Positions 1 to 64,000 of a DNA stretch of 64,000 nt are shown piece after piece. The DNA lies in assembly GCA_965660855.1 (NCBI GenBank), contig CBFIBM010000001.1, forward strand, positions 352,798 through 416,797, given 5' to 3'. Each line of letters starts with the position of its first letter. Position 1 is the stretch's first letter. Source of the DNA: an uncultured bacterium (GTDB lineage Bacteria > Fidelibacterota > Marinisomatia > Marinisomatales > UBA1611). The translations under genes were made by a program, and so were the position numbers. The notes under the pieces were generated by a model that did no database searches, had not been told where the DNA came from, and worked only from the letters and a program-made list of their open reading frames with translations.

Positions 1-1
1 T

Positions 2-439
2 GGGATTTTAATCCCTGGCTTAAAGTCTAATATACCTGCTATTGATACAAATGAAGACGATATCTTAAAAACATTCAATACAAACACAATGGGAGTATTG
101 CGAGTTACAAAATCCGCAGTTCCATTGATGAAAAAAGAATCTATGGTACTTAATATTTCAAGTGGTATGGGACAGTTAGAAGATATGGGAACTGGTTCTG
201 CTGCTTATCGATTATCGAAAACAGCCTTAAATGCTCTTACTGTGATATTAGCATCTGAACTGAAAGCTAAAAGTATATACGTGAATGCTATTTGCCCCGG
301 TTGGGTTCAAACTGATATGGGCGGAGAAAACGCAGAATTAACTGTGGATGAATCTGTAAGTAAAATTATTAAATTTATTTATTCTGATTCAATCCCTAAT
401 GGTAAGTTTCTCAGAAATGGTAAAATACTACCATGGTAA
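2..439 (+). CDS. SDR family oxidoreductase (5'-truncated by window edge)
   Basis: Frame open from base 2; NISSGMG, catalytic YRLSK (YxxxK), VNAICPGWVQTDMGG. Confidence 0.9.
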   Translation, partial: GILIPGLKSNIPAIDTNEDDILKTFNTNTMGVLRVTKSAVPLMKKESMVLNISSGMGQLEDMGTGSAAYRLSKTALNALTVILASELKAKSIYVNAICPGWVQTDMGGENAELTVDESVSKIIKFIYSDSIPNGKFLRNGKILPW

Positions 440-618
440 TGAATATTTTATATTTTTAGATTATTTCTTATTTTTTCTTAAAAATTAAGTCTTTTAATGT
501 TTTTTTAATTAATTAACACCGTATAAGTTATTTTTCATTAGATTATATTATTAATTTTTATTGATAAAAATGTAATTTGTCAAATTTATTTTTCTAATTT
601 TAAATTAAGAGGTTAATC

Positions 619-2772
619 ATGTTTAATTTAATTAAACTATTTATTGTACTGTTTTCCCTAAATCTTTTCGCAAATACTCTGAATGTTTCAGTGAATGGTA
701 ACAATGAAACTGGTGATGGTTCATTCGATAATCCATACGCTACAATTCAAAAAGGAGTAGATGAAGCCAGTCCAAATGACACAGTTTATGTATTTGACGG
801 AATATATGATGGAGGAATTATCATCAATGATAAACCACTGACCTTGCTTGGGCAATCCAGAGAAGAAACAAAGATTAATATTATTAGAAGTACCCCCCAA
901 ATTTCTATTATAGATGTTCAAGATGACATGGTTAAAATTGCTAATTTTAGGATTAAAAGAGGTAGTTCAGATCGTGGGGGTGGCATCTATTCAAAAAATT
1001 CAAAGGTAATGATCAGTAACAGTGATTTTTCACATAACATTTCTAGTTCAAATGGTGGGGCAATATATGCTGATCGATCAGAAATTGAAATTGATAACTC
1101 TTTATTTTTTCTAAATTCATCAGACTCTCTTGGTGGCTCAATATATGCTCACAAAACAAAATTAGTTCTTCATGACCTAGAATTACGAAATAACAGTGCA
1201 GTGGCAGGTGGTGCTATTGGTTTAGATACTCTATCTCATTGTTTAGTAAATAATTCTGAAATCTTTAATAATGGCGCGAATGTAGGTGGTGGAATTGCCG
1301 TTTTTGATGGTGGTAAGCTTAGTATTCTAAATTCAGATATTTATGGTAATAATGCAAATGCCGTGGGAGGTGTAATTCCACAACACTCTGATCCAGATAA
1401 TTTTCCATTGTATGGGGGTGGTGGCGGTTTATATCAACAGTTCTCTGATAGTTTAATTATTAAAAATTCTAACTTTGATAATAATACGGCACCCACTGGG
1501 ATAGGTGGTGGCCTTGCTATCTATTATAGTAAGGATATTGAATTAGAAAACGTAAATATTAATGGCAATGAATCAGGCGGAGCTGGAGGTGGTATTTGTT
1601 TTTTACGTTCAGATTATATTAATTACAATGGTGGTGTAATTAGAGATAATAGATCAAATTCTAACAGTGGTGGAGGTATCCATTTAGGAACCGAATCTTT
1701 TGATGCTTCAATTATAGTTAATGCTACATTTAGTAGATTAGATTTTATTAATAATTATGCACAGGTTGGAGGTGGTGGTCTAATGTTATGGTCAGCCCGA
1801 GTGAATGTCTACAACTCAACATTCTCTCAAAATGAAGCAAATGATAATGATGGAACCTCTAGTTGGAGCGGTGGTGGTTTATCATCTCACTCCGTAGCTG
1901 AGCCAAATATAATAAATTCTATATTTTATAATAATTATCCCAACTCATTACATCATCCATCTACAACTTCAAACATGAGCGTAAAGTATTCTCTTCTTGA
2001 AGAGTTTCATAGCGGAGTAGAAAATCTTATTGAGATTGATCCTCTATTCAAAGATCCCGAAGGTGGCGATTTTACTCTGCAACCAAATAGCCCATGTATT
2101 GATGCTGGGATGTCTGATTTTGATTATGATGGTATTGATGAAATCAATGATTATTTAGGTTCAGCTCCGGATATGGGTTCTACCGAATTTATGCTCGATC
2201 CCCCATTGGGTTTTAACGGATTTATATTAGATTCATCTGTAGTTCTAACTTGGTTACATATTACAGATCCAGGTTTTCAATACTATAAAATTGAACAATC
2301 GAATGACTCTTTATTTAATGACGAAGTATTAGAGTTATATATCACTGAGAATACACATACCACTGAAAACCTTAATTTTGATTCAACGTATTTTTTCAGA
2401 GTTTCTGCATTTGTTGGATACTGGACAGATTATTCTCCAGTATTAGCTTTTACTCTTGAAACTTTAGAATTGGAAAAGAACATGTTACATGCTCAGGAAT
2501 TTAATGTAAGTCAAAACTTCCCAAATCCATTCAATCCAATTACTTCGATTCAATATACCATACCAGTAAATGGATTTGTAGATATCATTATTTACGATAT
2601 GAAAGGTAGAGTGGTAAAAAACTTAAAGAGTGATTATGAAGTTGCAGGAACCAAATCTATTCGGTGGAATGCAACAGATAACTTCGGTTCGTCTGTTCCT
2701 ACTGGAATGTACATTTATAGTGTCAAAGCTGGACCATTTCTGAAAAATACAAAAATGATTTTACTGAAGTAA
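619..2772 (+). CDS. Secreted right-handed beta-helix (DUF1565/Pmp-like repeat) protein with FN3-like and FlgD/Por-type C-terminal sorting domain
   Basis: Signal peptide; GDGSFDNPYATIQ; repeated GGAI/GGGI; DFTLQPNSPCIDAG; C-terminal NFPNPFNP...KMILLK; GAGG upstream. Confidence 0.8.
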   Translation: MFNLIKLFIVLFSLNLFANTLNVSVNGNNETGDGSFDNPYATIQKGVDEASPNDTVYVFDGIYDGGIIINDKPLTLLGQSREETKINIIRSTPQISIIDVQDDMVKIANFRIKRGSSDRGGGIYSKNSKVMISNSDFSHNISSSNGGAIYADRSEIEIDNSLFFLNSSDSLGGSIYAHKTKLVLHDLELRNNSAVAGGAIGLDTLSHCLVNNSEIFNNGANVGGGIAVFDGGKLSILNSDIYGNNANAVGGVIPQHSDPDNFPLYGGGGGLYQQFSDSLIIKNSNFDNNTAPTGIGGGLAIYYSKDIELENVNINGNESGGAGGGICFLRSDYINYNGGVIRDNRSNSNSGGGIHLGTESFDASIIVNATFSRLDFINNYAQVGGGGLMLWSARVNVYNSTFSQNEANDNDGTSSWSGGGLSSHSVAEPNIINSIFYNNYPNSLHHPSTTSNMSVKYSLLEEFHSGVENLIEIDPLFKDPEGGDFTLQPNSPCIDAGMSDFDYDGIDEINDYLGSAPDMGSTEFMLDPPLGFNGFILDSSVVLTWLHITDPGFQYYKIEQSNDSLFNDEVLELYITENTHTTENLNFDSTYFFRVSAFVGYWTDYSPVLAFTLETLELEKNMLHAQEFNVSQNFPNPFNPITSIQYTIPVNGFVDIIIYDMKGRVVKNLKSDYEVAGTKSIRWNATDNFGSSVPTGMYIYSVKAGPFLKNTKMILLK

Positions 2773-2831
2773 TCATTTGAACTTTTGAGATTAAAAGCAA
2801 TAAAATTTGTATGTTAATGTTTAGACATTCT

Positions 2832-4031
2832 ATGAAGATACTATACAAAATTCCTTATCTTGCATTTTTAATAAGTTTGTTGCAATCTCAGGATGATTAT
2901 AGTTTGGAGGATATTAATACAAACTCAACATCTTACGGAGACTCCATTGGAATTTCTTATTTTGAAAATAATGTAGTTATCCACTATTTTGGTCATTTTT
3001 ATTGAGGGACTTGCACTGCCAGGTTTGGACAGTTAAATAGTCTATACGATGATTTTAAGTCTCAAGGTTTGAACATAGAATTAGTTGGAATTGGTAAAGA
3101 TAGTCATCTTAGTAGTTTAAATAACTGGATAAGCGGAAACTCTGCACCTATTGTTGCAGATGAGAGCCCATTCAATGTTTGGAATAATTGGAACGCAGGA
3201 CAAAGAGAAATGTTTATTACGGACTTAAGCGGTAATATTGTTTTTCAAGAAAATATAACAAGTGGTATTCCGGATACTCTTGAAGGATTTTTGTTAGATT
3301 TATTATCATATAATAGTCCAAGCCTTTGTGAGTTAGGTGATGTGTATGTTTCAGAAGCTCATAACTCTGGAGACCCTGAAGATTATATTGAAATCTATAA
3401 CTCAACTAATGAGGATTGTTCTCTTGAAGGATTTCAACTGGATGATTCAAGTTTATTAGATGATTTTACATTTGGAGAAGTTATTCTTTCTGCAGGTGGA
3501 TACTGGGTTGGATACGAAGATGACGATGATAGTTTTAGTTCGGGATTAAGTTCAGACGGTGATTCAGTTGTCTTTGCTGACCCTTCTGGTAATTATATAG
3601 TGAATATCTTAGGACCATCAGAAGAATTCGAAGGGACTTCTTTGACTCACAATTTTTCATCTGATGGAGAGGCTTGTTATTCATTACCATCTCCGGGGTT
3701 GGATAATGAAGAGTGTATTGTTTTAAAAGTAGATAATAATAGCCATTTAATTAGCACCTTTACATTATTTAATAATTACCCTAATCCATTTAATCCTAAG
3801 ACTACATTTCAATTTAGTTTGGAATATAAAAATTATATAAACATTAATATTATTAACCTTAAAGGCCATGAGGTAAAAAAAATATTAAGTAAAAAAATGG
3901 AACCTGGTATATATTCCATTACATGGAATGCAACAGATAATAACAATGTCATAGTCCCTTCTGGAGTTTATTTTTATAAAGTTCAATCAGGAGCCTTCCA
4001 TAAAACAAAAAAAATGATATTAATAAAATAG
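2832..4031 (+). CDS. Putative selenoprotein: thioredoxin/AhpC-like UxxC domain + lamin-tail domain + C-terminal sorting domain (joins ORFs 2811-3005 and 3069-4031)
   Basis: TGA at 3003-3005 is in frame with the downstream ORF, with no other stop; reads HYFGHFY-U-GTCTARFGQLNSLYDDFKSQGLNIELVGIG; hairpin follows; LTD motif VSEAH..DYIEIYN; NYPNPFNP. Confidence 0.8.
3007..3043 (+). promoter_or_regulatory. Candidate bacterial SECIS element
   Basis: Upper stem ACTG-CCA/TGG-(A)-CAGT with GGTT loop starting 16 nt after TGA; lower stem GGACT/AGTCT. Confidence 0.7.
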
Positions 4032-4045
4032 CATAAAGGTTTTAC

Positions 4046-4318
4046 ATGAATAAATTATACATGCAGACGATTTTAATTCTAATATTTATGACATTTTCTT
4101 TATCATGCGGCTCTCTTAATAAAGCTCATGGTGAATTGCATTACAACAATAACATATCAAAAGGTCAAGAACTCATTGATTTAAAAAAAGCTTTGGATGA
4201 AGGTGCTATTTCTAAAGATGAATTCGAATTAATGAAGGAAAAAGTGATAGATAATGAATACACAAAAGAAATTATTGATACTTCGAAGAATGGTATAAAA
4301 ACTAAAATAGTTATTTAG
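4046..4318 (+). CDS. SHOCT-domain small lipoprotein
   Basis: Lipobox-like SLSC; GQELIDLKKALDEGAISKDEFELMKEKV. Confidence 0.75.
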   Translation: MNKLYMQTILILIFMTFSLSCGSLNKAHGELHYNNNISKGQELIDLKKALDEGAISKDEFELMKEKVIDNEYTKEIIDTSKNGIKTKIVI

Positions 4319-4324
4319 GTAAAT

Positions 4325-5110
4325 ATGATATCGATTAGATGTATCCTAATCTTAGTTATTTTTACAAAACTTCTATTCTCATCAAAAATTATTTATCAAG
4401 ATTGTAATGAACCATTAGAGCCTCCTTACCATGGAACTATTTTTTTAGATCCAAATATCATCACAAAATTTGACAAGTCCTCTTTCGAGAAGATTGAGTA
4501 TGTGGGTAAAGAAGAAAGAGTTATGTTTGATCGGAGATACGATGATTGGATAACCGTAGTACCCTTCATTTTTATAGCATCTTTTTCTGATAATTTAATT
4601 ATTGAAGTCCAAGTTAATCCAGAATTTATTACAGTTAAAGATGCGAAAAATATAGCTTCAAAATATTGTATGCCTGTAGGACAACTACCAACTTCTTTAA
4701 GGTTGGAAGTTAAAACCATGTGGATACATCGAGGAATGAAGGCGTTTGGTGGTGGAAATCAAAATATTTTGATACATACAGATTGGTCTGAAATGCATTA
4801 TGAAGATCAAGGAATTCTTGAGGAAACTCTTTTTCATGAAGCGACACATACTTCATTAGACGGCCTTTTTTCAGAGGATGAAAATTGGATCAATGCCCAA
4901 GAAAAAGATTGTAACTTTATTTCAACCTATGCTTTAGAAAATCCTGAAAGAGAGGATATTGCGGAAAGCTTTTTACCATTTTTTGTAATAAAATTCTTCC
5001 CAAATCGTATACCAGCCTCCATGAACAAAACAATCCTTGAAACTATACCAGCAAGAATAAAATATTTTGATGATAAAGTTTTAGATTATTTTCCGTTAAT
5101 AATTGAATGA
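4325..5110 (+). CDS. Secreted hypothetical protein, probable zinc metallopeptidase
   Basis: Signal peptide; FHEATH (HExxH) and downstream FISTYA..EDIAESF. Confidence 0.6.
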   Translation: MISIRCILILVIFTKLLFSSKIIYQDCNEPLEPPYHGTIFLDPNIITKFDKSSFEKIEYVGKEERVMFDRRYDDWITVVPFIFIASFSDNLIIEVQVNPEFITVKDAKNIASKYCMPVGQLPTSLRLEVKTMWIHRGMKAFGGGNQNILIHTDWSEMHYEDQGILEETLFHEATHTSLDGLFSEDENWINAQEKDCNFISTYALENPEREDIAESFLPFFVIKFFPNRIPASMNKTILETIPARIKYFDDKVLDYFPLIIE

Positions 5111-5847
5111 AATTTCATCTATTTCTATTTTTAAACCTTATTTCAATACATAATTCTCATGCTATTAATGTTCATGTTTATGATAAAGAATCACAAAAAC
5201 CTATAGAGAGTGTAAACATATTTTCTGATCATAAAGGAGTTACAACAAATTTCAATGGTTTTTGTAACTTGGGAATTTTTAATGATGATGAAATAATAAA
5301 TTTTTCATCAATCGGTTATAAACTTTTAAAAATTAAAAAGATAAATGTTTATGAAAATATTTATCTGGAAAGAGAAAATCTTTTATTGGATATGGTTCAT
5401 GTGGTATCATTAAGTAAAGATGAAAAAAGAAAATATAATAGACTTGAATCAGATCTTAGAATTGTTCTCCCATATGCAAAAATGACTGCTAAACTAATAA
5501 AAGAGTATGAACCTGACCTTCTTAAGATAAATGAATATGTTTTTTATAAAAAATATTTTGGAAAAAAAAAGATTTTTAAAGCAATTGAGGATGATCTAAT
5601 TAAAACTTATGGAAATAAGATTCGTAAATTAAAAAGAAGACAAGGGAGGCTATTAATCAAATTGATAGATAGAGAAACTAATAAAACATCTTTCACAATC
5701 ATTAAAGAATTTAGAAATATTTTAACAGCAAGTTTTTGGCAATTAACAGCTAAAATTTTTGGACATAATTTAAAATCTTCTTATGATCCCAAAATTGGAA
5801 ATAACATTTATATTGAATACCTTATAAATAAGATAGAAAAAAGTTGA
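5107..5847 (+). CDS. DUF4294-like protein with N-terminal carboxypeptidase-regulatory-like domain
   Basis: VYDKESQKPIESVNI..TTNFNG..FSSIGY; QGRLLIKLIDRET..FWQLTAKIFGHNLKSSYDP. Confidence 0.7.
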   Translation: MKFHLFLFLNLISIHNSHAINVHVYDKESQKPIESVNIFSDHKGVTTNFNGFCNLGIFNDDEIINFSSIGYKLLKIKKINVYENIYLERENLLLDMVHVVSLSKDEKRKYNRLESDLRIVLPYAKMTAKLIKEYEPDLLKINEYVFYKKYFGKKKIFKAIEDDLIKTYGNKIRKLKRRQGRLLIKLIDRETNKTSFTIIKEFRNILTASFWQLTAKIFGHNLKSSYDPKIGNNIYIEYLINKIEKS

Positions 5848-6416
5848 AATTATTAATTTCATTTAAAATATTATTATTTAGTTATGCTTTTCTCTCAACC
5901 ACCATAAATGGAGAAAAAAATAATATACTTATTTACGATTTTCAAACTTCTAAACCTTCCAGGGATTGGTATATAGTCAATGATAATGTAATGGGAGGAT
6001 ATTCTAAAGGTTCTGTTTTAAAAAATAAAGATGGTAACGGAATTTTTACTGGAAAAATATCTCTTTACAATAATGGAGGTTTTAGTTCTGTAAGGTATAA
6101 TTTTGAAAAAATAGAAGTTTCTTCACTTGATACTTTAATTTTTCATGTAAATGGAGATAATAATTATTATCAAATTCGAACCAAACATTCTTTTTATGAT
6201 AGACATGTATATACTAAAAAAACATTTATAAAAAAAGGATGGCATTTTGTAAAAGTTCCTTTAAATGAGATGAATGCTTCTTTTAGAGGTAGAAGGTTAC
6301 GAATGAATAATTTTGATAAATCTCAAATTATAGAAATAGGAATTTTATTTGGAAATAAAGTCCAAGAGAGTTTTAATTTAGAAATTGAATTTATTCGTCT
6401 AGGTAAATATAAATGA
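5844..6416 (+). CDS. CIA30 family protein
   Basis: WYIVNDNVMGGYS; SLYNNGGFSSVR; FRGR. Confidence 0.9.
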   Translation: MKLLISFKILLFSYAFLSTTINGEKNNILIYDFQTSKPSRDWYIVNDNVMGGYSKGSVLKNKDGNGIFTGKISLYNNGGFSSVRYNFEKIEVSSLDTLIFHVNGDNNYYQIRTKHSFYDRHVYTKKTFIKKGWHFVKVPLNEMNASFRGRRLRMNNFDKSQIIEIGILFGNKVQESFNLEIEFIRLGKYK

Positions 6417-6560
6417 AGTTAAAATATGTTATTTGATTCCTTGAAAATATTTCTTAAGTGTATTGATTGAGTAGTAATGGAGTAGATAAACTATTTGAAC
6501 TTTTGTTAAATTCAATGTAAGATTATCTATCTTATTAAAATTTTAGAAAAAAGGGTATAA

Positions 6561-7517
6561 ATGAAAGTTAAAATATCATTTTTAATAATTGTTTTTTTTG
6601 CACTTAATTGTGCTGGTGATAAAACAAATAAAAAAGAAAGTGAAACTATAAATCAATTAAAAAATGATGAATCTCAAAAGGTGAAAGATGAAAAAAATGC
6701 TGCGCAACTAAAAGCTGAAAAAGATGCCGAAGCTAAAAAAATAGCGAAGCTAAAGGCTAAAAAAGAAGCGGATGCCAAAAAAAGTGCAGAGCGTAAAGTT
6801 AAAAAATTAGCTGAAGAAAAAAGACTTAGAGAATTAAAAGCTAAGAAAGATGCTGAAGCTAAAAAGTTAGCTGATTTAAAAGCCAAAGAAAAAGCAGAGG
6901 CTCAAAGGCTAGCTATTGAACAGTTAGCTAAAGAAGAAGCCAAACGTTTAGCAGAGAAAGAAGCCTTAAAAATTGCAGAACAATTATTAAAAGAAGCTGA
7001 AGCCAAAAAGCTTGCAGAGAGAGATCTTTCCAAACAGGTTGGTGAAATAAATTCTCAAGGTGAAAGAGATGGTAGTTGGGTTTTTTATAATAAAGAAGGT
7101 AAAAAAGAAAAAGAAATTAAATATGATAATGGGCAGGACACCCTATGGGTCTATTTTAATGATAAAGGACTAAAAGAACGTGAGGGGAAAAAAGTAGATG
7201 GAAAGGAAGAAGGAAGTTGGACTTTCTACAATGAAAAAGGGATAAAAGAAAGAGTCTCTGAACATAAATCAGGGAAAGAAGATGGTATTTATTCTTTGTG
7301 GCATGAAAATGGTCAAAAGAAAGAAGAAGGACCATATAAAGGTGAGACAAGAATTGGTGAGTGGACTTGGTGGTATGAAAATGGAACTAAATGGCAAGAA
7401 GGAAGTTATCTTAATGGTCAAAGAAATGGTACTTGGAAAACTTGGAAAAGAAATGGAAAGCGGTGGAAGGATGAAACATTTGATAATGGTGAATTTGTCA
7501 GTCGAAAAAAATATTAA
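6561..7517 (+). CDS. Lipoprotein with TolA-like Ala/Lys/Glu helical stalk and C-terminal MORN-variant repeats
   Basis: ALNC lipobox; KAKKEADAKK repeats; GxWxxY/WxENG repeats. Confidence 0.7.
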   Translation: MKVKISFLIIVFFALNCAGDKTNKKESETINQLKNDESQKVKDEKNAAQLKAEKDAEAKKIAKLKAKKEADAKKSAERKVKKLAEEKRLRELKAKKDAEAKKLADLKAKEKAEAQRLAIEQLAKEEAKRLAEKEALKIAEQLLKEAEAKKLAERDLSKQVGEINSQGERDGSWVFYNKEGKKEKEIKYDNGQDTLWVYFNDKGLKEREGKKVDGKEEGSWTFYNEKGIKERVSEHKSGKEDGIYSLWHENGQKKEEGPYKGETRIGEWTWWYENGTKWQEGSYLNGQRNGTWKTWKRNGKRWKDETFDNGEFVSRKKY

Positions 7518-7565
7518 TAAAACCTATTAAAATAATTTTCTTATCTAAGTTTGGTAAATTAGAGA

Positions 7566-8042
7566 ATGGATACGTTTAGCCATGCCTTGTGGGGGAAAGG
7601 CTTATTTGGATATCGTGGTTATGGAAAATCTGCCATATTTTTTGGTGCAATGCCAGACCTATCTTCATTTGGCTTATTATTTATTGTAAACTTGATCACG
7701 AGAAGTAACCAAGAATTTGGACCTCCTAAAATAAAAGATATCCCTGATTGGGTTTTTTTAAATTATGATGTAACACATAGTTTTGTTATTGCATTTGGGT
7801 GTTTGTTTTTTACTTATTTTATTAATAAAAGTTTTGCTTTTGCCATGTTAGCATGGCCGTTTCACATTTTATTAGACTTCCCATTTCATTCTAAAGCATA
7901 TTTTCCAACAAAATTATTTTACCCTTTAACCAGTTTTTCTTTTGATGGCATTCCTTGGTCAAATCCAGAGGTGTGGTTCCCTAATATATCAGGGATAATA
8001 ATTTTATTTATTTACAGATATAAATCAAACATTAGTGAATAA
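7566..8042 (+). CDS. Membrane-bound metal-dependent hydrolase (YdjM-like)
   Basis: MDTFSH, GAMPDL, THS, HILLDFPFH motifs; hydrophobic. Confidence 0.7.
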   Translation: MDTFSHALWGKGLFGYRGYGKSAIFFGAMPDLSSFGLLFIVNLITRSNQEFGPPKIKDIPDWVFLNYDVTHSFVIAFGCLFFTYFINKSFAFAMLAWPFHILLDFPFHSKAYFPTKLFYPLTSFSFDGIPWSNPEVWFPNISGIIILFIYRYKSNISE

Positions 8043-8145
8043 TAATTCTTAAAAAATAAAACTTTATTAAAGTAACTTAAGTGAGGAATAATTAACATAA
8101 TCTATCAGACATACTATGCGTTCACTTAATTAGGAAAAATAGCCT

Positions 8146-8850
8146 TTGAACAATCTGAAAAACGATAATATTTATTTAAATAAAAAGGAACATATATACA
8201 CGTTAAGATCAAATCCTTCTATTCAATTTACTAGTGTTACAACTTTTGTTGATAAATTTTTTGAAAAATTTGACTCAAAAAAAATTGCTAAAAAACTAGT
8301 TGAAACACACCCTAAATATTCAAACTTAACAATCGAAGAATTAATTAAAGAATGGAAAGATGCTGCTGACCATGGAACTTTTGTTCATGAGGAAATTGAA
8401 AGTTGGATCAATGATGAGAAAATTCCTTCAGAAAATAAATCGAAATATGGAATTAGGTGGCTGCATCAATATAAGAAAAAATCTAATTTGGAGATATTTC
8501 CTGAGATCATTATATATAGCGAGGAACTTAAAATTTCTGGCACAGTAGATATACTTGCCTTAAATAAATATTCAGGTAAATATGATATTATTGATTGGAA
8601 AACATCAAAAAAGATAAACAAGAGGTCATTCAATCGTAAAATGGGTATAAAAGCGTCTACTTATAATATTATGGATTGTAATTTTAGTCATTATTCTCTT
8701 CAATTATCGATGTACAGGTATTTACTTGAGAGATATTATGGCTTGGAAGTTGATAATCAATATATTGTACAATTAAAAGAAGACTCTGCTATTCCATTTT
8801 CCACGCCTTATATGAAAGAAGATATTATACGGATGCTTGGTGATAACTAA
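8146..8850 (+). CDS. PD-(D/E)XK nuclease family protein
   Basis: SVTT, GTFVHEEIE, SGTVD, IIDWKTS, YSLQLSMYRYLL. Confidence 0.85.
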   Translation: MNNLKNDNIYLNKKEHIYTLRSNPSIQFTSVTTFVDKFFEKFDSKKIAKKLVETHPKYSNLTIEELIKEWKDAADHGTFVHEEIESWINDEKIPSENKSKYGIRWLHQYKKKSNLEIFPEIIIYSEELKISGTVDILALNKYSGKYDIIDWKTSKKINKRSFNRKMGIKASTYNIMDCNFSHYSLQLSMYRYLLERYYGLEVDNQYIVQLKEDSAIPFSTPYMKEDIIRMLGDN

Positions 8851-9711
8851 ATGTCCTACATTAAAAAAATTAAAAAAGAAAATAATAACATTATACTTTA
8901 CAAGTGCCCAGAGCCTGTTGCTGAACTATTAATACCATCAGGAGAAACTCTTCTCTTAGCTTTTTTAGACGTAGAAACAACTGGACTTAATTACCAAGTT
9001 GATGAGATAATTGAGCTGGCTGTAAAAGTAATATCAATTGAAAAAAATACTGGTAGTATAATTAATATAGTAAACTCATATGAGTCATTTAATGAATCTA
9101 TTAAGCCGATTGATGAGAAAATTACAAAAATAACAGGTATTAATAAAAAAATGGTTCAAGGGAAAGAAATAGATTGGAATAATGTTGAAGAAATTCTTAA
9201 AGATGTTGATGTTATAATTTCTCATAATGCTTCATTTGATAAACCTTTTATTGATTCAAACTTAGAGTTATCAAAAAATAAATTATGGGCTTGTTCTATG
9301 AAAGATATTGATTGGATGGAGAAAGGGTTTGTTAGTTCCAAACAAGAAATGCTATGTCTATGGCATGGATTTTACTTCGATGCACATCGCGCGATGAATG
9401 ATGTAGATGCTTTAATCCATCTTATAACACATCCGTTTTACGAAAATAATAAACCTATTATCGAATTATATAATAATTCAAAAATTGTACAGTATAATGT
9501 ATGGGTTACTAATTTCCCATATAATGCTGAGAAAAAAGATAAAATTAAATCCAATGGCTATTTCTGGAATAATGAAAAAAAACTATGGTTCAAGAGAGTG
9601 TCTAAAGAAGAATTGGAAAAAGAAAAGCAATATCTAATAAAAATTATTTATTTTGACACTTTTGATGGATTTATTGAAGCAATAGACCCAAAAGATAAAT
9701 ATAAATCTTAA
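8851..9711 (+). CDS. DEDDh 3'-5' exonuclease (DNA polymerase III epsilon-like)
   Basis: DVETTGL, SHNASFD, AHRAMND; C-terminal YFWNNEKKLW domain. Confidence 0.9.
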   Translation: MSYIKKIKKENNNIILYKCPEPVAELLIPSGETLLLAFLDVETTGLNYQVDEIIELAVKVISIEKNTGSIINIVNSYESFNESIKPIDEKITKITGINKKMVQGKEIDWNNVEEILKDVDVIISHNASFDKPFIDSNLELSKNKLWACSMKDIDWMEKGFVSSKQEMLCLWHGFYFDAHRAMNDVDALIHLITHPFYENNKPIIELYNNSKIVQYNVWVTNFPYNAEKKDKIKSNGYFWNNEKKLWFKRVSKEELEKEKQYLIKIIYFDTFDGFIEAIDPKDKYKS

Positions 9712-9744
9712 AATTTTTTACAACATAGTACCCGAAAAGAGAGT

Positions 9745-10290
9745 ATGTATTTTATGAAATTCATTAAGCTTCCATGTATTGTTCTAGTTTCAAGCCTGTT
9801 AATTTTTTCTCAATCTAGTTTAGAAAGACAACTGAAAGAATTAGATGAATTAAGGGCAAAGCTTGATGGGTTAAAATCAATAGAAACTAAAGAAAATAAT
9901 AATGGTATGAGTGAAATTGATATTTGGTCATTCATAAAATCTTCATGGGAGAGTCAGCTTAAAGGTGAAGATTGGGTTTCAAAATTTTGCTCAGATGAGG
10001 TTTCTTATTGGAATTCTGAACTACCGATACCATATGATATTGAATCGTTAGCTAGAATTTCATCTTATAAAAAAAATAATACAAAAATGCTTTTTTACGA
10101 TATAAATGAAATTAAAATATTAGTGAAATCAAAGCTAGCATTAGTGTTCTATTATTACAATTCTGAAATTTTAGATGCGAGTGGCAGAATTATCAAGAAC
10201 CAAGGGAAAATATCCGATGTAGTAATATTAGAAAATAATCTCTTGAAAATTATATCAAGAATAGAAAATCCGCTTAAGGTTATTGAATAA
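9745..10290 (+). CDS. Secreted NTF2/SnoaL-like (DUF4440-like) protein
   Basis: Signal peptide, coiled coil, then helix plus beta strands (LALVFYYY, GKISDVVI). Confidence 0.5.
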   Translation: MYFMKFIKLPCIVLVSSLLIFSQSSLERQLKELDELRAKLDGLKSIETKENNNGMSEIDIWSFIKSSWESQLKGEDWVSKFCSDEVSYWNSELPIPYDIESLARISSYKKNNTKMLFYDINEIKILVKSKLALVFYYYNSEILDASGRIIKNQGKISDVVILENNLLKIISRIENPLKVIE

Positions 10291-10293
10291 ATA

Positions 10294-10803
10294 GTGCACT
10301 TTGTTTTTAAATATATTTTTTTTATTTCTTTTGTAATTTTTTTTTCATGTAATAGTGATTTGAAAGATAATGCAGGTCTTTTGAAGAGCAACCCAACTGG
10401 GTTTTATGGCGAAAGTTATAAGCCTGATGTTAATTATGATATTTCATCTCTACTAAATGACTCAGATGATTTAATAGGTGAAATTGTTGAGGTTCAAGGC
10501 AGGGTGACTGAAGTCTGTCCATTAAGAGGTTGTTGGGTGAAAATTTCCGATATTTCTAAAAAAGAAACAATTAGAGTAAAAGTTGACGATGGTGAAATTA
10601 TTTTTCCTCTTTCAGCGCTTGATAGAATAATTAATGTCAAGGGAATTTTTAAAAAAATTTTATTTACTGAAGAGCAAGCAATTAATTGGAAGGTTCATCT
10701 CGCCGAGGAAAAGGGAATACCTATAAAGCCTGAAATGGTAATAATAAATGAAGAAGATTTATTTGAATTTAGGATTGACTGTTCTTCAGCTCAAATTTTC
10801 TAA
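10294..10803 (+). CDS. DUF4920-like lipoprotein
   Basis: FFSC lipobox; VQGRVTEVCPLRGCWV; IRVKVDDGEIIFP. Confidence 0.75.
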   Translation: MHFVFKYIFFISFVIFFSCNSDLKDNAGLLKSNPTGFYGESYKPDVNYDISSLLNDSDDLIGEIVEVQGRVTEVCPLRGCWVKISDISKKETIRVKVDDGEIIFPLSALDRIINVKGIFKKILFTEEQAINWKVHLAEEKGIPIKPEMVIINEEDLFEFRIDCSSAQIF

Positions 10804-10811
10804 TAATTAAA

Positions 10812-11210
10812 TTGATTAAAAGTCATATGATTGGTGTAGTAGGCGGAATAATTAAGAAAGATCAAAAAGTTTTGATATGTAGAAGAAACCTAAATCAACC
10901 AATGCCCGGATATTGGGAGTTTCCTGGTGGAAAAATTGAATTTGGAGAAACTGAGAAAGAATGTCTTAGAAGGGAATTAAAAGAAGAATTAGATATTAAC
11001 TCAAAAGTCGGTACTTTAATTAGCAATTATAAATATAATTATTCTGAAAAATCTTTTAATTTATTTTTTTATAATATTTCTAGTTACAAAGGAAAAATTA
11101 AAAATAGAGTTCACGATAAAATAATTTGGGAAAAAATAGAAAATTTTAAAAAGTATAAATTTCTTCCTGGTGATGTACCTTTAATAAATGAATTTCTAAA
11201 GCTAAAATAA
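10812..11210 (+). CDS. mutT: Nudix hydrolase, MutT/NudG family
   Basis: WEFPGGKIEFGETEKECLRRELKEELDI Nudix box. Confidence 0.85.
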   Translation: MIKSHMIGVVGGIIKKDQKVLICRRNLNQPMPGYWEFPGGKIEFGETEKECLRRELKEELDINSKVGTLISNYKYNYSEKSFNLFFYNISSYKGKIKNRVHDKIIWEKIENFKKYKFLPGDVPLINEFLKLK

Positions 11211-11216
11211 TTAACA

Positions 11217-12275
11217 ATGGAGAAATACAGGAAAATAATTCATGTAGATATGGATGCTTTTTATGCTTCAGTTGAAGTATTAGATAATCCTGAATTAATT
11301 GGAAAGGCTGTAGTTGTTGGCAGTGATAGTAATAGAGGAGTTATTGCAGCTGCATCTTATGAAGCTCGCAAATATGGTATTCGATCAGCTATGGCATCAG
11401 TAACAGCTAAAAAAAAATGTAAAAGTTTAATTTTTATAAAACCAAGAATGAATCGGTATCGTGAAGTTTCAAAGCAAATTAAAAATATTTTTTTTGAATA
11501 TACAAATTTAGTAGAACCTTTATCTTTGGATGAAGCTTATTTAGATGTCAGTAATCATAAGATACTGGCAAGTGATATAGCATTTTTAATAAGAAAAAAG
11601 ATTTTTAAAAATATAGGAATTACAGCCTCGGCAGGGATATCAATCAATAAATTTGTTGCTAAGATGGCTACAAACTGCAATAAACCGAATGGTCAAAAAA
11701 CAATACATCCTCTGAAAGTAAATACTTTTATAGACAGCCTACCGATAGATAAATTCTTTGGTATTGGCAAAGTTACTGCAAAAAAAATGAGAAATTTTAA
11801 TATTCATACTGGATCAGATCTACGAAAATTAGACTTACCTTTTTTAATTAAAAATTTTGGTAAATCAGGTAAGAAATATTTTGATGTAATTAGAAATAAT
11901 AGTATCAGCCCAGTGAATCCAAATCGCATAAGAAAATCTATTGGAGTAGAACACACTTTTAAACAAGATCTTGTATCAGTTGACTCCATGAAAGTAGAGC
12001 TTCAAAAATTATGTGAAGAATTAGAAGGAAGAATGAAGAAAAAGAAAAAAAAAGGAAGAACCATTACATTGAAACTCAAGTATAGTGACTTTACTCAATT
12101 AACCAGAAGCCATACAAAAAATGAATATATAAAAAACCAATCTGAAATTATTAAAATCTGCAAACAGTTTTTATATGAGCTCGACCTCAGTAAACCAGTT
12201 AGATTATTAGGGGTATCTCTTTCAAAATTAAATTTACATAATAATTATACAAATCAAATAAACCTTAATTTTTAA
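11217..12275 (+). CDS. dinB: DNA polymerase IV
   Basis: HVDMDAFYASVE, ASYEAR, PLSLDEAYLD, VRLLGV. Confidence 0.97.
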   Translation: MEKYRKIIHVDMDAFYASVEVLDNPELIGKAVVVGSDSNRGVIAAASYEARKYGIRSAMASVTAKKKCKSLIFIKPRMNRYREVSKQIKNIFFEYTNLVEPLSLDEAYLDVSNHKILASDIAFLIRKKIFKNIGITASAGISINKFVAKMATNCNKPNGQKTIHPLKVNTFIDSLPIDKFFGIGKVTAKKMRNFNIHTGSDLRKLDLPFLIKNFGKSGKKYFDVIRNNSISPVNPNRIRKSIGVEHTFKQDLVSVDSMKVELQKLCEELEGRMKKKKKKGRTITLKLKYSDFTQLTRSHTKNEYIKNQSEIIKICKQFLYELDLSKPVRLLGVSLSKLNLHNNYTNQINLNF

Positions 12276-12281
12276 CATTTA

Positions 12282-12857
12282 ATGGAAAAAAAATATAATT
12301 TTCAAAAAATAAATATTGATAAAATAGGAAATTTTTATTTAAGATATAGTAAAAAGATAAAACGAATTAAAATATCAATTAATCTGATCGGTGATCTTTT
12401 GGTTGTGGTTCCAAATCATAATACTTATGAAGATGCAATTAGATTTATAAACTCGAATATTAAATGGATAACAAAAAATAAAAATAAAACTTTTAGTAAA
12501 AAGATAAATATCATTAGTTTCAATTTTAATAAGGATTCATTGGCTGATTTTAAACTAAAAATAAAATTAAAAGTGGACCAAATTTGCGTGAAATATAATT
12601 TTAAGTATAATAAAATCTATTTTAAAAATATGATTTCTAGATGGGGAAGTTGCAGTAGCAAAAATAATATTTCTTTTAATACTTTGATGTATCACTTAAA
12701 AGAGGATCTTCAAGATTATATCATTAAACATGAATTGTTACATACAAAAATTAAAAATCATAGCAATAAATATTGGAACGAGCTTGAAAAGATTTGTGAG
12801 GACTCTAGATATAAAAATGCGATTATTAAAAGATCGTATTTCATAAAACATTATTAA
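12282..12857 (+). CDS. YgjP/DUF45-type zinc metalloprotein
   Basis: SRWGSCS, YIIKHELLH, NHSNKYW. Confidence 0.85.
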   Translation: MEKKYNFQKINIDKIGNFYLRYSKKIKRIKISINLIGDLLVVVPNHNTYEDAIRFINSNIKWITKNKNKTFSKKINIISFNFNKDSLADFKLKIKLKVDQICVKYNFKYNKIYFKNMISRWGSCSSKNNISFNTLMYHLKEDLQDYIIKHELLHTKIKNHSNKYWNELEKICEDSRYKNAIIKRSYFIKHY

Positions 12858-12872
12858 CTTAAAATTTTCCTT

Positions 12873-12977
12873 GTGGATTATGATAAAAATGAATTAAAGA
12901 AAAGGTTGCCATTAAATATTATCGCAATTATTCTATCTGCATTATTAATTTATCTTTTCTTTTTATTAATCAAATAA
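12873..12977 (+). CDS. Possible 34-aa single-TM microprotein
   Basis: GTG-MDYDKNELKKRLPLNIIAIILSALLIYLFFLLIK-TAA in an intergenic gap; no clear SD. Confidence 0.3.
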   Translation: MDYDKNELKKRLPLNIIAIILSALLIYLFFLLIK

Positions 12978-13050
12978 TATAATTTATTGATGTCTTTATG
13001 ATTATAAAATATCAATTCAAATTTTAGTACATAGATGGCAATTATTTAAA

Positions 13051-13782
13051 ATGATTGATGCTCAGTTTTTTTTTATAACTATTTTATTGATTCTTTTTGT
13101 AGCTGGAACTTTTCACTTTAAGACACCAAAAGCTTCAATTCCATTATTTATTATATACATATATTTTGTATTTTTTTCAGATACAACTAATTATGCAGAT
13201 GAAATAATATTAACTGACAAGTCAGTTAATATTGAAAATAAACCTTATTCCTCAGATATAGATAGTAAGTCCAATGATATAATAATTAAGCCGGTAAAAC
13301 CAACGTTTGAACCTAAACCCCTAACATTTGATTTAGATAGAAAAAAACTTAGAAATGATAAAAAACAGGAAGAAGAATTAATAAATCCTAAACTGGAAAA
13401 TAAAAAAAATATTGTTGAAGAAAAAACGACCTTTCCTTCAAGTTCTGAACTTGTTTTAAAAGATATTATGATTTGTAAAAATATTGAACAAAGAACACCA
13501 GTTGGTGCTGATATCATTTTTACTAACAATGTTGATTCGCTTTATTGCTTTTCTAGAATTAAAAACCCTGGTGAAAAAAAAGAGATTAAGCATGCCTGGT
13601 ATTATGAAAATAGATTAATGACTCAGGTAAGGTACAATATAAAAAAATCCAATACATATCGTTCTTGGACAAAAAAAACTATTCTTCCTTCACAAATAGG
13701 TAATTGGCGTGTGGACATACATGATAATTATGGTACAATAATTGGAAGTAAAAAATTTAAAATTGTTGAAGTTGAAAATTAG
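13051..13782 (+). CDS. DUF2914 domain membrane protein
   Basis: N-terminal TMs; LYCFSRI, IKHAWYY, YRSWTKK, GNWRVDI. Confidence 0.8.
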   Translation: MIDAQFFFITILLILFVAGTFHFKTPKASIPLFIIYIYFVFFSDTTNYADEIILTDKSVNIENKPYSSDIDSKSNDIIIKPVKPTFEPKPLTFDLDRKKLRNDKKQEEELINPKLENKKNIVEEKTTFPSSSELVLKDIMICKNIEQRTPVGADIIFTNNVDSLYCFSRIKNPGEKKEIKHAWYYENRLMTQVRYNIKKSNTYRSWTKKTILPSQIGNWRVDIHDNYGTIIGSKKFKIVEVEN

Positions 13783-14707
13783 TTATTTTTACATAATCTT
13801 AATATTTACTTTTCTTTCTCATTCTTGTCAGCCAATAGAAAAAGAAAAATCAATTGAAATGAATTGGACATCATTTGATTTAGATATGCCAAAAGGTATC
13901 CAAATACTTCAAGGAGTTAATAAAGAAATCCCTCTTAAGGCTTGGGTTGCTATAGTTGATTTAAGTAATGAAAAAATTACAGCTAAAATTTTATCATCTT
14001 TCGATAAAGATAGAATGGAAACACCAAGTCAATTTATGCTAAATACTAATGCTCTTATAGTAATGAATGGAGGGTATTTTATTTCAAATAAAATACCAGC
14101 AAGCCATGTGGGTCTTTTAAAAACTGATGGAATTCTAAGGGAGCCTGCAAGTCCTTCACTGTTAAAAGATAACCTTAGGTATTTTATATCAAGGGGTGCA
14201 TTCGGTTTAAGTAGAGATGGCTTCCCAGATATAGCCTGGGCAACAACTAAAATGGACTCAATATTCCAATTAGTAAAGCCCATTAATAATCGTCCTGGAT
14301 TTGCAGCACATCCTATTCCAAAAGATGAGAAAATTCATTGGAATGTTTACGGAGCAATACATGCTGGGCCAGTTTTAATGTCGAATGGAGAGATAAATAT
14401 AACCCTTGAAGAAGAAGTTTTTTTTAATACCCCTATAGCAGGTGTACACCCTCGTTCTGCAATTGGATATACAAAAAAGAATGAATTAATAATGATGGTC
14501 GTCGATGGAAGACAGCCTGAAAGTAGAGGTGTATATTTAGAAGAATTAGCAATTATGCTTAAGTCGTTTAATTGTCATGAGGCTTTAAATTTAGATGGAG
14601 GTGGCTCAAGCGCTATTGTTGCAGATACTAGATTATTAAATAGACCTTCTGGTCTAACTTCTCAAAGAGAGGTTATGTCTGCAATAGGAATTTACTATAA
14701 TAAATAA
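13742..14707 (+). CDS. Phosphodiester glycosidase (NAGPA family); start uncertain
   Basis: NGGYF, HPRSAIG, VVDGRQ, ALNLDGGGSS. Confidence 0.9.
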   Translation: MEVKNLKLLKLKISYFYIILIFTFLSHSCQPIEKEKSIEMNWTSFDLDMPKGIQILQGVNKEIPLKAWVAIVDLSNEKITAKILSSFDKDRMETPSQFMLNTNALIVMNGGYFISNKIPASHVGLLKTDGILREPASPSLLKDNLRYFISRGAFGLSRDGFPDIAWATTKMDSIFQLVKPINNRPGFAAHPIPKDEKIHWNVYGAIHAGPVLMSNGEINITLEEEVFFNTPIAGVHPRSAIGYTKKNELIMMVVDGRQPESRGVYLEELAIMLKSFNCHEALNLDGGGSSAIVADTRLLNRPSGLTSQREVMSAIGIYYNK

Positions 14708-14708
14708 A

Positions 14709-15323
14709 ATGAATTTACTGAGAGAAGTATATGATTGGATTTTGACCTGGGCTGATAAACCTTCTGGGGGTAAAATTTTAGGAATGATTTCTGCTGCTGA
14801 AGCTTCTTTTTTCCCCATACCTCCTGATATTCTTTTGATACCTCTAGCTTTAGGAAATAGGAAGAAAGCTCTAATGTATGCAGCTATCTGCAGTGTTTCA
14901 TCTGTGATTGGTGCTATTGTTGGATATTCTATAGGTAAATGGCTTTGGTATTCTCAGCCAAATGTTTTTTCTGATTTTGCAGAATTTTTTTTCCTTCATA
15001 TTCCGGGTTTTTCTCATGATTCATTTGAAAAAATAAAAGTACTTTATGAAAAATATAACTTCTTAATTATATTTACTGCAGGCTTTACTCCTATACCGTT
15101 TAAACTTTTTACAGTAAGCGCAGGAGCTTTTAATATCAATTTATTTTTATTTTTTCTAGCTTCAACTGTTAGTAGAGGTGCAAGATTTTTTATCATTGCT
15201 TTTCTAATAAAATATTTTGGAGAACCAGTTAAATTATTAATAGATAAGTATTTTAATATTTTAGCTATTTTATTTACACTATTTTTAATATTTGGATTTG
15301 TATTATTAAAATATATTTTGTGA
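14709..15323 (+). CDS. YqaA/DedA family membrane protein
   Basis: EASFFPIPPDILL; AGFTPIPFKLFT; SRGARF. Confidence 0.9.
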   Translation: MNLLREVYDWILTWADKPSGGKILGMISAAEASFFPIPPDILLIPLALGNRKKALMYAAICSVSSVIGAIVGYSIGKWLWYSQPNVFSDFAEFFFLHIPGFSHDSFEKIKVLYEKYNFLIIFTAGFTPIPFKLFTVSAGAFNINLFLFFLASTVSRGARFFIIAFLIKYFGEPVKLLIDKYFNILAILFTLFLIFGFVLLKYIL

Positions 15324-15372
15324 TTACATAAGACTTATTGATTTTCATAAAATCAACTTTTATATTATAGAT

Positions 15373-15924
15373 ATGTATAAAGAAGATCATAGTCACTCAG
15401 AAGAAGATAGTCGGTGGTATAAGGAGATCGAATCTAGGGAAATAGATTCCGATCTTATGAGGGCAGTTAGTATTAATGATCCAATCTCTAAAATTGGCCT
15501 TATTGAACCTCCTATTGTTGAAGTTGGTACCAGTCTAAAAAATGCACTAAACCTTCTCCAAAAAGAACAAAAAAACTGTCTTTTAATCTTAGAAAATGAT
15601 TCATTAGTTGGTATTCTCACAGAACGGGATATATTATTAAAGGTTACAGGTAAAGGTTATGACTTTGGTTTAGTTACAGTTGATGAGTTCATGACAGCTA
15701 ATCCCGAATACCTTAACCCTGAAGATCCACTTGCATATGCACTTAATAAAATGCACGTTGGTGGTTTTAGGCATGTTCCAATTTTAAATGCCTCACGTAA
15801 GCCAATTGGACTCATAAGCATAAACAATATTATTTCAACCATTGCAGATTATTTTAGTCGTGAAATCATAAATCTTCCTCCACTAAATAGAATAGTAGAC
15901 TCCAAAATGAGAGAGGGTGGATAA
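15373..15924 (+). CDS. CBS domain protein
   Basis: LVGILTERDILLKV; MHVGGFRHVPI. Confidence 0.9.
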   Translation: MYKEDHSHSEEDSRWYKEIESREIDSDLMRAVSINDPISKIGLIEPPIVEVGTSLKNALNLLQKEQKNCLLILENDSLVGILTERDILLKVTGKGYDFGLVTVDEFMTANPEYLNPEDPLAYALNKMHVGGFRHVPILNASRKPIGLISINNIISTIADYFSREIINLPPLNRIVDSKMREGG

Positions 15925-16675
15925 ATATTTAACTTTTTACCAAATTTTTAATAGAAAAAGAAATATTTCAAAATCTTTTTTACTCTTATTATCAATTCTA
16001 TTAAGCCAAGATTTCAGGGATCCTCAATTCAATATTAATTTTGATAATTACATTGATGTTCTAGATGAAAACCTATCAGCTTCTTTCTTTGGCGAAATAT
16101 CGAGTAACCAAATAGATGATTTAAATATAAATTGCATAGTAAACTTCAATAATCTTCCACAAGATTGGGTCTTTGCTACTTGCATAAATACTAATTGCTA
16201 TAGCTCAAATATTGACACAATAGTTTTTCCTTTAAGCTCTAATCTACCATCTAATATAAGAATTGATGTAGCAGCTACCACTTTAGATATAGGTAACATT
16301 GAGCTCGAATTTTTCGATGAAAATAGCCCTACAGAAAAACTATACTCTTCTTTAACAATTTCAAATTATTTATCAGAAATAAATACTGATTTTAGATTTA
16401 AAAATTTTCACTTAATTGCTTACCCTAATCCTTTTAATAGTAATTTAAATATAAAAATTGCTAGCAAAATTTCAGAATTTGTCTCAATTAGTATTTTTAA
16501 TGTAAAAGGTGAATCAGTTAAGGTCTTTGATGATTTTCAAGTCTACTCCGGAGAAACTATTTTAAAGTGGTCTGGTATTAATAGTTATGGAAATGAAATT
16601 CAATCAGGAATTTATTTCATCCTTATTAAGGGTAATTTTTTTAAGGATTATATTGAAGTACTTTATATAAAATAA
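15917..16675 (+). CDS. Secreted protein with C-terminal FlgD/Por-type sorting domain
   Basis: AYPNPFNS, IFNVKGE, WSGINSYGNEIQSGIYF. Confidence 0.75.
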   Translation: MDKYLTFYQIFNRKRNISKSFLLLLSILLSQDFRDPQFNINFDNYIDVLDENLSASFFGEISSNQIDDLNINCIVNFNNLPQDWVFATCINTNCYSSNIDTIVFPLSSNLPSNIRIDVAATTLDIGNIELEFFDENSPTEKLYSSLTISNYLSEINTDFRFKNFHLIAYPNPFNSNLNIKIASKISEFVSISIFNVKGESVKVFDDFQVYSGETILKWSGINSYGNEIQSGIYFILIKGNFFKDYIEVLYIK

Positions 16676-16701
16676 ATATTATAATTTTTTATGGAGGTTA
16701 T

Positions 16702-18057
16702 ATGCTCATAGTAAGAATAATCATTTTTTATATATTATTTTTTAATCTAATTATTTCTAAGACATTAAATGATAAATATACAGATATTTCTCTTCAAATT
16801 ATTTCACAAGCATTAACGGATAGTACAGCATATCATAGGCTTGCTCATATGTGCGACAAATTTGGACCACGTTTGAGTGGAAGCTCTAACCTTGAAAATT
16901 CAATTAATTGGATTTTAAAAGAAATGAAGAATGATGGTTTGGATAATGTAAAAGGCGAAAGAGTACGGGTACCAGTTTGGAAAAGAGGGGATGAATATAT
17001 TAGGTTATTGAAACCACATATAAGAGAATTAAACATGCTAGGACTAGGTGGTAGCGTTCCTACTCCTAAGGGTGGTATAGTTGCTGACCTTATTGTAGTT
17101 GAAAATTTTGATGAGTTGAAAGAAAAAAAAGATAAGGTCAAAGGGAAAATTGTTCTATACAATTGCTCTTTTACAAATTATGGTGAAACGGTAGCATATA
17201 GATATTTTGGAGCTATTGAGGCTGCTAAATATGGAGCAGTTGCTAGTTTAGTAAGATCAATAGGACCTTGGTCAATGGATACACCGCATACGGGATTAAT
17301 GGGATATGATAACAATATAAAAAAAATACCACATGCTGCTATAACGATGGAGGATGCGATGAGTTTCAGTCGGCTTTATAAAAGTGGAGAAAAGATCACA
17401 TTAAAAATTAAAATGGATGCTAAAACGGGTGGAGATGGTTGGTCTAGGAATGTAATTTCTGAAATAAGAGGATCAAAATACCCAGATGAAATTATTGTAA
17501 TTGGTGGTCATATTGATTCATGGGATGTTGGACAGGGAGCTCATGATGATGGAGGCGCTTGCATTGCTTCTTGGGAGGTTTTAAGAATTATTAAATTATT
17601 AGGTTTAAAGCCTAAGAGAACTATAAGGTGCGTATTATGGACAAATGAAGAAAATGGTTTGATGGGCGCACAGGCGTATAGGGACATGCATCTTGATGAA
17701 ATGAAAAAACACATAGTTGCAATAGAATCTGATGGAGGTGTATTTGCCCCTGAAGGTTTTGGGTTTACTGGAAATGAAAAAGATTTTGAATTGATAAAAG
17801 ATATACATGAACTCTTAAAACCTTTAAAAGCAAATAATGCAACAAAAGGTGGTTTAGCTGCAGATATCGGTCCTTTACATGATGAGGGTGTTCCTGTGAT
17901 GTCCTTGAAGGTGAATTCTTCAAAGTATTTTTGGTACCATCATTCACCAGCAGATACGTTTGATAAGGTTGATTTTATTGAATTTAATAGCTGCGTGGCT
18001 TCAATGGCTATAATGGCATTTACCTTAGCAGATCTTGAAGAGACATTATCACGATAA
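16702..18057 (+). CDS. M28 peptidase, carboxypeptidase Q-like
   Basis: GPRLSGS; GGHIDSWDVGQGAHDDG; NEENG; YFWYHHS. Confidence 0.93.
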   Translation: MLIVRIIIFYILFFNLIISKTLNDKYTDISLQIISQALTDSTAYHRLAHMCDKFGPRLSGSSNLENSINWILKEMKNDGLDNVKGERVRVPVWKRGDEYIRLLKPHIRELNMLGLGGSVPTPKGGIVADLIVVENFDELKEKKDKVKGKIVLYNCSFTNYGETVAYRYFGAIEAAKYGAVASLVRSIGPWSMDTPHTGLMGYDNNIKKIPHAAITMEDAMSFSRLYKSGEKITLKIKMDAKTGGDGWSRNVISEIRGSKYPDEIIVIGGHIDSWDVGQGAHDDGGACIASWEVLRIIKLLGLKPKRTIRCVLWTNEENGLMGAQAYRDMHLDEMKKHIVAIESDGGVFAPEGFGFTGNEKDFELIKDIHELLKPLKANNATKGGLAADIGPLHDEGVPVMSLKVNSSKYFWYHHSPADTFDKVDFIEFNSCVASMAIMAFTLADLEETLSR

Positions 18058-18137
18058 TTTCTTATTAAAGATGGAGATTTTATTATTTAAAAAACCTTAT
18101 ATTTTCACCTATTTTTAATAACATATGGTGTTTTTTT

Positions 18138-19469
18138 ATGTCTAAAGTTGAAATAACAGGTTATGGTGATGATTTAACTGTAAATGGAATAAGAATTGGA
18201 GATCTTACTCCTTCTCAGCATGAAAAAATAGAAATGGATAAAGGTGGACAAAATTATTCACCATTAGAGGATGTTGTTGTCTCTAAAGTAAAAGATTCTT
18301 CAACATTAATAGCAAGAAAACCTGATCCAAGTGATATAAGTAAATACATTGAATCTGATCTCTTAGATGGGCTTTGTTGTTACTCAGCTGTTAATCAAGG
18401 GCAACTTAATCAAACTATAGTGGATTCTGTCATCCATCATTTAAAGAATGAAAAGCTACCTACAGTTCCCAGGTCCATAAGACATAAATATATGAGTGCA
18501 TTTTTATTAGCAGCAACTGGAATTTCTGATATGGACAAAGTAGTACCTAAAGTTGCTGGTGTGGAATCTTGGGAGCTTACATTTAAAATTTGCAGGCGAT
18601 GGGGTTATATGGTTAAAGGAATCCCTAAAGATCAAGGTATTATGGTTGGAGCTACAGGAAACTTTCATGGAAGATCACTTGCGGCTGTTTCTATGTCTGA
18701 TGATCCGGATTCTAGAAAAGGGTTTGGTCCATTTGTTCCTGGAATTGAACTAGTAAAATTTAATGATATAGATTCCCTAAAATCTTTATTTGAAGAAAAA
18801 GGTGATAGAATCGCAGCTTTTATGGTTGAACCTATTCAAGGAGAGGCAGGAGTTATCGTTCCAGATGATAAATATCTGCCTCGAGTTTCCGAATTATGTA
18901 AAAAATATAACATATTACTAGCCGTAGATGAGGTTCAAACTGGATTTGGAAGAACTGGTGCACATTTTGCACATCAATTATATAATATCAAACCTGACAT
19001 TATGGGATGTGGTAAAGCTGCCGGTGGAGGAATTTTACCAGTATCCTTTGTTGCAGGTAGAAAAGAGGTTATAGATGTGTTAACCCCTGGAAGCGAAGGA
19101 TCTACTTTCGGTGGATATCCACTAGCATCAGTTGTTGGTACTTACGCTATTAAAGTTTTGATTGATGAGGGTTTAGCGCAAAATGCCAAGGAAAAAGGTC
19201 AAAGGTTATTGCAAAATTTAGAAGAAATTAAATTAAATTATCCAGATAAAATTATGGAAGTAAGGGGTAAAGGTTTATTAACGGCATTTGAGATGCATAA
19301 TGAAAAACATTTAGATGGACATGCAATATCTGTTGGTCTGTTGGAAAAAGGTGTATATGCTAAAGAGACACATCATACTACTGTAAGAATTGCACCAGCT
19401 TTAACAATTTCTAATGAACAAATTGATATCTTATCAGAAACTATAAATGCAGTTATAAAAGGATTATAA
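18138..19469 (+). CDS. rocD: Ornithine aminotransferase (class III PLP enzyme)
   Basis: [38 protein letters not shown]. Confidence 0.8.
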
Positions 19470-19473
19470 CAAA

Positions 19474-20991
19474 ATGAGTATATTAGAAACTTTAGGGATT
19501 AAAGAACTTAATTATGGGGCTTGTTTCGGTCCAGATGGATGGATAAATACTAAAAATAATGGAAATATTATTTCTACAAACCCAACAAATAATCAGGAAA
19601 TTGCATCTGTAAATAACTGTAGTATAGAAGATTATAAACTAGTAGTTAATAAATCACTTGAAGCACAAAAAGAGTGGTCTAAAGTTCCTGCGCCTGAAAG
19701 AGGACAATTGGTCAGAAGAATGGGAAATGCTCTTCGAGATTACAAGGATCCATTAGGTAGTTTAGTCTCCCTAGAAATGGGGAAAATTAAACAAGAGGGA
19801 GATGGCGAGGTTCAAGAGATGATCGATATAGCTGACTTCGCTGTAGGTCAATCCAGGATGCTGTACGGAAAAACCATGCATTCTGAAAGAGTTGAGCATA
19901 GAATGTATGAGCAATGGCATCCAGTTGGAATTGTTGGTGTTATAAGCGCATTTAATTTTCCAGTTGCTGTATGGAGTTGGAATGCTTTTATTGCTGCTAT
20001 CTGTGGTAATTCAACAATCTGGAAACCTTCTCCATCTACGCCACTATGCGCTATAGCAGTGCAGAATATATGTAATGAAGTTTTATCTGCGAGTAATATG
20101 CCTAGCATTTTTAGTACTGTGATAGGCCCTGGATCAGTTATAGGGGAAGAAATGATTAATGATAAAAACATATCATTAGTCTCTTTTACGGGATCAACAA
20201 AAGTTGGAAGGCATGTAAATGAAATGGTTTCTAAAAGGTTTGGAAAAGTAATTTTAGAGTTAGGAGGAAATAACTGTATAATTGTAGATGAAAGTGCAGA
20301 TATGAATTTAGTAATTCCTGCTATAGTTTTTGGTGCTGTCGGAACTGCTGGGCAAAGATGTACAAGTACAAGACGTGTTTTAGTGCATCATAGCAAATAT
20401 AATGAATTAAAAACGAAGTTAATTTCTGCCTACAAACAGGTGAATATTGGAGATCCACTTGATCCAGACACACTTATGGGACCGTTAGTAGATGCAGCTG
20501 CTATTGATAATTTCGAAAAAGCTATAACAAGAGCTAAAAAATTAGGTGGAGATGTTATCTATGGAGGTGATAAACTCAATCTTGGGGGTAATTTTATTAA
20601 TCCGACTATCATAAAAGCTGAAAACGATTGGAAAGTTGTCCAAGAAGAAACGTTCGCCTCAATTTTATATTTGATGACATTTGAAAAATTAAAAGACGCT
20701 ATTTTTTTACAAAATGATGTTCCTCAAGGCTTATCTTCTTCTATTTTTACTTTAAATATCAGAAGTGCCGAATTATTTTTATCTTCCCAAGGTTCAGATT
20801 GTGGAATTGCTAATGTTAATATAGGCACATCTGGGGCAGAAATTGGTGGAGCTTTTGGAGGTGAAAAAGAAACTGGTGGTGGAAGAGAATCTGGATCGGA
20901 TAGCTGGAAACAATACATGCGTAGACAAACAAATACAATTAATTGGAGCAAAAAACTCCCTTTAGCTCAAGGTATTAAGTTTGATATTTAA
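19474..20991 (+). CDS. pcd: Alpha-aminoadipate semialdehyde/piperideine-6-carboxylate dehydrogenase (ALDH7 family)
   Basis: [52 protein letters not shown]. Confidence 0.9.
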
Positions 20992-21009
20992 TTCAACTAT
21001 AGGATATAA

Positions 21010-22362
21010 ATGCAGGTAAATTTTAAAAATACAAGAGAAATCATCTCTAAACATATGCTTGCGGACGGAATGTCTCCTGTAATAGACCTTGAAAAAAGCC
21101 ATGGATCGTGGCTTGTTGATGGTAAAAGTGGAAGAAAGTATTTAGATCTATTTTCTATGTTTGCATCTATGTCCATTGGTTACAATCATCCATATGTATT
21201 ATCTCAGAAAGAAAGATTAGCCAATGCTGCAATTAATAAGCCAACAAATTCAGATATATATTCACCTGAGATGGCAAAATTTGTTAATACATTTTCAAGA
21301 ATAGCACAACCAGATTACTTACCATATTCGTTTTTTATTGAAGGTGGTGCATTAGCGGTTGAAAATGCTTTAAAAGCAGCTTTTGATTGGAAGGTTAGAC
21401 TTAACCTGTCTAAAGGAAAAAGAGAGCAAGGGAATAAAATTATTCATTTTAAAGATTGTTTTCATGGGCGGTCCGGGTATACTATGTCTCTTACTGACTC
21501 CCCAGATCCCAGAAAAGTTCAGTATTTTCCAAAATTTGATTGGCCCAGGGTAAGTAATCCAGCTATGGTTTTTCCTCTAAATGATAGGAATCTTGACCTC
21601 GTTCGTGAAAATGAGAAAATTTCTATCGATGAAATAAAAAATATAATACATAATTCTGCAGATGATATAGCAGGTTTAATTATTGAACCAATTCAAGGCG
21701 AAGGCGGTGATAATCACTTTCGAAAAGAGTTTTTGATGAAACTTAAGGAATTATCGCTAGAAAATGACTTCCTTTTAATTTTTGATGAAGTTCAAACTGG
21801 GATTGGTATTACAGGAAAAATGTGGGCTCATCAGAGGTTTGTTGATAATAATTGTTCAATTGGATGTAAAAGCTTTTGTAAAAAAGTCATTCCAGATCTA
21901 ATGAGTTTTGGAAAAAAGACTCAAGTGTGTGGAATATTAGGTGGAGAAAGATTAGATGCTATAGAAAATAATGTTTTTAAAGAATCAAGTCGTATAAATT
22001 CTACTTTTGGTGGCAACCTGGTCGATATGGTTCGTTTTACAATTTATTTGGAAGTAATTGAAAATGAAAACCTTCTTCAAAATGCCTATGAAAACGGAAA
22101 ATATTTATTAAAATCAATTGAAACTCTTGAAAATAAATTTTCAGGTCTTGTTTCAAATTCAAGAGGGAAGGGTTTATGGTGTGCTTATGATCTCCCAGAT
22201 CCTAATACACGAGATCGTCTTATTGAACTCATCCATGAAGAGGGAGCTATTATACTTGGTTCTGGGCACCGATCAATTCGATTTAGACCACATCTAAATA
22301 TTACAAAAGAAGAGATAGATATAGCAGGAGATATGATGAAATCTGCTCTATTAAAACTTTAA
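21010..22362 (+). CDS. lat: L-lysine 6-transaminase
   Basis: KPTNSDIYS, GGALAVENALKAAFDWK, FPKFDWPR, FGKKTQVCG. Confidence 0.93.
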   Translation: MQVNFKNTREIISKHMLADGMSPVIDLEKSHGSWLVDGKSGRKYLDLFSMFASMSIGYNHPYVLSQKERLANAAINKPTNSDIYSPEMAKFVNTFSRIAQPDYLPYSFFIEGGALAVENALKAAFDWKVRLNLSKGKREQGNKIIHFKDCFHGRSGYTMSLTDSPDPRKVQYFPKFDWPRVSNPAMVFPLNDRNLDLVRENEKISIDEIKNIIHNSADDIAGLIIEPIQGEGGDNHFRKEFLMKLKELSLENDFLLIFDEVQTGIGITGKMWAHQRFVDNNCSIGCKSFCKKVIPDLMSFGKKTQVCGILGGERLDAIENNVFKESSRINSTFGGNLVDMVRFTIYLEVIENENLLQNAYENGKYLLKSIETLENKFSGLVSNSRGKGLWCAYDLPDPNTRDRLIELIHEEGAIILGSGHRSIRFRPHLNITKEEIDIAGDMMKSALLKL

Positions 22363-22364
22363 TT

Positions 22365-23063
22365 TTGGATTCTCAATCGGGTATATTATACTTAGTTTCT
22401 ACTCCAATAGGAAACCTTGGTGATATTACATTTAGAGCCATTGAAACGTTGAAGAAAGTTAATGTTATTGCTGCAGAGGACACTAGGCATTCAAGACGTT
22501 TATTAAATCACTATGGAATAAAAACACCTTTGCTATCATATTATGAGCATAATAGAGATATGAGAATTCCTAAGATAATTGAAACCATAAAGTCTGGTGA
22601 TAGTGTTTCATTAATAACGGATGCTGGAACACCTGCAATCTCCGATCCCGCTTATAAATTAGTAAGATTTGCTATTGAGAATAAGATTAAAGTAGAGTCA
22701 ATACCAGGTGCATCAGCCGTCTTAGCTTCATTAGTTCCGTCCGGTTTGCCTACGGATAGATTTATCTTTGAAGGATTTCTTCCTCTTAAAAAGGGTAGGA
22801 TAAAAAGAATCAAATCTATGCAGGATGAGATCGCTACAATTATTCTTTATGAATCACCAAAAAGATTAACACGGACTTTAAGACAACTTACAGAAATATT
22901 AGGGGATAGACCGGCAGTGGTTGCGAGGGAATTAACTAAAATTCACGAAGAATATGTTAGAGGAACCTTAAAAGATTTGTATGCTCATTTTATTGAAAAA
23001 TCTCCAAAAGGAGAATGCGTAATTTTAATTGGAAAAAAGGATGAGAATGTCCACTTCAATTAA
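22365..23063 (+). CDS. rsmI: 16S rRNA C1402 2'-O-methyltransferase
   Basis: TPIGNLGDITFRA, AEDTR, DAGTPAISDP, ARELTKIHEE. Confidence 0.96.
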   Translation: MDSQSGILYLVSTPIGNLGDITFRAIETLKKVNVIAAEDTRHSRRLLNHYGIKTPLLSYYEHNRDMRIPKIIETIKSGDSVSLITDAGTPAISDPAYKLVRFAIENKIKVESIPGASAVLASLVPSGLPTDRFIFEGFLPLKKGRIKRIKSMQDEIATIILYESPKRLTRTLRQLTEILGDRPAVVARELTKIHEEYVRGTLKDLYAHFIEKSPKGECVILIGKKDENVHFN

Positions 23064-23667
23064 GTCAGTTTTTATATCTTTTGAAGGGATTGATGGTTGT
23101 GGAAAATCAACCCAGGTAAAATTACTCATGAAAAAACTTTATGATCAAAAAATCAAAGCTATTTTAGTAAGGGAACCAGGAAGTTCTAAAATTGCTGAAG
23201 ATATAAGATCAATTTTATTAGATAATAAAAATAGTGATATGTCAAGTCAAACAGAAGCACTCCTAATGACTGCATCGAGAGCACAACTTACTAGAGAAGT
23301 AATTATTCCAAAATTAGAGGATGGCTATGTTATAGTTGCCGATCGATTTCAAGATTCCACTATTGCTTATCAAGGTGGAGGAAGAGGTTTGGATGTATCT
23401 TTTCTTAGAAATTTAAATTTATTTGCAACTGAAAAACTAGTTCCTGATTTGACATTTTATTTGGATGTTACAGTAGAGGAAGGCTATAGAAGAGTAAATA
23501 AAAAAATATTTGATCGTATTGAAAATGCTGGAAAACATTTTCAATCTAGAGTGAGAACAGAATACTTAAAGTTAGTAGAAAAAGAACCTAATAGAGTTAT
23601 TTTAGTAGATGGTAATGATTCTGTAGAAAAAATACATTCTATTATTTGGAATAAAATATCAAATTAA
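23047..23667 (+). CDS. tmk: Thymidylate kinase
   Basis: FEGIDGCGKSTQ, REPG, DRF..S..AYQGGGRG; start moved to ATG 23047. Confidence 0.96.
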   Translation: MSTSIKSVFISFEGIDGCGKSTQVKLLMKKLYDQKIKAILVREPGSSKIAEDIRSILLDNKNSDMSSQTEALLMTASRAQLTREVIIPKLEDGYVIVADRFQDSTIAYQGGGRGLDVSFLRNLNLFATEKLVPDLTFYLDVTVEEGYRRVNKKIFDRIENAGKHFQSRVRTEYLKLVEKEPNRVILVDGNDSVEKIHSIIWNKISN

Positions 23668-23682
23668 AGAGTTAACAATTAA

Positions 23683-25308
23683 ATGCTAAATATTTACAAA
23701 ATTTCTATAATTATAATAATCAATTTAAATTTTATTTATCCAAGTAAAAATGTCTACAAACAGGTTAGAAAAAATCAATCTTTAATTAATGACGTCTATC
23801 GACATTTAGTTACTAATTATGTTGATGATATTGATTTAGACACGTTTACAAAATTAAGTATAAATAATATGCTTCTTGAATTAGACCCCTACACAGTCTA
23901 CATGGAAGATGAAGAAAAAAGTGGCATAGAAATGTTAACTAAAGGAAAATACGGAGGTGTAGGAATTCAAATTGGTAAAAGAGAAAAGGTATTAACTGTA
24001 ATCTCCCCAATGGAGGATTCACCAGCAAAAAAAGCTGGAATCATGAGTGGAGATAAAATTATAAAAATAGATCAACAAGATACTGAAAATTTATCAATGG
24101 ATGATGCTGCTAAATTAATTCGAGGACAAAAAGGTACAAACATTACATTAAGTATAAAAAGATACGGTGAAAATGAACTAATTGACTTTGATTTAAAAAG
24201 AGAAAATATTAAAGTGAAAGATGTCTCATTTTCTGGTAAATTAGATGAATCAACCGGTTACATTCGACTAACAAGGTTTTCAAGAAATTCAGATAATGAG
24301 TTAAAAATATCTATCGAAAAACTTTTAGAAGACAAAATAGATGGTTTGATAATAGATTTGAGAGATAACCCAGGCGGGCTATTAAATGCTGCTGTGAATA
24401 TACTAGATTTATTTACTCCAGAAAATCAGTTATTAGTTTGGACTGAGGGGAAAACACAAAAGTCTCAAAAAAAATATTTAAGTAAGAATCCAGCATTAGT
24501 ACCTGAAGATTTAAAAGTTACTGTTTTAGTTAATCAGGGTAGTGCATCAGCTAGTGAAATTGTTGCGGGCGTTCTACAAGACCTTGATAGAGCAGTTGTT
24601 ATTGGTAGGTCAACATTTGGAAAAGGTTTGGTTCAAACTGTTTATAATATCGATAGAGATAGATCTCTGAAAATAACCACAGCAAAATATTATATTCCGA
24701 GCGGACGTTTAATTCAAAAACCGGGATATCTACCAGATGAAATATTAGCGGATACTTCAAAACAAGATACTCTTTTTTACACTAAAAGTGGTAGGAAAGT
24801 TTCGGGTGCAGGTGGAATAGTTCCAGATTATGAAATTGAATTAGATAAGATAAGTCCAATATTATCTGCATCATGGAGGCAAGGTCTCTTTTTTAATTTT
24901 GTCCAGAAAAATAAGATGAACTATGAACAATTTTCAGATGTATTAAAAGATAATGACCTAATGAATAAATTTGAAGAGTATATTTACTCAAATGACCTAG
25001 ATATTTATATGAAAGGAGAGTATAAGTATTTAGAAATGAAAGAACTAATGTTAGAATTAGATTCAACTAGTGTTCAGATACAAGGTGGTTTAGATATTTT
25101 GGATTCTTATTTTGAAGAAATGGCATTAACTCAATTTGAGAAGGAAAAAGATAAACTTAGCCATCATCTAGTAGTTGAATTCGCAGATCATTTTAACGGT
25201 ACAAAAGCAAAAACAAAATTAATGGCTGAAAAAGACAAAGATATAATTAAAGCTTTAGAAATTATGGAAGATCAAATGTCCTATAAAAATGTATTTATTC
25301 CTCAATAA
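23683..25308 (+). CDS. ctpA: S41 carboxyl-terminal processing protease
   Basis: LDPYT, PDZ YGGVGI, DLRDNPGGLL, SASASEIV, FGKGLVQ. Confidence 0.93.
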   Translation: MLNIYKISIIIIINLNFIYPSKNVYKQVRKNQSLINDVYRHLVTNYVDDIDLDTFTKLSINNMLLELDPYTVYMEDEEKSGIEMLTKGKYGGVGIQIGKREKVLTVISPMEDSPAKKAGIMSGDKIIKIDQQDTENLSMDDAAKLIRGQKGTNITLSIKRYGENELIDFDLKRENIKVKDVSFSGKLDESTGYIRLTRFSRNSDNELKISIEKLLEDKIDGLIIDLRDNPGGLLNAAVNILDLFTPENQLLVWTEGKTQKSQKKYLSKNPALVPEDLKVTVLVNQGSASASEIVAGVLQDLDRAVVIGRSTFGKGLVQTVYNIDRDRSLKITTAKYYIPSGRLIQKPGYLPDEILADTSKQDTLFYTKSGRKVSGAGGIVPDYEIELDKISPILSASWRQGLFFNFVQKNKMNYEQFSDVLKDNDLMNKFEEYIYSNDLDIYMKGEYKYLEMKELMLELDSTSVQIQGGLDILDSYFEEMALTQFEKEKDKLSHHLVVEFADHFNGTKAKTKLMAEKDKDIIKALEIMEDQMSYKNVFIPQ

Positions 25309-25355
25309 TATATATTATTTAATAAAAAACTTATATTAATTTCTGTTTAAATATA

Positions 25356-25429
25356 GGGCGATTAGCTCAGTTGGTTAGAGCGCTACGTTGACATCGTAGA
25401 GGTCGGCGGTTCGACTCCGTCATCGCCCA
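25356..25429 (+). tRNA. tRNA-Val(GAC)
   Basis: Acceptor GGGCGAT/ATCGCCC; anticodon arm CTACG-TTGACAT-CGTAG; GGTTCGA T-loop; CCA not encoded. Confidence 0.97.
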
Positions 25430-25436
25430 CTACATA

Positions 25437-27383
25437 ATGAAAAAAATAAAAATAACATTACCAGATAATTCAATAAAAGAAGTAGATCATGGATCCACTC
25501 CATCTGATGTAGCTCTTCAGATTGGTCCTGGGTTAGCACGATCTGTTGTTGTTGCAAAAGCTAATAATGTTTTGGTAGATCTTAATATACCTTTGACCGA
25601 AGATTGTAATCTTCAATTATTTAATGGTGAAACAGAAGAAGGACATGATACCTTATTACATTCTACAGCGCATTTAATGGCACAAGCAGTTAAAGAAATA
25701 TATCCAAATGCAAAAGTAACTATTGGGCCAACTATTCAAAACGGATTTTATTATGATTTCGATGTAGACACTCCATTCACTGAAAAAAATCTTGAAGAAA
25801 TTGAATTGAAAATGAAAGAGCTTGCAAAATCATCTCAAGAAATTATTCGCGATGAAATATCTGTTGATGAGGCAATAGAGAAATTTGAAGAAATGGGAGA
25901 GTCATATAAAGTTGATATTGTTAAGAACATAGATAAAAGTGAAATTCTCTCTACATATACTCAAACTAATTTCATGGACCTTTGTAGAGGTCCACATGTA
26001 TCAAATACATCGAAGATCAAATATTTTAAGCTCACTTCAACCTCTGGCGCATATTGGCGTGGAGATGAAAAGAATAAGATGCTACAGAGAATTTATGGTA
26101 CAGTTTTTTCAAATAAAGATCTTTTGAAAAAGCATCTTCAAAACCTGGAAGAAGCAAAAAAAAGAGATCACAGAAAACTAGGTAAGGAGCTAAGTATTTA
26201 TTTATTTGATGATGAAATTGGTTCTGGCCTACCTTTGTGGTTGCCAAATGGTACGATTATTATTGAAGAATTAGAAAAGTTAGCTAAAGAAACAGAGCAG
26301 AAAGCAAGTTATCAACGCGTTCGTACTCCTCATCTTACAAAAGGATCTCTTTATGATAAATCAGGTCATTTAGAACATTATAAAGACTCAATGTATCCAG
26401 CTATGGATATTGATGGAACTGAATATTATATCAAACCTATGAATTGCCCTCATCATCATAAAATTTATTCATCTTCCCCAAAAAGCTACAGAGATCTACC
26501 TGTAAGGCTAGCTGAATATGGAACATGCTATAGATATGAAAAGTCAGGGCAATTATTTGGATTAATGAGAGTTAGAAGTTTACAAATGAATGATGCTCAT
26601 ATCTATTGTACAAAAGATCAATTTAAAGATGAATTTTTAGCTGTATGTAATATGTACCTTGAATATTTTAAAATATTTGATATTCAAAAATATTCAATGA
26701 GACTCAGTTTGCATAGTAACGAGGGTCTAGGTGAAAAATATGTAAATAATCCTGAACTTTGGGAGAAGACAGAATCTTGGGTTAGGGAAGTTCTGGTTGA
26801 TGGTGGCTTTGATTTTGTTGAATCGAAGGGTGAAGCTGCTTTTTACGGACCCAAAATTGATGTTCAAGTATGGAGCGCAGTTGGAAAAGAATTTACTTTA
26901 GCAACTAATCAGGTAGATTTTGCTGTTCCGGAAAAATTCAACTTAACCTACAAAGATGAAAAAGGTCTAGAAAAAACCCCTCTATGTATTCATAGGGCTC
27001 CACTTGGCACCCATGAAAGGTTTATTGGATTTCTTATTGAACATTTTGGAGGTAATTTCCCACTCTGGTTAGCACCAATACAAGTTGCTGTTCTTCCAGT
27101 ATCTGATAAAGTGTTAGATTATGCAAATATCATAGTAGAAGAATTAAAATCCATAAATATAAGGGTTGATTTAAATAGTAAGTCTGAAAAAATAGGTTCA
27201 AAAATAAGACAAGCTGAATTAAATAAAATAAATATAATGCTTATTTTGGGTGAAAAAGAAAAAAATGAAAAAACTGTATCTTTAAGGAGACGTTTTGATG
27301 GAGATATGGGTAAATTACACTTAAATGAATTAAAAGAAATATTATTAACTGAAATAAAAAACAGGAGGCTTACTCATAGCTAA
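25437..27383 (+). CDS. thrS: Threonine--tRNA ligase
   Basis: TGS domain, HSTAHLMAQAV, DLCRGPH, RDHRKLG, KPMNCP, GEAAFYGPKID. Confidence 0.98.
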   Translation: MKKIKITLPDNSIKEVDHGSTPSDVALQIGPGLARSVVVAKANNVLVDLNIPLTEDCNLQLFNGETEEGHDTLLHSTAHLMAQAVKEIYPNAKVTIGPTIQNGFYYDFDVDTPFTEKNLEEIELKMKELAKSSQEIIRDEISVDEAIEKFEEMGESYKVDIVKNIDKSEILSTYTQTNFMDLCRGPHVSNTSKIKYFKLTSTSGAYWRGDEKNKMLQRIYGTVFSNKDLLKKHLQNLEEAKKRDHRKLGKELSIYLFDDEIGSGLPLWLPNGTIIIEELEKLAKETEQKASYQRVRTPHLTKGSLYDKSGHLEHYKDSMYPAMDIDGTEYYIKPMNCPHHHKIYSSSPKSYRDLPVRLAEYGTCYRYEKSGQLFGLMRVRSLQMNDAHIYCTKDQFKDEFLAVCNMYLEYFKIFDIQKYSMRLSLHSNEGLGEKYVNNPELWEKTESWVREVLVDGGFDFVESKGEAAFYGPKIDVQVWSAVGKEFTLATNQVDFAVPEKFNLTYKDEKGLEKTPLCIHRAPLGTHERFIGFLIEHFGGNFPLWLAPIQVAVLPVSDKVLDYANIIVEELKSINIRVDLNSKSEKIGSKIRQAELNKINIMLILGEKEKNEKTVSLRRRFDGDMGKLHLNELKEILLTEIKNRRLTHS

Positions 27384-27888
27384 AAAGCAAAAGCAACGTA
27401 TAAATAATGATATTACTTCCATTGAAGTAAGGTTAATTGGACAAGATGGTGAACAGTTCGGTGTTGTTCCTATTGAAGTTGCACTAAATAAAGCCCAAGA
27501 TTTTGGTCTAGATCTTATGGAAGTTTCGCCTAATGCAAAACCTCCAGTTTGTAAAATTGTAGATCATGGAAAACTAAAATACGAAGAGAAAAAGAAACAG
27601 CAAATTAATAAAAAAAAGCAACACGTTGTTAAATTAAAAGAGATTAGACTCAGGCCAAGAATTGAAGAACATGATCTTATGACTAAATTAAATCATGGCA
27701 GAAAATTTCTTTCCGAAGGAGCTAAACTTAAAGTAACTTTGATGTTTCGTGGGCGTGAGTTAGCACGAATTGACTTAGGAAAAATTGTAATGAATAGAGT
27801 TTTAGAAGAATTGGCAGATGTGGCTGAGGTTGAAAAGGATATTCCCCTTGAAGGCCGACGCATGTCAATGATCCTTAATGCTAAATAG
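27376..27888 (+). CDS. infC: Translation initiation factor IF-3 (non-canonical ATA start)
   Basis: Frame extends upstream of 27517 through RINNDITSIEVRLIGQDGEQFGVV to ATA 27376, 7 nt after AGGAGG. Confidence 0.93.
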   Translation: MAKKQKQRINNDITSIEVRLIGQDGEQFGVVPIEVALNKAQDFGLDLMEVSPNAKPPVCKIVDHGKLKYEEKKKQQINKKKQHVVKLKEIRLRPRIEEHDLMTKLNHGRKFLSEGAKLKVTLMFRGRELARIDLGKIVMNRVLEELADVAEVEKDIPLEGRRMSMILNAK

Positions 27889-27897
27889 GAGTACTGG

Positions 27898-28092
27898 ATG
27901 CCTAAAATGAAAACAAGGCGCGGAGCCGCGAAGCGGTTTAAAATCTCAGGTTCCGGCAGGATTAAACGAAACAAAGCAAACCATAGACATATGCTAGTTC
28001 GCAGATCAAACAAGGTAAAGAGAAAAATGAGGCAGACAGGTGTTCTAGCACCAGGTGACCTTAAACTTGTTAAAGCGATGCTAGGCGTCTAA
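27898..28092 (+). CDS. rpmI: 50S ribosomal protein L35
   Basis: MPKMKTRRGAAKRFKISGSG; AGGAG SD. Confidence 0.98.
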   Translation: MPKMKTRRGAAKRFKISGSGRIKRNKANHRHMLVRRSNKVKRKMRQTGVLAPGDLKLVKAMLGV

Positions 28093-28111
28093 AAACTGGA
28101 GACGATAAAAT

Positions 28112-28456
28112 ATGCCAAGAGCAAATAGTTCCGTTCCACGACATCGTCGTCATCGGAAAATCGTCAAGCAGGCCAAAGGCTACTATGGTGCCCGGAGCCG
28201 CACATTTAAATCTGCAAAAGATGCAGTGGTTAAAGCAGGTCTCTATGCATATAGAGATAGGCGTCAGAGGAAGCGGATGTTCCGCAGACTCTGGATCACA
28301 AGAATCAATGCAGCGTGCCGGCTTAATGGTACTACGTATTCAATATTTATAAATGGTCTGAAGACAAAAGGTATTGACTTGGATCGGAAAATTCTAGCTG
28401 ACATGGCCGTGAATGATCCGCAAGCCTTTACCGCATTGACAGTATCAGTTAAGTAG
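28112..28456 (+). CDS. rplT: 50S ribosomal protein L20
   Basis: [28 protein letters not shown]. Confidence 0.98.
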
Positions 28457-28461
28457 CTGGT

Positions 28462-29454
28462 ATGTCAATTCAGGAACAACTCGATTCGGTCAGGAATGAT
28501 TTTCTGACCGATATCGAATCCTTTTCCAAAAACCCCAAGGAAGTTAGTGAACTTAAATTTAAATACTTAGGCCGCAAAGGAAAGGTAGCTTCTTTATTCT
28601 CCCTGATAGGTAAGGCTAGTCACATTGAGAGACCATTGCTTGGACAAAAATTAAATGCACTTAAGAAAGAATTATCTAGTGTAATCGAAGAAAAAGAACT
28701 GTCTTTTGCGAATAGCAATAACTCTGTAAATGTATCAAAAAGAGATTTTACTCTACCTGGTCGTATACAACCTAGTGGTTCTCTACATATACTTGAACAA
28801 ACTTTATCCGAAATAAAAGAGATCTTTAAAAGTATAGGATTTCATATTGCATATGGTCAAGAAGTAGACGATGAGTACCATAATTTTACAGCCTTAAATG
28901 TTCCTGAACATCATCCATCAAGAGATATGCAAGATACGTTTTTTATTAACCCTGAGATTGTTTTAAGGTCTCATACTTCAAATGTCCAAATACACTTAAT
29001 GGAATCATTGGATCCTCCAATTAAATTTATTGTACCGGGACGTGTATATCGAAATGAATCAATAAGTTATAAAAGCTATTGTCTATTTCATCAAGTAGAA
29101 GGTATTTATATTAATAATAAAGTCTCATTTTCAGAATTAAAAGGATGTTTGGAATATTTTATAAAACAAATGTTTGGTTCAAATAAAAAAATGCGATTCA
29201 GACCATCTTTTTTCCCTTTTACTGAGCCTAGTGGGGAGGTTGATATATGGGATGATGAAAGAAAACAATGGATGGAGATACTTGGTTGTGGAATGGTTGA
29301 TCCTAATGTACTTGAAAATGTTGGATATGATTCTAAGAAATGGAAAGGTTATGCATTTGGTATGGGAGTTGAGAGAATTGCAATGCTAAAATATAAAATT
29401 GATGACATTAGGTTATTTTATAATGGTGACATAAGATTTTTGGAACAATTTTGA
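28462..29454 (+). CDS. pheS: Phenylalanine--tRNA ligase alpha subunit
   Basis: HHPSRDMQDTF, FHQVEG, FRPSFFPFTEPS, AFGMGVERIAM. Confidence 0.98.
   Translation: MSIQEQLDSVRNDFLTDIESFSKNPKEVSELKFKYLGRKGKVASLFSLIGKASHIERPLLGQKLNALKKELSSVIEEKELSFANSNNSVNVSKRDFTLPGRIQPSGSLHILEQTLSEIKEIFKSIGFHIAYGQEVDDEYHNFTALNVPEHHPSRDMQDTFFINPEIVLRSHTSNVQIHLMESLDPPIKFIVPGRVYRNESISYKSYCLFHQVEGIYINNKVSFSELKGCLEYFIKQMFGSNKKMRFRPSFFPFTEPSGEVDIWDDERKQWMEILGCGMVDPNVLENVGYDSKKWKGYAFGMGVERIAMLKYKIDDIRLFYNGDIRFLEQF
28481..28525 (+). terminator. Long hairpin in the 5' end of pheS (possible intragenic terminator or mRNA stabiliser)
   Basis: TCGAT-TCGGTCAGGAA/TGAT/TTTCTGACCGA-T-ATCGA followed by ATCCTTTT. Confidence 0.45.
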
Positions 29455-31829
29455 TGATTGTATCCATAGATTGGTTAAAAGAATTTGTTAATGTAGATGA
29501 TAATGTAGAAGATATCTCTGAAGTATTATCAAATCTAGGACTTGAAGCAGAAATTTCTTCGGTTCCACTAAATTATCCTGGTGTAAAAGTTGGTTATGTA
29601 GAGAAAACTGTGAAGCATCCTAATGCTGATAAACTACAAGTTTGTGATATTAATGATGGAAATTCAATTAATAAAGTTATTTGTGGTGCACCTAATGTTA
29701 AAGCTGGACAAAATATCGCTTTTGCAACTGTAGGTACTACTTTGCCTGGGAATTTTAAAATTAAAAAAGCTAATATTAGAGGAATAAATTCATATGGCAT
29801 GATTTGCTCTGAGAGGGAATTAAATCTTTCAGATGAACATGAGGGCATAATGATATTGCCCGAAAATTTAACTGTAGGGGATGATTTTAGTTCTGCATAT
29901 GGTTATAAATTTATTTCTGTTGCAATTGATATTACTCCTAATAGGTCAGATGCATTTTCTTATCTAGGTGTAGCCAGAGATATTGCTACTTATAAAAATA
30001 AACCACTAAAGAAAATAAAAGTCAATAAAAGAAAACCCTATTCCAATAGAAGTGTGCAAATATCTATTGAAGATTTAACTGATTGCCCTAGATACATAGC
30101 TGGAGTTATTAATAACATAAAAGTTAAAAGTAGCCCCGAATGGATTATTGAAAGATTAAAAGCCTCAGGTTTAAGAAGTATAAATAATATTGTTGATATT
30201 TCAAATCTGGTAATGTTGGAGATGGGACATCCCTCCCATATATTTGATTATGAATCATTACATACTAATAAAATCCATATTAGAAGGTCTAAAAATGGAG
30301 AAACTTTTAAAACTTTAGATGATAAAATACATAATTTAAAAAAAGAAAATTTATTAATTACTGATGGTGAAAAACCTATTGCTCTAGCCGGGTTAATGGG
30401 TGGTGCGAATTCATCAATTAGTTCCAAAACTAAATCTGTATTAGTTGAATGTGCATATTTTAACCCGATTACGATTAGGAAGAGTTCAAAAGTTTTAGGA
30501 TTATCCACAGATGCATCAAAAAGGTTTGAGCGGGGAGCAGATCCAAATAGTTGCGAATATGCATTTTGGAGGATTGTAAATCTTATTGAAATTTACGCGA
30601 GTGGTACTTTAGAATCAGAAATGATTGATAACTACCCTGAAATTATTGAGAAAAAAATTATTAATTTAGATGTTGAAGAGATTGAAAATGTTTTAGGAGT
30701 TAAAATTCCTATTTCCAAAATAGAAAGTATTTTAATTGGACTAGAAATTGAACTTAAAAAGAATAAGGGTGGGTATATTTGTACTGTACCTACTTTTAGG
30801 CCTGATTTGACTCGACAAATTGATATTATTGAGGAAGTAGCGAGGGTTTATGGTTATGATTCCATACCGATAAAAAATTCAATAAACGGGAATTTCAGAT
30901 TTTCAAATCCTGATCCTGAAAAAAATTATGACCTTTTACGAACTTATTGCTCTGGATTGGGCTTTAATCAGATATATTCAAACTCACTTCAAAATAAAAC
31001 TGAATCCAGCAGATCTGGAATTAACCCAGTAAAAATGATGAATCCACTAAATAAAGAAATGGGCTATTTAAGGACTGAATTAATTACAGGTTTAATAAAG
31101 GCTTCAACTTTTAATATAAATCATGGTGCTTCAAATTTTAAATTATTTGAATTGTCAAATGTTCATGAACAGAAAGGAGAAAAATTAAATGCTATTATTG
31201 AATCAAAACATTTAGCTGGAATTATTTATGGAAAAAATGATAATAATAATATACATAATATAAATTTTAGTGAAGATATTTATGTTCTAAAAGGAGTGTT
31301 AAGTTTTTTATTTGAGAAAAAGTTTATTACAAATCTAGAATATGAAAGGGATAAACATTCATTATTTAATGATTCATATTCAATTATTATAAATAAGAAA
31401 AAAGTTGGACATATTGGTCAAATCTCTGTACCTAATATGTCAGATATAAAAGCTAATTTAGATTCACTTCATGGGTTTTACGTTAACTTAGAACCGATTA
31501 AAGGAATGTTAAATAGTAAAAAATTATATAAAAAAATAAATTTATTACCTCAATTACAAAGAGATTTAAATTTAGTTTTACCTCATAATCAAAATATAGG
31601 TGAGCTAGTAAACCTAATATCTAAAATAGGAAGAAATTTAGTAAAATCTGTCAAACCTATCGATATTTTTATAGATGAAAAAGCTCTTGGAAACCAATCT
31701 AAGAGTGTTACTTTCTCTATTATTTTTCAACATAAGACTAAAACACTTAAAGATAAAGATGTAAATCCTATTATTAATGAAATTATAAATGTTGCTGAAA
31801 ATGAGTTTAGTGCTAAATTAAGAGTATGA
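29451..31829 (+). CDS. pheT: Phenylalanine--tRNA ligase beta subunit
   Basis: KHPNADKL, CGAPNV, ITPNRSD, DASKRFERG. Confidence 0.98.
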   Translation: MMIVSIDWLKEFVNVDDNVEDISEVLSNLGLEAEISSVPLNYPGVKVGYVEKTVKHPNADKLQVCDINDGNSINKVICGAPNVKAGQNIAFATVGTTLPGNFKIKKANIRGINSYGMICSERELNLSDEHEGIMILPENLTVGDDFSSAYGYKFISVAIDITPNRSDAFSYLGVARDIATYKNKPLKKIKVNKRKPYSNRSVQISIEDLTDCPRYIAGVINNIKVKSSPEWIIERLKASGLRSINNIVDISNLVMLEMGHPSHIFDYESLHTNKIHIRRSKNGETFKTLDDKIHNLKKENLLITDGEKPIALAGLMGGANSSISSKTKSVLVECAYFNPITIRKSSKVLGLSTDASKRFERGADPNSCEYAFWRIVNLIEIYASGTLESEMIDNYPEIIEKKIINLDVEEIENVLGVKIPISKIESILIGLEIELKKNKGGYICTVPTFRPDLTRQIDIIEEVARVYGYDSIPIKNSINGNFRFSNPDPEKNYDLLRTYCSGLGFNQIYSNSLQNKTESSRSGINPVKMMNPLNKEMGYLRTELITGLIKASTFNINHGASNFKLFELSNVHEQKGEKLNAIIESKHLAGIIYGKNDNNNIHNINFSEDIYVLKGVLSFLFEKKFITNLEYERDKHSLFNDSYSIIINKKKVGHIGQISVPNMSDIKANLDSLHGFYVNLEPIKGMLNSKKLYKKINLLPQLQRDLNLVLPHNQNIGELVNLISKIGRNLVKSVKPIDIFIDEKALGNQSKSVTFSIIFQHKTKTLKDKDVNPIINEIINVAENEFSAKLRV

Positions 31830-32011
31830 AAGATAAATCATTACTTCATGAATTAGATCTCAAGGTTAGGCAATTAGTTGCATCCTTGGAAAGAGAGAAA
31901 GCTAAAAATATAAATTCAAATGAAGCAGAAGCTGCTACAAAAAAGTTAGGTTTAGTGAAATCTAAGATTGAAAACTTAGTTTCCTTAATTGATCAATTGG
32001 AGAGTGTTTAG
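31826..32011 (+). CDS. Small coiled-coil protein, ZapB-like
   Basis: 61 aa coiled coil between pheT and zapA. Confidence 0.6.
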   Translation: MKDKSLLHELDLKVRQLVASLEREKAKNINSNEAEAATKKLGLVKSKIENLVSLIDQLESV

Positions 32012-32302
32012 ATGTCAGAAGATAATAACCAAGTTAAAATTTCTATCTTTGGTCAAGAATATTCCGTTAAAGCACCAGCTGACCCTGAATATATAAAAAA
32101 AATTGCAGAATTTCTTGATGGGAAAATGAGAGAGGTACAGTCTGGATTTTCGACTACTCAATCATCCACCAGAATTGCAATTTTAGCAGGGATGAACATA
32201 ACTGATGAATTGTTTAACGCCAGACAATCTGGTGAATCAACAGATAATGATACAGAACAAAAAATTTCTTCACTCATCGATCTTATCGATGAGACTTTAT
32301 AG
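32012..32302 (+). CDS. zapA: Cell division protein ZapA
   Basis: VKISIFGQEY, IAILAGMNITDEL. Confidence 0.92.
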   Translation: MSEDNNQVKISIFGQEYSVKAPADPEYIKKIAEFLDGKMREVQSGFSTTQSSTRIAILAGMNITDELFNARQSGESTDNDTEQKISSLIDLIDETL

Positions 32303-32322
32303 CTAATAAATATACATTTTAA

Positions 32323-33222
32323 ATGAGTGATCCGAAAATTTTATCTGGTAAGGATGTAAGTATTGATGTCTATAAAAGTTTATCAAAAAGAATAAAATTA
32401 TTAAAAGATAAAAAAATTATTCCTAGTTTAGCTGTTATTCTCGTTGGTGATAATCCCGCTTCTAGTGTTTATGTTAGGTCTAAAGCAAAAACATTTAAAA
32501 AGCTTAACTTATTTAGCAAAACTTTTACTCTTTCTTCAGATGTATCTTCCGAAGATTTATTAGATTTAATATTTAAATTAAATCAAAATGTTAAATATCA
32601 TGGGATATTAGTTCAGCTTCCTCTTCCAAAACATATTAATTCTCAAAAAATAATTGATTCTATAAGTCCAGAAAAGGATGTTGACGGGTTTCATCCACAA
32701 AATGTAGGTCTACTTACCATTGGAAACCCCAGATTTATACCATGTACTCCCAAGGGAATTATGCGTATCTTGGAATACTATTCAATCTCTCTTGAAGGAA
32801 AACATGTTGTCATAGTCGGACGTAGCAATATTGTCGGCAGGCCAATTTCCATTCTTTGCAGTCACAAAGGTTTAAATAAAAATGCCACTGTCACAATTTG
32901 TCACTCTGGATCTAAAGATATTTCAAATTATACTAGAGTAGCAGATGTAGTGATGGTTGCTTTAGGGGTTCCTAATTTTCTTTCTGCAGAAATGATTAAA
33001 AAAGATGCAATTATTATTGATGTTGGAATAAATAGAGTTGAATCACGTACTGTATCAAAAGGATATGAATTGGTTGGGGATGCTGATTTTAAAAATCTTA
33101 TAAAAAAAGTTTCTTCTATTACTCCTGTTCCAGGCGGTGTTGGTCCTATGACAATTGCAATGCTAGTTGAAAATACTGTAGAGTCAGCCGAAGCTATGTA
33201 TAAATTTAATACTATTTCATAG
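32323..33222 (+). CDS. folD: Bifunctional methylenetetrahydrofolate dehydrogenase/cyclohydrolase
   Basis: HGILVQLPLP, KDVDGFHP, PCTP, TPVPGGVGPMT. Confidence 0.98.
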   Translation: MSDPKILSGKDVSIDVYKSLSKRIKLLKDKKIIPSLAVILVGDNPASSVYVRSKAKTFKKLNLFSKTFTLSSDVSSEDLLDLIFKLNQNVKYHGILVQLPLPKHINSQKIIDSISPEKDVDGFHPQNVGLLTIGNPRFIPCTPKGIMRILEYYSISLEGKHVVIVGRSNIVGRPISILCSHKGLNKNATVTICHSGSKDISNYTRVADVVMVALGVPNFLSAEMIKKDAIIIDVGINRVESRTVSKGYELVGDADFKNLIKKVSSITPVPGGVGPMTIAMLVENTVESAEAMYKFNTIS

Positions 33223-33295
33223 CGCCCGTAGCTCAGCTGGATAGAGCATTAGATTCCGGTTCTAAAGGTCACAGGTTCAAATCCTGTCGGGCGCA
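33222..33295 (+). tRNA. tRNA-Arg(CCG)
   Basis: Acceptor GCGCCCG/CGGGCGC; anticodon arm TTAGA-TTCCGGT-TCTAA; GGTTCAA; CCA not encoded. Confidence 0.96.
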
Positions 33296-33337
33296 CTATT
33301 AATGTTAATTTAATATAAATACCTAAAAAGGATAATT

Positions 33338-34414
33338 ATCAAAAAGAATACAATATTAGGAATAGCTATTTGTTTAATATTATCATTGGCAAGCTACCTT
33401 ATAAAGGATTCTATTACTGTTAATATTTTCAGATTGCCTAAAAATACGATTTCACCAATTACTTTAGCCATAATCGGGGGCTTATTTCTAAGACAATTTT
33501 TTGATTATTTTTCAGTGTTTGATGATGGTTATCAATACTGTATTAAAAAATTATTAAAAATAGGAATAATTTTACTCGGTATGAGATTAAGCTTTTTACA
33601 AATGCTTGATGTATCATTTGCATCTGTTTTGATAGTTATTCCAATTATTATTCTTACTATTACAAGTGTTTTAACCATAAGTAAATATTTAAAAATTCAA
33701 AGAAGATTATCTATATTGATCGCAGTTGGTACTAGTATTTGCGGTGCATCTGCGATTGCAGCTGCATCACCAGCAATAAATGCAAAAAAAGAAGAAATGT
33801 CCTATGCAATAGCTAACATAACGTTATTCGGTTTATTCAGTATGATTTGCTATCCATATTTTGCAAATATTATATTTCCAGAAAATTCTTTTGCCGTTGG
33901 ATTATTTTTAGGCTCTGCAATTCATGATACTTCACAGGTAACTGGTGCAGCAATGATTTATGACCAAGTTTTTATGAGTTCTGATGTATTAAACATAGCA
34001 ACAGTTACAAAACTATTAAGAAATACTGCAATGGTCGCTGTAATTCCATTTTTAGCCATAAAATTTACCTCATCAGATCATAAAATAAAAAGGTCAAGAA
34101 ATATTTTTAAACTGTTTCCAATGTTTATTTTAGGTTTTATATTTTTTGTTTTTTTAAGAAGTCTTGGAGATTTCTTTTTCCTTGAAGGTAAGTATATATT
34201 TGGATATTTGAATACAGATAATTGGATGAAAAGTATTTCTATTCTATCATTTTTATCAAAATTTTTATTAACTACTTCTATGGCAGCGATTGGGTTATCA
34301 ACTAATTTAAGAGTTCTTAAAAATATGGGTTTGAAAACTTTTTATTTTGGTTTTACCATTTGTTGTTTTGTTGGTTTAATTTCTATTACAATAATTAAAA
34401 TTATTATCATTTAA
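33338..34414 (+). CDS. YeiH family (putative sulfate exporter) membrane protein; start uncertain
   Basis: GTSICGASAIAA, IHDTSQV, TVTKLLRN; frame open upstream of TTG 33386 with a TM helix. Confidence 0.88.
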   Translation: MKKNTILGIAICLILSLASYLIKDSITVNIFRLPKNTISPITLAIIGGLFLRQFFDYFSVFDDGYQYCIKKLLKIGIILLGMRLSFLQMLDVSFASVLIVIPIIILTITSVLTISKYLKIQRRLSILIAVGTSICGASAIAAASPAINAKKEEMSYAIANITLFGLFSMICYPYFANIIFPENSFAVGLFLGSAIHDTSQVTGAAMIYDQVFMSSDVLNIATVTKLLRNTAMVAVIPFLAIKFTSSDHKIKRSRNIFKLFPMFILGFIFFVFLRSLGDFFFLEGKYIFGYLNTDNWMKSISILSFLSKFLLTTSMAAIGLSTNLRVLKNMGLKTFYFGFTICCFVGLISITIIKIIII

Positions 34415-34419
34415 TATCA

Positions 34420-35085
34420 ATGATTTTTTTTCTTTTATTATTTTTTAAAATCTCTTTCCTTTTTGGGGCTTATCCAAATAAGGAAGACATTTCTTCCTTT
34501 TTAAATGCAAAATTTAGTGGTGATACTTCTCTGGTTAATGAGTACATATCTGATAATTTTATTTATTATCATGCTCCGTTTATTGGATTAGGAATAAAAG
34601 CTTTTTATGTAGATGGTGGATTGTTAGTAACGGATGTATTCAATGATTCATTACAAACAAATTTATCAGTGGGAGATAGAATACATGAATTTAATGGTCA
34701 TACTGTGAATAAAGAAGGTATACTTATTAAAGGAGCAGTTGGAGATATCCAAGAATTAATAATTACCAAGAAAGATTCTTCTTCTTTTTCGAGCCTTAAG
34801 ATACCTCTCTCAATTATAAGAGAAAGTGAAAACTCTTCAACCTTTCTAAAAAATATTAAAAGTTATTCTGATTTATGGTATGATTATGATTTTACACTAA
34901 ACGAGTTTTTTTCAAAAAAAAATAAGATTTTCATCCATTATAGTTGGGAAGGATCACTGGAGGAAAATTCTAATGTATATCATTTTGATGCATTCGAAGT
35001 ATTTACTACTGATAAAAAAACTGGATTAATTTTAGATTCAAAATCCTTGTGGAACGAATTACAGTTTAGAAATCAATTTAAATAG
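34420..35085 (+). CDS. Secreted hypothetical protein, SnoaL/NTF2-like fold with PDZ-like insert
   Basis: Signal peptide; FIGLGI..LLVTDV..LSVGDRIHEFNG flanked by SnoaL-like segments. Confidence 0.5.
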   Translation: MIFFLLLFFKISFLFGAYPNKEDISSFLNAKFSGDTSLVNEYISDNFIYYHAPFIGLGIKAFYVDGGLLVTDVFNDSLQTNLSVGDRIHEFNGHTVNKEGILIKGAVGDIQELIITKKDSSSFSSLKIPLSIIRESENSSTFLKNIKSYSDLWYDYDFTLNEFFSKKNKIFIHYSWEGSLEENSNVYHFDAFEVFTTDKKTGLILDSKSLWNELQFRNQFK

Positions 35086-35869
35086 AGTTTAGCTCTTTTA
35101 AAAGTTGATGGTAAATATTAGGGTTGGCCACAACAATGTTTTTATCGGTATTTAGATTATACTTTTCTCCATTTATTTTCGAAACTATACATCCCGATTC
35201 TTGTGCTATTAAAATACCTGCTGCAGTATCCCACGGATAAAGATCATATTCCCAGAATCCATCAATTTTCCCCTCTGCTACGTGACAGATATCTATTGCA
35301 GCAGCACCTAACCTTCGAACGCCTTGTGTTAAGCCAGTTAAATGTTTAAATAATTTCATATTTTTATTCCATAATTCACCATGCTCGTAACCGAACCCTG
35401 TAGTTAGTAAAGAATGAATTAATTCTGAAGTAGTGGAACAAAAAATTCTACTGCCCTCACAATATGCACCTTCTGAATCTATTGCAGAATAAAGTTTAAT
35501 ATTTGGCATTTCTAATACTGCTGCAATTAAGGGTCTGTTCTTATATAATAATCCTATGGAAACTGCAAAACAAGGATATCTGTGTACAAAATTTGTTGTT
35601 CCATCCAAAGGATCAATTACCCATAAAAAATCAGAGTTGTTTAAAACTTTTCCTGATTCTTCAGCTAAAAAGCTATGGTCAGGGTAGGATGATTGGATTA
35701 TCTTTTTTATTAGTTTTTCAGAACTTTTATCCGTTTCGGTAACTAAGTTTGTTCTACCTTTCTGATCAATAGTTTTTGGACCATCGAGTGCTTCCATAAT
35801 AAGGTTTGAAGCTGCAATTGCCGCTTCTACAGCCACATCAAGTAATTTATTTTTGTTTGTAAGGGACAT
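35078..35869 (-). CDS. suhB: Inositol monophosphatase
   Basis: LVTETD, WVIDPLDGTTNF, RRLGAAA, PWDTAAG. Confidence 0.93.
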   Translation of the reverse strand: MSLTNKNKLLDVAVEAAIAASNLIMEALDGPKTIDQKGRTNLVTETDKSSEKLIKKIIQSSYPDHSFLAEESGKVLNNSDFLWVIDPLDGTTNFVHRYPCFAVSIGLLYKNRPLIAAVLEMPNIKLYSAIDSEGAYCEGSRIFCSTTSELIHSLLTTGFGYEHGELWNKNMKLFKHLTGLTQGVRRLGAAAIDICHVAEGKIDGFWEYDLYPWDTAAGILIAQESGCIVSKINGEKYNLNTDKNIVVANPNIYHQLLKELNSI

Positions 35870-37427
35870 GCTTTAACGAGAAATATTCTTTTGTAATTAG
35901 TTTTGTTGTTCCAATTAGCAAGACAATAGATATTAAATTTGGAAAAGTCATCATCCCAAGGCATGCATCTCCAAAAGCCCATACAGTTTCTAATTCTGCA
36001 ATAGCCCCAATAAAAACAAATAAAACATATATGTATAGGTAAGGTTTAATTGCTTTTTCACCAAATAAATAAACTGCAGATCTATTTCCATAAAATGACC
36101 ATGCAATCGCAGTAGAAATAGCAAAAAGAAGAACAGAAAACGTAACTATCTTATCCCCAGAATTAAAAAGAAAGCTAAGACCATTTTTAAACGCAAGAGA
36201 TGTAAGTAGACTACTATTAAGGAGCTCCCGTCCTTGGAAATAACCAGCTTCCAACGCACGCTGAACTTCTTGTATTGAGTTTGCAGAAATTTTAACATAA
36301 AATTCAGTGTGCATCCAAGTATCTGTAGAAATAATCACTAATGCTGTCATCGTGCAAATGATTAGGGTATCAATATAGGGCCCTAACATTGCTACTGCAC
36401 CTTCACGTACGGGATATTTTGTCTTTGCTGTACTGTGTGCTATTGCTGCAGATCCTTGTCCTGCTTCATTTGAATAGAGGCCTCTTTTAATACCCCAAAG
36501 CATAGTCATAAGGATTCCACCACTTGTACCCGCAACGGTTGCAGGTGGATTAAAAGCCATTTGTATGATTAAACTAAAACTATTAGAAATTTTATCAATA
36601 TTATAAAGTATAATGGTTGCCGCTGCAGTTACATATATTAAAGCCATAAAAGGCGCTAAAAATCCAGTAAATGTACCAATTCTACTGATACCTCCAATTA
36701 TGACAGCTGCGACTATAATAGCTAATAAAATACCTATAAAAAATTGGAAATAAGATAATTGAAAACCATCCCATATTTCATGTTTTATAATAATAGGATG
36801 TGCATTACCTATTATGCTAGTTGCTTCAGAGTATAACTGATCGGAAACGGTAAAAGATTGAATGGCATTCCCTGTCGCAAACGAGCAAATAACAGCAAAA
36901 GAAGCAAATGCAACTGCCATCCATCTCCAATTTTTACCTAACCCATTTTCAATAGTATACATAGGACCACCCGCAGTGTTGCCCAATGCATCCATTTCTC
37001 TATATTTTAGTGAGAGTGTACATTCTGCAAATTTGAGAGTAGTTCCAAAAAATGCAGTGATCCACATCCAAAAAACTGCACCTGGACCACCATAATAAAT
37101 AGCTGTTGCGACCCCAGCTATATTTCCTATTCCAACTGTTGCAGATAAAGCTGTTGTCAAGGCTTTAAAATGATTTAAATCGCCTTCATCATTAGGGTTA
37201 TCGTATACCCCTTTCGTTACCTCAATTCCATGTTTAAGATATCGAATCTGTGGAAATCCAAGTTTAATTGTGACATAAACACCAGCGCCTACAAGAGCTA
37301 TAACCATAATTGGTACGGATCGATTGCTTGGAAAAGACCATACCATATCAAAAACCTTTAGTCCAAACGCATACATTATAAAAATAATAATACTAAAACT
37401 TATTAATCCTGCTGTCCTTCTATCCAT
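35847..37427 (-). CDS. Sodium:alanine/glycine symporter (AlsT/AgcS family)
   Basis: ATVGIGNIAGVA, GGPGAVFWMW, RGLYSNEAGQGSA, IDTLIICTMT. Confidence 0.95.
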   Translation of the reverse strand: MDRRTAGLISFSIIIFIMYAFGLKVFDMVWSFPSNRSVPIMVIALVGAGVYVTIKLGFPQIRYLKHGIEVTKGVYDNPNDEGDLNHFKALTTALSATVGIGNIAGVATAIYYGGPGAVFWMWITAFFGTTLKFAECTLSLKYREMDALGNTAGGPMYTIENGLGKNWRWMAVAFASFAVICSFATGNAIQSFTVSDQLYSEATSIIGNAHPIIIKHEIWDGFQLSYFQFFIGILLAIIVAAVIIGGISRIGTFTGFLAPFMALIYVTAAATIILYNIDKISNSFSLIIQMAFNPPATVAGTSGGILMTMLWGIKRGLYSNEAGQGSAAIAHSTAKTKYPVREGAVAMLGPYIDTLIICTMTALVIISTDTWMHTEFYVKISANSIQEVQRALEAGYFQGRELLNSSLLTSLAFKNGLSFLFNSGDKIVTFSVLLFAISTAIAWSFYGNRSAVYLFGEKAIKPYLYIYVLFVFIGAIAELETVWAFGDACLGMMTFPNLISIVLLIGTTKLITKEYFSLKHVPYKQK

Positions 37428-37510
37428 GAATTCTCCGAAAAATATAAATAAAGTTCTTAAACAACATGTAAAAGTATATTTAGCAAAAAGATATTAAAAG
37501 ACAATTGATT

Positions 37511-38266
37511 TTAATGTATATAATAAGAATAATTAATGGAATTAATTGTAAAAGACAATTTTGATTCGTGTTTTATGTGTTCTTTATACATTAAATATCC
37601 GGCCGTTATACCCATCAAAGCACCAAACATTACATCAGTAGTATAATGATTATCAGATGCAATTCGATAATATCCAGTTAATGATGCTAATGAAAGAGTA
37701 GTTAACCAAATGAAATTTTTACTTTTTGGAAATTGGTTAGAAAGTAATAATGAAGTTGACGTTCCAATTGCAAATACTGTACTTGTGTGACCGCTGTAAA
37801 ATGATTTATATGATTCATTTGTTTTTCTTCTAGAAGAATCATGACGATATATAGGTCTTTCTCTACTTGATATATTCTTTGTAAAATTAGTAATAATTCC
37901 ATTTACAGAAAGCACATTTAAAAGAAAAAGTATATTTTCGCAATAATCTCTATCTATAATTGAAGCAGAAATGGGAATACTTCCTAATGCAGCTCCATAT
38001 AGTAAGATATCACTATAGAAGTTGGCTTTGTTTAAATTATTTTCTTTCCATTTTATTTTAGATCTAAAAAATGAATCAAATGAATTAACATTTTCTATTT
38101 TATAATTTTGAAAATGGTCGTTCTTTTTTTTATAAACATATTGAGAAAATAATAGTGTAGATAATCCAGCTCCAGTTTTAAAATAATCAATTTCACTAGG
38201 TTTTGAATAACTACTTTCGATAAGGAAGAAAATAGTAAATATTGTTAAATATGCTGGTCTTTTCAA
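37511..38266 (-). CDS. PAP2 family phosphatase
   Basis: KNISSRERP, SFYSGHTS, RIASDNHYTTDV. Confidence 0.88.
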   Translation of the reverse strand: MKRPAYLTIFTIFFLIESSYSKPSEIDYFKTGAGLSTLLFSQYVYKKKNDHFQNYKIENVNSFDSFFRSKIKWKENNLNKANFYSDILLYGAALGSIPISASIIDRDYCENILFLLNVLSVNGIITNFTKNISSRERPIYRHDSSRRKTNESYKSFYSGHTSTVFAIGTSTSLLLSNQFPKSKNFIWLTTLSLASLTGYYRIASDNHYTTDVMFGALMGITAGYLMYKEHIKHESKLSFTINSINYSYYIH

Positions 38267-38337
38267 TAGATTTTTTGTTTTGTTTATAAATATTTACTTT
38301 TTAAATCACATCAAAATTTATTTTAATTTAAACCATA

Positions 38338-38778
38338 ATGGTTATATCAAATTATAATGTTTTTATTATTCATTGTATTGCAACTTTCATTATGGTAGGA
38401 GTTATTTGGGTCATTCAGTTGGTCCATTATCCTTCATTTTACTATATTGATAAGAAAAAATATCAATCTTTTCAAAAATTCCATATGAATAATATTAGTT
38501 ATATAGTAATGCCTACCATGTTAGTCGAATTATGTACTGGGTTCATTTTAATTCTATATTTCAATAATCTTTACGGAAATTTTACTTTTTATTTATCAAT
38601 ATTTTTGCTTTTTTGTATTTGGTTAATTACAGGGATTATTTTCACAAAACTCCATAATAAGCTACTAGAAGGTTATGATGAATTAATTATTAAAAAAATG
38701 ATAGAATGGAATTGGAGTAGGACGCTATTTTGGACATTTAGATTTGTTTTATTATCCTATTCTTTTTATTTGGCATAA
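38338..38778 (+). CDS. Conserved hypothetical membrane protein
   Basis: GVIWVIQLVHYP, NWSRTLFW; multiple TMs. Confidence 0.65.
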   Translation: MVISNYNVFIIHCIATFIMVGVIWVIQLVHYPSFYYIDKKKYQSFQKFHMNNISYIVMPTMLVELCTGFILILYFNNLYGNFTFYLSIFLLFCIWLITGIIFTKLHNKLLEGYDELIIKKMIEWNWSRTLFWTFRFVLLSYSFYLA

Positions 38779-38783
38779 AAAAA

Positions 38784-39302
38784 TTGAAAAATAAAATTCT
38801 AATTTTATTATTTGTATTTTCATTCTCAATTTTTGGAGATACCAACAATAGCAGCATAAAGCCTATTAAGGAATTAATAAAATTTGAAAAGTTTCTCGGA
38901 AAAACATTTATAGCAAGTATAGAAGATAAAAGAAATGATTCCCTTGGTTATGAGATTAATAGATGGGAATTAGCTTTTAAAGGTGATGCAATTAAAATAT
39001 ATCAGAAAATTAATAGTAATGAGTTAATTGGAGAAAGCACTATTATGTTTGACCAAGAAATTGAACAATTTTCATGTTGGTATTTTAGTTCTGGTGGTGT
39101 TTCAAGAAAATTAAAATTAATTAATAATGATAACCAAATCATTTTTCTTGAAGATGTGAGCAAAAACAATAACAGTATTACCAAAATAAGAATAAAATAC
39201 GAATTTATTAAAATTGATACTTATATTAAAATAACTCAATATTTAATAAATAACGTATGGACTAACGGATCGGAAGTTTATTTTAGAGAATTACTAGACT
39301 GA
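38784..39302 (+). CDS. Secreted hypothetical beta-rich protein
   Basis: Signal peptide; 172-aa ORF in operon orientation. Confidence 0.55.
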   Translation: MKNKILILLFVFSFSIFGDTNNSSIKPIKELIKFEKFLGKTFIASIEDKRNDSLGYEINRWELAFKGDAIKIYQKINSNELIGESTIMFDQEIEQFSCWYFSSGGVSRKLKLINNDNQIIFLEDVSKNNNSITKIRIKYEFIKIDTYIKITQYLINNVWTNGSEVYFRELLD

Positions 39303-39354
39303 AAAAGTATTTTTAATTAATCAATAAAATTTAGTATAATCATTGTAATAAATT

Positions 39355-39720
39355 ATGGAGTTTCTAATGAAATATATAATTCTTCTAGCAATAACATTAT
39401 CTTCTTTTTCATTTTCCAAAGAAAATACTACATATCTCAAAGTAAATGGTATGCAATGCAGCTACTCGTGTGCAGAAAAAGTAAGTAAGGTAGTTCAAAA
39501 AATTGATGGTGTCAAAGAATGTTCTGTTGACTTCGCCGGTGGAGTTGCTACAGTGGTTTATGATGATCAAAAACTCGAATCAAAAGACATTATTACTACC
39601 GTTCAAGTAAGCACTTCATATACAGCATCAGAAATGTGCGATAAGTCAAAGGCAACATACATTGGTGGATCGGGACAATGTGATCCTACAAAGAAGAAGA
39701 GCAAAGCACAAGAAATTTAG
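39355..39720 (+). CDS. Exported heavy-metal-associated (HMA) domain protein
   Basis: Signal peptide; LKVNGMQCSYSCAEKV..IDGV..VDF. Confidence 0.85.
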   Translation: MEFLMKYIILLAITLSSFSFSKENTTYLKVNGMQCSYSCAEKVSKVVQKIDGVKECSVDFAGGVATVVYDDQKLESKDIITTVQVSTSYTASEMCDKSKATYIGGSGQCDPTKKKSKAQEI

Positions 39721-39733
39721 TATATAACATATT

Positions 39734-39778
39734 GATATAGAGATGAGTCTGATTCTGAATAAAGCTCATCTCTATATC
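39734..39778. terminator. Inverted repeat between convergent genes (probable bidirectional terminator)
   Basis: Perfect 14-bp arms GATATAGAGATGAG / CTCATCTCTATATC with a 17-nt spacer. Confidence 0.65.
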
Positions 39779-40200
39779 TCAAGATCATATTTTATTTTAA
39801 TATTGAGATGTTCTTCAATCAGTTGAACTATTTCAACTTCACCACTCATTACCATACCATCTGCCTCAACGAGATCCGTTATTTTTCTACCAAGCAAGTT
39901 AATTTGTTCGGCATTTAATAATTCCTTTATTCTTTCTATTACCTCTACTACAAGTTCTTTTTTTTTGGTATTATTTTTTGAATTTAAAGAAAGCTGTGCT
40001 TCCGAGAAAAACGTATTAGCCCTCTTTTCAGAAAATTCAGGAAAAAGTTCGGTTACTAATTCTAACCATATATTTTTTTCTTCATTATCTATCTGACCAT
40101 CTGAAATTTGTATCGCAGTGCAAAGATAAGTAACAGATTCGATAGGAGACATTTCTGAAGGCACTTTTGGTGGTGCTTCTTTTTTGCTAAACCAACCCAT
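39772..40200 (-). CDS. TerB-like protein
   Basis: SDGQIDNEE and ADGMVMSGE paired motifs. Confidence 0.75.
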   Translation of the reverse strand: MGWFSKKEAPPKVPSEMSPIESVTYLCTAIQISDGQIDNEEKNIWLELVTELFPEFSEKRANTFFSEAQLSLNSKNNTKKKELVVEVIERIKELLNAEQINLLGRKITDLVEADGMVMSGEVEIVQLIEEHLNIKIKYDLEI

Positions 40201-40202
40201 AA

Positions 40203-40511
40203 TTATCTATCTTTCCATTCTTTTATTGTAAGTGTTTTCATACTCAGTGCATGAATTTCATGATTCATAAGTTCACCCATAGCGGCATATACTTTTTTAT
40301 GTCTTTTAATTAAAGATAGCTGTTTAAAATTATCCGATACTATAACGGCTTCTAAATGAAACCCACCATTATGTTGCTCATGATTTAAATGTCTACCGGT
40401 AAAATCTTTTACTTCAAAATGTTTTAAATCAAGTTGACTTTTTAGTCTTTTTTCCATTTCTATTTCAATTGGAGTTGATTTTTCATCTAAAGAATCAGAA
40501 GTTTGTTCCAT
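40203..40511 (-). CDS. bolA: BolA family protein
   Basis: HLNH..FHLEAVIVSDNFKQLSLIKRHKKVY..IHALS. Confidence 0.9.
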   Translation of the reverse strand: MEQTSDSLDEKSTPIEIEMEKRLKSQLDLKHFEVKDFTGRHLNHEQHNGGFHLEAVIVSDNFKQLSLIKRHKKVYAAMGELMNHEIHALSMKTLTIKEWKDR

Positions 40512-40887
40512 GACAGATCCTAAATTATTTAAGTTAACTAAACAAGATAAATTACATTACAGAAACCTTATAAAAAACATTGATCCTAAACATGAACAAT
40601 TAATAGTAAATGTTTTAAGAAAAAAAATACAGTTTATACTTGATTCTGGAAAACTCAATTCTATTGAAGTTGAATTAATTAACAGAATAGCGAAGCTTAA
40701 TTTTATTCTAAAAACAAATCATGATTTATCAAAGATTACTATCAAAAAGATTTTATTTGCAATGTCCTATGTAATTGATGAAGATGATGAGATTCCAGAT
40801 ATCATACCAAAGTATGGTTATTTAGATGATATATCTGTTGTTACTTGGATATTACAAGAGATTGAGAATGATGTATTAAAAATATGA
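40510..40887 (+). CDS. YkvA/DUF1232-like protein
   Basis: AMSYVIDEDDEIPDIIPKYGYLDD. Confidence 0.8.
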   Translation: MTDPKLFKLTKQDKLHYRNLIKNIDPKHEQLIVNVLRKKIQFILDSGKLNSIEVELINRIAKLNFILKTNHDLSKITIKKILFAMSYVIDEDDEIPDIIPKYGYLDDISVVTWILQEIENDVLKI

Positions 40888-40900
40888 GATATTTTTAGTG

Positions 40901-41116
40901 CTACTCTGAGGAGGAAGTAATATTATCTAAATCTTCCTCTGAAAATTGCCATTGGCATGGAGCACACCACCATGGTTTTCCAAAATATGTATCTTTATTT
41001 TCTACAAGTTCAAGTGCATCATTGCATCTAGGGCAATCTTTTTCAGTTCCTTGATCCGGCCAACTATAATCGGGTTTGTATTTATATCCTTCTTCAGATG
41101 TATGATGTTTATGCAT
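40901..41116 (-). CDS. Small putative zinc-ribbon protein
   Basis: CPRC...WWCAPCQWQF. Confidence 0.6.
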   Translation of the reverse strand: MHKHHTSEEGYKYKPDYSWPDQGTEKDCPRCNDALELVENKDTYFGKPWWCAPCQWQFSEEDLDNITSSSE

Positions 41117-41158
41117 ATGTAAAATTATAAATAATTTATGAAAAGAATAAGTAGTTAT

Positions 41159-41584
41159 TTAAAAAATTGAAAGAATAACATATAAAATTGCACCAATAAG
41201 AGAAAATCCTATATAATTTTGTATTTTTATTTCATTATGTAAGGTTTCTACTTGAGCGAGGTAATGATCATAAAATAAAAAAACCTCTAGTGTATCATTT
41301 TTAGAAACATAAACACGTTTAATTCCTTCTGTTAAATTATCTCTTACTTTTTCATGTTGGATGTCAGGCGGTATATAACTTACTTCATGAAATCCCGGTA
41401 AAACGGGTATAGGAGCGCTAAGTGGATGATTACCAACATAAAAACCATCAATAAAAAATGGAACATCTAAACTATCAGTTTTAATCTCTATAAATCCATA
41501 TGTTAATAAATCATCCTTCTCTTTGCTAAAGATTGGGTTGAATGAGTAAATAAGTAGAATAGTTAAATAAAGAACCCTGTTCAT
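41159..41584 (-). CDS. PEGA-like domain protein with C-terminal TM
   Basis: GFIEIKTD..FFIDGFYVGNHPL..VLPGFHEV; start moved to ATG 41584 to give a signal peptide. Confidence 0.65.
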   Translation of the reverse strand: MNRVLYLTILLIYSFNPIFSKEKDDLLTYGFIEIKTDSLDVPFFIDGFYVGNHPLSAPIPVLPGFHEVSYIPPDIQHEKVRDNLTEGIKRVYVSKNDTLEVFLFYDHYLAQVETLHNEIKIQNYIGFSLIGAILYVILSIF

Positions 41585-41637
41585 AAGAGACAAATTATTT
41601 TTATAAAACGAATAAAACAAATAACTAAATTTGTATT

Positions 41638-43395
41638 ATGAAACTCAGCAATATTACATATCTTAAAATAATCGTTCTTTTTTTCATACTACTTTTTAGT
41701 AGCTGCGCATATTTTAACACATTTTTTAACGCACAGGAATATTTTAAAGAAGCTGAAAAATTGAGATTAGAAAAAGAAGGGGAGAGGGTTCCTGTTGGTG
41801 CGATTGAAAAATATGGGAAAAGCATAAAAAAAAGTAAAAAAGTAATTGTTGATTTTCCTGATTCTAAATTTAAAAATAGTGCTATTCTATTAATGGCTAA
41901 ATCTCAATATTATCGAGAAGATTATGATTTATCTATTAATAACTTAAGAATAATATCAAAATCTGGAACAGATGAGCAAATAGAAGAAGCAAAATATTGG
42001 ATTGCATTATGTAAGTGGAAAAAAGGAAATATGCAAGCGGCGATTGATGAATTAACACTCCTTATTAATTCTGCAAAAATTGATGATATAAAATCAAAAG
42101 CATTTTTATCATTAGCTGATATATTTAAAGAATTAAAAAATCCTGAACAGTCAATTGAATATTTACAAAGCGCGATACAAATTACTAAAAGTAGAAATCA
42201 AAAAGGAATTATATCCAATAAACTTGCTGAGATGGCTTTTGAAAAAAATGATTTAAAATTAGCTTTAGAAGGTTATGAAAATGTAACAGCTTTCTCAATA
42301 TCAAAAAAAAATGTAGAGAATGCTCATCTACAAATATTAAAAATATATAGAGCTCAAAAAAAGTATAAACAAGCAACTCGAAAAATCAAATCTATGTTAA
42401 CAGATGATAAGTTCAATTCAATTTCAGGAAACTTAGAACTAGAATTGGTTCAGTTATATAGAGCTCAAGATGAAACATCAGAGATCGAGGCTAGGCTTGA
42501 ATCCATTGTGAATGATTACCAAAGAACCCTAGTTTCAGCTGAAGCTTATTTTCAACTAGGCCAAATATATTTAAAAGAAAAATGGAATTTATCAAAAGCT
42601 AAAGAATACTTTACCCAAGTAAGTAAAGAGTCCTCTAAATCGATTTATTCATCTGTGGCAAAAGGAAAAATTGATGCAATAACTCTTTATGAAAAAACAG
42701 AAATGGAAATTGAATCTAAACGTAAATTAATGGAAAAAAAGGAAGCCGATTCATCTATTGTCACATTAGACTCTTTAAATAAAGAGCTGAAGGGAGTCTC
42801 AATTGTTCCAATTAATAAGTCGTTTCCTGAATTATATTATCAATTAGCTGATTTAGAAGCATTTAAATTTGAAAGATATCATGAATCAATCGTTATTTTA
42901 AATAAAATAATAAATGATTTTTCAAATTCTGATTTTAAACCTAAAGCATTATTTGCATTATCTTTTGTATATAGAATGAACAAAGAGTTTGATAAGGCTG
43001 AAGAGGTTGAAACTATTTTAAGAAAAGAATTTTCTTCCACAGAATATGCATTTTATTTGGAAGATGAAAAAAAGATACATAAGAATGATGAATCCAAAGC
43101 CTATAATCTTGCAAAGAAGTTATTATTTGAAAATAATACTGAAGGTTTATTAGTATTAAAAAACCTGATCAAGAATTCGGAAAAGAGTGAAATTATTCTT
43201 TCATCTGCTTATTCTATTGCTTACTATTATGATAACATAGCTGAAATAGATAGCGCCTATAAATTTTACAGTTTCATTTATAATAGCTATCCTGAAACAG
43301 AACATTCTATCGAAGCAAAAAATAGACTTTTCGTTTTAGATGGAATACTATCTTTAATTAACCCTGATTCGTCAAAAACCGATTCAGATCAATAA
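41638..43395 (+). CDS. TPR lipoprotein, possibly SprE/PorW-like
   Basis: FSSC lipobox followed by AYFNTFFNA; multiple TPR-like repeats (AEAYFQLGQIY, PKALFAL). Confidence 0.75.
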   Translation: MKLSNITYLKIIVLFFILLFSSCAYFNTFFNAQEYFKEAEKLRLEKEGERVPVGAIEKYGKSIKKSKKVIVDFPDSKFKNSAILLMAKSQYYREDYDLSINNLRIISKSGTDEQIEEAKYWIALCKWKKGNMQAAIDELTLLINSAKIDDIKSKAFLSLADIFKELKNPEQSIEYLQSAIQITKSRNQKGIISNKLAEMAFEKNDLKLALEGYENVTAFSISKKNVENAHLQILKIYRAQKKYKQATRKIKSMLTDDKFNSISGNLELELVQLYRAQDETSEIEARLESIVNDYQRTLVSAEAYFQLGQIYLKEKWNLSKAKEYFTQVSKESSKSIYSSVAKGKIDAITLYEKTEMEIESKRKLMEKKEADSSIVTLDSLNKELKGVSIVPINKSFPELYYQLADLEAFKFERYHESIVILNKIINDFSNSDFKPKALFALSFVYRMNKEFDKAEEVETILRKEFSSTEYAFYLEDEKKIHKNDESKAYNLAKKLLFENNTEGLLVLKNLIKNSEKSEIILSSAYSIAYYYDNIAEIDSAYKFYSFIYNSYPETEHSIEAKNRLFVLDGILSLINPDSSKTDSDQ

Positions 43396-43397
43396 TC

Positions 43398-44456
43398 ATG
43401 AAAATCATTATTCTTTCATTAGTTTATAGGTTTGTAAGGTTTTTGGTAACCAAAGTACTTTATTTGATACAGAAATTTTTTTTCATGAAAAAGGATTTAG
43501 AGCCAGCAGTTAAATTTGGTGATAATTCGTTAGCACGGTTAAATATTTTATCGGGTACATTATATGAATTTGAAATTCCAAGTAATAATGTTATTGAAAT
43601 TTATGGTATGAAATTTCCTTCTCCTTTAATTGGTTCATCATTTAAATCTGATCCAAATATCCTAGATATATGGATGAAGATGGGCCTTGGAGGTTTGATT
43701 TTTAAAACTATAATGAGAAATAAACGGATTGGTAATCCATATCCGAGGTTACAAGACGCTTATTTTAATAAAAAATCTGGGTTATTTAATTCTTTAGGAC
43801 TTCCTGGGATGGGTGTTACAGATTTTTTAGAATATTTAAAAAATACGGAACTTTGGAAATATGAAAGACCACTTGGCATAAGTATAGGTGGTGATGATGA
43901 AAATGAATATTTATCAAATTTGTTGGAACTTGATCCATTTTTGAAAACAAATAATAAATCATATTTTTATGAATTAAATATTAGTTGTCCTAATACAAAA
44001 AATGGGAAGAGCCTTTGCCAAGATCCAAATACATTAGAAATTTTGTTGAAAAATATACGAAAAATTATTAACGCACCTATCTCAGTAAAAATTTCTCCAG
44101 ATATTTCAGATGCACTCATTAGAGACATAGCGGATTTGTGCAATAATCATGAAAAGATTATTATCAATGCAGGTAATACACAATATAAAGAACCTCATCA
44201 GGTAGGTATAAAGCAAAGTGATTTTTCCATGAGAGGGGGTGGATTATCAGGCTCACCTCTTTTTGAAAGAACATTGGAAATGGTAAAAATCTTAAGTGAA
44301 TTTAATATTCCCATTATTGCTACAGGAGGTATCTCTACAATTAAGCATTTAAGTATTCTTAAGAATTCTGGTGCATCTTTGTTTGGCATGGCATCATCAT
44401 TAGTAATAGATCCTTACTGTATTCCAAAAATTCACTCAGAGATACACAAACTATGA
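43398..44456 (+). CDS. pyrD: Dihydroorotate dehydrogenase
   Basis: KT..RIGNPYPRL, NSLGLPGMG, ELNISCPN, VKISPD, GGLSG, IIATGGI. Confidence 0.85.
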   Translation: MKIIILSLVYRFVRFLVTKVLYLIQKFFFMKKDLEPAVKFGDNSLARLNILSGTLYEFEIPSNNVIEIYGMKFPSPLIGSSFKSDPNILDIWMKMGLGGLIFKTIMRNKRIGNPYPRLQDAYFNKKSGLFNSLGLPGMGVTDFLEYLKNTELWKYERPLGISIGGDDENEYLSNLLELDPFLKTNNKSYFYELNISCPNTKNGKSLCQDPNTLEILLKNIRKIINAPISVKISPDISDALIRDIADLCNNHEKIIINAGNTQYKEPHQVGIKQSDFSMRGGGLSGSPLFERTLEMVKILSEFNIPIIATGGISTIKHLSILKNSGASLFGMASSLVIDPYCIPKIHSEIHKL

Positions 44457-44911
44457 TTACAATAGTCTTATTTGAACCTCAAATTCCTCCTAATACAGGA
44501 TCAACTGGAAGATTGTGCGGAGCAACAAATACAAGGCTTCATGTTGTAGGAAAATTAGGTTTTGAATTATCTGATAAAACTTTAAAAAGAGCGGGACTTG
44601 ATTATTGGGATCATATTAATTGGGAATATTTTCCTGATGTGAACAGTTATGTAGAAAATTTAATAAAAGAAAAAAAAATATTTCATTTACTTACAACAAA
44701 ATCAAATAAAAATTATACATCGGTTAAATTTAATGGAAATGATTATATTATTTTTGGTAGTGAGACCTCAGGAATAGACGAAAAAATATTAAGAGCATAT
44801 TGGGAAAGGACATGTACAATACCAATGGAAAATCAAAATATAAGAAGTCTAAATCTTGCAACAAGCGTTGGTATAGTTCTTTATGAAGCGTTGAGGCAGC
44901 TCGATGTTTAA
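44453..44911 (+). CDS. trmL: tRNA (cytidine34-2'-O)-methyltransferase
   Basis: PQIPPNTG, KRAGLDYW, FGSETSG, RSLNLA. Confidence 0.95.
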   Translation: MITIVLFEPQIPPNTGSTGRLCGATNTRLHVVGKLGFELSDKTLKRAGLDYWDHINWEYFPDVNSYVENLIKEKKIFHLLTTKSNKNYTSVKFNGNDYIIFGSETSGIDEKILRAYWERTCTIPMENQNIRSLNLATSVGIVLYEALRQLDV

Positions 44912-45422
44912 TCGTGCCTATCAAATAATTATTTATACTTTAATAACTTTATTTTTTATTTCCTGTACATCATCACCCAGATATGGAATTTCTTCAAATG
45001 AAAATAAACGCACAGATCGGAAAAAAAATAATAAATCAAATAAATTAATTAATCCCTCTAGTGTTAAAACAAAAGGTATTAAACATAGAAAGATAATGAA
45101 TGGAATTAGCTCATTTTATGCAGAAGATTTTCATGGCAAACTTACGGCAAATGGTGAAATTTATGACATGTATGGAGTGACAGCTGCTCACAAAACTCTA
45201 CCCTTGAATACTGTTTGTAGAGTAACAAATTTAGTAAATAAAAAATCTTTAATATTAAGAATTAATGATAGGGGACCATATATAAAGGGTCGTATTTTAG
45301 ATTGTTCCTATGGTGCCGCCAAAAAACTAGATTTTATAAATCAAGGTACTACAAAAGTGAAAATTGAAGTCATTGAATGGGGAGATGGAAAGTATATGCA
45401 ACATAGAAAGCTTCCAGAATGA
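44904..45422 (+). CDS. rlpA: Septal ring lytic transglycosylase RlpA family lipoprotein
   Basis: FISC lipobox; FHGKLTANGE, TAAHKTLP, RINDRGPY. Confidence 0.93.
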   Translation: MFNRAYQIIIYTLITLFFISCTSSPRYGISSNENKRTDRKKNNKSNKLINPSSVKTKGIKHRKIMNGISSFYAEDFHGKLTANGEIYDMYGVTAAHKTLPLNTVCRVTNLVNKKSLILRINDRGPYIKGRILDCSYGAAKKLDFINQGTTKVKIEVIEWGDGKYMQHRKLPE

Positions 45423-46306
45423 ATAAGTTATTTCTAATATATAATCCCCATGGAGGTTTAAAGAAAGGAAAGTATATTCTAAAAAAAATAAAACCACTTT
45501 TTGAAAAAGCAGAAAAAGAATTGACCATTTTAGAATCAGAATATTCTGGCCATGCGTATGATTATGCTAATACATTAAAATTTCAAGGATATGATGGACT
45601 CTGCGTTATCGGAGGTGATGGTACTATGCATGAAGTAATAAATGGGATGTTACGTAGAAAAGATAATGATAGAATACCAATTGGTTTGATTACTGGAGGC
45701 ACTGGAAATTCTTTCATGCATGATATGAAATGTGTTGATCCAGTTAAAGCTGCAAAAAAAATTATTGAAGGAAATATAAGAGCTATCGATGTCGCTAAAG
45801 TAATTGCAAATAAAAAAGTTTATTACTCATTTAATCTCATCGGATGGGGTGTACCTACAGATTCTAATTTTCTTGCTGAAAAGCTTAGATGGATGGGAGG
45901 ACTTCGATATAGTGTTTCAGCGATATTTGAAGTATTAAAAGGGAAAAAAAGAATTGCCAAACTTATGTTCGATGGAAAAGAAATCGAATCTGACTTTACC
46001 TTTATTATAGGTTGTAATACAATACACGTTGGTAAAGGAATGAAAATGGCGCCGAAAGCAATTGTTGATGATGGAAAGCTTGATTTAATCATTGTAAAAA
46101 AAGTAAACAGATTTAAATTACTATTACTTTTTCCAAAACTATTTAATGGAACTCATATTGAAAGTCCTCTTGTTGAATATATGCAAGTAAATAAATTTTC
46201 AATTATACCAAAAACAAAAAATGGTCTTAATATAGATGGCGAGATGAAGGGGTTTACGCCTGCACATGTTAAAATAAATGAGGAGAAGATTAATATCTTT
46301 AATTAA
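45419..46306 (+). CDS. Diacylglycerol/lipid kinase family protein
   Basis: NPHGG, GGDGTMHEVING, GGTGNS, DDGKLD, NIDGE. Confidence 0.92.
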   Translation: MNKLFLIYNPHGGLKKGKYILKKIKPLFEKAEKELTILESEYSGHAYDYANTLKFQGYDGLCVIGGDGTMHEVINGMLRRKDNDRIPIGLITGGTGNSFMHDMKCVDPVKAAKKIIEGNIRAIDVAKVIANKKVYYSFNLIGWGVPTDSNFLAEKLRWMGGLRYSVSAIFEVLKGKKRIAKLMFDGKEIESDFTFIIGCNTIHVGKGMKMAPKAIVDDGKLDLIIVKKVNRFKLLLLFPKLFNGTHIESPLVEYMQVNKFSIIPKTKNGLNIDGEMKGFTPAHVKINEEKINIFN

Positions 46307-46308
46307 AA

Positions 46309-47133
46309 ATGAATATTTTAAAAATGATGAAAGGAAGAAATCTAGTTAACTTAATTGGAATACCAGTATGGTTATTTTTAATCTATAAGGGAGAAATTTA
46401 CTACAGCATCTTTATGTTAATATGTATAGGATTAGCATTAGGTGAGTTTTATTCATTAATGCAAAGAAAAGGTGCTGAGCCATTGAGGATTTTAGGAATG
46501 GCATGTTCCGTATTTATTGCAGATTATTATTACGTACAACCAACAACTTCTTCCCATCAAGTAATGGGTGTGATTGTTCTGGTAGTTTTAATGGCATTTA
46601 TATGGGAATTATTTACACCTACATTAAACCCGGGTTTGAATTTATCAATTACATTTGCGGGAATTTTATATATACCTGTATTACTAGGTACAGCAATTGA
46701 TTTAAGACAATTTGACCATTTTATGGACACCAACCTTACTTTTGCTATTGTAATAGGAGTATGGTCGTGTGATTCATTTGCTTTTATTTTTGGTACAATG
46801 TTTGGAAAAAGAAAAATTTTACCTGAAATAAGCCCTAAAAAATCTTGGGTAGGTTCAATTTCTGGCTTAATAGGTTCTTTTATTATTTTTTACATATTTT
46901 ATTACTATGGCATTTTAGGTGATATATTCAATATTAAAGATTGTGTTATTTTAAGTATAATAGTAGGTTTTTTTGGTCAATTAGGAGATTTTACAGAATC
47001 AATGATAAAAAGAGATGTTGGCGTCAAAGATAGTGGAACACTGCTGGCAGGACATGGAGGCGTTTTAGATAGATTTGATTCATTAATTTTTGCTATGCCA
47101 TTTTCCTATCTTTACGTTCATTTTTTTATATAG
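46309..47133 (+). CDS. cdsA: Phosphatidate cytidylyltransferase
   Basis: ISPKKSWVG, GDFTESMIKRDVGVKDSG..GHGGVLDRFDS. Confidence 0.95.
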   Translation: MNILKMMKGRNLVNLIGIPVWLFLIYKGEIYYSIFMLICIGLALGEFYSLMQRKGAEPLRILGMACSVFIADYYYVQPTTSSHQVMGVIVLVVLMAFIWELFTPTLNPGLNLSITFAGILYIPVLLGTAIDLRQFDHFMDTNLTFAIVIGVWSCDSFAFIFGTMFGKRKILPEISPKKSWVGSISGLIGSFIIFYIFYYYGILGDIFNIKDCVILSIIVGFFGQLGDFTESMIKRDVGVKDSGTLLAGHGGVLDRFDSLIFAMPFSYLYVHFFI

Positions 47134-47154
47134 TATATAATATCAAATTCAAAC

Positions 47155-48969
47155 ATGATTCTTAAATCTATTTTAGCTACTGACTGCGGTAGTACTACTA
47201 CCAAGGCTATTCTTATTGAATTTATTGAAGGAGAATATCGTCTTACTTTCAGAGGTGAAGCTCCAACTACTGTTGAAGCTCCATTTGAAGATGTTACAAA
47301 AGGTGTTCTAAATGCAGTGATGGAAATTGAGGAACTTTCAGGCAAAAAAATAATTGATAAGAATAATATTATAACTCCTTCAAAAAATAATGAAGGAGTG
47401 GATATATATCTCTCTACTAGCTCTGCAGGTGGAGGGCTCCAAATGATGGTAGCTGGTGTTGTTAAGTCTATGTCAGGTGAAAGTGCGGAAAGAGCCGCTT
47501 TAGGCGCTGGATCAATAGTTATGGATGTTATGGCATCTAATGATGGGCGTCTAGCACATGAGAAAATTAAGCGTATAAGAGATCTTAGACCTGATATGAT
47601 TTTGCTTTCAGGTGGTATCGATGGAGGTACAGTCTCTCATGTAGTAGAATTAGCTGAAATTTTAGCAGCTGCAAATCCACAACCAAGGTTAGGTCAAAAT
47701 TATCAACTCCCCGTAATTTATGCTGGTAATAAAAAAGCTCAAGACCAAATTTCTAAAACTTTAAGTGAAAAAGTTGATTTAGATATTGTTGATAATATAA
47801 GGCCTGTTTTAGAAACTGAGAATCTAGAACCCTCCAGAGATAAAATTCATGATTTATTCATGGAACATGTAATGCAGCAAGCTCCTGGCTATAAGAAATT
47901 AACTTCTTGGACGGATGCCCCAATAATGCCAACTCCCGGTGCTGTTGGATCCTTAATTGAAATGATATCTGAGAAAGAAAAAATTTCCGTAGTTGGAGTT
48001 GATATAGGTGGGGCAACAACTGATATTTTTTCCGTATTTCAAAATAAGTTCAATAGAACAGTAAGTGCAAATTTAGGGATGAGTTATTCTATTTGTAATG
48101 TGCTTGCTGAATCAGGCCTTGAAAATGTCCTTCGCTGGGTTCCCTTTAACATAGATAAAAAGGAACTAACAAATAGAATTGGAAATAAAATGATTCGCCC
48201 AACTACCGTGCCACAATCCTTGGAAGAATTATTTATTGAACAAGCAATCGCAAGAGAGGCACTAAGATTATCATTTAAGCAGCATAAAGAATTTGCTGTT
48301 GGTTTAAAAGGGGTTCAGAAAGAGAGAACAATCTCAGATGCATTTGATCAAACAAATTCAGGTGAGTCACTTGTTAATATGATGGATTTAGATTTAATAG
48401 TTGGTTCAGGTGGTGTGCTTAGTCATGCTCCCAGACGTGAACAATCTGCCAAAATGTTAATTGACTCTTTTATGCCTGAAGGGATTACTCAATTAGCAGT
48501 TGATTCAATCTTTATGATGCCGCAACTTGGTGTTCTTGCAAATGTTGAGAAAGATAAATTAAAAGAAGAGGCTCGAAAAGCAGCTCTAGAAGTTTTTCAT
48601 AAAGATTGTTTAATTCGTTTAGGTACATGCTTAACTCCCGTAGGAAATGTTAAAAATGGTACTATTGTTTTAAAAGTAACTTTGACCCTTTTAAATGGTG
48701 AAAAAATTGAAAAAAGTCTAATGAAAAATCAACTATTTAGAATAAAATTAAACTATGAACCAATTAAAGCGAAGTTAGTACCTCATAAGAAAATGAATAT
48801 TGGTGCTGGAATGGGTGAACCTATTTCAACAACAATATATGGCGGGTTAGTGGGTATAATTTTAGATGGAAGAGAAAGACCCATTACTATTCCAAATAAT
48901 GCACAAGAAAGATTAAAATATCTAAAGGAATGGTCAGATGCTTTAGATGAATATCCAAATAAGGTATAA
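47155..48969 (+). CDS. GlmL/MutL (glutamate mutase L)-family ASKHA ATPase
   Basis: TDCGSTTTK, STSSAGGGL, SGGIDGG, MPTPGAV, DIGGATTD, RTVSANLGM, GSGGVLSHAP. Confidence 0.85.
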   Translation: MILKSILATDCGSTTTKAILIEFIEGEYRLTFRGEAPTTVEAPFEDVTKGVLNAVMEIEELSGKKIIDKNNIITPSKNNEGVDIYLSTSSAGGGLQMMVAGVVKSMSGESAERAALGAGSIVMDVMASNDGRLAHEKIKRIRDLRPDMILLSGGIDGGTVSHVVELAEILAAANPQPRLGQNYQLPVIYAGNKKAQDQISKTLSEKVDLDIVDNIRPVLETENLEPSRDKIHDLFMEHVMQQAPGYKKLTSWTDAPIMPTPGAVGSLIEMISEKEKISVVGVDIGGATTDIFSVFQNKFNRTVSANLGMSYSICNVLAESGLENVLRWVPFNIDKKELTNRIGNKMIRPTTVPQSLEELFIEQAIAREALRLSFKQHKEFAVGLKGVQKERTISDAFDQTNSGESLVNMMDLDLIVGSGGVLSHAPRREQSAKMLIDSFMPEGITQLAVDSIFMMPQLGVLANVEKDKLKEEARKAALEVFHKDCLIRLGTCLTPVGNVKNGTIVLKVTLTLLNGEKIEKSLMKNQLFRIKLNYEPIKAKLVPHKKMNIGAGMGEPISTTIYGGLVGIILDGRERPITIPNNAQERLKYLKEWSDALDEYPNKV

Positions 48970-48971
48970 TT

Positions 48972-50096
48972 ATGGCTCATTCATATACACCTGGATTAAA
49001 AGTACTTAAATCAACTAATGTTAAAAAAGAACGAAGGTTACCTATCAAGGGAAAGGTGAATAAAATAGTAGGTGACCAATTAACACCTGAAGAAATAGTT
49101 GCGACAACAGATTTGCCTGGAAATGTTCAGATTATAAAAGTTGCTAGTCAGTTGAATATTGGCCCGGCAGATATATTTGATATTTTAAAAGTTAAAACAG
49201 GTGATAATGTTGTTAAAGGTGATTTAATAGCTCAAACTCAAGGATTATTCGGTATGTTTAAATCTGAATTATATGCTCCAATTGATGGAACTATCGAATC
49301 TATCTCTGATGTAACAGGTCAATTAATTATGCGTGAGGCGCCTATTCCAGTGGACATAGATGCGTATATTTCTGGTTCAGTAACAGATATCATAAGTGAT
49401 GAAGGTGTTGTTATTAATACACATGCTGCTTTTATTCAGGGAATTTTTGGTATTGGTGGTGAAGCTAGAGGAAATATTAAAATACTAGTAAATAATAGAG
49501 ATGATGAACTAACAGAAAATTTATTAAATGAATCTCACTCTGGTAAAATAATAATCGGTGGAAGCTTTATTAGTTTGAACGCATTTAAAAAAGCAATGAA
49601 ACTGAATATTTCTGGAATTGTTGTTGGCGGATTTAATTATTTTGATCTGGAAGATATTCTAGGTTACAGACTTGGTGTTGCAATTACAGGTTCTGAGGAT
49701 ATACCTACATCTTTAATTGTAACGGAAGGCTATGGTAAAATACAAATGGGGCAACAAACATTTGATTTACTAAAAAACCATGCTAATCAATTCGCCTCTA
49801 TTAATGGAGCAACGCAGATAAGGGCTGGGGTAATAAGACCTGAGATTGTAATTCCTTACGATAAAAATGAAATGTCGGGTGAAGTTTCAACTAGAACAGA
49901 AAAAGGTATTCAGAAGAATAGCTTAGTAAGAGTTATAAGGGCTCCTCACTTTGGATCAATGGGTCGTGTGTTGGATTTACCACCTGAACTTCAGAAAATG
50001 GAGTCTGAAACCATGGTAAGAGTGGCAATAATTGATGTGGATGGCCATAAATATACAATCCCCAGATCGAACCTCGAAATGGTAGAGACAGATTAA
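48972..50096 (+). CDS. Conserved hypothetical protein (barrel-sandwich-hybrid-like N-terminus, KOW-like C-terminus)
   Basis: VKTGDNVVKGDLIA..APIDGTIESI; IQGIFGIGGE; TQIRAGVIRPE; VRVIRAPHFGSMGRV. Confidence 0.7.
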   Translation: MAHSYTPGLKVLKSTNVKKERRLPIKGKVNKIVGDQLTPEEIVATTDLPGNVQIIKVASQLNIGPADIFDILKVKTGDNVVKGDLIAQTQGLFGMFKSELYAPIDGTIESISDVTGQLIMREAPIPVDIDAYISGSVTDIISDEGVVINTHAAFIQGIFGIGGEARGNIKILVNNRDDELTENLLNESHSGKIIIGGSFISLNAFKKAMKLNISGIVVGGFNYFDLEDILGYRLGVAITGSEDIPTSLIVTEGYGKIQMGQQTFDLLKNHANQFASINGATQIRAGVIRPEIVIPYDKNEMSGEVSTRTEKGIQKNSLVRVIRAPHFGSMGRVLDLPPELQKMESETMVRVAIIDVDGHKYTIPRSNLEMVETD

Positions 50097-50159
50097 AACA
50101 AAATTAAACCATTTTATTTTACTTATTACTCACTAAGTTTATCTATTATATATTTTCAT

Positions 50160-50468
50160 ATGAACAGTAAAACTAATTTAAAAAAACAAGACAGATTATT
50201 CATTGAACGTATTGCAAAGAAAATTTTTACCTCAGGATTTACAACTCCCGCCATCTTCTTTCTTGAGATGACAAAACCCTTAGCCTTACTTGGAAGTCAT
50301 TTACTTATTTTTCTTGGACCTGTTATAAACTCAATTATACAATCTGATGCCTATTATAGATCAGTACAGGTATTTGAAGAGCCGGATAATATCGAATTAT
50401 TATTGAAAGAAATTGAACGTTTGGAATCGAACTCTAGAAAAAAAGAAGGAGCAATAAGTGAAGGATAA
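50160..50468 (+). CDS. Small hypothetical protein of the GlmL-like cluster
   Basis: PAIFFLEMTKPL amphipathic core; overlaps next gene. Confidence 0.7.
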   Translation: MNSKTNLKKQDRLFIERIAKKIFTSGFTTPAIFFLEMTKPLALLGSHLLIFLGPVINSIIQSDAYYRSVQVFEEPDNIELLLKEIERLESNSRKKEGAISEG

Positions 50469-51330
50469 AAACTTTTTCATTGGAGCTTCAATTGTCTTTA
50501 TTATTTTTTTCATGCTTCAAACCATAAAACCTGAATTATATATTCATGAAAGAGGTCTTTTGTTATTTTTAATTCTACTCTTTGGAGGTATTCTTCAGTT
50601 TTCAACGAGGCATGCAATTAGGGGCGGAGATATCTTTTTAAGAACAATTCCAGGTGTTAAAGCTGTGGAAGAGGCTGTCGGAAGATCTACAGAAATGGGA
50701 AAACCTGTATTATATGTTCCTGGTATTCAAGATATGGACCAAGTTGAAACTGTAGCTGGTGTTGTTATCCTTGGACATGTATCAAAAATGACCGCTCGTT
50801 ATGAAACACCACTTAATGTTCCAGTAGCAAGATCCATAGTATTAAAAGCCGCACAAGAAGCATGCAAAGAATCATATTTAATCGAAGGACGCTCAGATAT
50901 TTATAATGAAAACATGGTGCATTATTTAACAGATGATCAGTTTGCATATGCTGCAGGTGTTAATGGTATAATGAAAAGAGAAAAACCTGCTGCTTGTCTT
51001 TATATGGGTAAGTTTTATGCTGAATCTTTATTATTAGCTGAAACCGGTAATTCTATAGGTGCAATTCAAATTGCAGGAACTGCTTCGCAAACTCAAATCC
51101 CATTTTTTGTGACAGCTTGTGACTATACCCTCATTGGCGAAGAATTTTTTGCAGCAAGTGCATATTTATCGAAAAAGCCGGAGCTATTAGGTATCGTAAA
51201 AGGTCAAGACTATATAAAATTAGTAATTCTGGGAATGATAACTGCTGGAACTTTTTTAAGAATAATTTTTGATTTAGATATTATTGATTTTAATGTTCTT
51301 GATTTTTTAACCATTTCAACAGGTAGTTAG
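50458..51330 (+). CDS. DUF6754-like membrane protein
   Basis: GTG start after GGAG; LRTIPGVKAVEEAVGRSTEMGKP; QIPFFVTACDYTLIGEEFFAASAYLS. Confidence 0.75.
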   Translation: MKDKNFFIGASIVFIIFFMLQTIKPELYIHERGLLLFLILLFGGILQFSTRHAIRGGDIFLRTIPGVKAVEEAVGRSTEMGKPVLYVPGIQDMDQVETVAGVVILGHVSKMTARYETPLNVPVARSIVLKAAQEACKESYLIEGRSDIYNENMVHYLTDDQFAYAAGVNGIMKREKPAACLYMGKFYAESLLLAETGNSIGAIQIAGTASQTQIPFFVTACDYTLIGEEFFAASAYLSKKPELLGIVKGQDYIKLVILGMITAGTFLRIIFDLDIIDFNVLDFLTISTGS

Positions 51331-51333
51331 AAT

Positions 51334-52152
51334 ATGATTTGGAAAAGACAGGTACCTATATTTATTGTAGTATTTTTTGGTCTTCTGACTTTATTTGGTT
51401 GGTTTACTGACCAAAATCAAATAAAAGATTTCGTAGATATACACGGTCTACAATGGTATGGGATTATATCTACATTTGCGATGTTTTTAGGTATAATAAC
51501 CTTAATTAAACTTCAATTGATCAAGATATTAAAAAAACAGATAGGATGGCAATATTCTATTGCAGCTATAGCAGGAGTATTATTTTCAGTTTTTGCAGGA
51601 TTTTTCTATAAAGGTAATGATACCGTTCAATGGGGTGCTCATGTTATAGAAAAAGGTACTCTATTTAAATGGATCTTTGATTTTGTTTTTACTCCTTTAT
51701 CAGCCACTATGTTTGCTTTATTAGCATTTTTTGTTGCTTCGGCATCTTATAGAGCTTTTAGAATTAGGAATTTTGAAGCAACTCTATTGCTCATATCCGG
51801 TATGATAATTATGATTGGAAGAGTGCCCTTAGGTAGCTCAATATCTAGTTGGTTTATTATGTATCTTTTGGTATTCATTTTAGGAATTACAATAAATACA
51901 ATTTTTAAAAATAAGATTTACACTCTAATTTCATTTTCTATAGGTCTTATTTTTGTAACTTTGTTAGGAATGTATATGGAATGGCCTCATCAAAGTCCAA
52001 GTATTTTTTACTTACCCACTTTACAAGAATGGATTTATAAGTATCCGAATGTTGCTGGTGCTAGATCTATATCTATAGGAATAGGTTTGGGTATTTTCGC
52101 AACATCCATAAGATATATTCTTGGGTTAGAAAAATCATATATTGGTGAATAA
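51334..52152 (+). CDS. Polytopic membrane protein of the GlmL-like cluster
   Basis: PLSATMFALLAFFVASASYRAFR; many TMs. Confidence 0.75.
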   Translation: MIWKRQVPIFIVVFFGLLTLFGWFTDQNQIKDFVDIHGLQWYGIISTFAMFLGIITLIKLQLIKILKKQIGWQYSIAAIAGVLFSVFAGFFYKGNDTVQWGAHVIEKGTLFKWIFDFVFTPLSATMFALLAFFVASASYRAFRIRNFEATLLLISGMIIMIGRVPLGSSISSWFIMYLLVFILGITINTIFKNKIYTLISFSIGLIFVTLLGMYMEWPHQSPSIFYLPTLQEWIYKYPNVAGARSISIGIGLGIFATSIRYILGLEKSYIGE

Positions 52153-52154
52153 TA

Positions 52155-52997
52155 ATGAATAAATTTTTTGATATAGTTTTAAAACTTTCCCATGTTGATA
52201 GAAGATGGATTTTTCTCATTATTGGTTTATCTGTTTTATTACCTTTATTTTTTCCAATTGGTCTTCCAATACGGGCTACGGACACCACTCAGAGAGTTTA
52301 TGATACTTTTGAATCTTTAGAACCTAACTCTAGAGTATTATTATCTTGTGAATATGGTCCAAGTACTAAACCTGAGATACACCCGATGGTTATAGCAGTA
52401 CTTCATCAATTATTTAAAAATGATCATAAGGTCTATGTTACATGTTTATGGCCAGACGGACAATTTTTAGCTTCTGAAGCATTAAGGGAAGTAGCTGGGG
52501 AGTATAGTAAAGTATATGGTGAAGACTATGTAATATTAGGTTACAGACCTGGAAGTGAAGCCGTGATTAAAGGTTTGGTCAGAGATTTAAGAGCTATTTT
52601 TAGTACAGATGTCAAAGGGACAAAAGTTGAAGAAATATCAATGATGAATGATATTTATAAATTTGAAGACTTTGATTTTCTTTTTTCAGCTTCAGCTGGC
52701 TTTCCTGGTTCTTTAGAATGGATGCAGTACGCTACAGACAATACTGATGTTAAAATGAGTACTGGTACAACATCTATAATGGTTAATGATATCATGCCAT
52801 TTGTAGTATCTGATCAAATACAAGGTATTCTTGCAGGAATGCCTGGAGCAGCTGAATATGAAAAACTAGTAGGGAAACCAGGTATTGGAACAAGTGGCAT
52901 GGACGCACAATCCCTTGCTCATTTAGTTATTGTATTTTTTATAATATTCGGAAATATCGGATATTTCATAGAGAGGAAAAGAAAGAGAAAATATTAA
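52155..52997 (+). CDS. Membrane-anchored hypothetical protein of the GlmL-like cluster
   Basis: N- and C-terminal TMs around a soluble alpha/beta domain; YGEDYVILGY; GMPGAAEYE; MDAQSLAHL. Confidence 0.75.
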   Translation: MNKFFDIVLKLSHVDRRWIFLIIGLSVLLPLFFPIGLPIRATDTTQRVYDTFESLEPNSRVLLSCEYGPSTKPEIHPMVIAVLHQLFKNDHKVYVTCLWPDGQFLASEALREVAGEYSKVYGEDYVILGYRPGSEAVIKGLVRDLRAIFSTDVKGTKVEEISMMNDIYKFEDFDFLFSASAGFPGSLEWMQYATDNTDVKMSTGTTSIMVNDIMPFVVSDQIQGILAGMPGAAEYEKLVGKPGIGTSGMDAQSLAHLVIVFFIIFGNIGYFIERKRKRKY

Positions 52998-53006
52998 GGT
53001 TTATGT

Positions 53007-53840
53007 ATGATATTTAATGAAGTTTTAGGAGCTTGGGTAGCTGTTTTTTTAACATTAGCTATTTTTTCATTCCTTTATAAAGATAACCCTTTCTATAAAT
53101 TTGCTGAGCACGTGTTTATTGGAATTTCAGCAGGTTATGGCTTATCTATTGGATTTTGGACTATAATTCAACCAAACCTTTTAGGTCGACTATGGCCAGC
53201 TAAAGAATATTCAGAATTAAGTTTTTGGTACAATATTTATGATCTATTAAGTTTTCTTTTTCCATCTGTATATCCAATTGGGGGAATTGATAAAGGTCAT
53301 AGTATGGATTTAACATATTTAATTCCTTTAATTTTAGGGATGATGATGATATTGAGTATTTTTAAGCAATTTAATTGGATGGCAAGATGGGGAATCGCGT
53401 ATACAGTTGCTATTGCAGCTGGGTTAAGGGCTTATGGATTTTTAAACTCATATATATTGAATCAGATTAAAGGTACTATTGTTCCCTTAGCTAATACAGG
53501 GAACCCAATTTTTCATATTTCAGAGCCATCCTTATTTAATAATCTCATAATCTTAATAGGAACAATCACTGGGTTATTATACTTCTTTTTTTCAAAAGAA
53601 CAGACCGGTACTTTTGGAAAAGTAACAAGGATAGGAATTTACTTTTTAATGATTTCTTTTGGTGCTTCTTTTGGATTCGCTGTAATGGGACGCATATCGC
53701 TTCTTATTGGTCGTTTTGTAGACTTAATATCATATTCTAAAGCTGAATATCATCATGCAACCGTTTGGGTTTTGATTGTAATGTTAATAGTACTCTCATA
53801 TTCAGCATTCCTAGAAAATAAAAAAGAAAAAAATATTTAA
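53007..53840 (+). CDS. Polytopic membrane protein of the GlmL-like cluster
   Basis: SFLYKDNPFYKFAEHVFIGISAGY; FGASFGFAVMGRISLLIGR. Confidence 0.75.
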   Translation: MIFNEVLGAWVAVFLTLAIFSFLYKDNPFYKFAEHVFIGISAGYGLSIGFWTIIQPNLLGRLWPAKEYSELSFWYNIYDLLSFLFPSVYPIGGIDKGHSMDLTYLIPLILGMMMILSIFKQFNWMARWGIAYTVAIAAGLRAYGFLNSYILNQIKGTIVPLANTGNPIFHISEPSLFNNLIILIGTITGLLYFFFSKEQTGTFGKVTRIGIYFLMISFGASFGFAVMGRISLLIGRFVDLISYSKAEYHHATVWVLIVMLIVLSYSAFLENKKEKNI

Positions 53841-53865
53841 AGCATAATTTATTGTTTTGTATTTT

Positions 53866-53896
53866 AAAGTCGGTTTTTTCCCGACCTTTTTATTTT
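53866..53896 (+). terminator. Probable intrinsic terminator of the GlmL-like operon
   Basis: GTCGG/CCGAC stem followed by CTTTTTATTTT. Confidence 0.5.
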
Positions 53897-53917
53897 ACAA
53901 CTTCAGAGGTAGTATTT

Positions 53918-56083
53918 ATGAAATTTTCAAGAAAAATAATATACCCCTTTATTATTTCAATATCATATTCGATTGTTCCTCCACAATTTGGTCAGTTCTC
54001 AACTGATTTATTAAATAGGTTTAATGAACAGGAAATAGGTAAGGAATATGGAAATCCAGGTTGGGTAAAAAAAATTAAATCATATAAAAAAAATAGAATT
54101 AGAAATACACAACTTGAGTTTAACATACCGGTTTTATTAGGAAAATATTCTGATGTATCCGATACATATTTTACTTCAACCGATTTTCAAAATTTATTAT
54201 TTGATCAAAACTCTTCGGGTTCAATGCAAGACTACTACACGGAAATTTCATATGGTAATTTTATTCTTGATGGACAAACATCTGGTTGGTATCAATCTAA
54301 TTTTTCACAATCTCAAGCTGTTAATCAAGTGAAAGGATATGTCTCTAATGTGGCTGCTTTAGCTGATCCTGATTTTAATTATGGATTATATGATAATGAT
54401 GGACCAGATAATATTCCGAATTCTGGTGATGATGATGGTTATGTTGATGGTATTGTAGTAATCTATCCAGGTTGCTTAGATGGTGATAATAATATTTGGG
54501 CACATCAAAGTTCATTAGGAAGTAACTTTCAATATATTACAAATGATCTAACTCCAGATGGACAGAATATAATTATCGATACCTACATGGTGTGTCCTGA
54601 GCTATCTGCAGGTGGAAATCAATCTTGTAATACTGATTTAATATTTCAAATGGGTACCTTTGCACATGAATTTGGTCATGTATTGGGACTTCCAGATCTC
54701 TATGATAGAGATGAAAGTAACGGAAATTCAGAAGGTGTAGGGGAATGGTGTCTTATGGCATCGGCAAATTGGCTTGGGTCTAATGGAGATACACCTGGAC
54801 ACATGTCGGCATGGTGTAAAATTGAACTAGGATGGATGGAGCCAATAATTGTGAGTAGTTTTGAAAACGATATATCTTTAAAACAACTAGCGACAAACCC
54901 TGATGCTATTAAAGTTTGGGAAGATGATTATAGAGCTAGCCGATATTTTTTAATAGAGAATAGACAAAAAGTTGGTTTTGATTCAGATATTAATGGATCA
55001 GGTTTGTTAATCTACCATGTAAATGAAAATAGGGGATGGGGAAGTAATGCTTGGAGTTTTGGACCAATTAATGATGACGAGAATAACAAATTTATTGATG
55101 TAGAGTCTGCAGATGGTTACCTTGATTTGGATAATGAAATAAATAGAGGAGACAATGGAGATCCTTTTCCAGGTACTTCAAATAATTTTTCTTTCGATAA
55201 CAATTCTAACCCTTCATCGAAGAGAAACGATGGATATCCAACGGATATTATGGTAAATAATATCAGTGATTCTGATTCAATAATGTATATGGATATTAAT
55301 CCAATGTTAAATACAGGCTATTCTATATTTTATGATGAAAATGGTATCGCATCCACCTCTATAAGTATAGGAACAGAATCACAATGGTCTGGTGTAGTTT
55401 TTACAGCGGAGAGAGCTGGTTTTTTGACTGAAATAGATTTTGGAGTGACATATCCAGGGTTTTGGAATTCAAGCAATTTATCTTGGGAAGTATTTGTATA
55501 TGATGGTTTCTTTGAATCTGAGCCATCCAATCTTGTGTACTCAACATCAGGTACAACAGTTAAAGGTGGTTGGCACACGATTAGTGTTGATTCCGTTGAA
55601 ATCTCAGCAAACCAAGAATTTTTTATTACAGTCAAATTTAATGATAATGGTTATGTCTACAGCTTTGATAACACAGGAGAATTTTCATACAGATCTTATT
55701 ATTCCGCTGATGGGAGTACTTTTTATAATGAATTATCAAATTATGGTGATGCAAATATTAGAGCAAAATTATCGACTGAGGTTTTTAACAATCTAAATAA
55801 TAATAAAATATCTCAACCCGAATTTTTTGAAATTTATCCTAATTTTCCAAATCCCTTTAATCCTATGACCTCTATCCCTATTTCAATAAATAAAGATACA
55901 AAAATTACATTAGATATTTTTGATATTAATGGAAGATTAGTTGAAAAAATATTAGATAATACATTAAGTGCTGGTAAACATAAAATTACTTGGGATGGAA
56001 GTGATGTTTCATCAGGTGTGTATTTTGCTGTATTTTCGTCTAAGGATTTTAAGAAAAGTCAAAAAATGATTTTACTAAAGTAA
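53918..56083 (+). CDS. M6 (immune inhibitor A-like) metalloprotease with C-terminal sorting domain
   Basis: GSMQDYYTEISYG, DGYVD, HEFGHVLGLPDLY, WCLMASANW, YFLIENRQ, NFPNPFNP; ATG 53918 follows GAGGT. Confidence 0.9.
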   Translation: MKFSRKIIYPFIISISYSIVPPQFGQFSTDLLNRFNEQEIGKEYGNPGWVKKIKSYKKNRIRNTQLEFNIPVLLGKYSDVSDTYFTSTDFQNLLFDQNSSGSMQDYYTEISYGNFILDGQTSGWYQSNFSQSQAVNQVKGYVSNVAALADPDFNYGLYDNDGPDNIPNSGDDDGYVDGIVVIYPGCLDGDNNIWAHQSSLGSNFQYITNDLTPDGQNIIIDTYMVCPELSAGGNQSCNTDLIFQMGTFAHEFGHVLGLPDLYDRDESNGNSEGVGEWCLMASANWLGSNGDTPGHMSAWCKIELGWMEPIIVSSFENDISLKQLATNPDAIKVWEDDYRASRYFLIENRQKVGFDSDINGSGLLIYHVNENRGWGSNAWSFGPINDDENNKFIDVESADGYLDLDNEINRGDNGDPFPGTSNNFSFDNNSNPSSKRNDGYPTDIMVNNISDSDSIMYMDINPMLNTGYSIFYDENGIASTSISIGTESQWSGVVFTAERAGFLTEIDFGVTYPGFWNSSNLSWEVFVYDGFFESEPSNLVYSTSGTTVKGGWHTISVDSVEISANQEFFITVKFNDNGYVYSFDNTGEFSYRSYYSADGSTFYNELSNYGDANIRAKLSTEVFNNLNNNKISQPEFFEIYPNFPNPFNPMTSIPISINKDTKITLDIFDINGRLVEKILDNTLSAGKHKITWDGSDVSSGVYFAVFSSKDFKKSQKMILLK

Positions 56084-56089
56084 TTATTT

Positions 56090-56560
56090 TTGAAAATTTC
56101 TTTAAAGATTTTTTTACTTATTCTAATATCTCTAAGTTGTAACAATCTTAGTCTGATGATAAATAATCAGATAAAAGGTGAAAAGCAATTTTACATAGGA
56201 CGTTCTAGTACAAACACTTTTCAAAAAAAAATAACTGAGGTATTTCGAGAAAATTTATATACTGTAGATGAATACAATAATACAAATACTGATTCTAAAA
56301 TTATTTCAAAATGGAAAATTAATTATTTAGAGGATAATGATTCTATTTCTGTTGAATATAAAACTCGTTTTATAATCACCGGTTTGATAGACAATTCTAC
56401 TTATTCAAAAAATAATTCTTTTCAATATGAGTGCTATTTGCAGGCAGAAAATTATGTTTACTTGGATGGATCATATGTTCAAGAATATGATTCAAAATTT
56501 ATTCATAATGAAATTCATATGATTAAAAGTGCATTACGAAATCAATTCCTAAAAAAATGA
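56090..56560 (+). CDS. Hypothetical lipoprotein
   Basis: SLSC lipobox. Confidence 0.6.
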   Translation: MKISLKIFLLILISLSCNNLSLMINNQIKGEKQFYIGRSSTNTFQKKITEVFRENLYTVDEYNNTNTDSKIISKWKINYLEDNDSISVEYKTRFIITGLIDNSTYSKNNSFQYECYLQAENYVYLDGSYVQEYDSKFIHNEIHMIKSALRNQFLKK

Positions 56561-56576
56561 AATATAAAACTTATTT

Positions 56577-58697
56577 TTGAAATTAAAATTAAAAAATAAT
56601 ATATTGCTAATAAGCATATTATCCTGTTCAAATTTTGAGAAAGAATATGTAAAAATGAATTATCCAGAAACAAAAAAAGATGAGGTATTAGAAGTAATTT
56701 TTGGAAAAAAAATTCCTGACCCTTATAGATGGTTGGAGGATGAAACTTCATATGAAACCAAAAAGTGGGTGGTTCAACAAAATAATTATACTGATAATTA
56801 TCTAAGCAGAATTCCTTTCTTAAAAAAAATTGAGGATAGATTAAAAAATATATGGAACTATCCCAGTGAATCTATTCCAATAGCGAAAGATGATAACTTA
56901 TATTATTTTTATAATGATGGCTTGAAAAATCAATCCATTTTAAGATTAAAATCCAAAGACACTTCCAAAGATATGACTATAATTGATCCAAACCTACTTT
57001 CAAGTGATGGAAGTAAGTCTATCGGTGGGCTTTATTTTTCAAATGATCATAAATATCTTGGCTATACTATCAATAAATCTGGATCCGATTGGCAGGTAAT
57101 AAATGTAATGCGATTAGAAGATCAATCATTAGTTAAAGATACTCTTAAACGTGTTAAGTTTAGTGGAATTGAGTGGTTTAAAAGGGGTTTTTTCTATAAA
57201 AGATATCCAGAAGCAGAAACAAATAAGATCTTATCTAAAAAAATATCTAATTCTAAGATATATTATCATAATTTAGGTGATAAACAGGAAAATGATATTC
57301 TTGTCAAAACTCCATTTACATCTGAATATATCTCACCATATGTATCAGTATCCGAAGATGAGAAAGTTATATTTTTATATGGTTATAGGGGGACATACGG
57401 GAATTCCCTTTATTATAAAAAATCTAATTCTAATGAGAATAATTGGATTTCTTTAGTTAAGGATTATAATTCTGATATTCAAATTGTAAGAAAAATAAAA
57501 GACCATATATATGTATTAACGGATAGAAATTCACAATACAAGAAATTAGTCAAAATTTATTTGGATAAACCAGGTGAAGAAGATTGGGTTACATTAATTG
57601 AAGGTAAAGAAAATGAAGTATTAAAAGAAATAAAAATTACAGGAAATAAAATTTTTGCTCATTTCTATAAAGATGTATTGTCCTGCTGGAAAATTTTCAA
57701 CTTAAGAGGAAAGATATTAGAAGAACTAGAATTACCCGGAAAAGGAATTGTTAACGGATTTGATGGGGATTTATCTTCAAAGATAACTTATTATAGTTTT
57801 AATAATCTAATTACACCATACACTATATATAAATATGATATTATCAATAATAAATCTGAAATTTATAAAACTTCAAAGATAAAATTTGATAGTAAAAAGT
57901 ATATTTTAAAACAAGAATTTTATACTTCAAAGGATGGCACTAAGGTTCCTATTTTTATTTGTCATAGGAAAGGACTGCTAATGGATGGTAAAAGACCCAC
58001 ATTGTTATACGGGTATGGTGGATTTAATATTTCTATCGAGCCATACTTTAATAAATCAAATGCAGTTCTCTTGGAAAATGATGGCGTTTACGCAATAGCA
58101 AATATTAGGGGAGGGGGTGAATATGGACAAAAATGGCACTCAGATGGAATGTTAGAAAAAAAGCAAAATGTTTTCGATGATTTCATCTTTGCTGCAAAAT
58201 ATTTGATAAAAAAAGGTATTACCTCTGAAAATTTTTTGGGAATTCAGGGTCAGTCTAATGGTGGGTTACTAATAGGTGCAGTATTAAATCAAAGACCAGA
58301 ACTTTTTAAGGTTGCATTTCCTGAAGTAGGTGTTATGGATATGATTCGATATGAGAAATTTACTATTGGACACGCTTGGAATGTTGAATACGGGTCAGTA
58401 AAAGATAAGAATCATTTTGAATATATCTATAAATACTCTCCTTTACATAATATCGATTCTGGAATTAATTACCCTTCCATGTTAATTTATACTGCTGATC
58501 ATGACGATAGGGTTGTCCCAGCACATTCATTTAAATATGCAGCATCAATACAATCTTTAAAGGGTCAAAAAAATCCTGCGCTGATAAGAATTGGAGTGAA
58601 TGTTGGTCACGGTTTTGGAAAACCTGTAAAGAAAATAATTAAAGAAAATGCCGAAAAATGGGCTTACTTTTTCTATGAAATGGGTGTATCATATTGA
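56577..58697 (+). CDS. Prolyl oligopeptidase (S9A)
   Basis: DPYRWLED, YGYGGF, GQSNGGLL, DHDDRV, GHG. Confidence 0.95.
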   Translation: MKLKLKNNILLISILSCSNFEKEYVKMNYPETKKDEVLEVIFGKKIPDPYRWLEDETSYETKKWVVQQNNYTDNYLSRIPFLKKIEDRLKNIWNYPSESIPIAKDDNLYYFYNDGLKNQSILRLKSKDTSKDMTIIDPNLLSSDGSKSIGGLYFSNDHKYLGYTINKSGSDWQVINVMRLEDQSLVKDTLKRVKFSGIEWFKRGFFYKRYPEAETNKILSKKISNSKIYYHNLGDKQENDILVKTPFTSEYISPYVSVSEDEKVIFLYGYRGTYGNSLYYKKSNSNENNWISLVKDYNSDIQIVRKIKDHIYVLTDRNSQYKKLVKIYLDKPGEEDWVTLIEGKENEVLKEIKITGNKIFAHFYKDVLSCWKIFNLRGKILEELELPGKGIVNGFDGDLSSKITYYSFNNLITPYTIYKYDIINNKSEIYKTSKIKFDSKKYILKQEFYTSKDGTKVPIFICHRKGLLMDGKRPTLLYGYGGFNISIEPYFNKSNAVLLENDGVYAIANIRGGGEYGQKWHSDGMLEKKQNVFDDFIFAAKYLIKKGITSENFLGIQGQSNGGLLIGAVLNQRPELFKVAFPEVGVMDMIRYEKFTIGHAWNVEYGSVKDKNHFEYIYKYSPLHNIDSGINYPSMLIYTADHDDRVVPAHSFKYAASIQSLKGQKNPALIRIGVNVGHGFGKPVKKIIKENAEKWAYFFYEMGVSY

Positions 58698-58699
58698 AC

Positions 58700-59077
58700 T
58701 TAATCAAGTACTGTGTTTAAATCATCTCTTATTAATATTAAAATAGAAGATTGAGAAATAATCAAATAGTTTTTTTCTTCTAATTTTATGTCTATACTTG
58801 CCTTTCCTAAAAATAGAGCATAATCACCAATTTCAGCTTGGGTAGGTATATAATTTGTTTTAGATTTTTTATCTTTCCATGGTTCATCAATAATGTCTTC
58901 TGTACTACCTAAAGGAATACCTGGTCCAACTTTAACAACAACCCCACTTCGAACTTCTTGTTTTTCCAATACACTTGGCGGTAAATACAAACCTGCTGTA
59001 GATTTACTCTCTCCTGTATCGGGTTTAATCAATATCCTATCACCAACAATGATAATTTTTTTATTAAAACTTTTCAT
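58700..59077 (-). CDS. Stand-alone GroES-family co-chaperonin
   Basis: VGDRILIKP..TAGLYLP..GVVVKVGPG; no groEL adjacent. Confidence 0.85.
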   Translation of the reverse strand: MKSFNKKIIIVGDRILIKPDTGESKSTAGLYLPPSVLEKQEVRSGVVVKVGPGIPLGSTEDIIDEPWKDKKSKTNYIPTQAEIGDYALFLGKASIDIKLEEKNYLIISQSSILILIRDDLNTVLD

Positions 59078-59096
59078 TCCAGGAAGTAAAATAATT

Positions 59097-59174
59097 GGTG
59101 AGTCTCAAAAGAGACCCACCAAAACTGTTATGCTGGTTGGAAGGAGGGTCTAGGAGGGTAACCAGCAAAACAGT
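59097..59174 (-). ncRNA. Candidate structured small RNA with tandem anti-SD loop plus terminator-like hairpin
   Basis: 14-bp stem enclosing ACCCUCCUAGACCCUCCUUCC, then GGUGGGUCUC-UUUU-GAGACUCACC. Confidence 0.55.
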
Positions 59175-59181
59175 AAACCTC

Positions 59182-59730
59182 TTATTCAACCTCTAATTTT
59201 TCCTCTTTTTTAGGTAAAGTTCCCCAATATGTTGGAGTTGTATTTAACATGAAAAATATATTGGAATCTGTTCTATATACATCACTTGATTTGTTTTTTC
59301 TAATATAATTATGCTGAAAATCTTGACCTTTATTCCCAAAAATGACATGAAGCAATTCATTATTTTCTTGATCATATAAAATAAAATGCTTTCCAGTAGA
59401 ATCATCGACTCCAAATTTATCCCATTTTTCTTCTTTAGATGTAATGAGCATCTCTCTTTTAGTTTTTAATATTTTATTGAAAATATTATCGATCTTATTA
59501 TCGTTAATTGCTAGTGAATCATTGCCTGTGATGGTCCAAAGAGTATCCTCTTTAGCAAGTTCTAAAATGTTATTATTTTCAGTTATTTTGATTCTACTTA
59601 TATCTTTTTCATTCCCATCAAAAATCTCAACTGTACTAGCATTATAAGAATCTTGAGATTTCTGATTATATAAAAATAAAAGTAAAATTACTGCAAAGGA
59701 TGCAAGTCCGTATTTAAGTGAATTAGTCAT
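59182..59730 (-). CDS. DUF4340-like protein
   Basis: N-terminal TM; follows gldG-like gene; FGVD..VIFGN..YIRK..DVY. Confidence 0.7.
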   Translation of the reverse strand: MTNSLKYGLASFAVILLLFLYNQKSQDSYNASTVEIFDGNEKDISRIKITENNNILELAKEDTLWTITGNDSLAINDNKIDNIFNKILKTKREMLITSKEEKWDKFGVDDSTGKHFILYDQENNELLHVIFGNKGQDFQHNYIRKNKSSDVYRTDSNIFFMLNTTPTYWGTLPKKEEKLEVE

Positions 59731-61225
59731 ATATTTGTTTTAACATTTCTGCTTTAAATTTTTCTTTTCTAAATCTCCAAAAACCAAAGCTAATTATTAG
59801 AATAGATGGAAGTAGCATATTTATGTATTTCCAATTTTTTTTACTTGAATCATTAATCTCATCTAATGGGCGATTGGTAATTTCTCTAGATCGAAGCGAG
59901 ATTAAATCTTTATCACCTGCAAGGTAATCAACAGAGTTCATTAAAAAAACGAGGTTTCCTTCAACTGACATTCCGCCCTCGTCACTCAAGAATTTAGAAT
60001 CCGAAATAAGGATTATTTCCCCACCTGAATTTAATTTTGATAATGCTGAAACTATTTTACCATTTTGTCCTAATAAATTTAAGAATGGATTTTGTTGAGG
60101 ATCAGGACTTAGAATAAAATTCCCCTCCATAATTCCACTATTATTAGAACTTGTAAAAAGTTCTGTTACACTTGATACATTTTCACTTAAAACTGTATCA
60201 ATCTGTATTTCACTTGGAAAGAAGGGAAGTACCTGTTCTAAATCTGAAACTACTACTTCAGAAAGATTAAAAGAGTCAATCATAGGAAAAAATGGATATT
60301 CCATCGCCCTATTCATCATAAATATTCCTCTTCTTTCTTGAACTTGAACGCTTCCACATTTTTTATCTAAAACCAAATTTTTCTTTAACTCAAGATTATA
60401 GTTTTTTAACAATTGAAAAATATTAGATTCTATGGGTATTGCTTGTTGAGTTTGAATATCTGTTTTTATACCACTCTGAGCGATAAATACCTTTTTACCA
60501 GATTCCAAAAACTTATAAATAGAATTTATGGTATTTTCTTCCACTGAATCTGAGGTTGCACTTAATAATAAAACATCTATATTATCAGGGATTTCATCCC
60601 CCAGGTTTATTTTTCTGAAATTATAGTGCTCATTTAATTGTGAAGAAAGTGTTTGTGTTTTTAACTCATCATCTTTGTCAAGATTTAAAAGCGCTATAGT
60701 TTTTTTATCTGCATTTATAAGGGATTTAATTTTGGTACTTATTGAGTACTCTAAACCCGTTGTGGATTGTATGACTGGCAATATCTCTTTTTTATCTTCA
60801 TACAGTAATACCAAACCTAGGTATACCTTTTTTACAACCATTTCATCATTTTCAATTGCTTGCATTTGGACGGGTTGAATACCATCTTTTCTTGCTTGTT
60901 CTTCTAAATCTTCATCTGACTGAGGATCATGAAAGAAAAAATTTATATCATCGGATTCTGCTCGATATTCCTCAAGAATATCTTGCAAAAAACGACGCGT
61001 ATTTCCTAATTCATTTGGAAGGTTTTCGGAAAAATATACCTTTAATATTAGGCGATCATCTAGTTTAGAAACTATGGATTTACTAGATTTTGAGAGGGAG
61101 TACATTTTATTATCTGTTAAATCAAGTCTAGTAAAAATATCTCTGGAGGTAAGATTTAATAGTATTAACCCAACTGTTAATACAGAAGTGAAAATAATAA
61201 ATGATTTTTTAGTATTGATATTCAT
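59723..61225 (-). CDS. gldG: GldG-like ABC transporter auxiliary subunit
   Basis: RLDLTDNKMYSLS, VYFSENLP, GLEYSIS, LMNSVDYL..LISLRSR. Confidence 0.85.
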   Translation of the reverse strand: MNINTKKSFIIFTSVLTVGLILLNLTSRDIFTRLDLTDNKMYSLSKSSKSIVSKLDDRLILKVYFSENLPNELGNTRRFLQDILEEYRAESDDINFFFHDPQSDEDLEEQARKDGIQPVQMQAIENDEMVVKKVYLGLVLLYEDKKEILPVIQSTTGLEYSISTKIKSLINADKKTIALLNLDKDDELKTQTLSSQLNEHYNFRKINLGDEIPDNIDVLLLSATSDSVEENTINSIYKFLESGKKVFIAQSGIKTDIQTQQAIPIESNIFQLLKNYNLELKKNLVLDKKCGSVQVQERRGIFMMNRAMEYPFFPMIDSFNLSEVVVSDLEQVLPFFPSEIQIDTVLSENVSSVTELFTSSNNSGIMEGNFILSPDPQQNPFLNLLGQNGKIVSALSKLNSGGEIILISDSKFLSDEGGMSVEGNLVFLMNSVDYLAGDKDLISLRSREITNRPLDEINDSSKKNWKYINMLLPSILIISFGFWRFRKEKFKAEMLKQIYD

Positions 61226-61227
61226 AA

Positions 61228-61941
61228 TTAATTCCATTTCCTTGATTCTAATAATTTTGTTGTCAATGTTAAGAAAAATCCGATAATTGACCCAAAATAA
61301 ATAATATTTCTGCTATCAATTACACCCCGTGAAATATTTGATAGATGAAATTCTGTTGATAAGTATTGCACTACACCTGTGAGTGACGTAGGGACAAAAA
61401 TTAATAATTTATCCATCATAAAAAATACCAAAACAATACCTATTCCGATTATAAAAGCGATTACTTGATTCTCTGTTATGCTACTAGCAAAAATACCTAC
61501 TGATGTATAAACACCTGCAAGCAGAGCTAAACCTAAATAACCAGTAAATACTGCGCCATGATCAATATTTGTTGCTACACTTATTAAAGTAAAATAATGA
61601 ACAAATGTTGATAATAGTGCCAATAAAATAAGAGAAAGGCCGGCTAAGTATTTACCTAGAACAATATCTCTCTCTTTTAAAGGTAAAGTAGAGAGTAGTT
61701 CTATTGTACCAATATTTTTTTCTCGAGAAACTAAGCCCATAGATACAGCAGGAATAAAAAAGAGGTAGACTAAGGGTACAATACTAAATAAGGCTCTCAT
61801 ATTAGCCTGATCGTAAAGAAAAAATGTATTGGTAAAGAAGTATCCATTTATTAAAGCAAAAACAACCAAGAAAATGTAAGCCATAGGACTAGTGAAAAAA
61901 GAATTTAATTCTTTTTTATAAATGGTCAATATATTATGCAT
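61228..61941 (-). CDS. gldF: GldF-like ABC transporter permease
   Basis: KELNSFFTSPMAY, EKNIGTIELLSTLP, TENQVIAF, RGVID; ATG 61941 after AAGGAG. Confidence 0.85.
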   Translation of the reverse strand: MHNILTIYKKELNSFFTSPMAYIFLVVFALINGYFFTNTFFLYDQANMRALFSIVPLVYLFFIPAVSMGLVSREKNIGTIELLSTLPLKERDIVLGKYLAGLSLILLALLSTFVHYFTLISVATNIDHGAVFTGYLGLALLAGVYTSVGIFASSITENQVIAFIIGIGIVLVFFMMDKLLIFVPTSLTGVVQYLSTEFHLSNISRGVIDSRNIIYFGSIIGFFLTLTTKLLESRKWN

Positions 61942-62881
61942 TTCCTGAAACTCCTTTACTTGTAAGGTTTCTAAATATATCTTCAAGATTTCTTTTTGAT
62001 TCTGACATTTCTAGAATAATCCATTTATTTCCAACAGCATAATTAAAGATATCTTTGCGTGGATCTGATTTACTTGAATATTCAATTTGCATGGTTACAA
62101 GGTCATTAGTTTTAGTAGTAGCCTTCAGTGTTATGCTTGGAATTTTAGCTTTCATATTTTCAATAGATTCATCATCTGCATTTTCAACGGATAAGGTTAA
62201 GGTAGATAATTCTTTTGCACCATCGATAAGTTCTTTGCTTGTACCATCAGCAATTATTTCACCATCATTTATTATAATTATTCGGTCTACTGTCGCCTGT
62301 ATTTCTTGTAGAATGTGGGAAGACATTAATACAAGTTTCTTTTTACCCACTTTTTTAATTAATTGTCTAATTTCAACGATTTGATTTGGATCTAATCCAG
62401 TTACAGGCTCATCTAATATTAAAATTTTAGGGTCATGAATCATAGCTGCAGCTAAACCAATACGCTGTTTGTAGCCCTTAGAACAATTTCCTATTGTTCT
62501 GTGAACAACACCTTGTAGTCCACATTCATCTACAACTCTATCCAAGGCTTCTTTAAAATCTTCACCAACAATATGTCTTATCTCTGCATTGAATTTAAGA
62601 TATTCATGAACTTTCATTTCTGTGTAGAGTGGGTTAAGCTCGGGTAAATATCCAATTTCTTTTTGAATATCTATGCAATTATCAATTATGTTTTTATCAT
62701 CTACATAGACATTCCCTGATGTAGGTGCAAGGTAGCCAGTTATCATTTTCAATGTTGTACTTTTTCCAGCTCCATTTGCACCTAAGAATCCAACAATCTG
62801 TGCATCACCTAATTCAAATGAGATAGACTTTACGGCTTTTACGTCATCATAATTCTTAGTGAGTTTATCAATTTTAATCAA
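61934..62881 (-). CDS. gldA: GldA-like ABC transporter ATP-binding protein
   Basis: GANGAGKST, SKGYKQRIGLA, ILDEPVTGLDPNQI; TTG start after AAGGAG. Confidence 0.88.
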   Translation of the reverse strand: MIKIDKLTKNYDDVKAVKSISFELGDAQIVGFLGANGAGKSTTLKMITGYLAPTSGNVYVDDKNIIDNCIDIQKEIGYLPELNPLYTEMKVHEYLKFNAEIRHIVGEDFKEALDRVVDECGLQGVVHRTIGNCSKGYKQRIGLAAAMIHDPKILILDEPVTGLDPNQIVEIRQLIKKVGKKKLVLMSSHILQEIQATVDRIIIINDGEIIADGTSKELIDGAKELSTLTLSVENADDESIENMKAKIPSITLKATTKTNDLVTMQIEYSSKSDPRKDIFNYAVGNKWIILEMSESKRNLEDIFRNLTSKGVSGNA

Positions 62882-63046
62882 CTAAAATCTCCTTCTTTTT
62901 CTCTTATAAATGATTTCTTTAAAAAAGTTCCAAAAAATAAGTGCAAAATTTATAAAAAAATTTTAAAATAAAATAGAGATATAATCATGTCTATAATTTT
63001 ATTTTGTGGCAAATATCACTTTGGTTCATCTTTACAATTATATTTC

Positions 63047-63076
63047 TTGACTATTAGCAATTTTGGAAAATATATT
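63047..63076 (+). promoter_or_regulatory. Putative sigma70 promoter for the lysine-rich peptide gene
   Basis: TTGACT-18 nt-TATATT. Confidence 0.4.
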
Positions 63077-63143
63077 CTTTACAGCTGGTTCTATGTAATG
63101 AACTGGTTATGATTAATCATAATAATAAATAAAGGAGAGTTTT

Positions 63144-63353
63144 ATGGCTCGCTTAATTAAATCAGTCATATCTGCTCTATTAATGTTCTCTTTTGTATCA
63201 GTGCTTCCAGCTGAAACCACTGTAACTAATGTAGAAGAGACTGTAGTAGCAAGTGCAGATATCAAGAAAAAGAAGAAAAAAGGTAAGAAAATGAAGAAGA
63301 AGAAGAAAGGAAAGAAGAAAGGTTTCTTTTCCAAAGCTTTTGGTTCTAAGTAA
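63144..63353 (+). CDS. Secreted lysine-rich small protein
   Basis: AAGGAG SD; signal peptide ending VLPA; 16 Lys in 19 residues; own terminator. Confidence 0.8.
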   Translation: MARLIKSVISALLMFSFVSVLPAETTVTNVEETVVASADIKKKKKKGKKMKKKKKGKKKGFFSKAFGSK

Positions 63354-63374
63354 ACCTTCCTTTTCTTAGTATTT

Positions 63375-63406
63375 AAAAAAGGGCGCCACAAGCGCCCTTT
63401 TTTTTT
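63375..63406 (+). terminator. Rho-independent terminator
   Basis: A6-GGGCGC-CACAA-GCGCCC-T9. Confidence 0.9.
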
Positions 63407-63452
63407 ATATAAAAATATCTTATAATTAAAGATTAAATAAAGGCTACTTAGT

Positions 63453-64000
63453 ATGTTTGAATTAAAAAATCATTTATCTGTAATATTATTAATAACATTT
63501 AGTTTTAGTATCGCTCAGGATGTTGATACGACCATGGTCGAAGAAGAAAGTGGTGAAATGTATACCAGTGTTGAGGTAAATTTTTCTGAAGATCAGGGAA
63601 ATACAAACTTTAGATCTTTGTATTATGGGTTTGATTATACTTTAATTGGTGATGCCGGACCACTTAAAGACACTGAATTATTTTTTGGATTTAATAGATC
63701 GGATGATTTGGTTGACGGGGAACCTTTCTCTGATGACCAATCAATAACATTAAAATTTGATATTTTTGCAAATCAAAGGTTCTCTCCGTTTCTATTTTAT
63801 CAGAAAACATTTGATAAAACTACTGGACTTCAAAATAGGCAAAATATAGGTCTTGGTGCCAAGCTTGGTCTTTTTAAATGGTTTTCGGTTAGCTATGCGT
63901 TCCTTTCAGAGACTGAAAAATATGATTCTTTCTATGGATATACTGATTCACTTGCGGCTCCTTATTACAGTTACACCGATTCAGTATGGTATGGTGAATA
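63453..64000 (+). CDS. Exported protein, possibly DUF481-like outer-membrane beta-barrel (3'-truncated)
   Basis: ATG 63453, open to window end; signal peptide MFELKNHLSVILLITFSFSIA; QGNTN, FSPFLF, RQNIGLGAK strands. Confidence 0.55.
   Translation, partial: MFELKNHLSVILLITFSFSIAQDVDTTMVEEESGEMYTSVEVNFSEDQGNTNFRSLYYGFDYTLIGDAGPLKDTELFFGFNRSDDLVDGEPFSDDQSITLKFDIFANQRFSPFLFYQKTFDKTTGLQNRQNIGLGAKLGLFKWFSVSYAFLSETEKYDSFYGYTDSLAAPYYSYTDSVWYGE

Follow-up and report, generated by a model that had tools for sequence, protein, structure and literature searches.

The alpha-r14 / NfeR1 RNAs, of the cuckoo type in Alphaproteobacteria, are described as carrying ultraconserved anti-Shine-Dalgarno motifs in unpaired hairpin loops on stems that diverge (PMC10746234). 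These motifs are predicted to pair with ribosome-binding sites, many of which belong to ABC-transporter mRNAs, and the RNAs are reported to have three hairpins, each with CCUCCUCCC, and promoters of their own (PMC10746234). In the Firmicutes, the Rsa RNAs, including RsaE/RoxS, are reported to target G-rich Shine-Dalgarno (SD) sequences with C-rich loop motifs and without Hfq; this is described in PMC2790875 and PMC4409812. RsaE/RoxS are independent genes with a UCCC motif. In Bacteroidia/Flavobacteriales, rpsU is reported to be autoregulated with bS21 (PMC7797042, PMC9976891), and an extended rpsU SD is described for the Flavobacteriales (PMC9976891, PMC13000453). As the abstracts give it, the Bacteroidia system works through the 16S rRNA tail itself and ribosomal proteins, and a free RNA copy of the tail has no part in that account.

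The element described here consists of two hairpins encoded on the minus strand of a 64,000-nt stretch of DNA (the window). Its source belongs to the Marinimicrobia (SAR406), a clade that is abundant in the dark ocean and uncultured, and to the same superphylum as the Bacteroidia; the assembly is 2.09 Mb in size, 84% complete and 31% G+C. The literature searched describes no regulatory RNA for Marinimicrobia (SAR406).

Unlike alpha-r14, the element carries two CCCUCC motifs together in the 21-nt loop of one hairpin, placed at the stop codon of the last gene of an operon, and its second hairpin has a UUUU or UUAAUU loop with no CCUCCUCCC-type motif. It also comes from a different phylum than the cuckoo-type RNAs of the Alphaproteobacteria. 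Membership of the cuckoo family, which a preliminary description of this DNA named as an example of such RNAs, does not hold, since no Rfam model matches and the architecture differs. With RsaE/RoxS the element shares a C-rich loop, and no Hfq was found in this genome either; it differs in being embedded in an operon and in having a CCUCC core with a 16S-like UUUC extension, and it has no sequence or model similarity to these RNAs. Small RNAs of the CpxQ and SroC type derive from 3' UTRs and share the terminator of the mRNA, and they are known from mapped transcripts and Hfq binding. Like them, the element would start just after a stop codon and end at the intrinsic terminator of an operon; unlike them, it is known from contigs with read-through, and its terminator is missing in one genus. 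The features shared with the anti-SD sequestration of Bacteroidia are a sparse use of SDs and an invariant extended rpsU SD.

Gene neighbourhood and structure of the element

The element lies downstream of a DUF4340-family gene, the last gene of a gldA/gldF/gldG-like ABC-transporter operon, and upstream of a gene for a Cpn10/GroES-like protein (Table 1). The TAA stop codon of the DUF4340 gene (59184-59182) is 7 nt 5' of hairpin 1, and the terminator U-tract ends 10 nt 5' of the start codon of the Cpn10-like gene in this genome. No SD was seen before that start codon, here or in the loci of relatives. The next gene encodes a prolyl oligopeptidase (Pfam) and is on the opposite strand.

Table 1. 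Features of the element and its surroundings, in positions of the window
Feature	Position	Strand	Basis and remarks
GldA-like ABC ATPase	62881-61934	minus	Pfam + NCBIfam; UUG start after AAGGAG
GldF-like permease	61986-61228	minus	Pfam + NCBIfam scans
GldG-like protein	61237-59723	minus	Pfam + NCBIfam scans
DUF4340-family gene, 182 aa	59730-59182	minus	ORF list; Pfam DUF4340 7.4e-9
Intergenic gap, 104 nt	59181-59078		minus-strand gene pair
Hairpin 1	59174-59124	minus	MFE fold: 14 pairs, one U-U mismatch
Hairpin 1 arms	5' 59174-59160, 3' 59138-59124	minus	fold
Hairpin 1 loop, 21 nt, ACCCUCCUAGACCCUCCUUCC	59159-59139	minus	sequence; two anti-Shine-Dalgarno-like motifs
Hairpin 2, terminator-like, loop UUUU	59122-59095	minus	fold + terminator scan: 12 bp, one G-U, 6 G-C
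Tail UUAUUUU after hairpin 2	59094-59088	minus	U-tract
Divergent Cpn10/GroES-like paralog, 125 aa	59077-58700	minus	Pfam Cpn10 1.7e-12

The downstream gene had been taken to be groES, and a groES leader had been offered as one identity of the element. The encoded protein scores 44.7 bits, which is under all of the NCBIfam GroES cut-offs (96-142), and the canonical groES is found elsewhere in the genome (C1:214531-214806; 121.7 bits). Directly 3' of the latter is a 546-codon frame, taken to be a putative groEL from its position and N-terminus; AAGGAG precedes both genes. The neighbour of the element is a divergent paralog that does not lie in the groES operon, and the label of groES leader is therefore wrong. 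A canonical groES leader, as marked by the CIRCE operator consensus, was rejected because the neighbour is a paralog followed by the prolyl oligopeptidase gene on the other strand. Relatives of the paralog (43-55% identity) form a widespread GroES-like family, with members in Bacteroidales, Gemmatimonadota, Latescibacterota, Planctomycetota and other phyla. In the loci seen, none of them has groEL next to it.

By sequence and by folding, the gap, the 14-bp stem with its single mismatch and the 21-nt loop are as the preliminary description gave them. The second hairpin had been given 10 bp with one irregular pair, a G-U; the irregular pair is as stated and the length is not, since two U-A pairs extend the stem to 12. 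The loop of hairpin 1 contains 11 C and 1 G and is unpaired in both the MFE and the centroid fold. The MFE of the minus strand is -38.7 kcal/mol, compared with -21.1 +/- 3.2 for 200 shuffles (z = -5.46), none of which is as stable. Hairpin 2 has the make-up of an intrinsic terminator, with a stem-loop rich in G+C and, on the strand that is transcribed, a U-tract behind it. A consensus scan of 58600-59800, with an expectation of 0.5 sites, finds no other terminator-like site. Taken alone, the tandem motif is not rare by chance, as 17 of 100 shuffles of the window contain a match (<=3 mismatches), so the evidential weight is on structure and conservation rather than on the motif count.

Both hairpins covary among relatives. 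In 14 species-level sequences 94.4% of the cells in the stem of hairpin 1 are paired, compared with 21-47% when the partners are slid, and the covariation score is 0.319 as against 0.226 in shuffles (0/500 shuffles reach the observed value). Compensatory changes are found at 4 pairs of hairpin 1 in these sequences and at 8 of the 11 pairs of hairpin 2 in the 14 aligned homologues that have it. The stems also carry the imprint of one strand. U-G pairs are frequent in the sense stems and turn into A-C mismatches on the plus strand, the terminator and its U-tract are on the minus strand, and the sense fold is more stable than the antisense fold in 12 of 17 homologues. Together these features fix the minus strand, as the preliminary description had proposed, and a selected RNA structure on this strand is highly probable. 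A plus-strand RNA, with a GGA loop for CsrA or with SDs that would serve a small ORF, is extremely improbable: the loop would read GGAAGGAGGGUCUAGGAGGGU on that strand, and the plus strand folds too (-34.7 kcal/mol, z = -4.0), but its stems would contain the A-C mismatches and it has no U-tract after hairpin 2. A search of the genome, which is 84% complete, gave no CsrA, and there is no start codon at SD distance in this genome. The CsrA-type loop that had been suggested for the plus strand was given up with this reading.

Several other explanations of the fold were rejected. A DNA operator palindrome is unlikely, as the arms pair via G-U wobbles and the conserved part is the spacer. The homologues differ by 1-, 3- and 4-nt indels and by compensatory stem changes, and the ends of the upstream frame vary, which speaks against a coding sequence. 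A pseudoknot between the loop and the terminator could form 8 of 9 pairs in this genome only, as relatives offer about 4 nt by eye. An RNA thermometer (ROSE / fourU) was dismissed because no SD precedes the Cpn10-like start and the anti-SD motifs are unpaired in the loop.

Hairpin 2 is itself conserved in part. Its loop, UUUU in this genome, is UUAAUU in 9 of 14 aligned homologues and a one-base variant of this in 2 more (columns 74-79 of alignment A5), and the stem beneath it covaries (CUCG/CGAG, CCUG/CAGG, CCCG/CGGG). A role beyond that of a generic terminator is possible for hairpin 2. In one genus, the three sequences keep hairpin 1 but have a weak hairpin 2 or none, and a defined 3' end is thus not universal.

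Distribution and conservation

A covariance model built from 13 sequences was applied to 54 genomes of one Marinimicrobia family. The element is present in 15 of them, in 9 of 15 genera and as a single copy each; 14 matches are strong (58.9-86.4 bits) and one is weak, with a degenerate loop. A repeat or mobile element was rejected, as there is one copy in this genome and one per relative. The other 39 of the 54 genomes, many of them incomplete, have no match, so the element is dispensable. A DNA search for the hairpin 1 core recovers it in 8 out of 36 further members of the family, and in none of the 24 genomes that represent 15 other families in the order. Within a 151-genome sample of the order, the covariance model finds no copy in the 123 genomes of other families; a match of 24.5 bits outside the family (genome G089) is a false positive, lying within a 462-aa frame on the other strand and having no CCCUCC pair. 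A scan of metagenomes with the loop pattern gave at least 116 matching stretches, 80 of which were fetched. Nine of these loci contain the element, all with the same synteny; the remaining 71 do not, 4 of them being weak model matches over the loop alone.

The synteny is constant. In the genomes and the metagenome loci, every copy is between the stop codon of the DUF4340 gene and the start codon of the Cpn10 paralog. Some members of the family still have the two genes adjacent, with the hairpin lost or degenerate.

Rfam 15 gives no family at gathering score in the window. At the locus itself, with E <= 10, there are only chance rows of the snoRNA, coronavirus-UTR and rliI types, and in the loci of 12 relatives, with E <= 0.5, only one sub-threshold Thr_leader row.

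Sequence identity between genera was computed from 13 sequences (78 pairs). It amounts to 80% in the loop, 75% in the stem, 42% in the flanks of the hairpin and 32% at the fourfold sites of the adjacent gene, the last a value at saturation. The loop is thus under purifying selection. Among 14 sequences, 13 retain the second CCCUCC; the first motif, ACCCUCCU, is retained in 10 and varies in the other 4. The preliminary description had made its case depend on a conserved loop and on compensatory changes in the stem. Both are present: in addition to the loop identity, 12 of the 24 pairs of the two hairpins are compensated in the alignment of relatives, which together indicate a real, selected RNA structure. 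The element is an RNA family without an Rfam match, with a well-supported structure and a putative regulatory function. Covariation, the selected loop and its presence in metatranscriptomes make it a candidate for RNA family libraries.

The position of the DUF4340 stop codon varies. Of 19 sequences, 14 have it 0-8 nt 5' of the stem and the other 5 have it within the hairpin. In these five (loci L104, L164, L107, L111 and L108) the DUF4340 frame crosses the 5' arm of hairpin 1 and stops at the edge of the loop (UAA or UGA) or at the UAG of the loop. With the stop codon at or in the loop, the RNA structure overlaps coding sequence in these relatives, and because the frame enters the hairpin, ribosomes that terminate on the full-length transcript must open it. 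A stimulator of stop-codon read-through or frameshifting was rejected, as the distance from stop codon to stem is not fixed and the stop codon is inside the hairpin in the five sequences just named.

Transcripts and Shine-Dalgarno sequences

The element is present in metatranscriptome assemblies of four studies, and 13 RNA-library runs contain parts of the stretch. Contigs of four of these runs were placed on the stretch. Three of the contigs bridge the hairpins into both genes, namely record 1 of run X1 (1414 nt, covering the whole stretch), record 10 of run X6 (58866-59258) and record 4 of run X2 (59019-59800). Read-through of the terminator occurs, unless the contigs reflect DNA carry-over in the libraries. 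Runs X2, X4 and X6 also leave parts of the stretch without contig cover. No conserved promoter was seen upstream of the element, where the flanks are 42% identical, so the RNA is most simply the tail of the operon transcript. Transcripts were viewed as assembled contigs, which cannot reveal RNA ends; a processed or terminated short RNA, of about 80-90 nt if it is a discrete trans-acting sRNA, may be produced from the element.

A 136-nt contig of run X4 (record 6; 59135-59169 of the window) is a copy from another genus with a depth of 39.5. Compared with locus L131, it reaches from the stop codon of DUF4340 to a point about 40 nt inside the paralog gene; in the same run, the depth for the flanking genes of the organism studied here is 4-12. 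This contig hints weakly at a short RNA of high abundance; alternatively, the assembly broke at the conserved core.

The CUCCUU of the loop is complementary to AAGGAG, the usual form of the SD in this organism, and the CCCUCC motif is complementary to AAGGAG / GGAGG SDs of this genome. The loop thus presents a C-rich motif that is conserved, left unpaired and able to pair with the SD consensus. The likeness to small RNAs with C-rich or anti-SD loops that the preliminary description had noticed is upheld by this conserved and unpaired CCCUCC; the mode of action would be the same by analogy. Eight of 14 sequences have CCUCCUUUC as the 3' motif of the loop, which makes nine bases identical to the 16S tail found in three other Marinimicrobia; in this genome the motif reads CCUCCUUCC. 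These three genomes, which are outside the searched family set, have a 16S 3' end of ...GGAUCACCUCCUUUC; the 16S rRNA gene was not found in this genome or in five genomes of the family.

An SD-like 4-mer precedes 18% of 1416 crude gene starts, compared with 7% in a control window, and the value of 18% is a lower bound since many starts are GUG or UUG. Individual SDs are conserved among 30 genomes of the family. That of the gldA-like gene (AAGGAG / UGGAG) is kept in 29 and that of skp, which has a GUG start after AAGGAG, in 28. In all 30, rpsU starts with GUG behind an extended SD, GGAGGUGAU, that is invariant. This pattern recalls the signature linked to anti-SD sequestration and bS21 autoregulation in the accounts from Flavobacteriales, and would extend it by analogy to the Marinimicrobia. 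There seems to be an association between conserved SDs and weak start codons (GldA-like ATPase, skp). The start codon of the GldA-like ATPase is UUG here and AUG in some relatives.

No specific target emerged for the loop. A genome-wide duplex scan gave generic G-rich matches only, with no outlier target. The first SD of the operon itself was considered as a target that co-occurs with the element and was rejected: all 13 genomes that carry the element have this SD, and so do 16 of the 17 that lack it, and being equally kept in both groups the SD gives no support for pairing as a linked trait. As for skp, UAGGAGGG in this genome matches 8 nt of the loop, but GGAGGG is found in 1 of 30 genomes (this one), and the SD of skp is otherwise generic and conserved regardless of the element. 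With rpsU the pairing is limited to a 5-nt core. The crude non-coding DNA of this genome contains no second hairpin with a CCUCC loop.

Proposed function and alternatives

The reading that we favour, tentatively, is that of an anti-SD regulatory RNA with a C-rich loop, made from the tail of the gldAFG-like operon. It would be a structured, single-copy RNA of the minus strand, specific to one Marinimicrobia (SAR406) family, and would be transcribed as the tail of the gldA/F/G-like-DUF4340 operon with no conserved promoter of its own. The RNA would begin at, or a few bases from, the DUF4340 stop codon and would end, in most lineages, at the intrinsic terminator just 5' of the Cpn10 paralog. The large loop of hairpin 1 would expose one or two CCCUCC motifs, with the 3' copy extended to CCUCCUUUC, and would pair with G-rich AAGGAG-type SD regions of mRNAs to block 30S binding. 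It may act in trans as a 3'UTR-derived RNA or on the first cistron of its own operon. The terminator directly after hairpin 1 counts in favour of a regulatory RNA, and the pairing of loop and SD is modelled on the RNAs with C-rich loops described above. Searches of the 84%-complete genome for Hfq, CsrA and RRM-type proteins found none, which fits the chaperone-independent pairing of C-rich loops as the published accounts describe it. Against this reading count the contigs that bridge the hairpins, the genus without a convincing terminator, the failure of any target to stand out, the variation of the first motif, the 39 family genomes with no match and the DUF4340 frames that enter the hairpin. 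If the loop does act in this way, the C-rich-loop strategy would have arisen independently in a third lineage, one that is poor in SDs.

There is a low but appreciable probability that the element acts in cis, as an intercistronic leader or attenuator in which hairpin 1 is a sensor bound via its conserved loop by a protein or another factor. It would then set either the passage through the hairpin 2 terminator or the translation of the SD-less Cpn10 paralog. The U-tract ends 0-25 nt before the start codon of the paralog across homologues, which leaves no room for a promoter, so expression of the paralog must come from read-through such as that seen in the RNA contigs. A role in cis, which suits the geometry and the read-through well, would also be consistent with the occurrence of the element at the DUF4340/Cpn10-paralog junction only, and with the terminator-less genus, whose three sequences still keep hairpin 1 at 37-40 nt from the AUG. 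However, inspection of the sequences by eye found no conserved antiterminator pairing, the loop matching the terminator arm well only in this genome (4 nt elsewhere), and the spacing between hairpin 1 and the AUG varies from about 37 to 65 nt across homologues. The gene pair, moreover, remains adjacent in relatives without the element, and no candidate binding protein is known. A purely structural element at the 3' end, either a stabilising hairpin with a terminator or a C-rich, rut-like loading site for Rho, is unlikely, as is the absence of any sequence-specific partner that it entails. The position at the end of an operon, the canonical terminator and a loop that is C-rich and G-poor within a 31% G+C genome would all suit such an element; a loop identity of 80% across genera, against 32% at neutral sites, is unexpected for the loops of stabilisers or for rut sites, and so is the retention of a specific hexamer, CCCUCC, in 13 of 14 sequences.

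The nine-base identity of the 3' motif to the 16S tail in 8 of 14 sequences raises the possibility, which is distinctly unlikely, of a mimic or decoy of the 16S 3' tail. A factor whose usual ligand is the anti-SD tail would be bound by the loop instead, and this would tune how many ribosomes can read SD-led mRNAs. A maturation factor such as Era is one candidate binder. Another is the bS21/bS18/bS6 pocket described in Bacteroidia (PMC7797042, PMC9976891). The invariant extended rpsU SD (30/30) and the sparse SD use (18% compared with 7%, from crude starts) form a signature like that of Bacteroidia and would be in keeping with a decoy. However, the bases 5' of CCUCC differ from those of the 16S tail (GAC compared with UCA) and the UUUC extension is lost in three sequences of one genus. 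Sequestration of the tail by these ribosomes has no support either, and the conserved SDs (those of the gldA-like gene, skp, groES and the frame beside groES) suggest normal SD reading. A broader scheme, in which the element is a copy of the 16S anti-SD tail that governs a small SD regulon in a mostly SD-independent lineage, is rather unlikely. The SD genes chosen would be rpsU, bS18, the gldA-like gene, skp and groES; the RNA would titrate their SDs, or compete for the proteins that hold the tail of the ribosome, and would thus switch translation between SD-blind and SD-reading. If this were true, the bS21 circuit of the Bacteroidia would extend to the Marinimicrobia, with an added RNA player. 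Together with the invariant rpsU leader, the anti-SD RNA favoured here would make control of translation initiation in the phylum testable in heterologous systems.

Some minor observations concern the 16S tail and the genes of ribosomal proteins. The rpsU SD GGAGGUGAU is a 9-nt complement of the 16S tail (L298, G000:C10:46625-46867, minus; relatives L299-L327). Conservation extends to the leader of rpsU (ACCACAAAC...), in which ACCAC could pair with GUGGU of the start region. Strong SDs, GAGGAGGA and UAGGAGGU, are found on the bS18 and bL9 genes (L267, G000:C4:70156-70836, minus). In three genomes (L097-L099), the spacer right after the 16S tail CCUCCUUUC(U/A) reads AAGGAG, the complement of the tail, and presumably pairs with it in the precursor.
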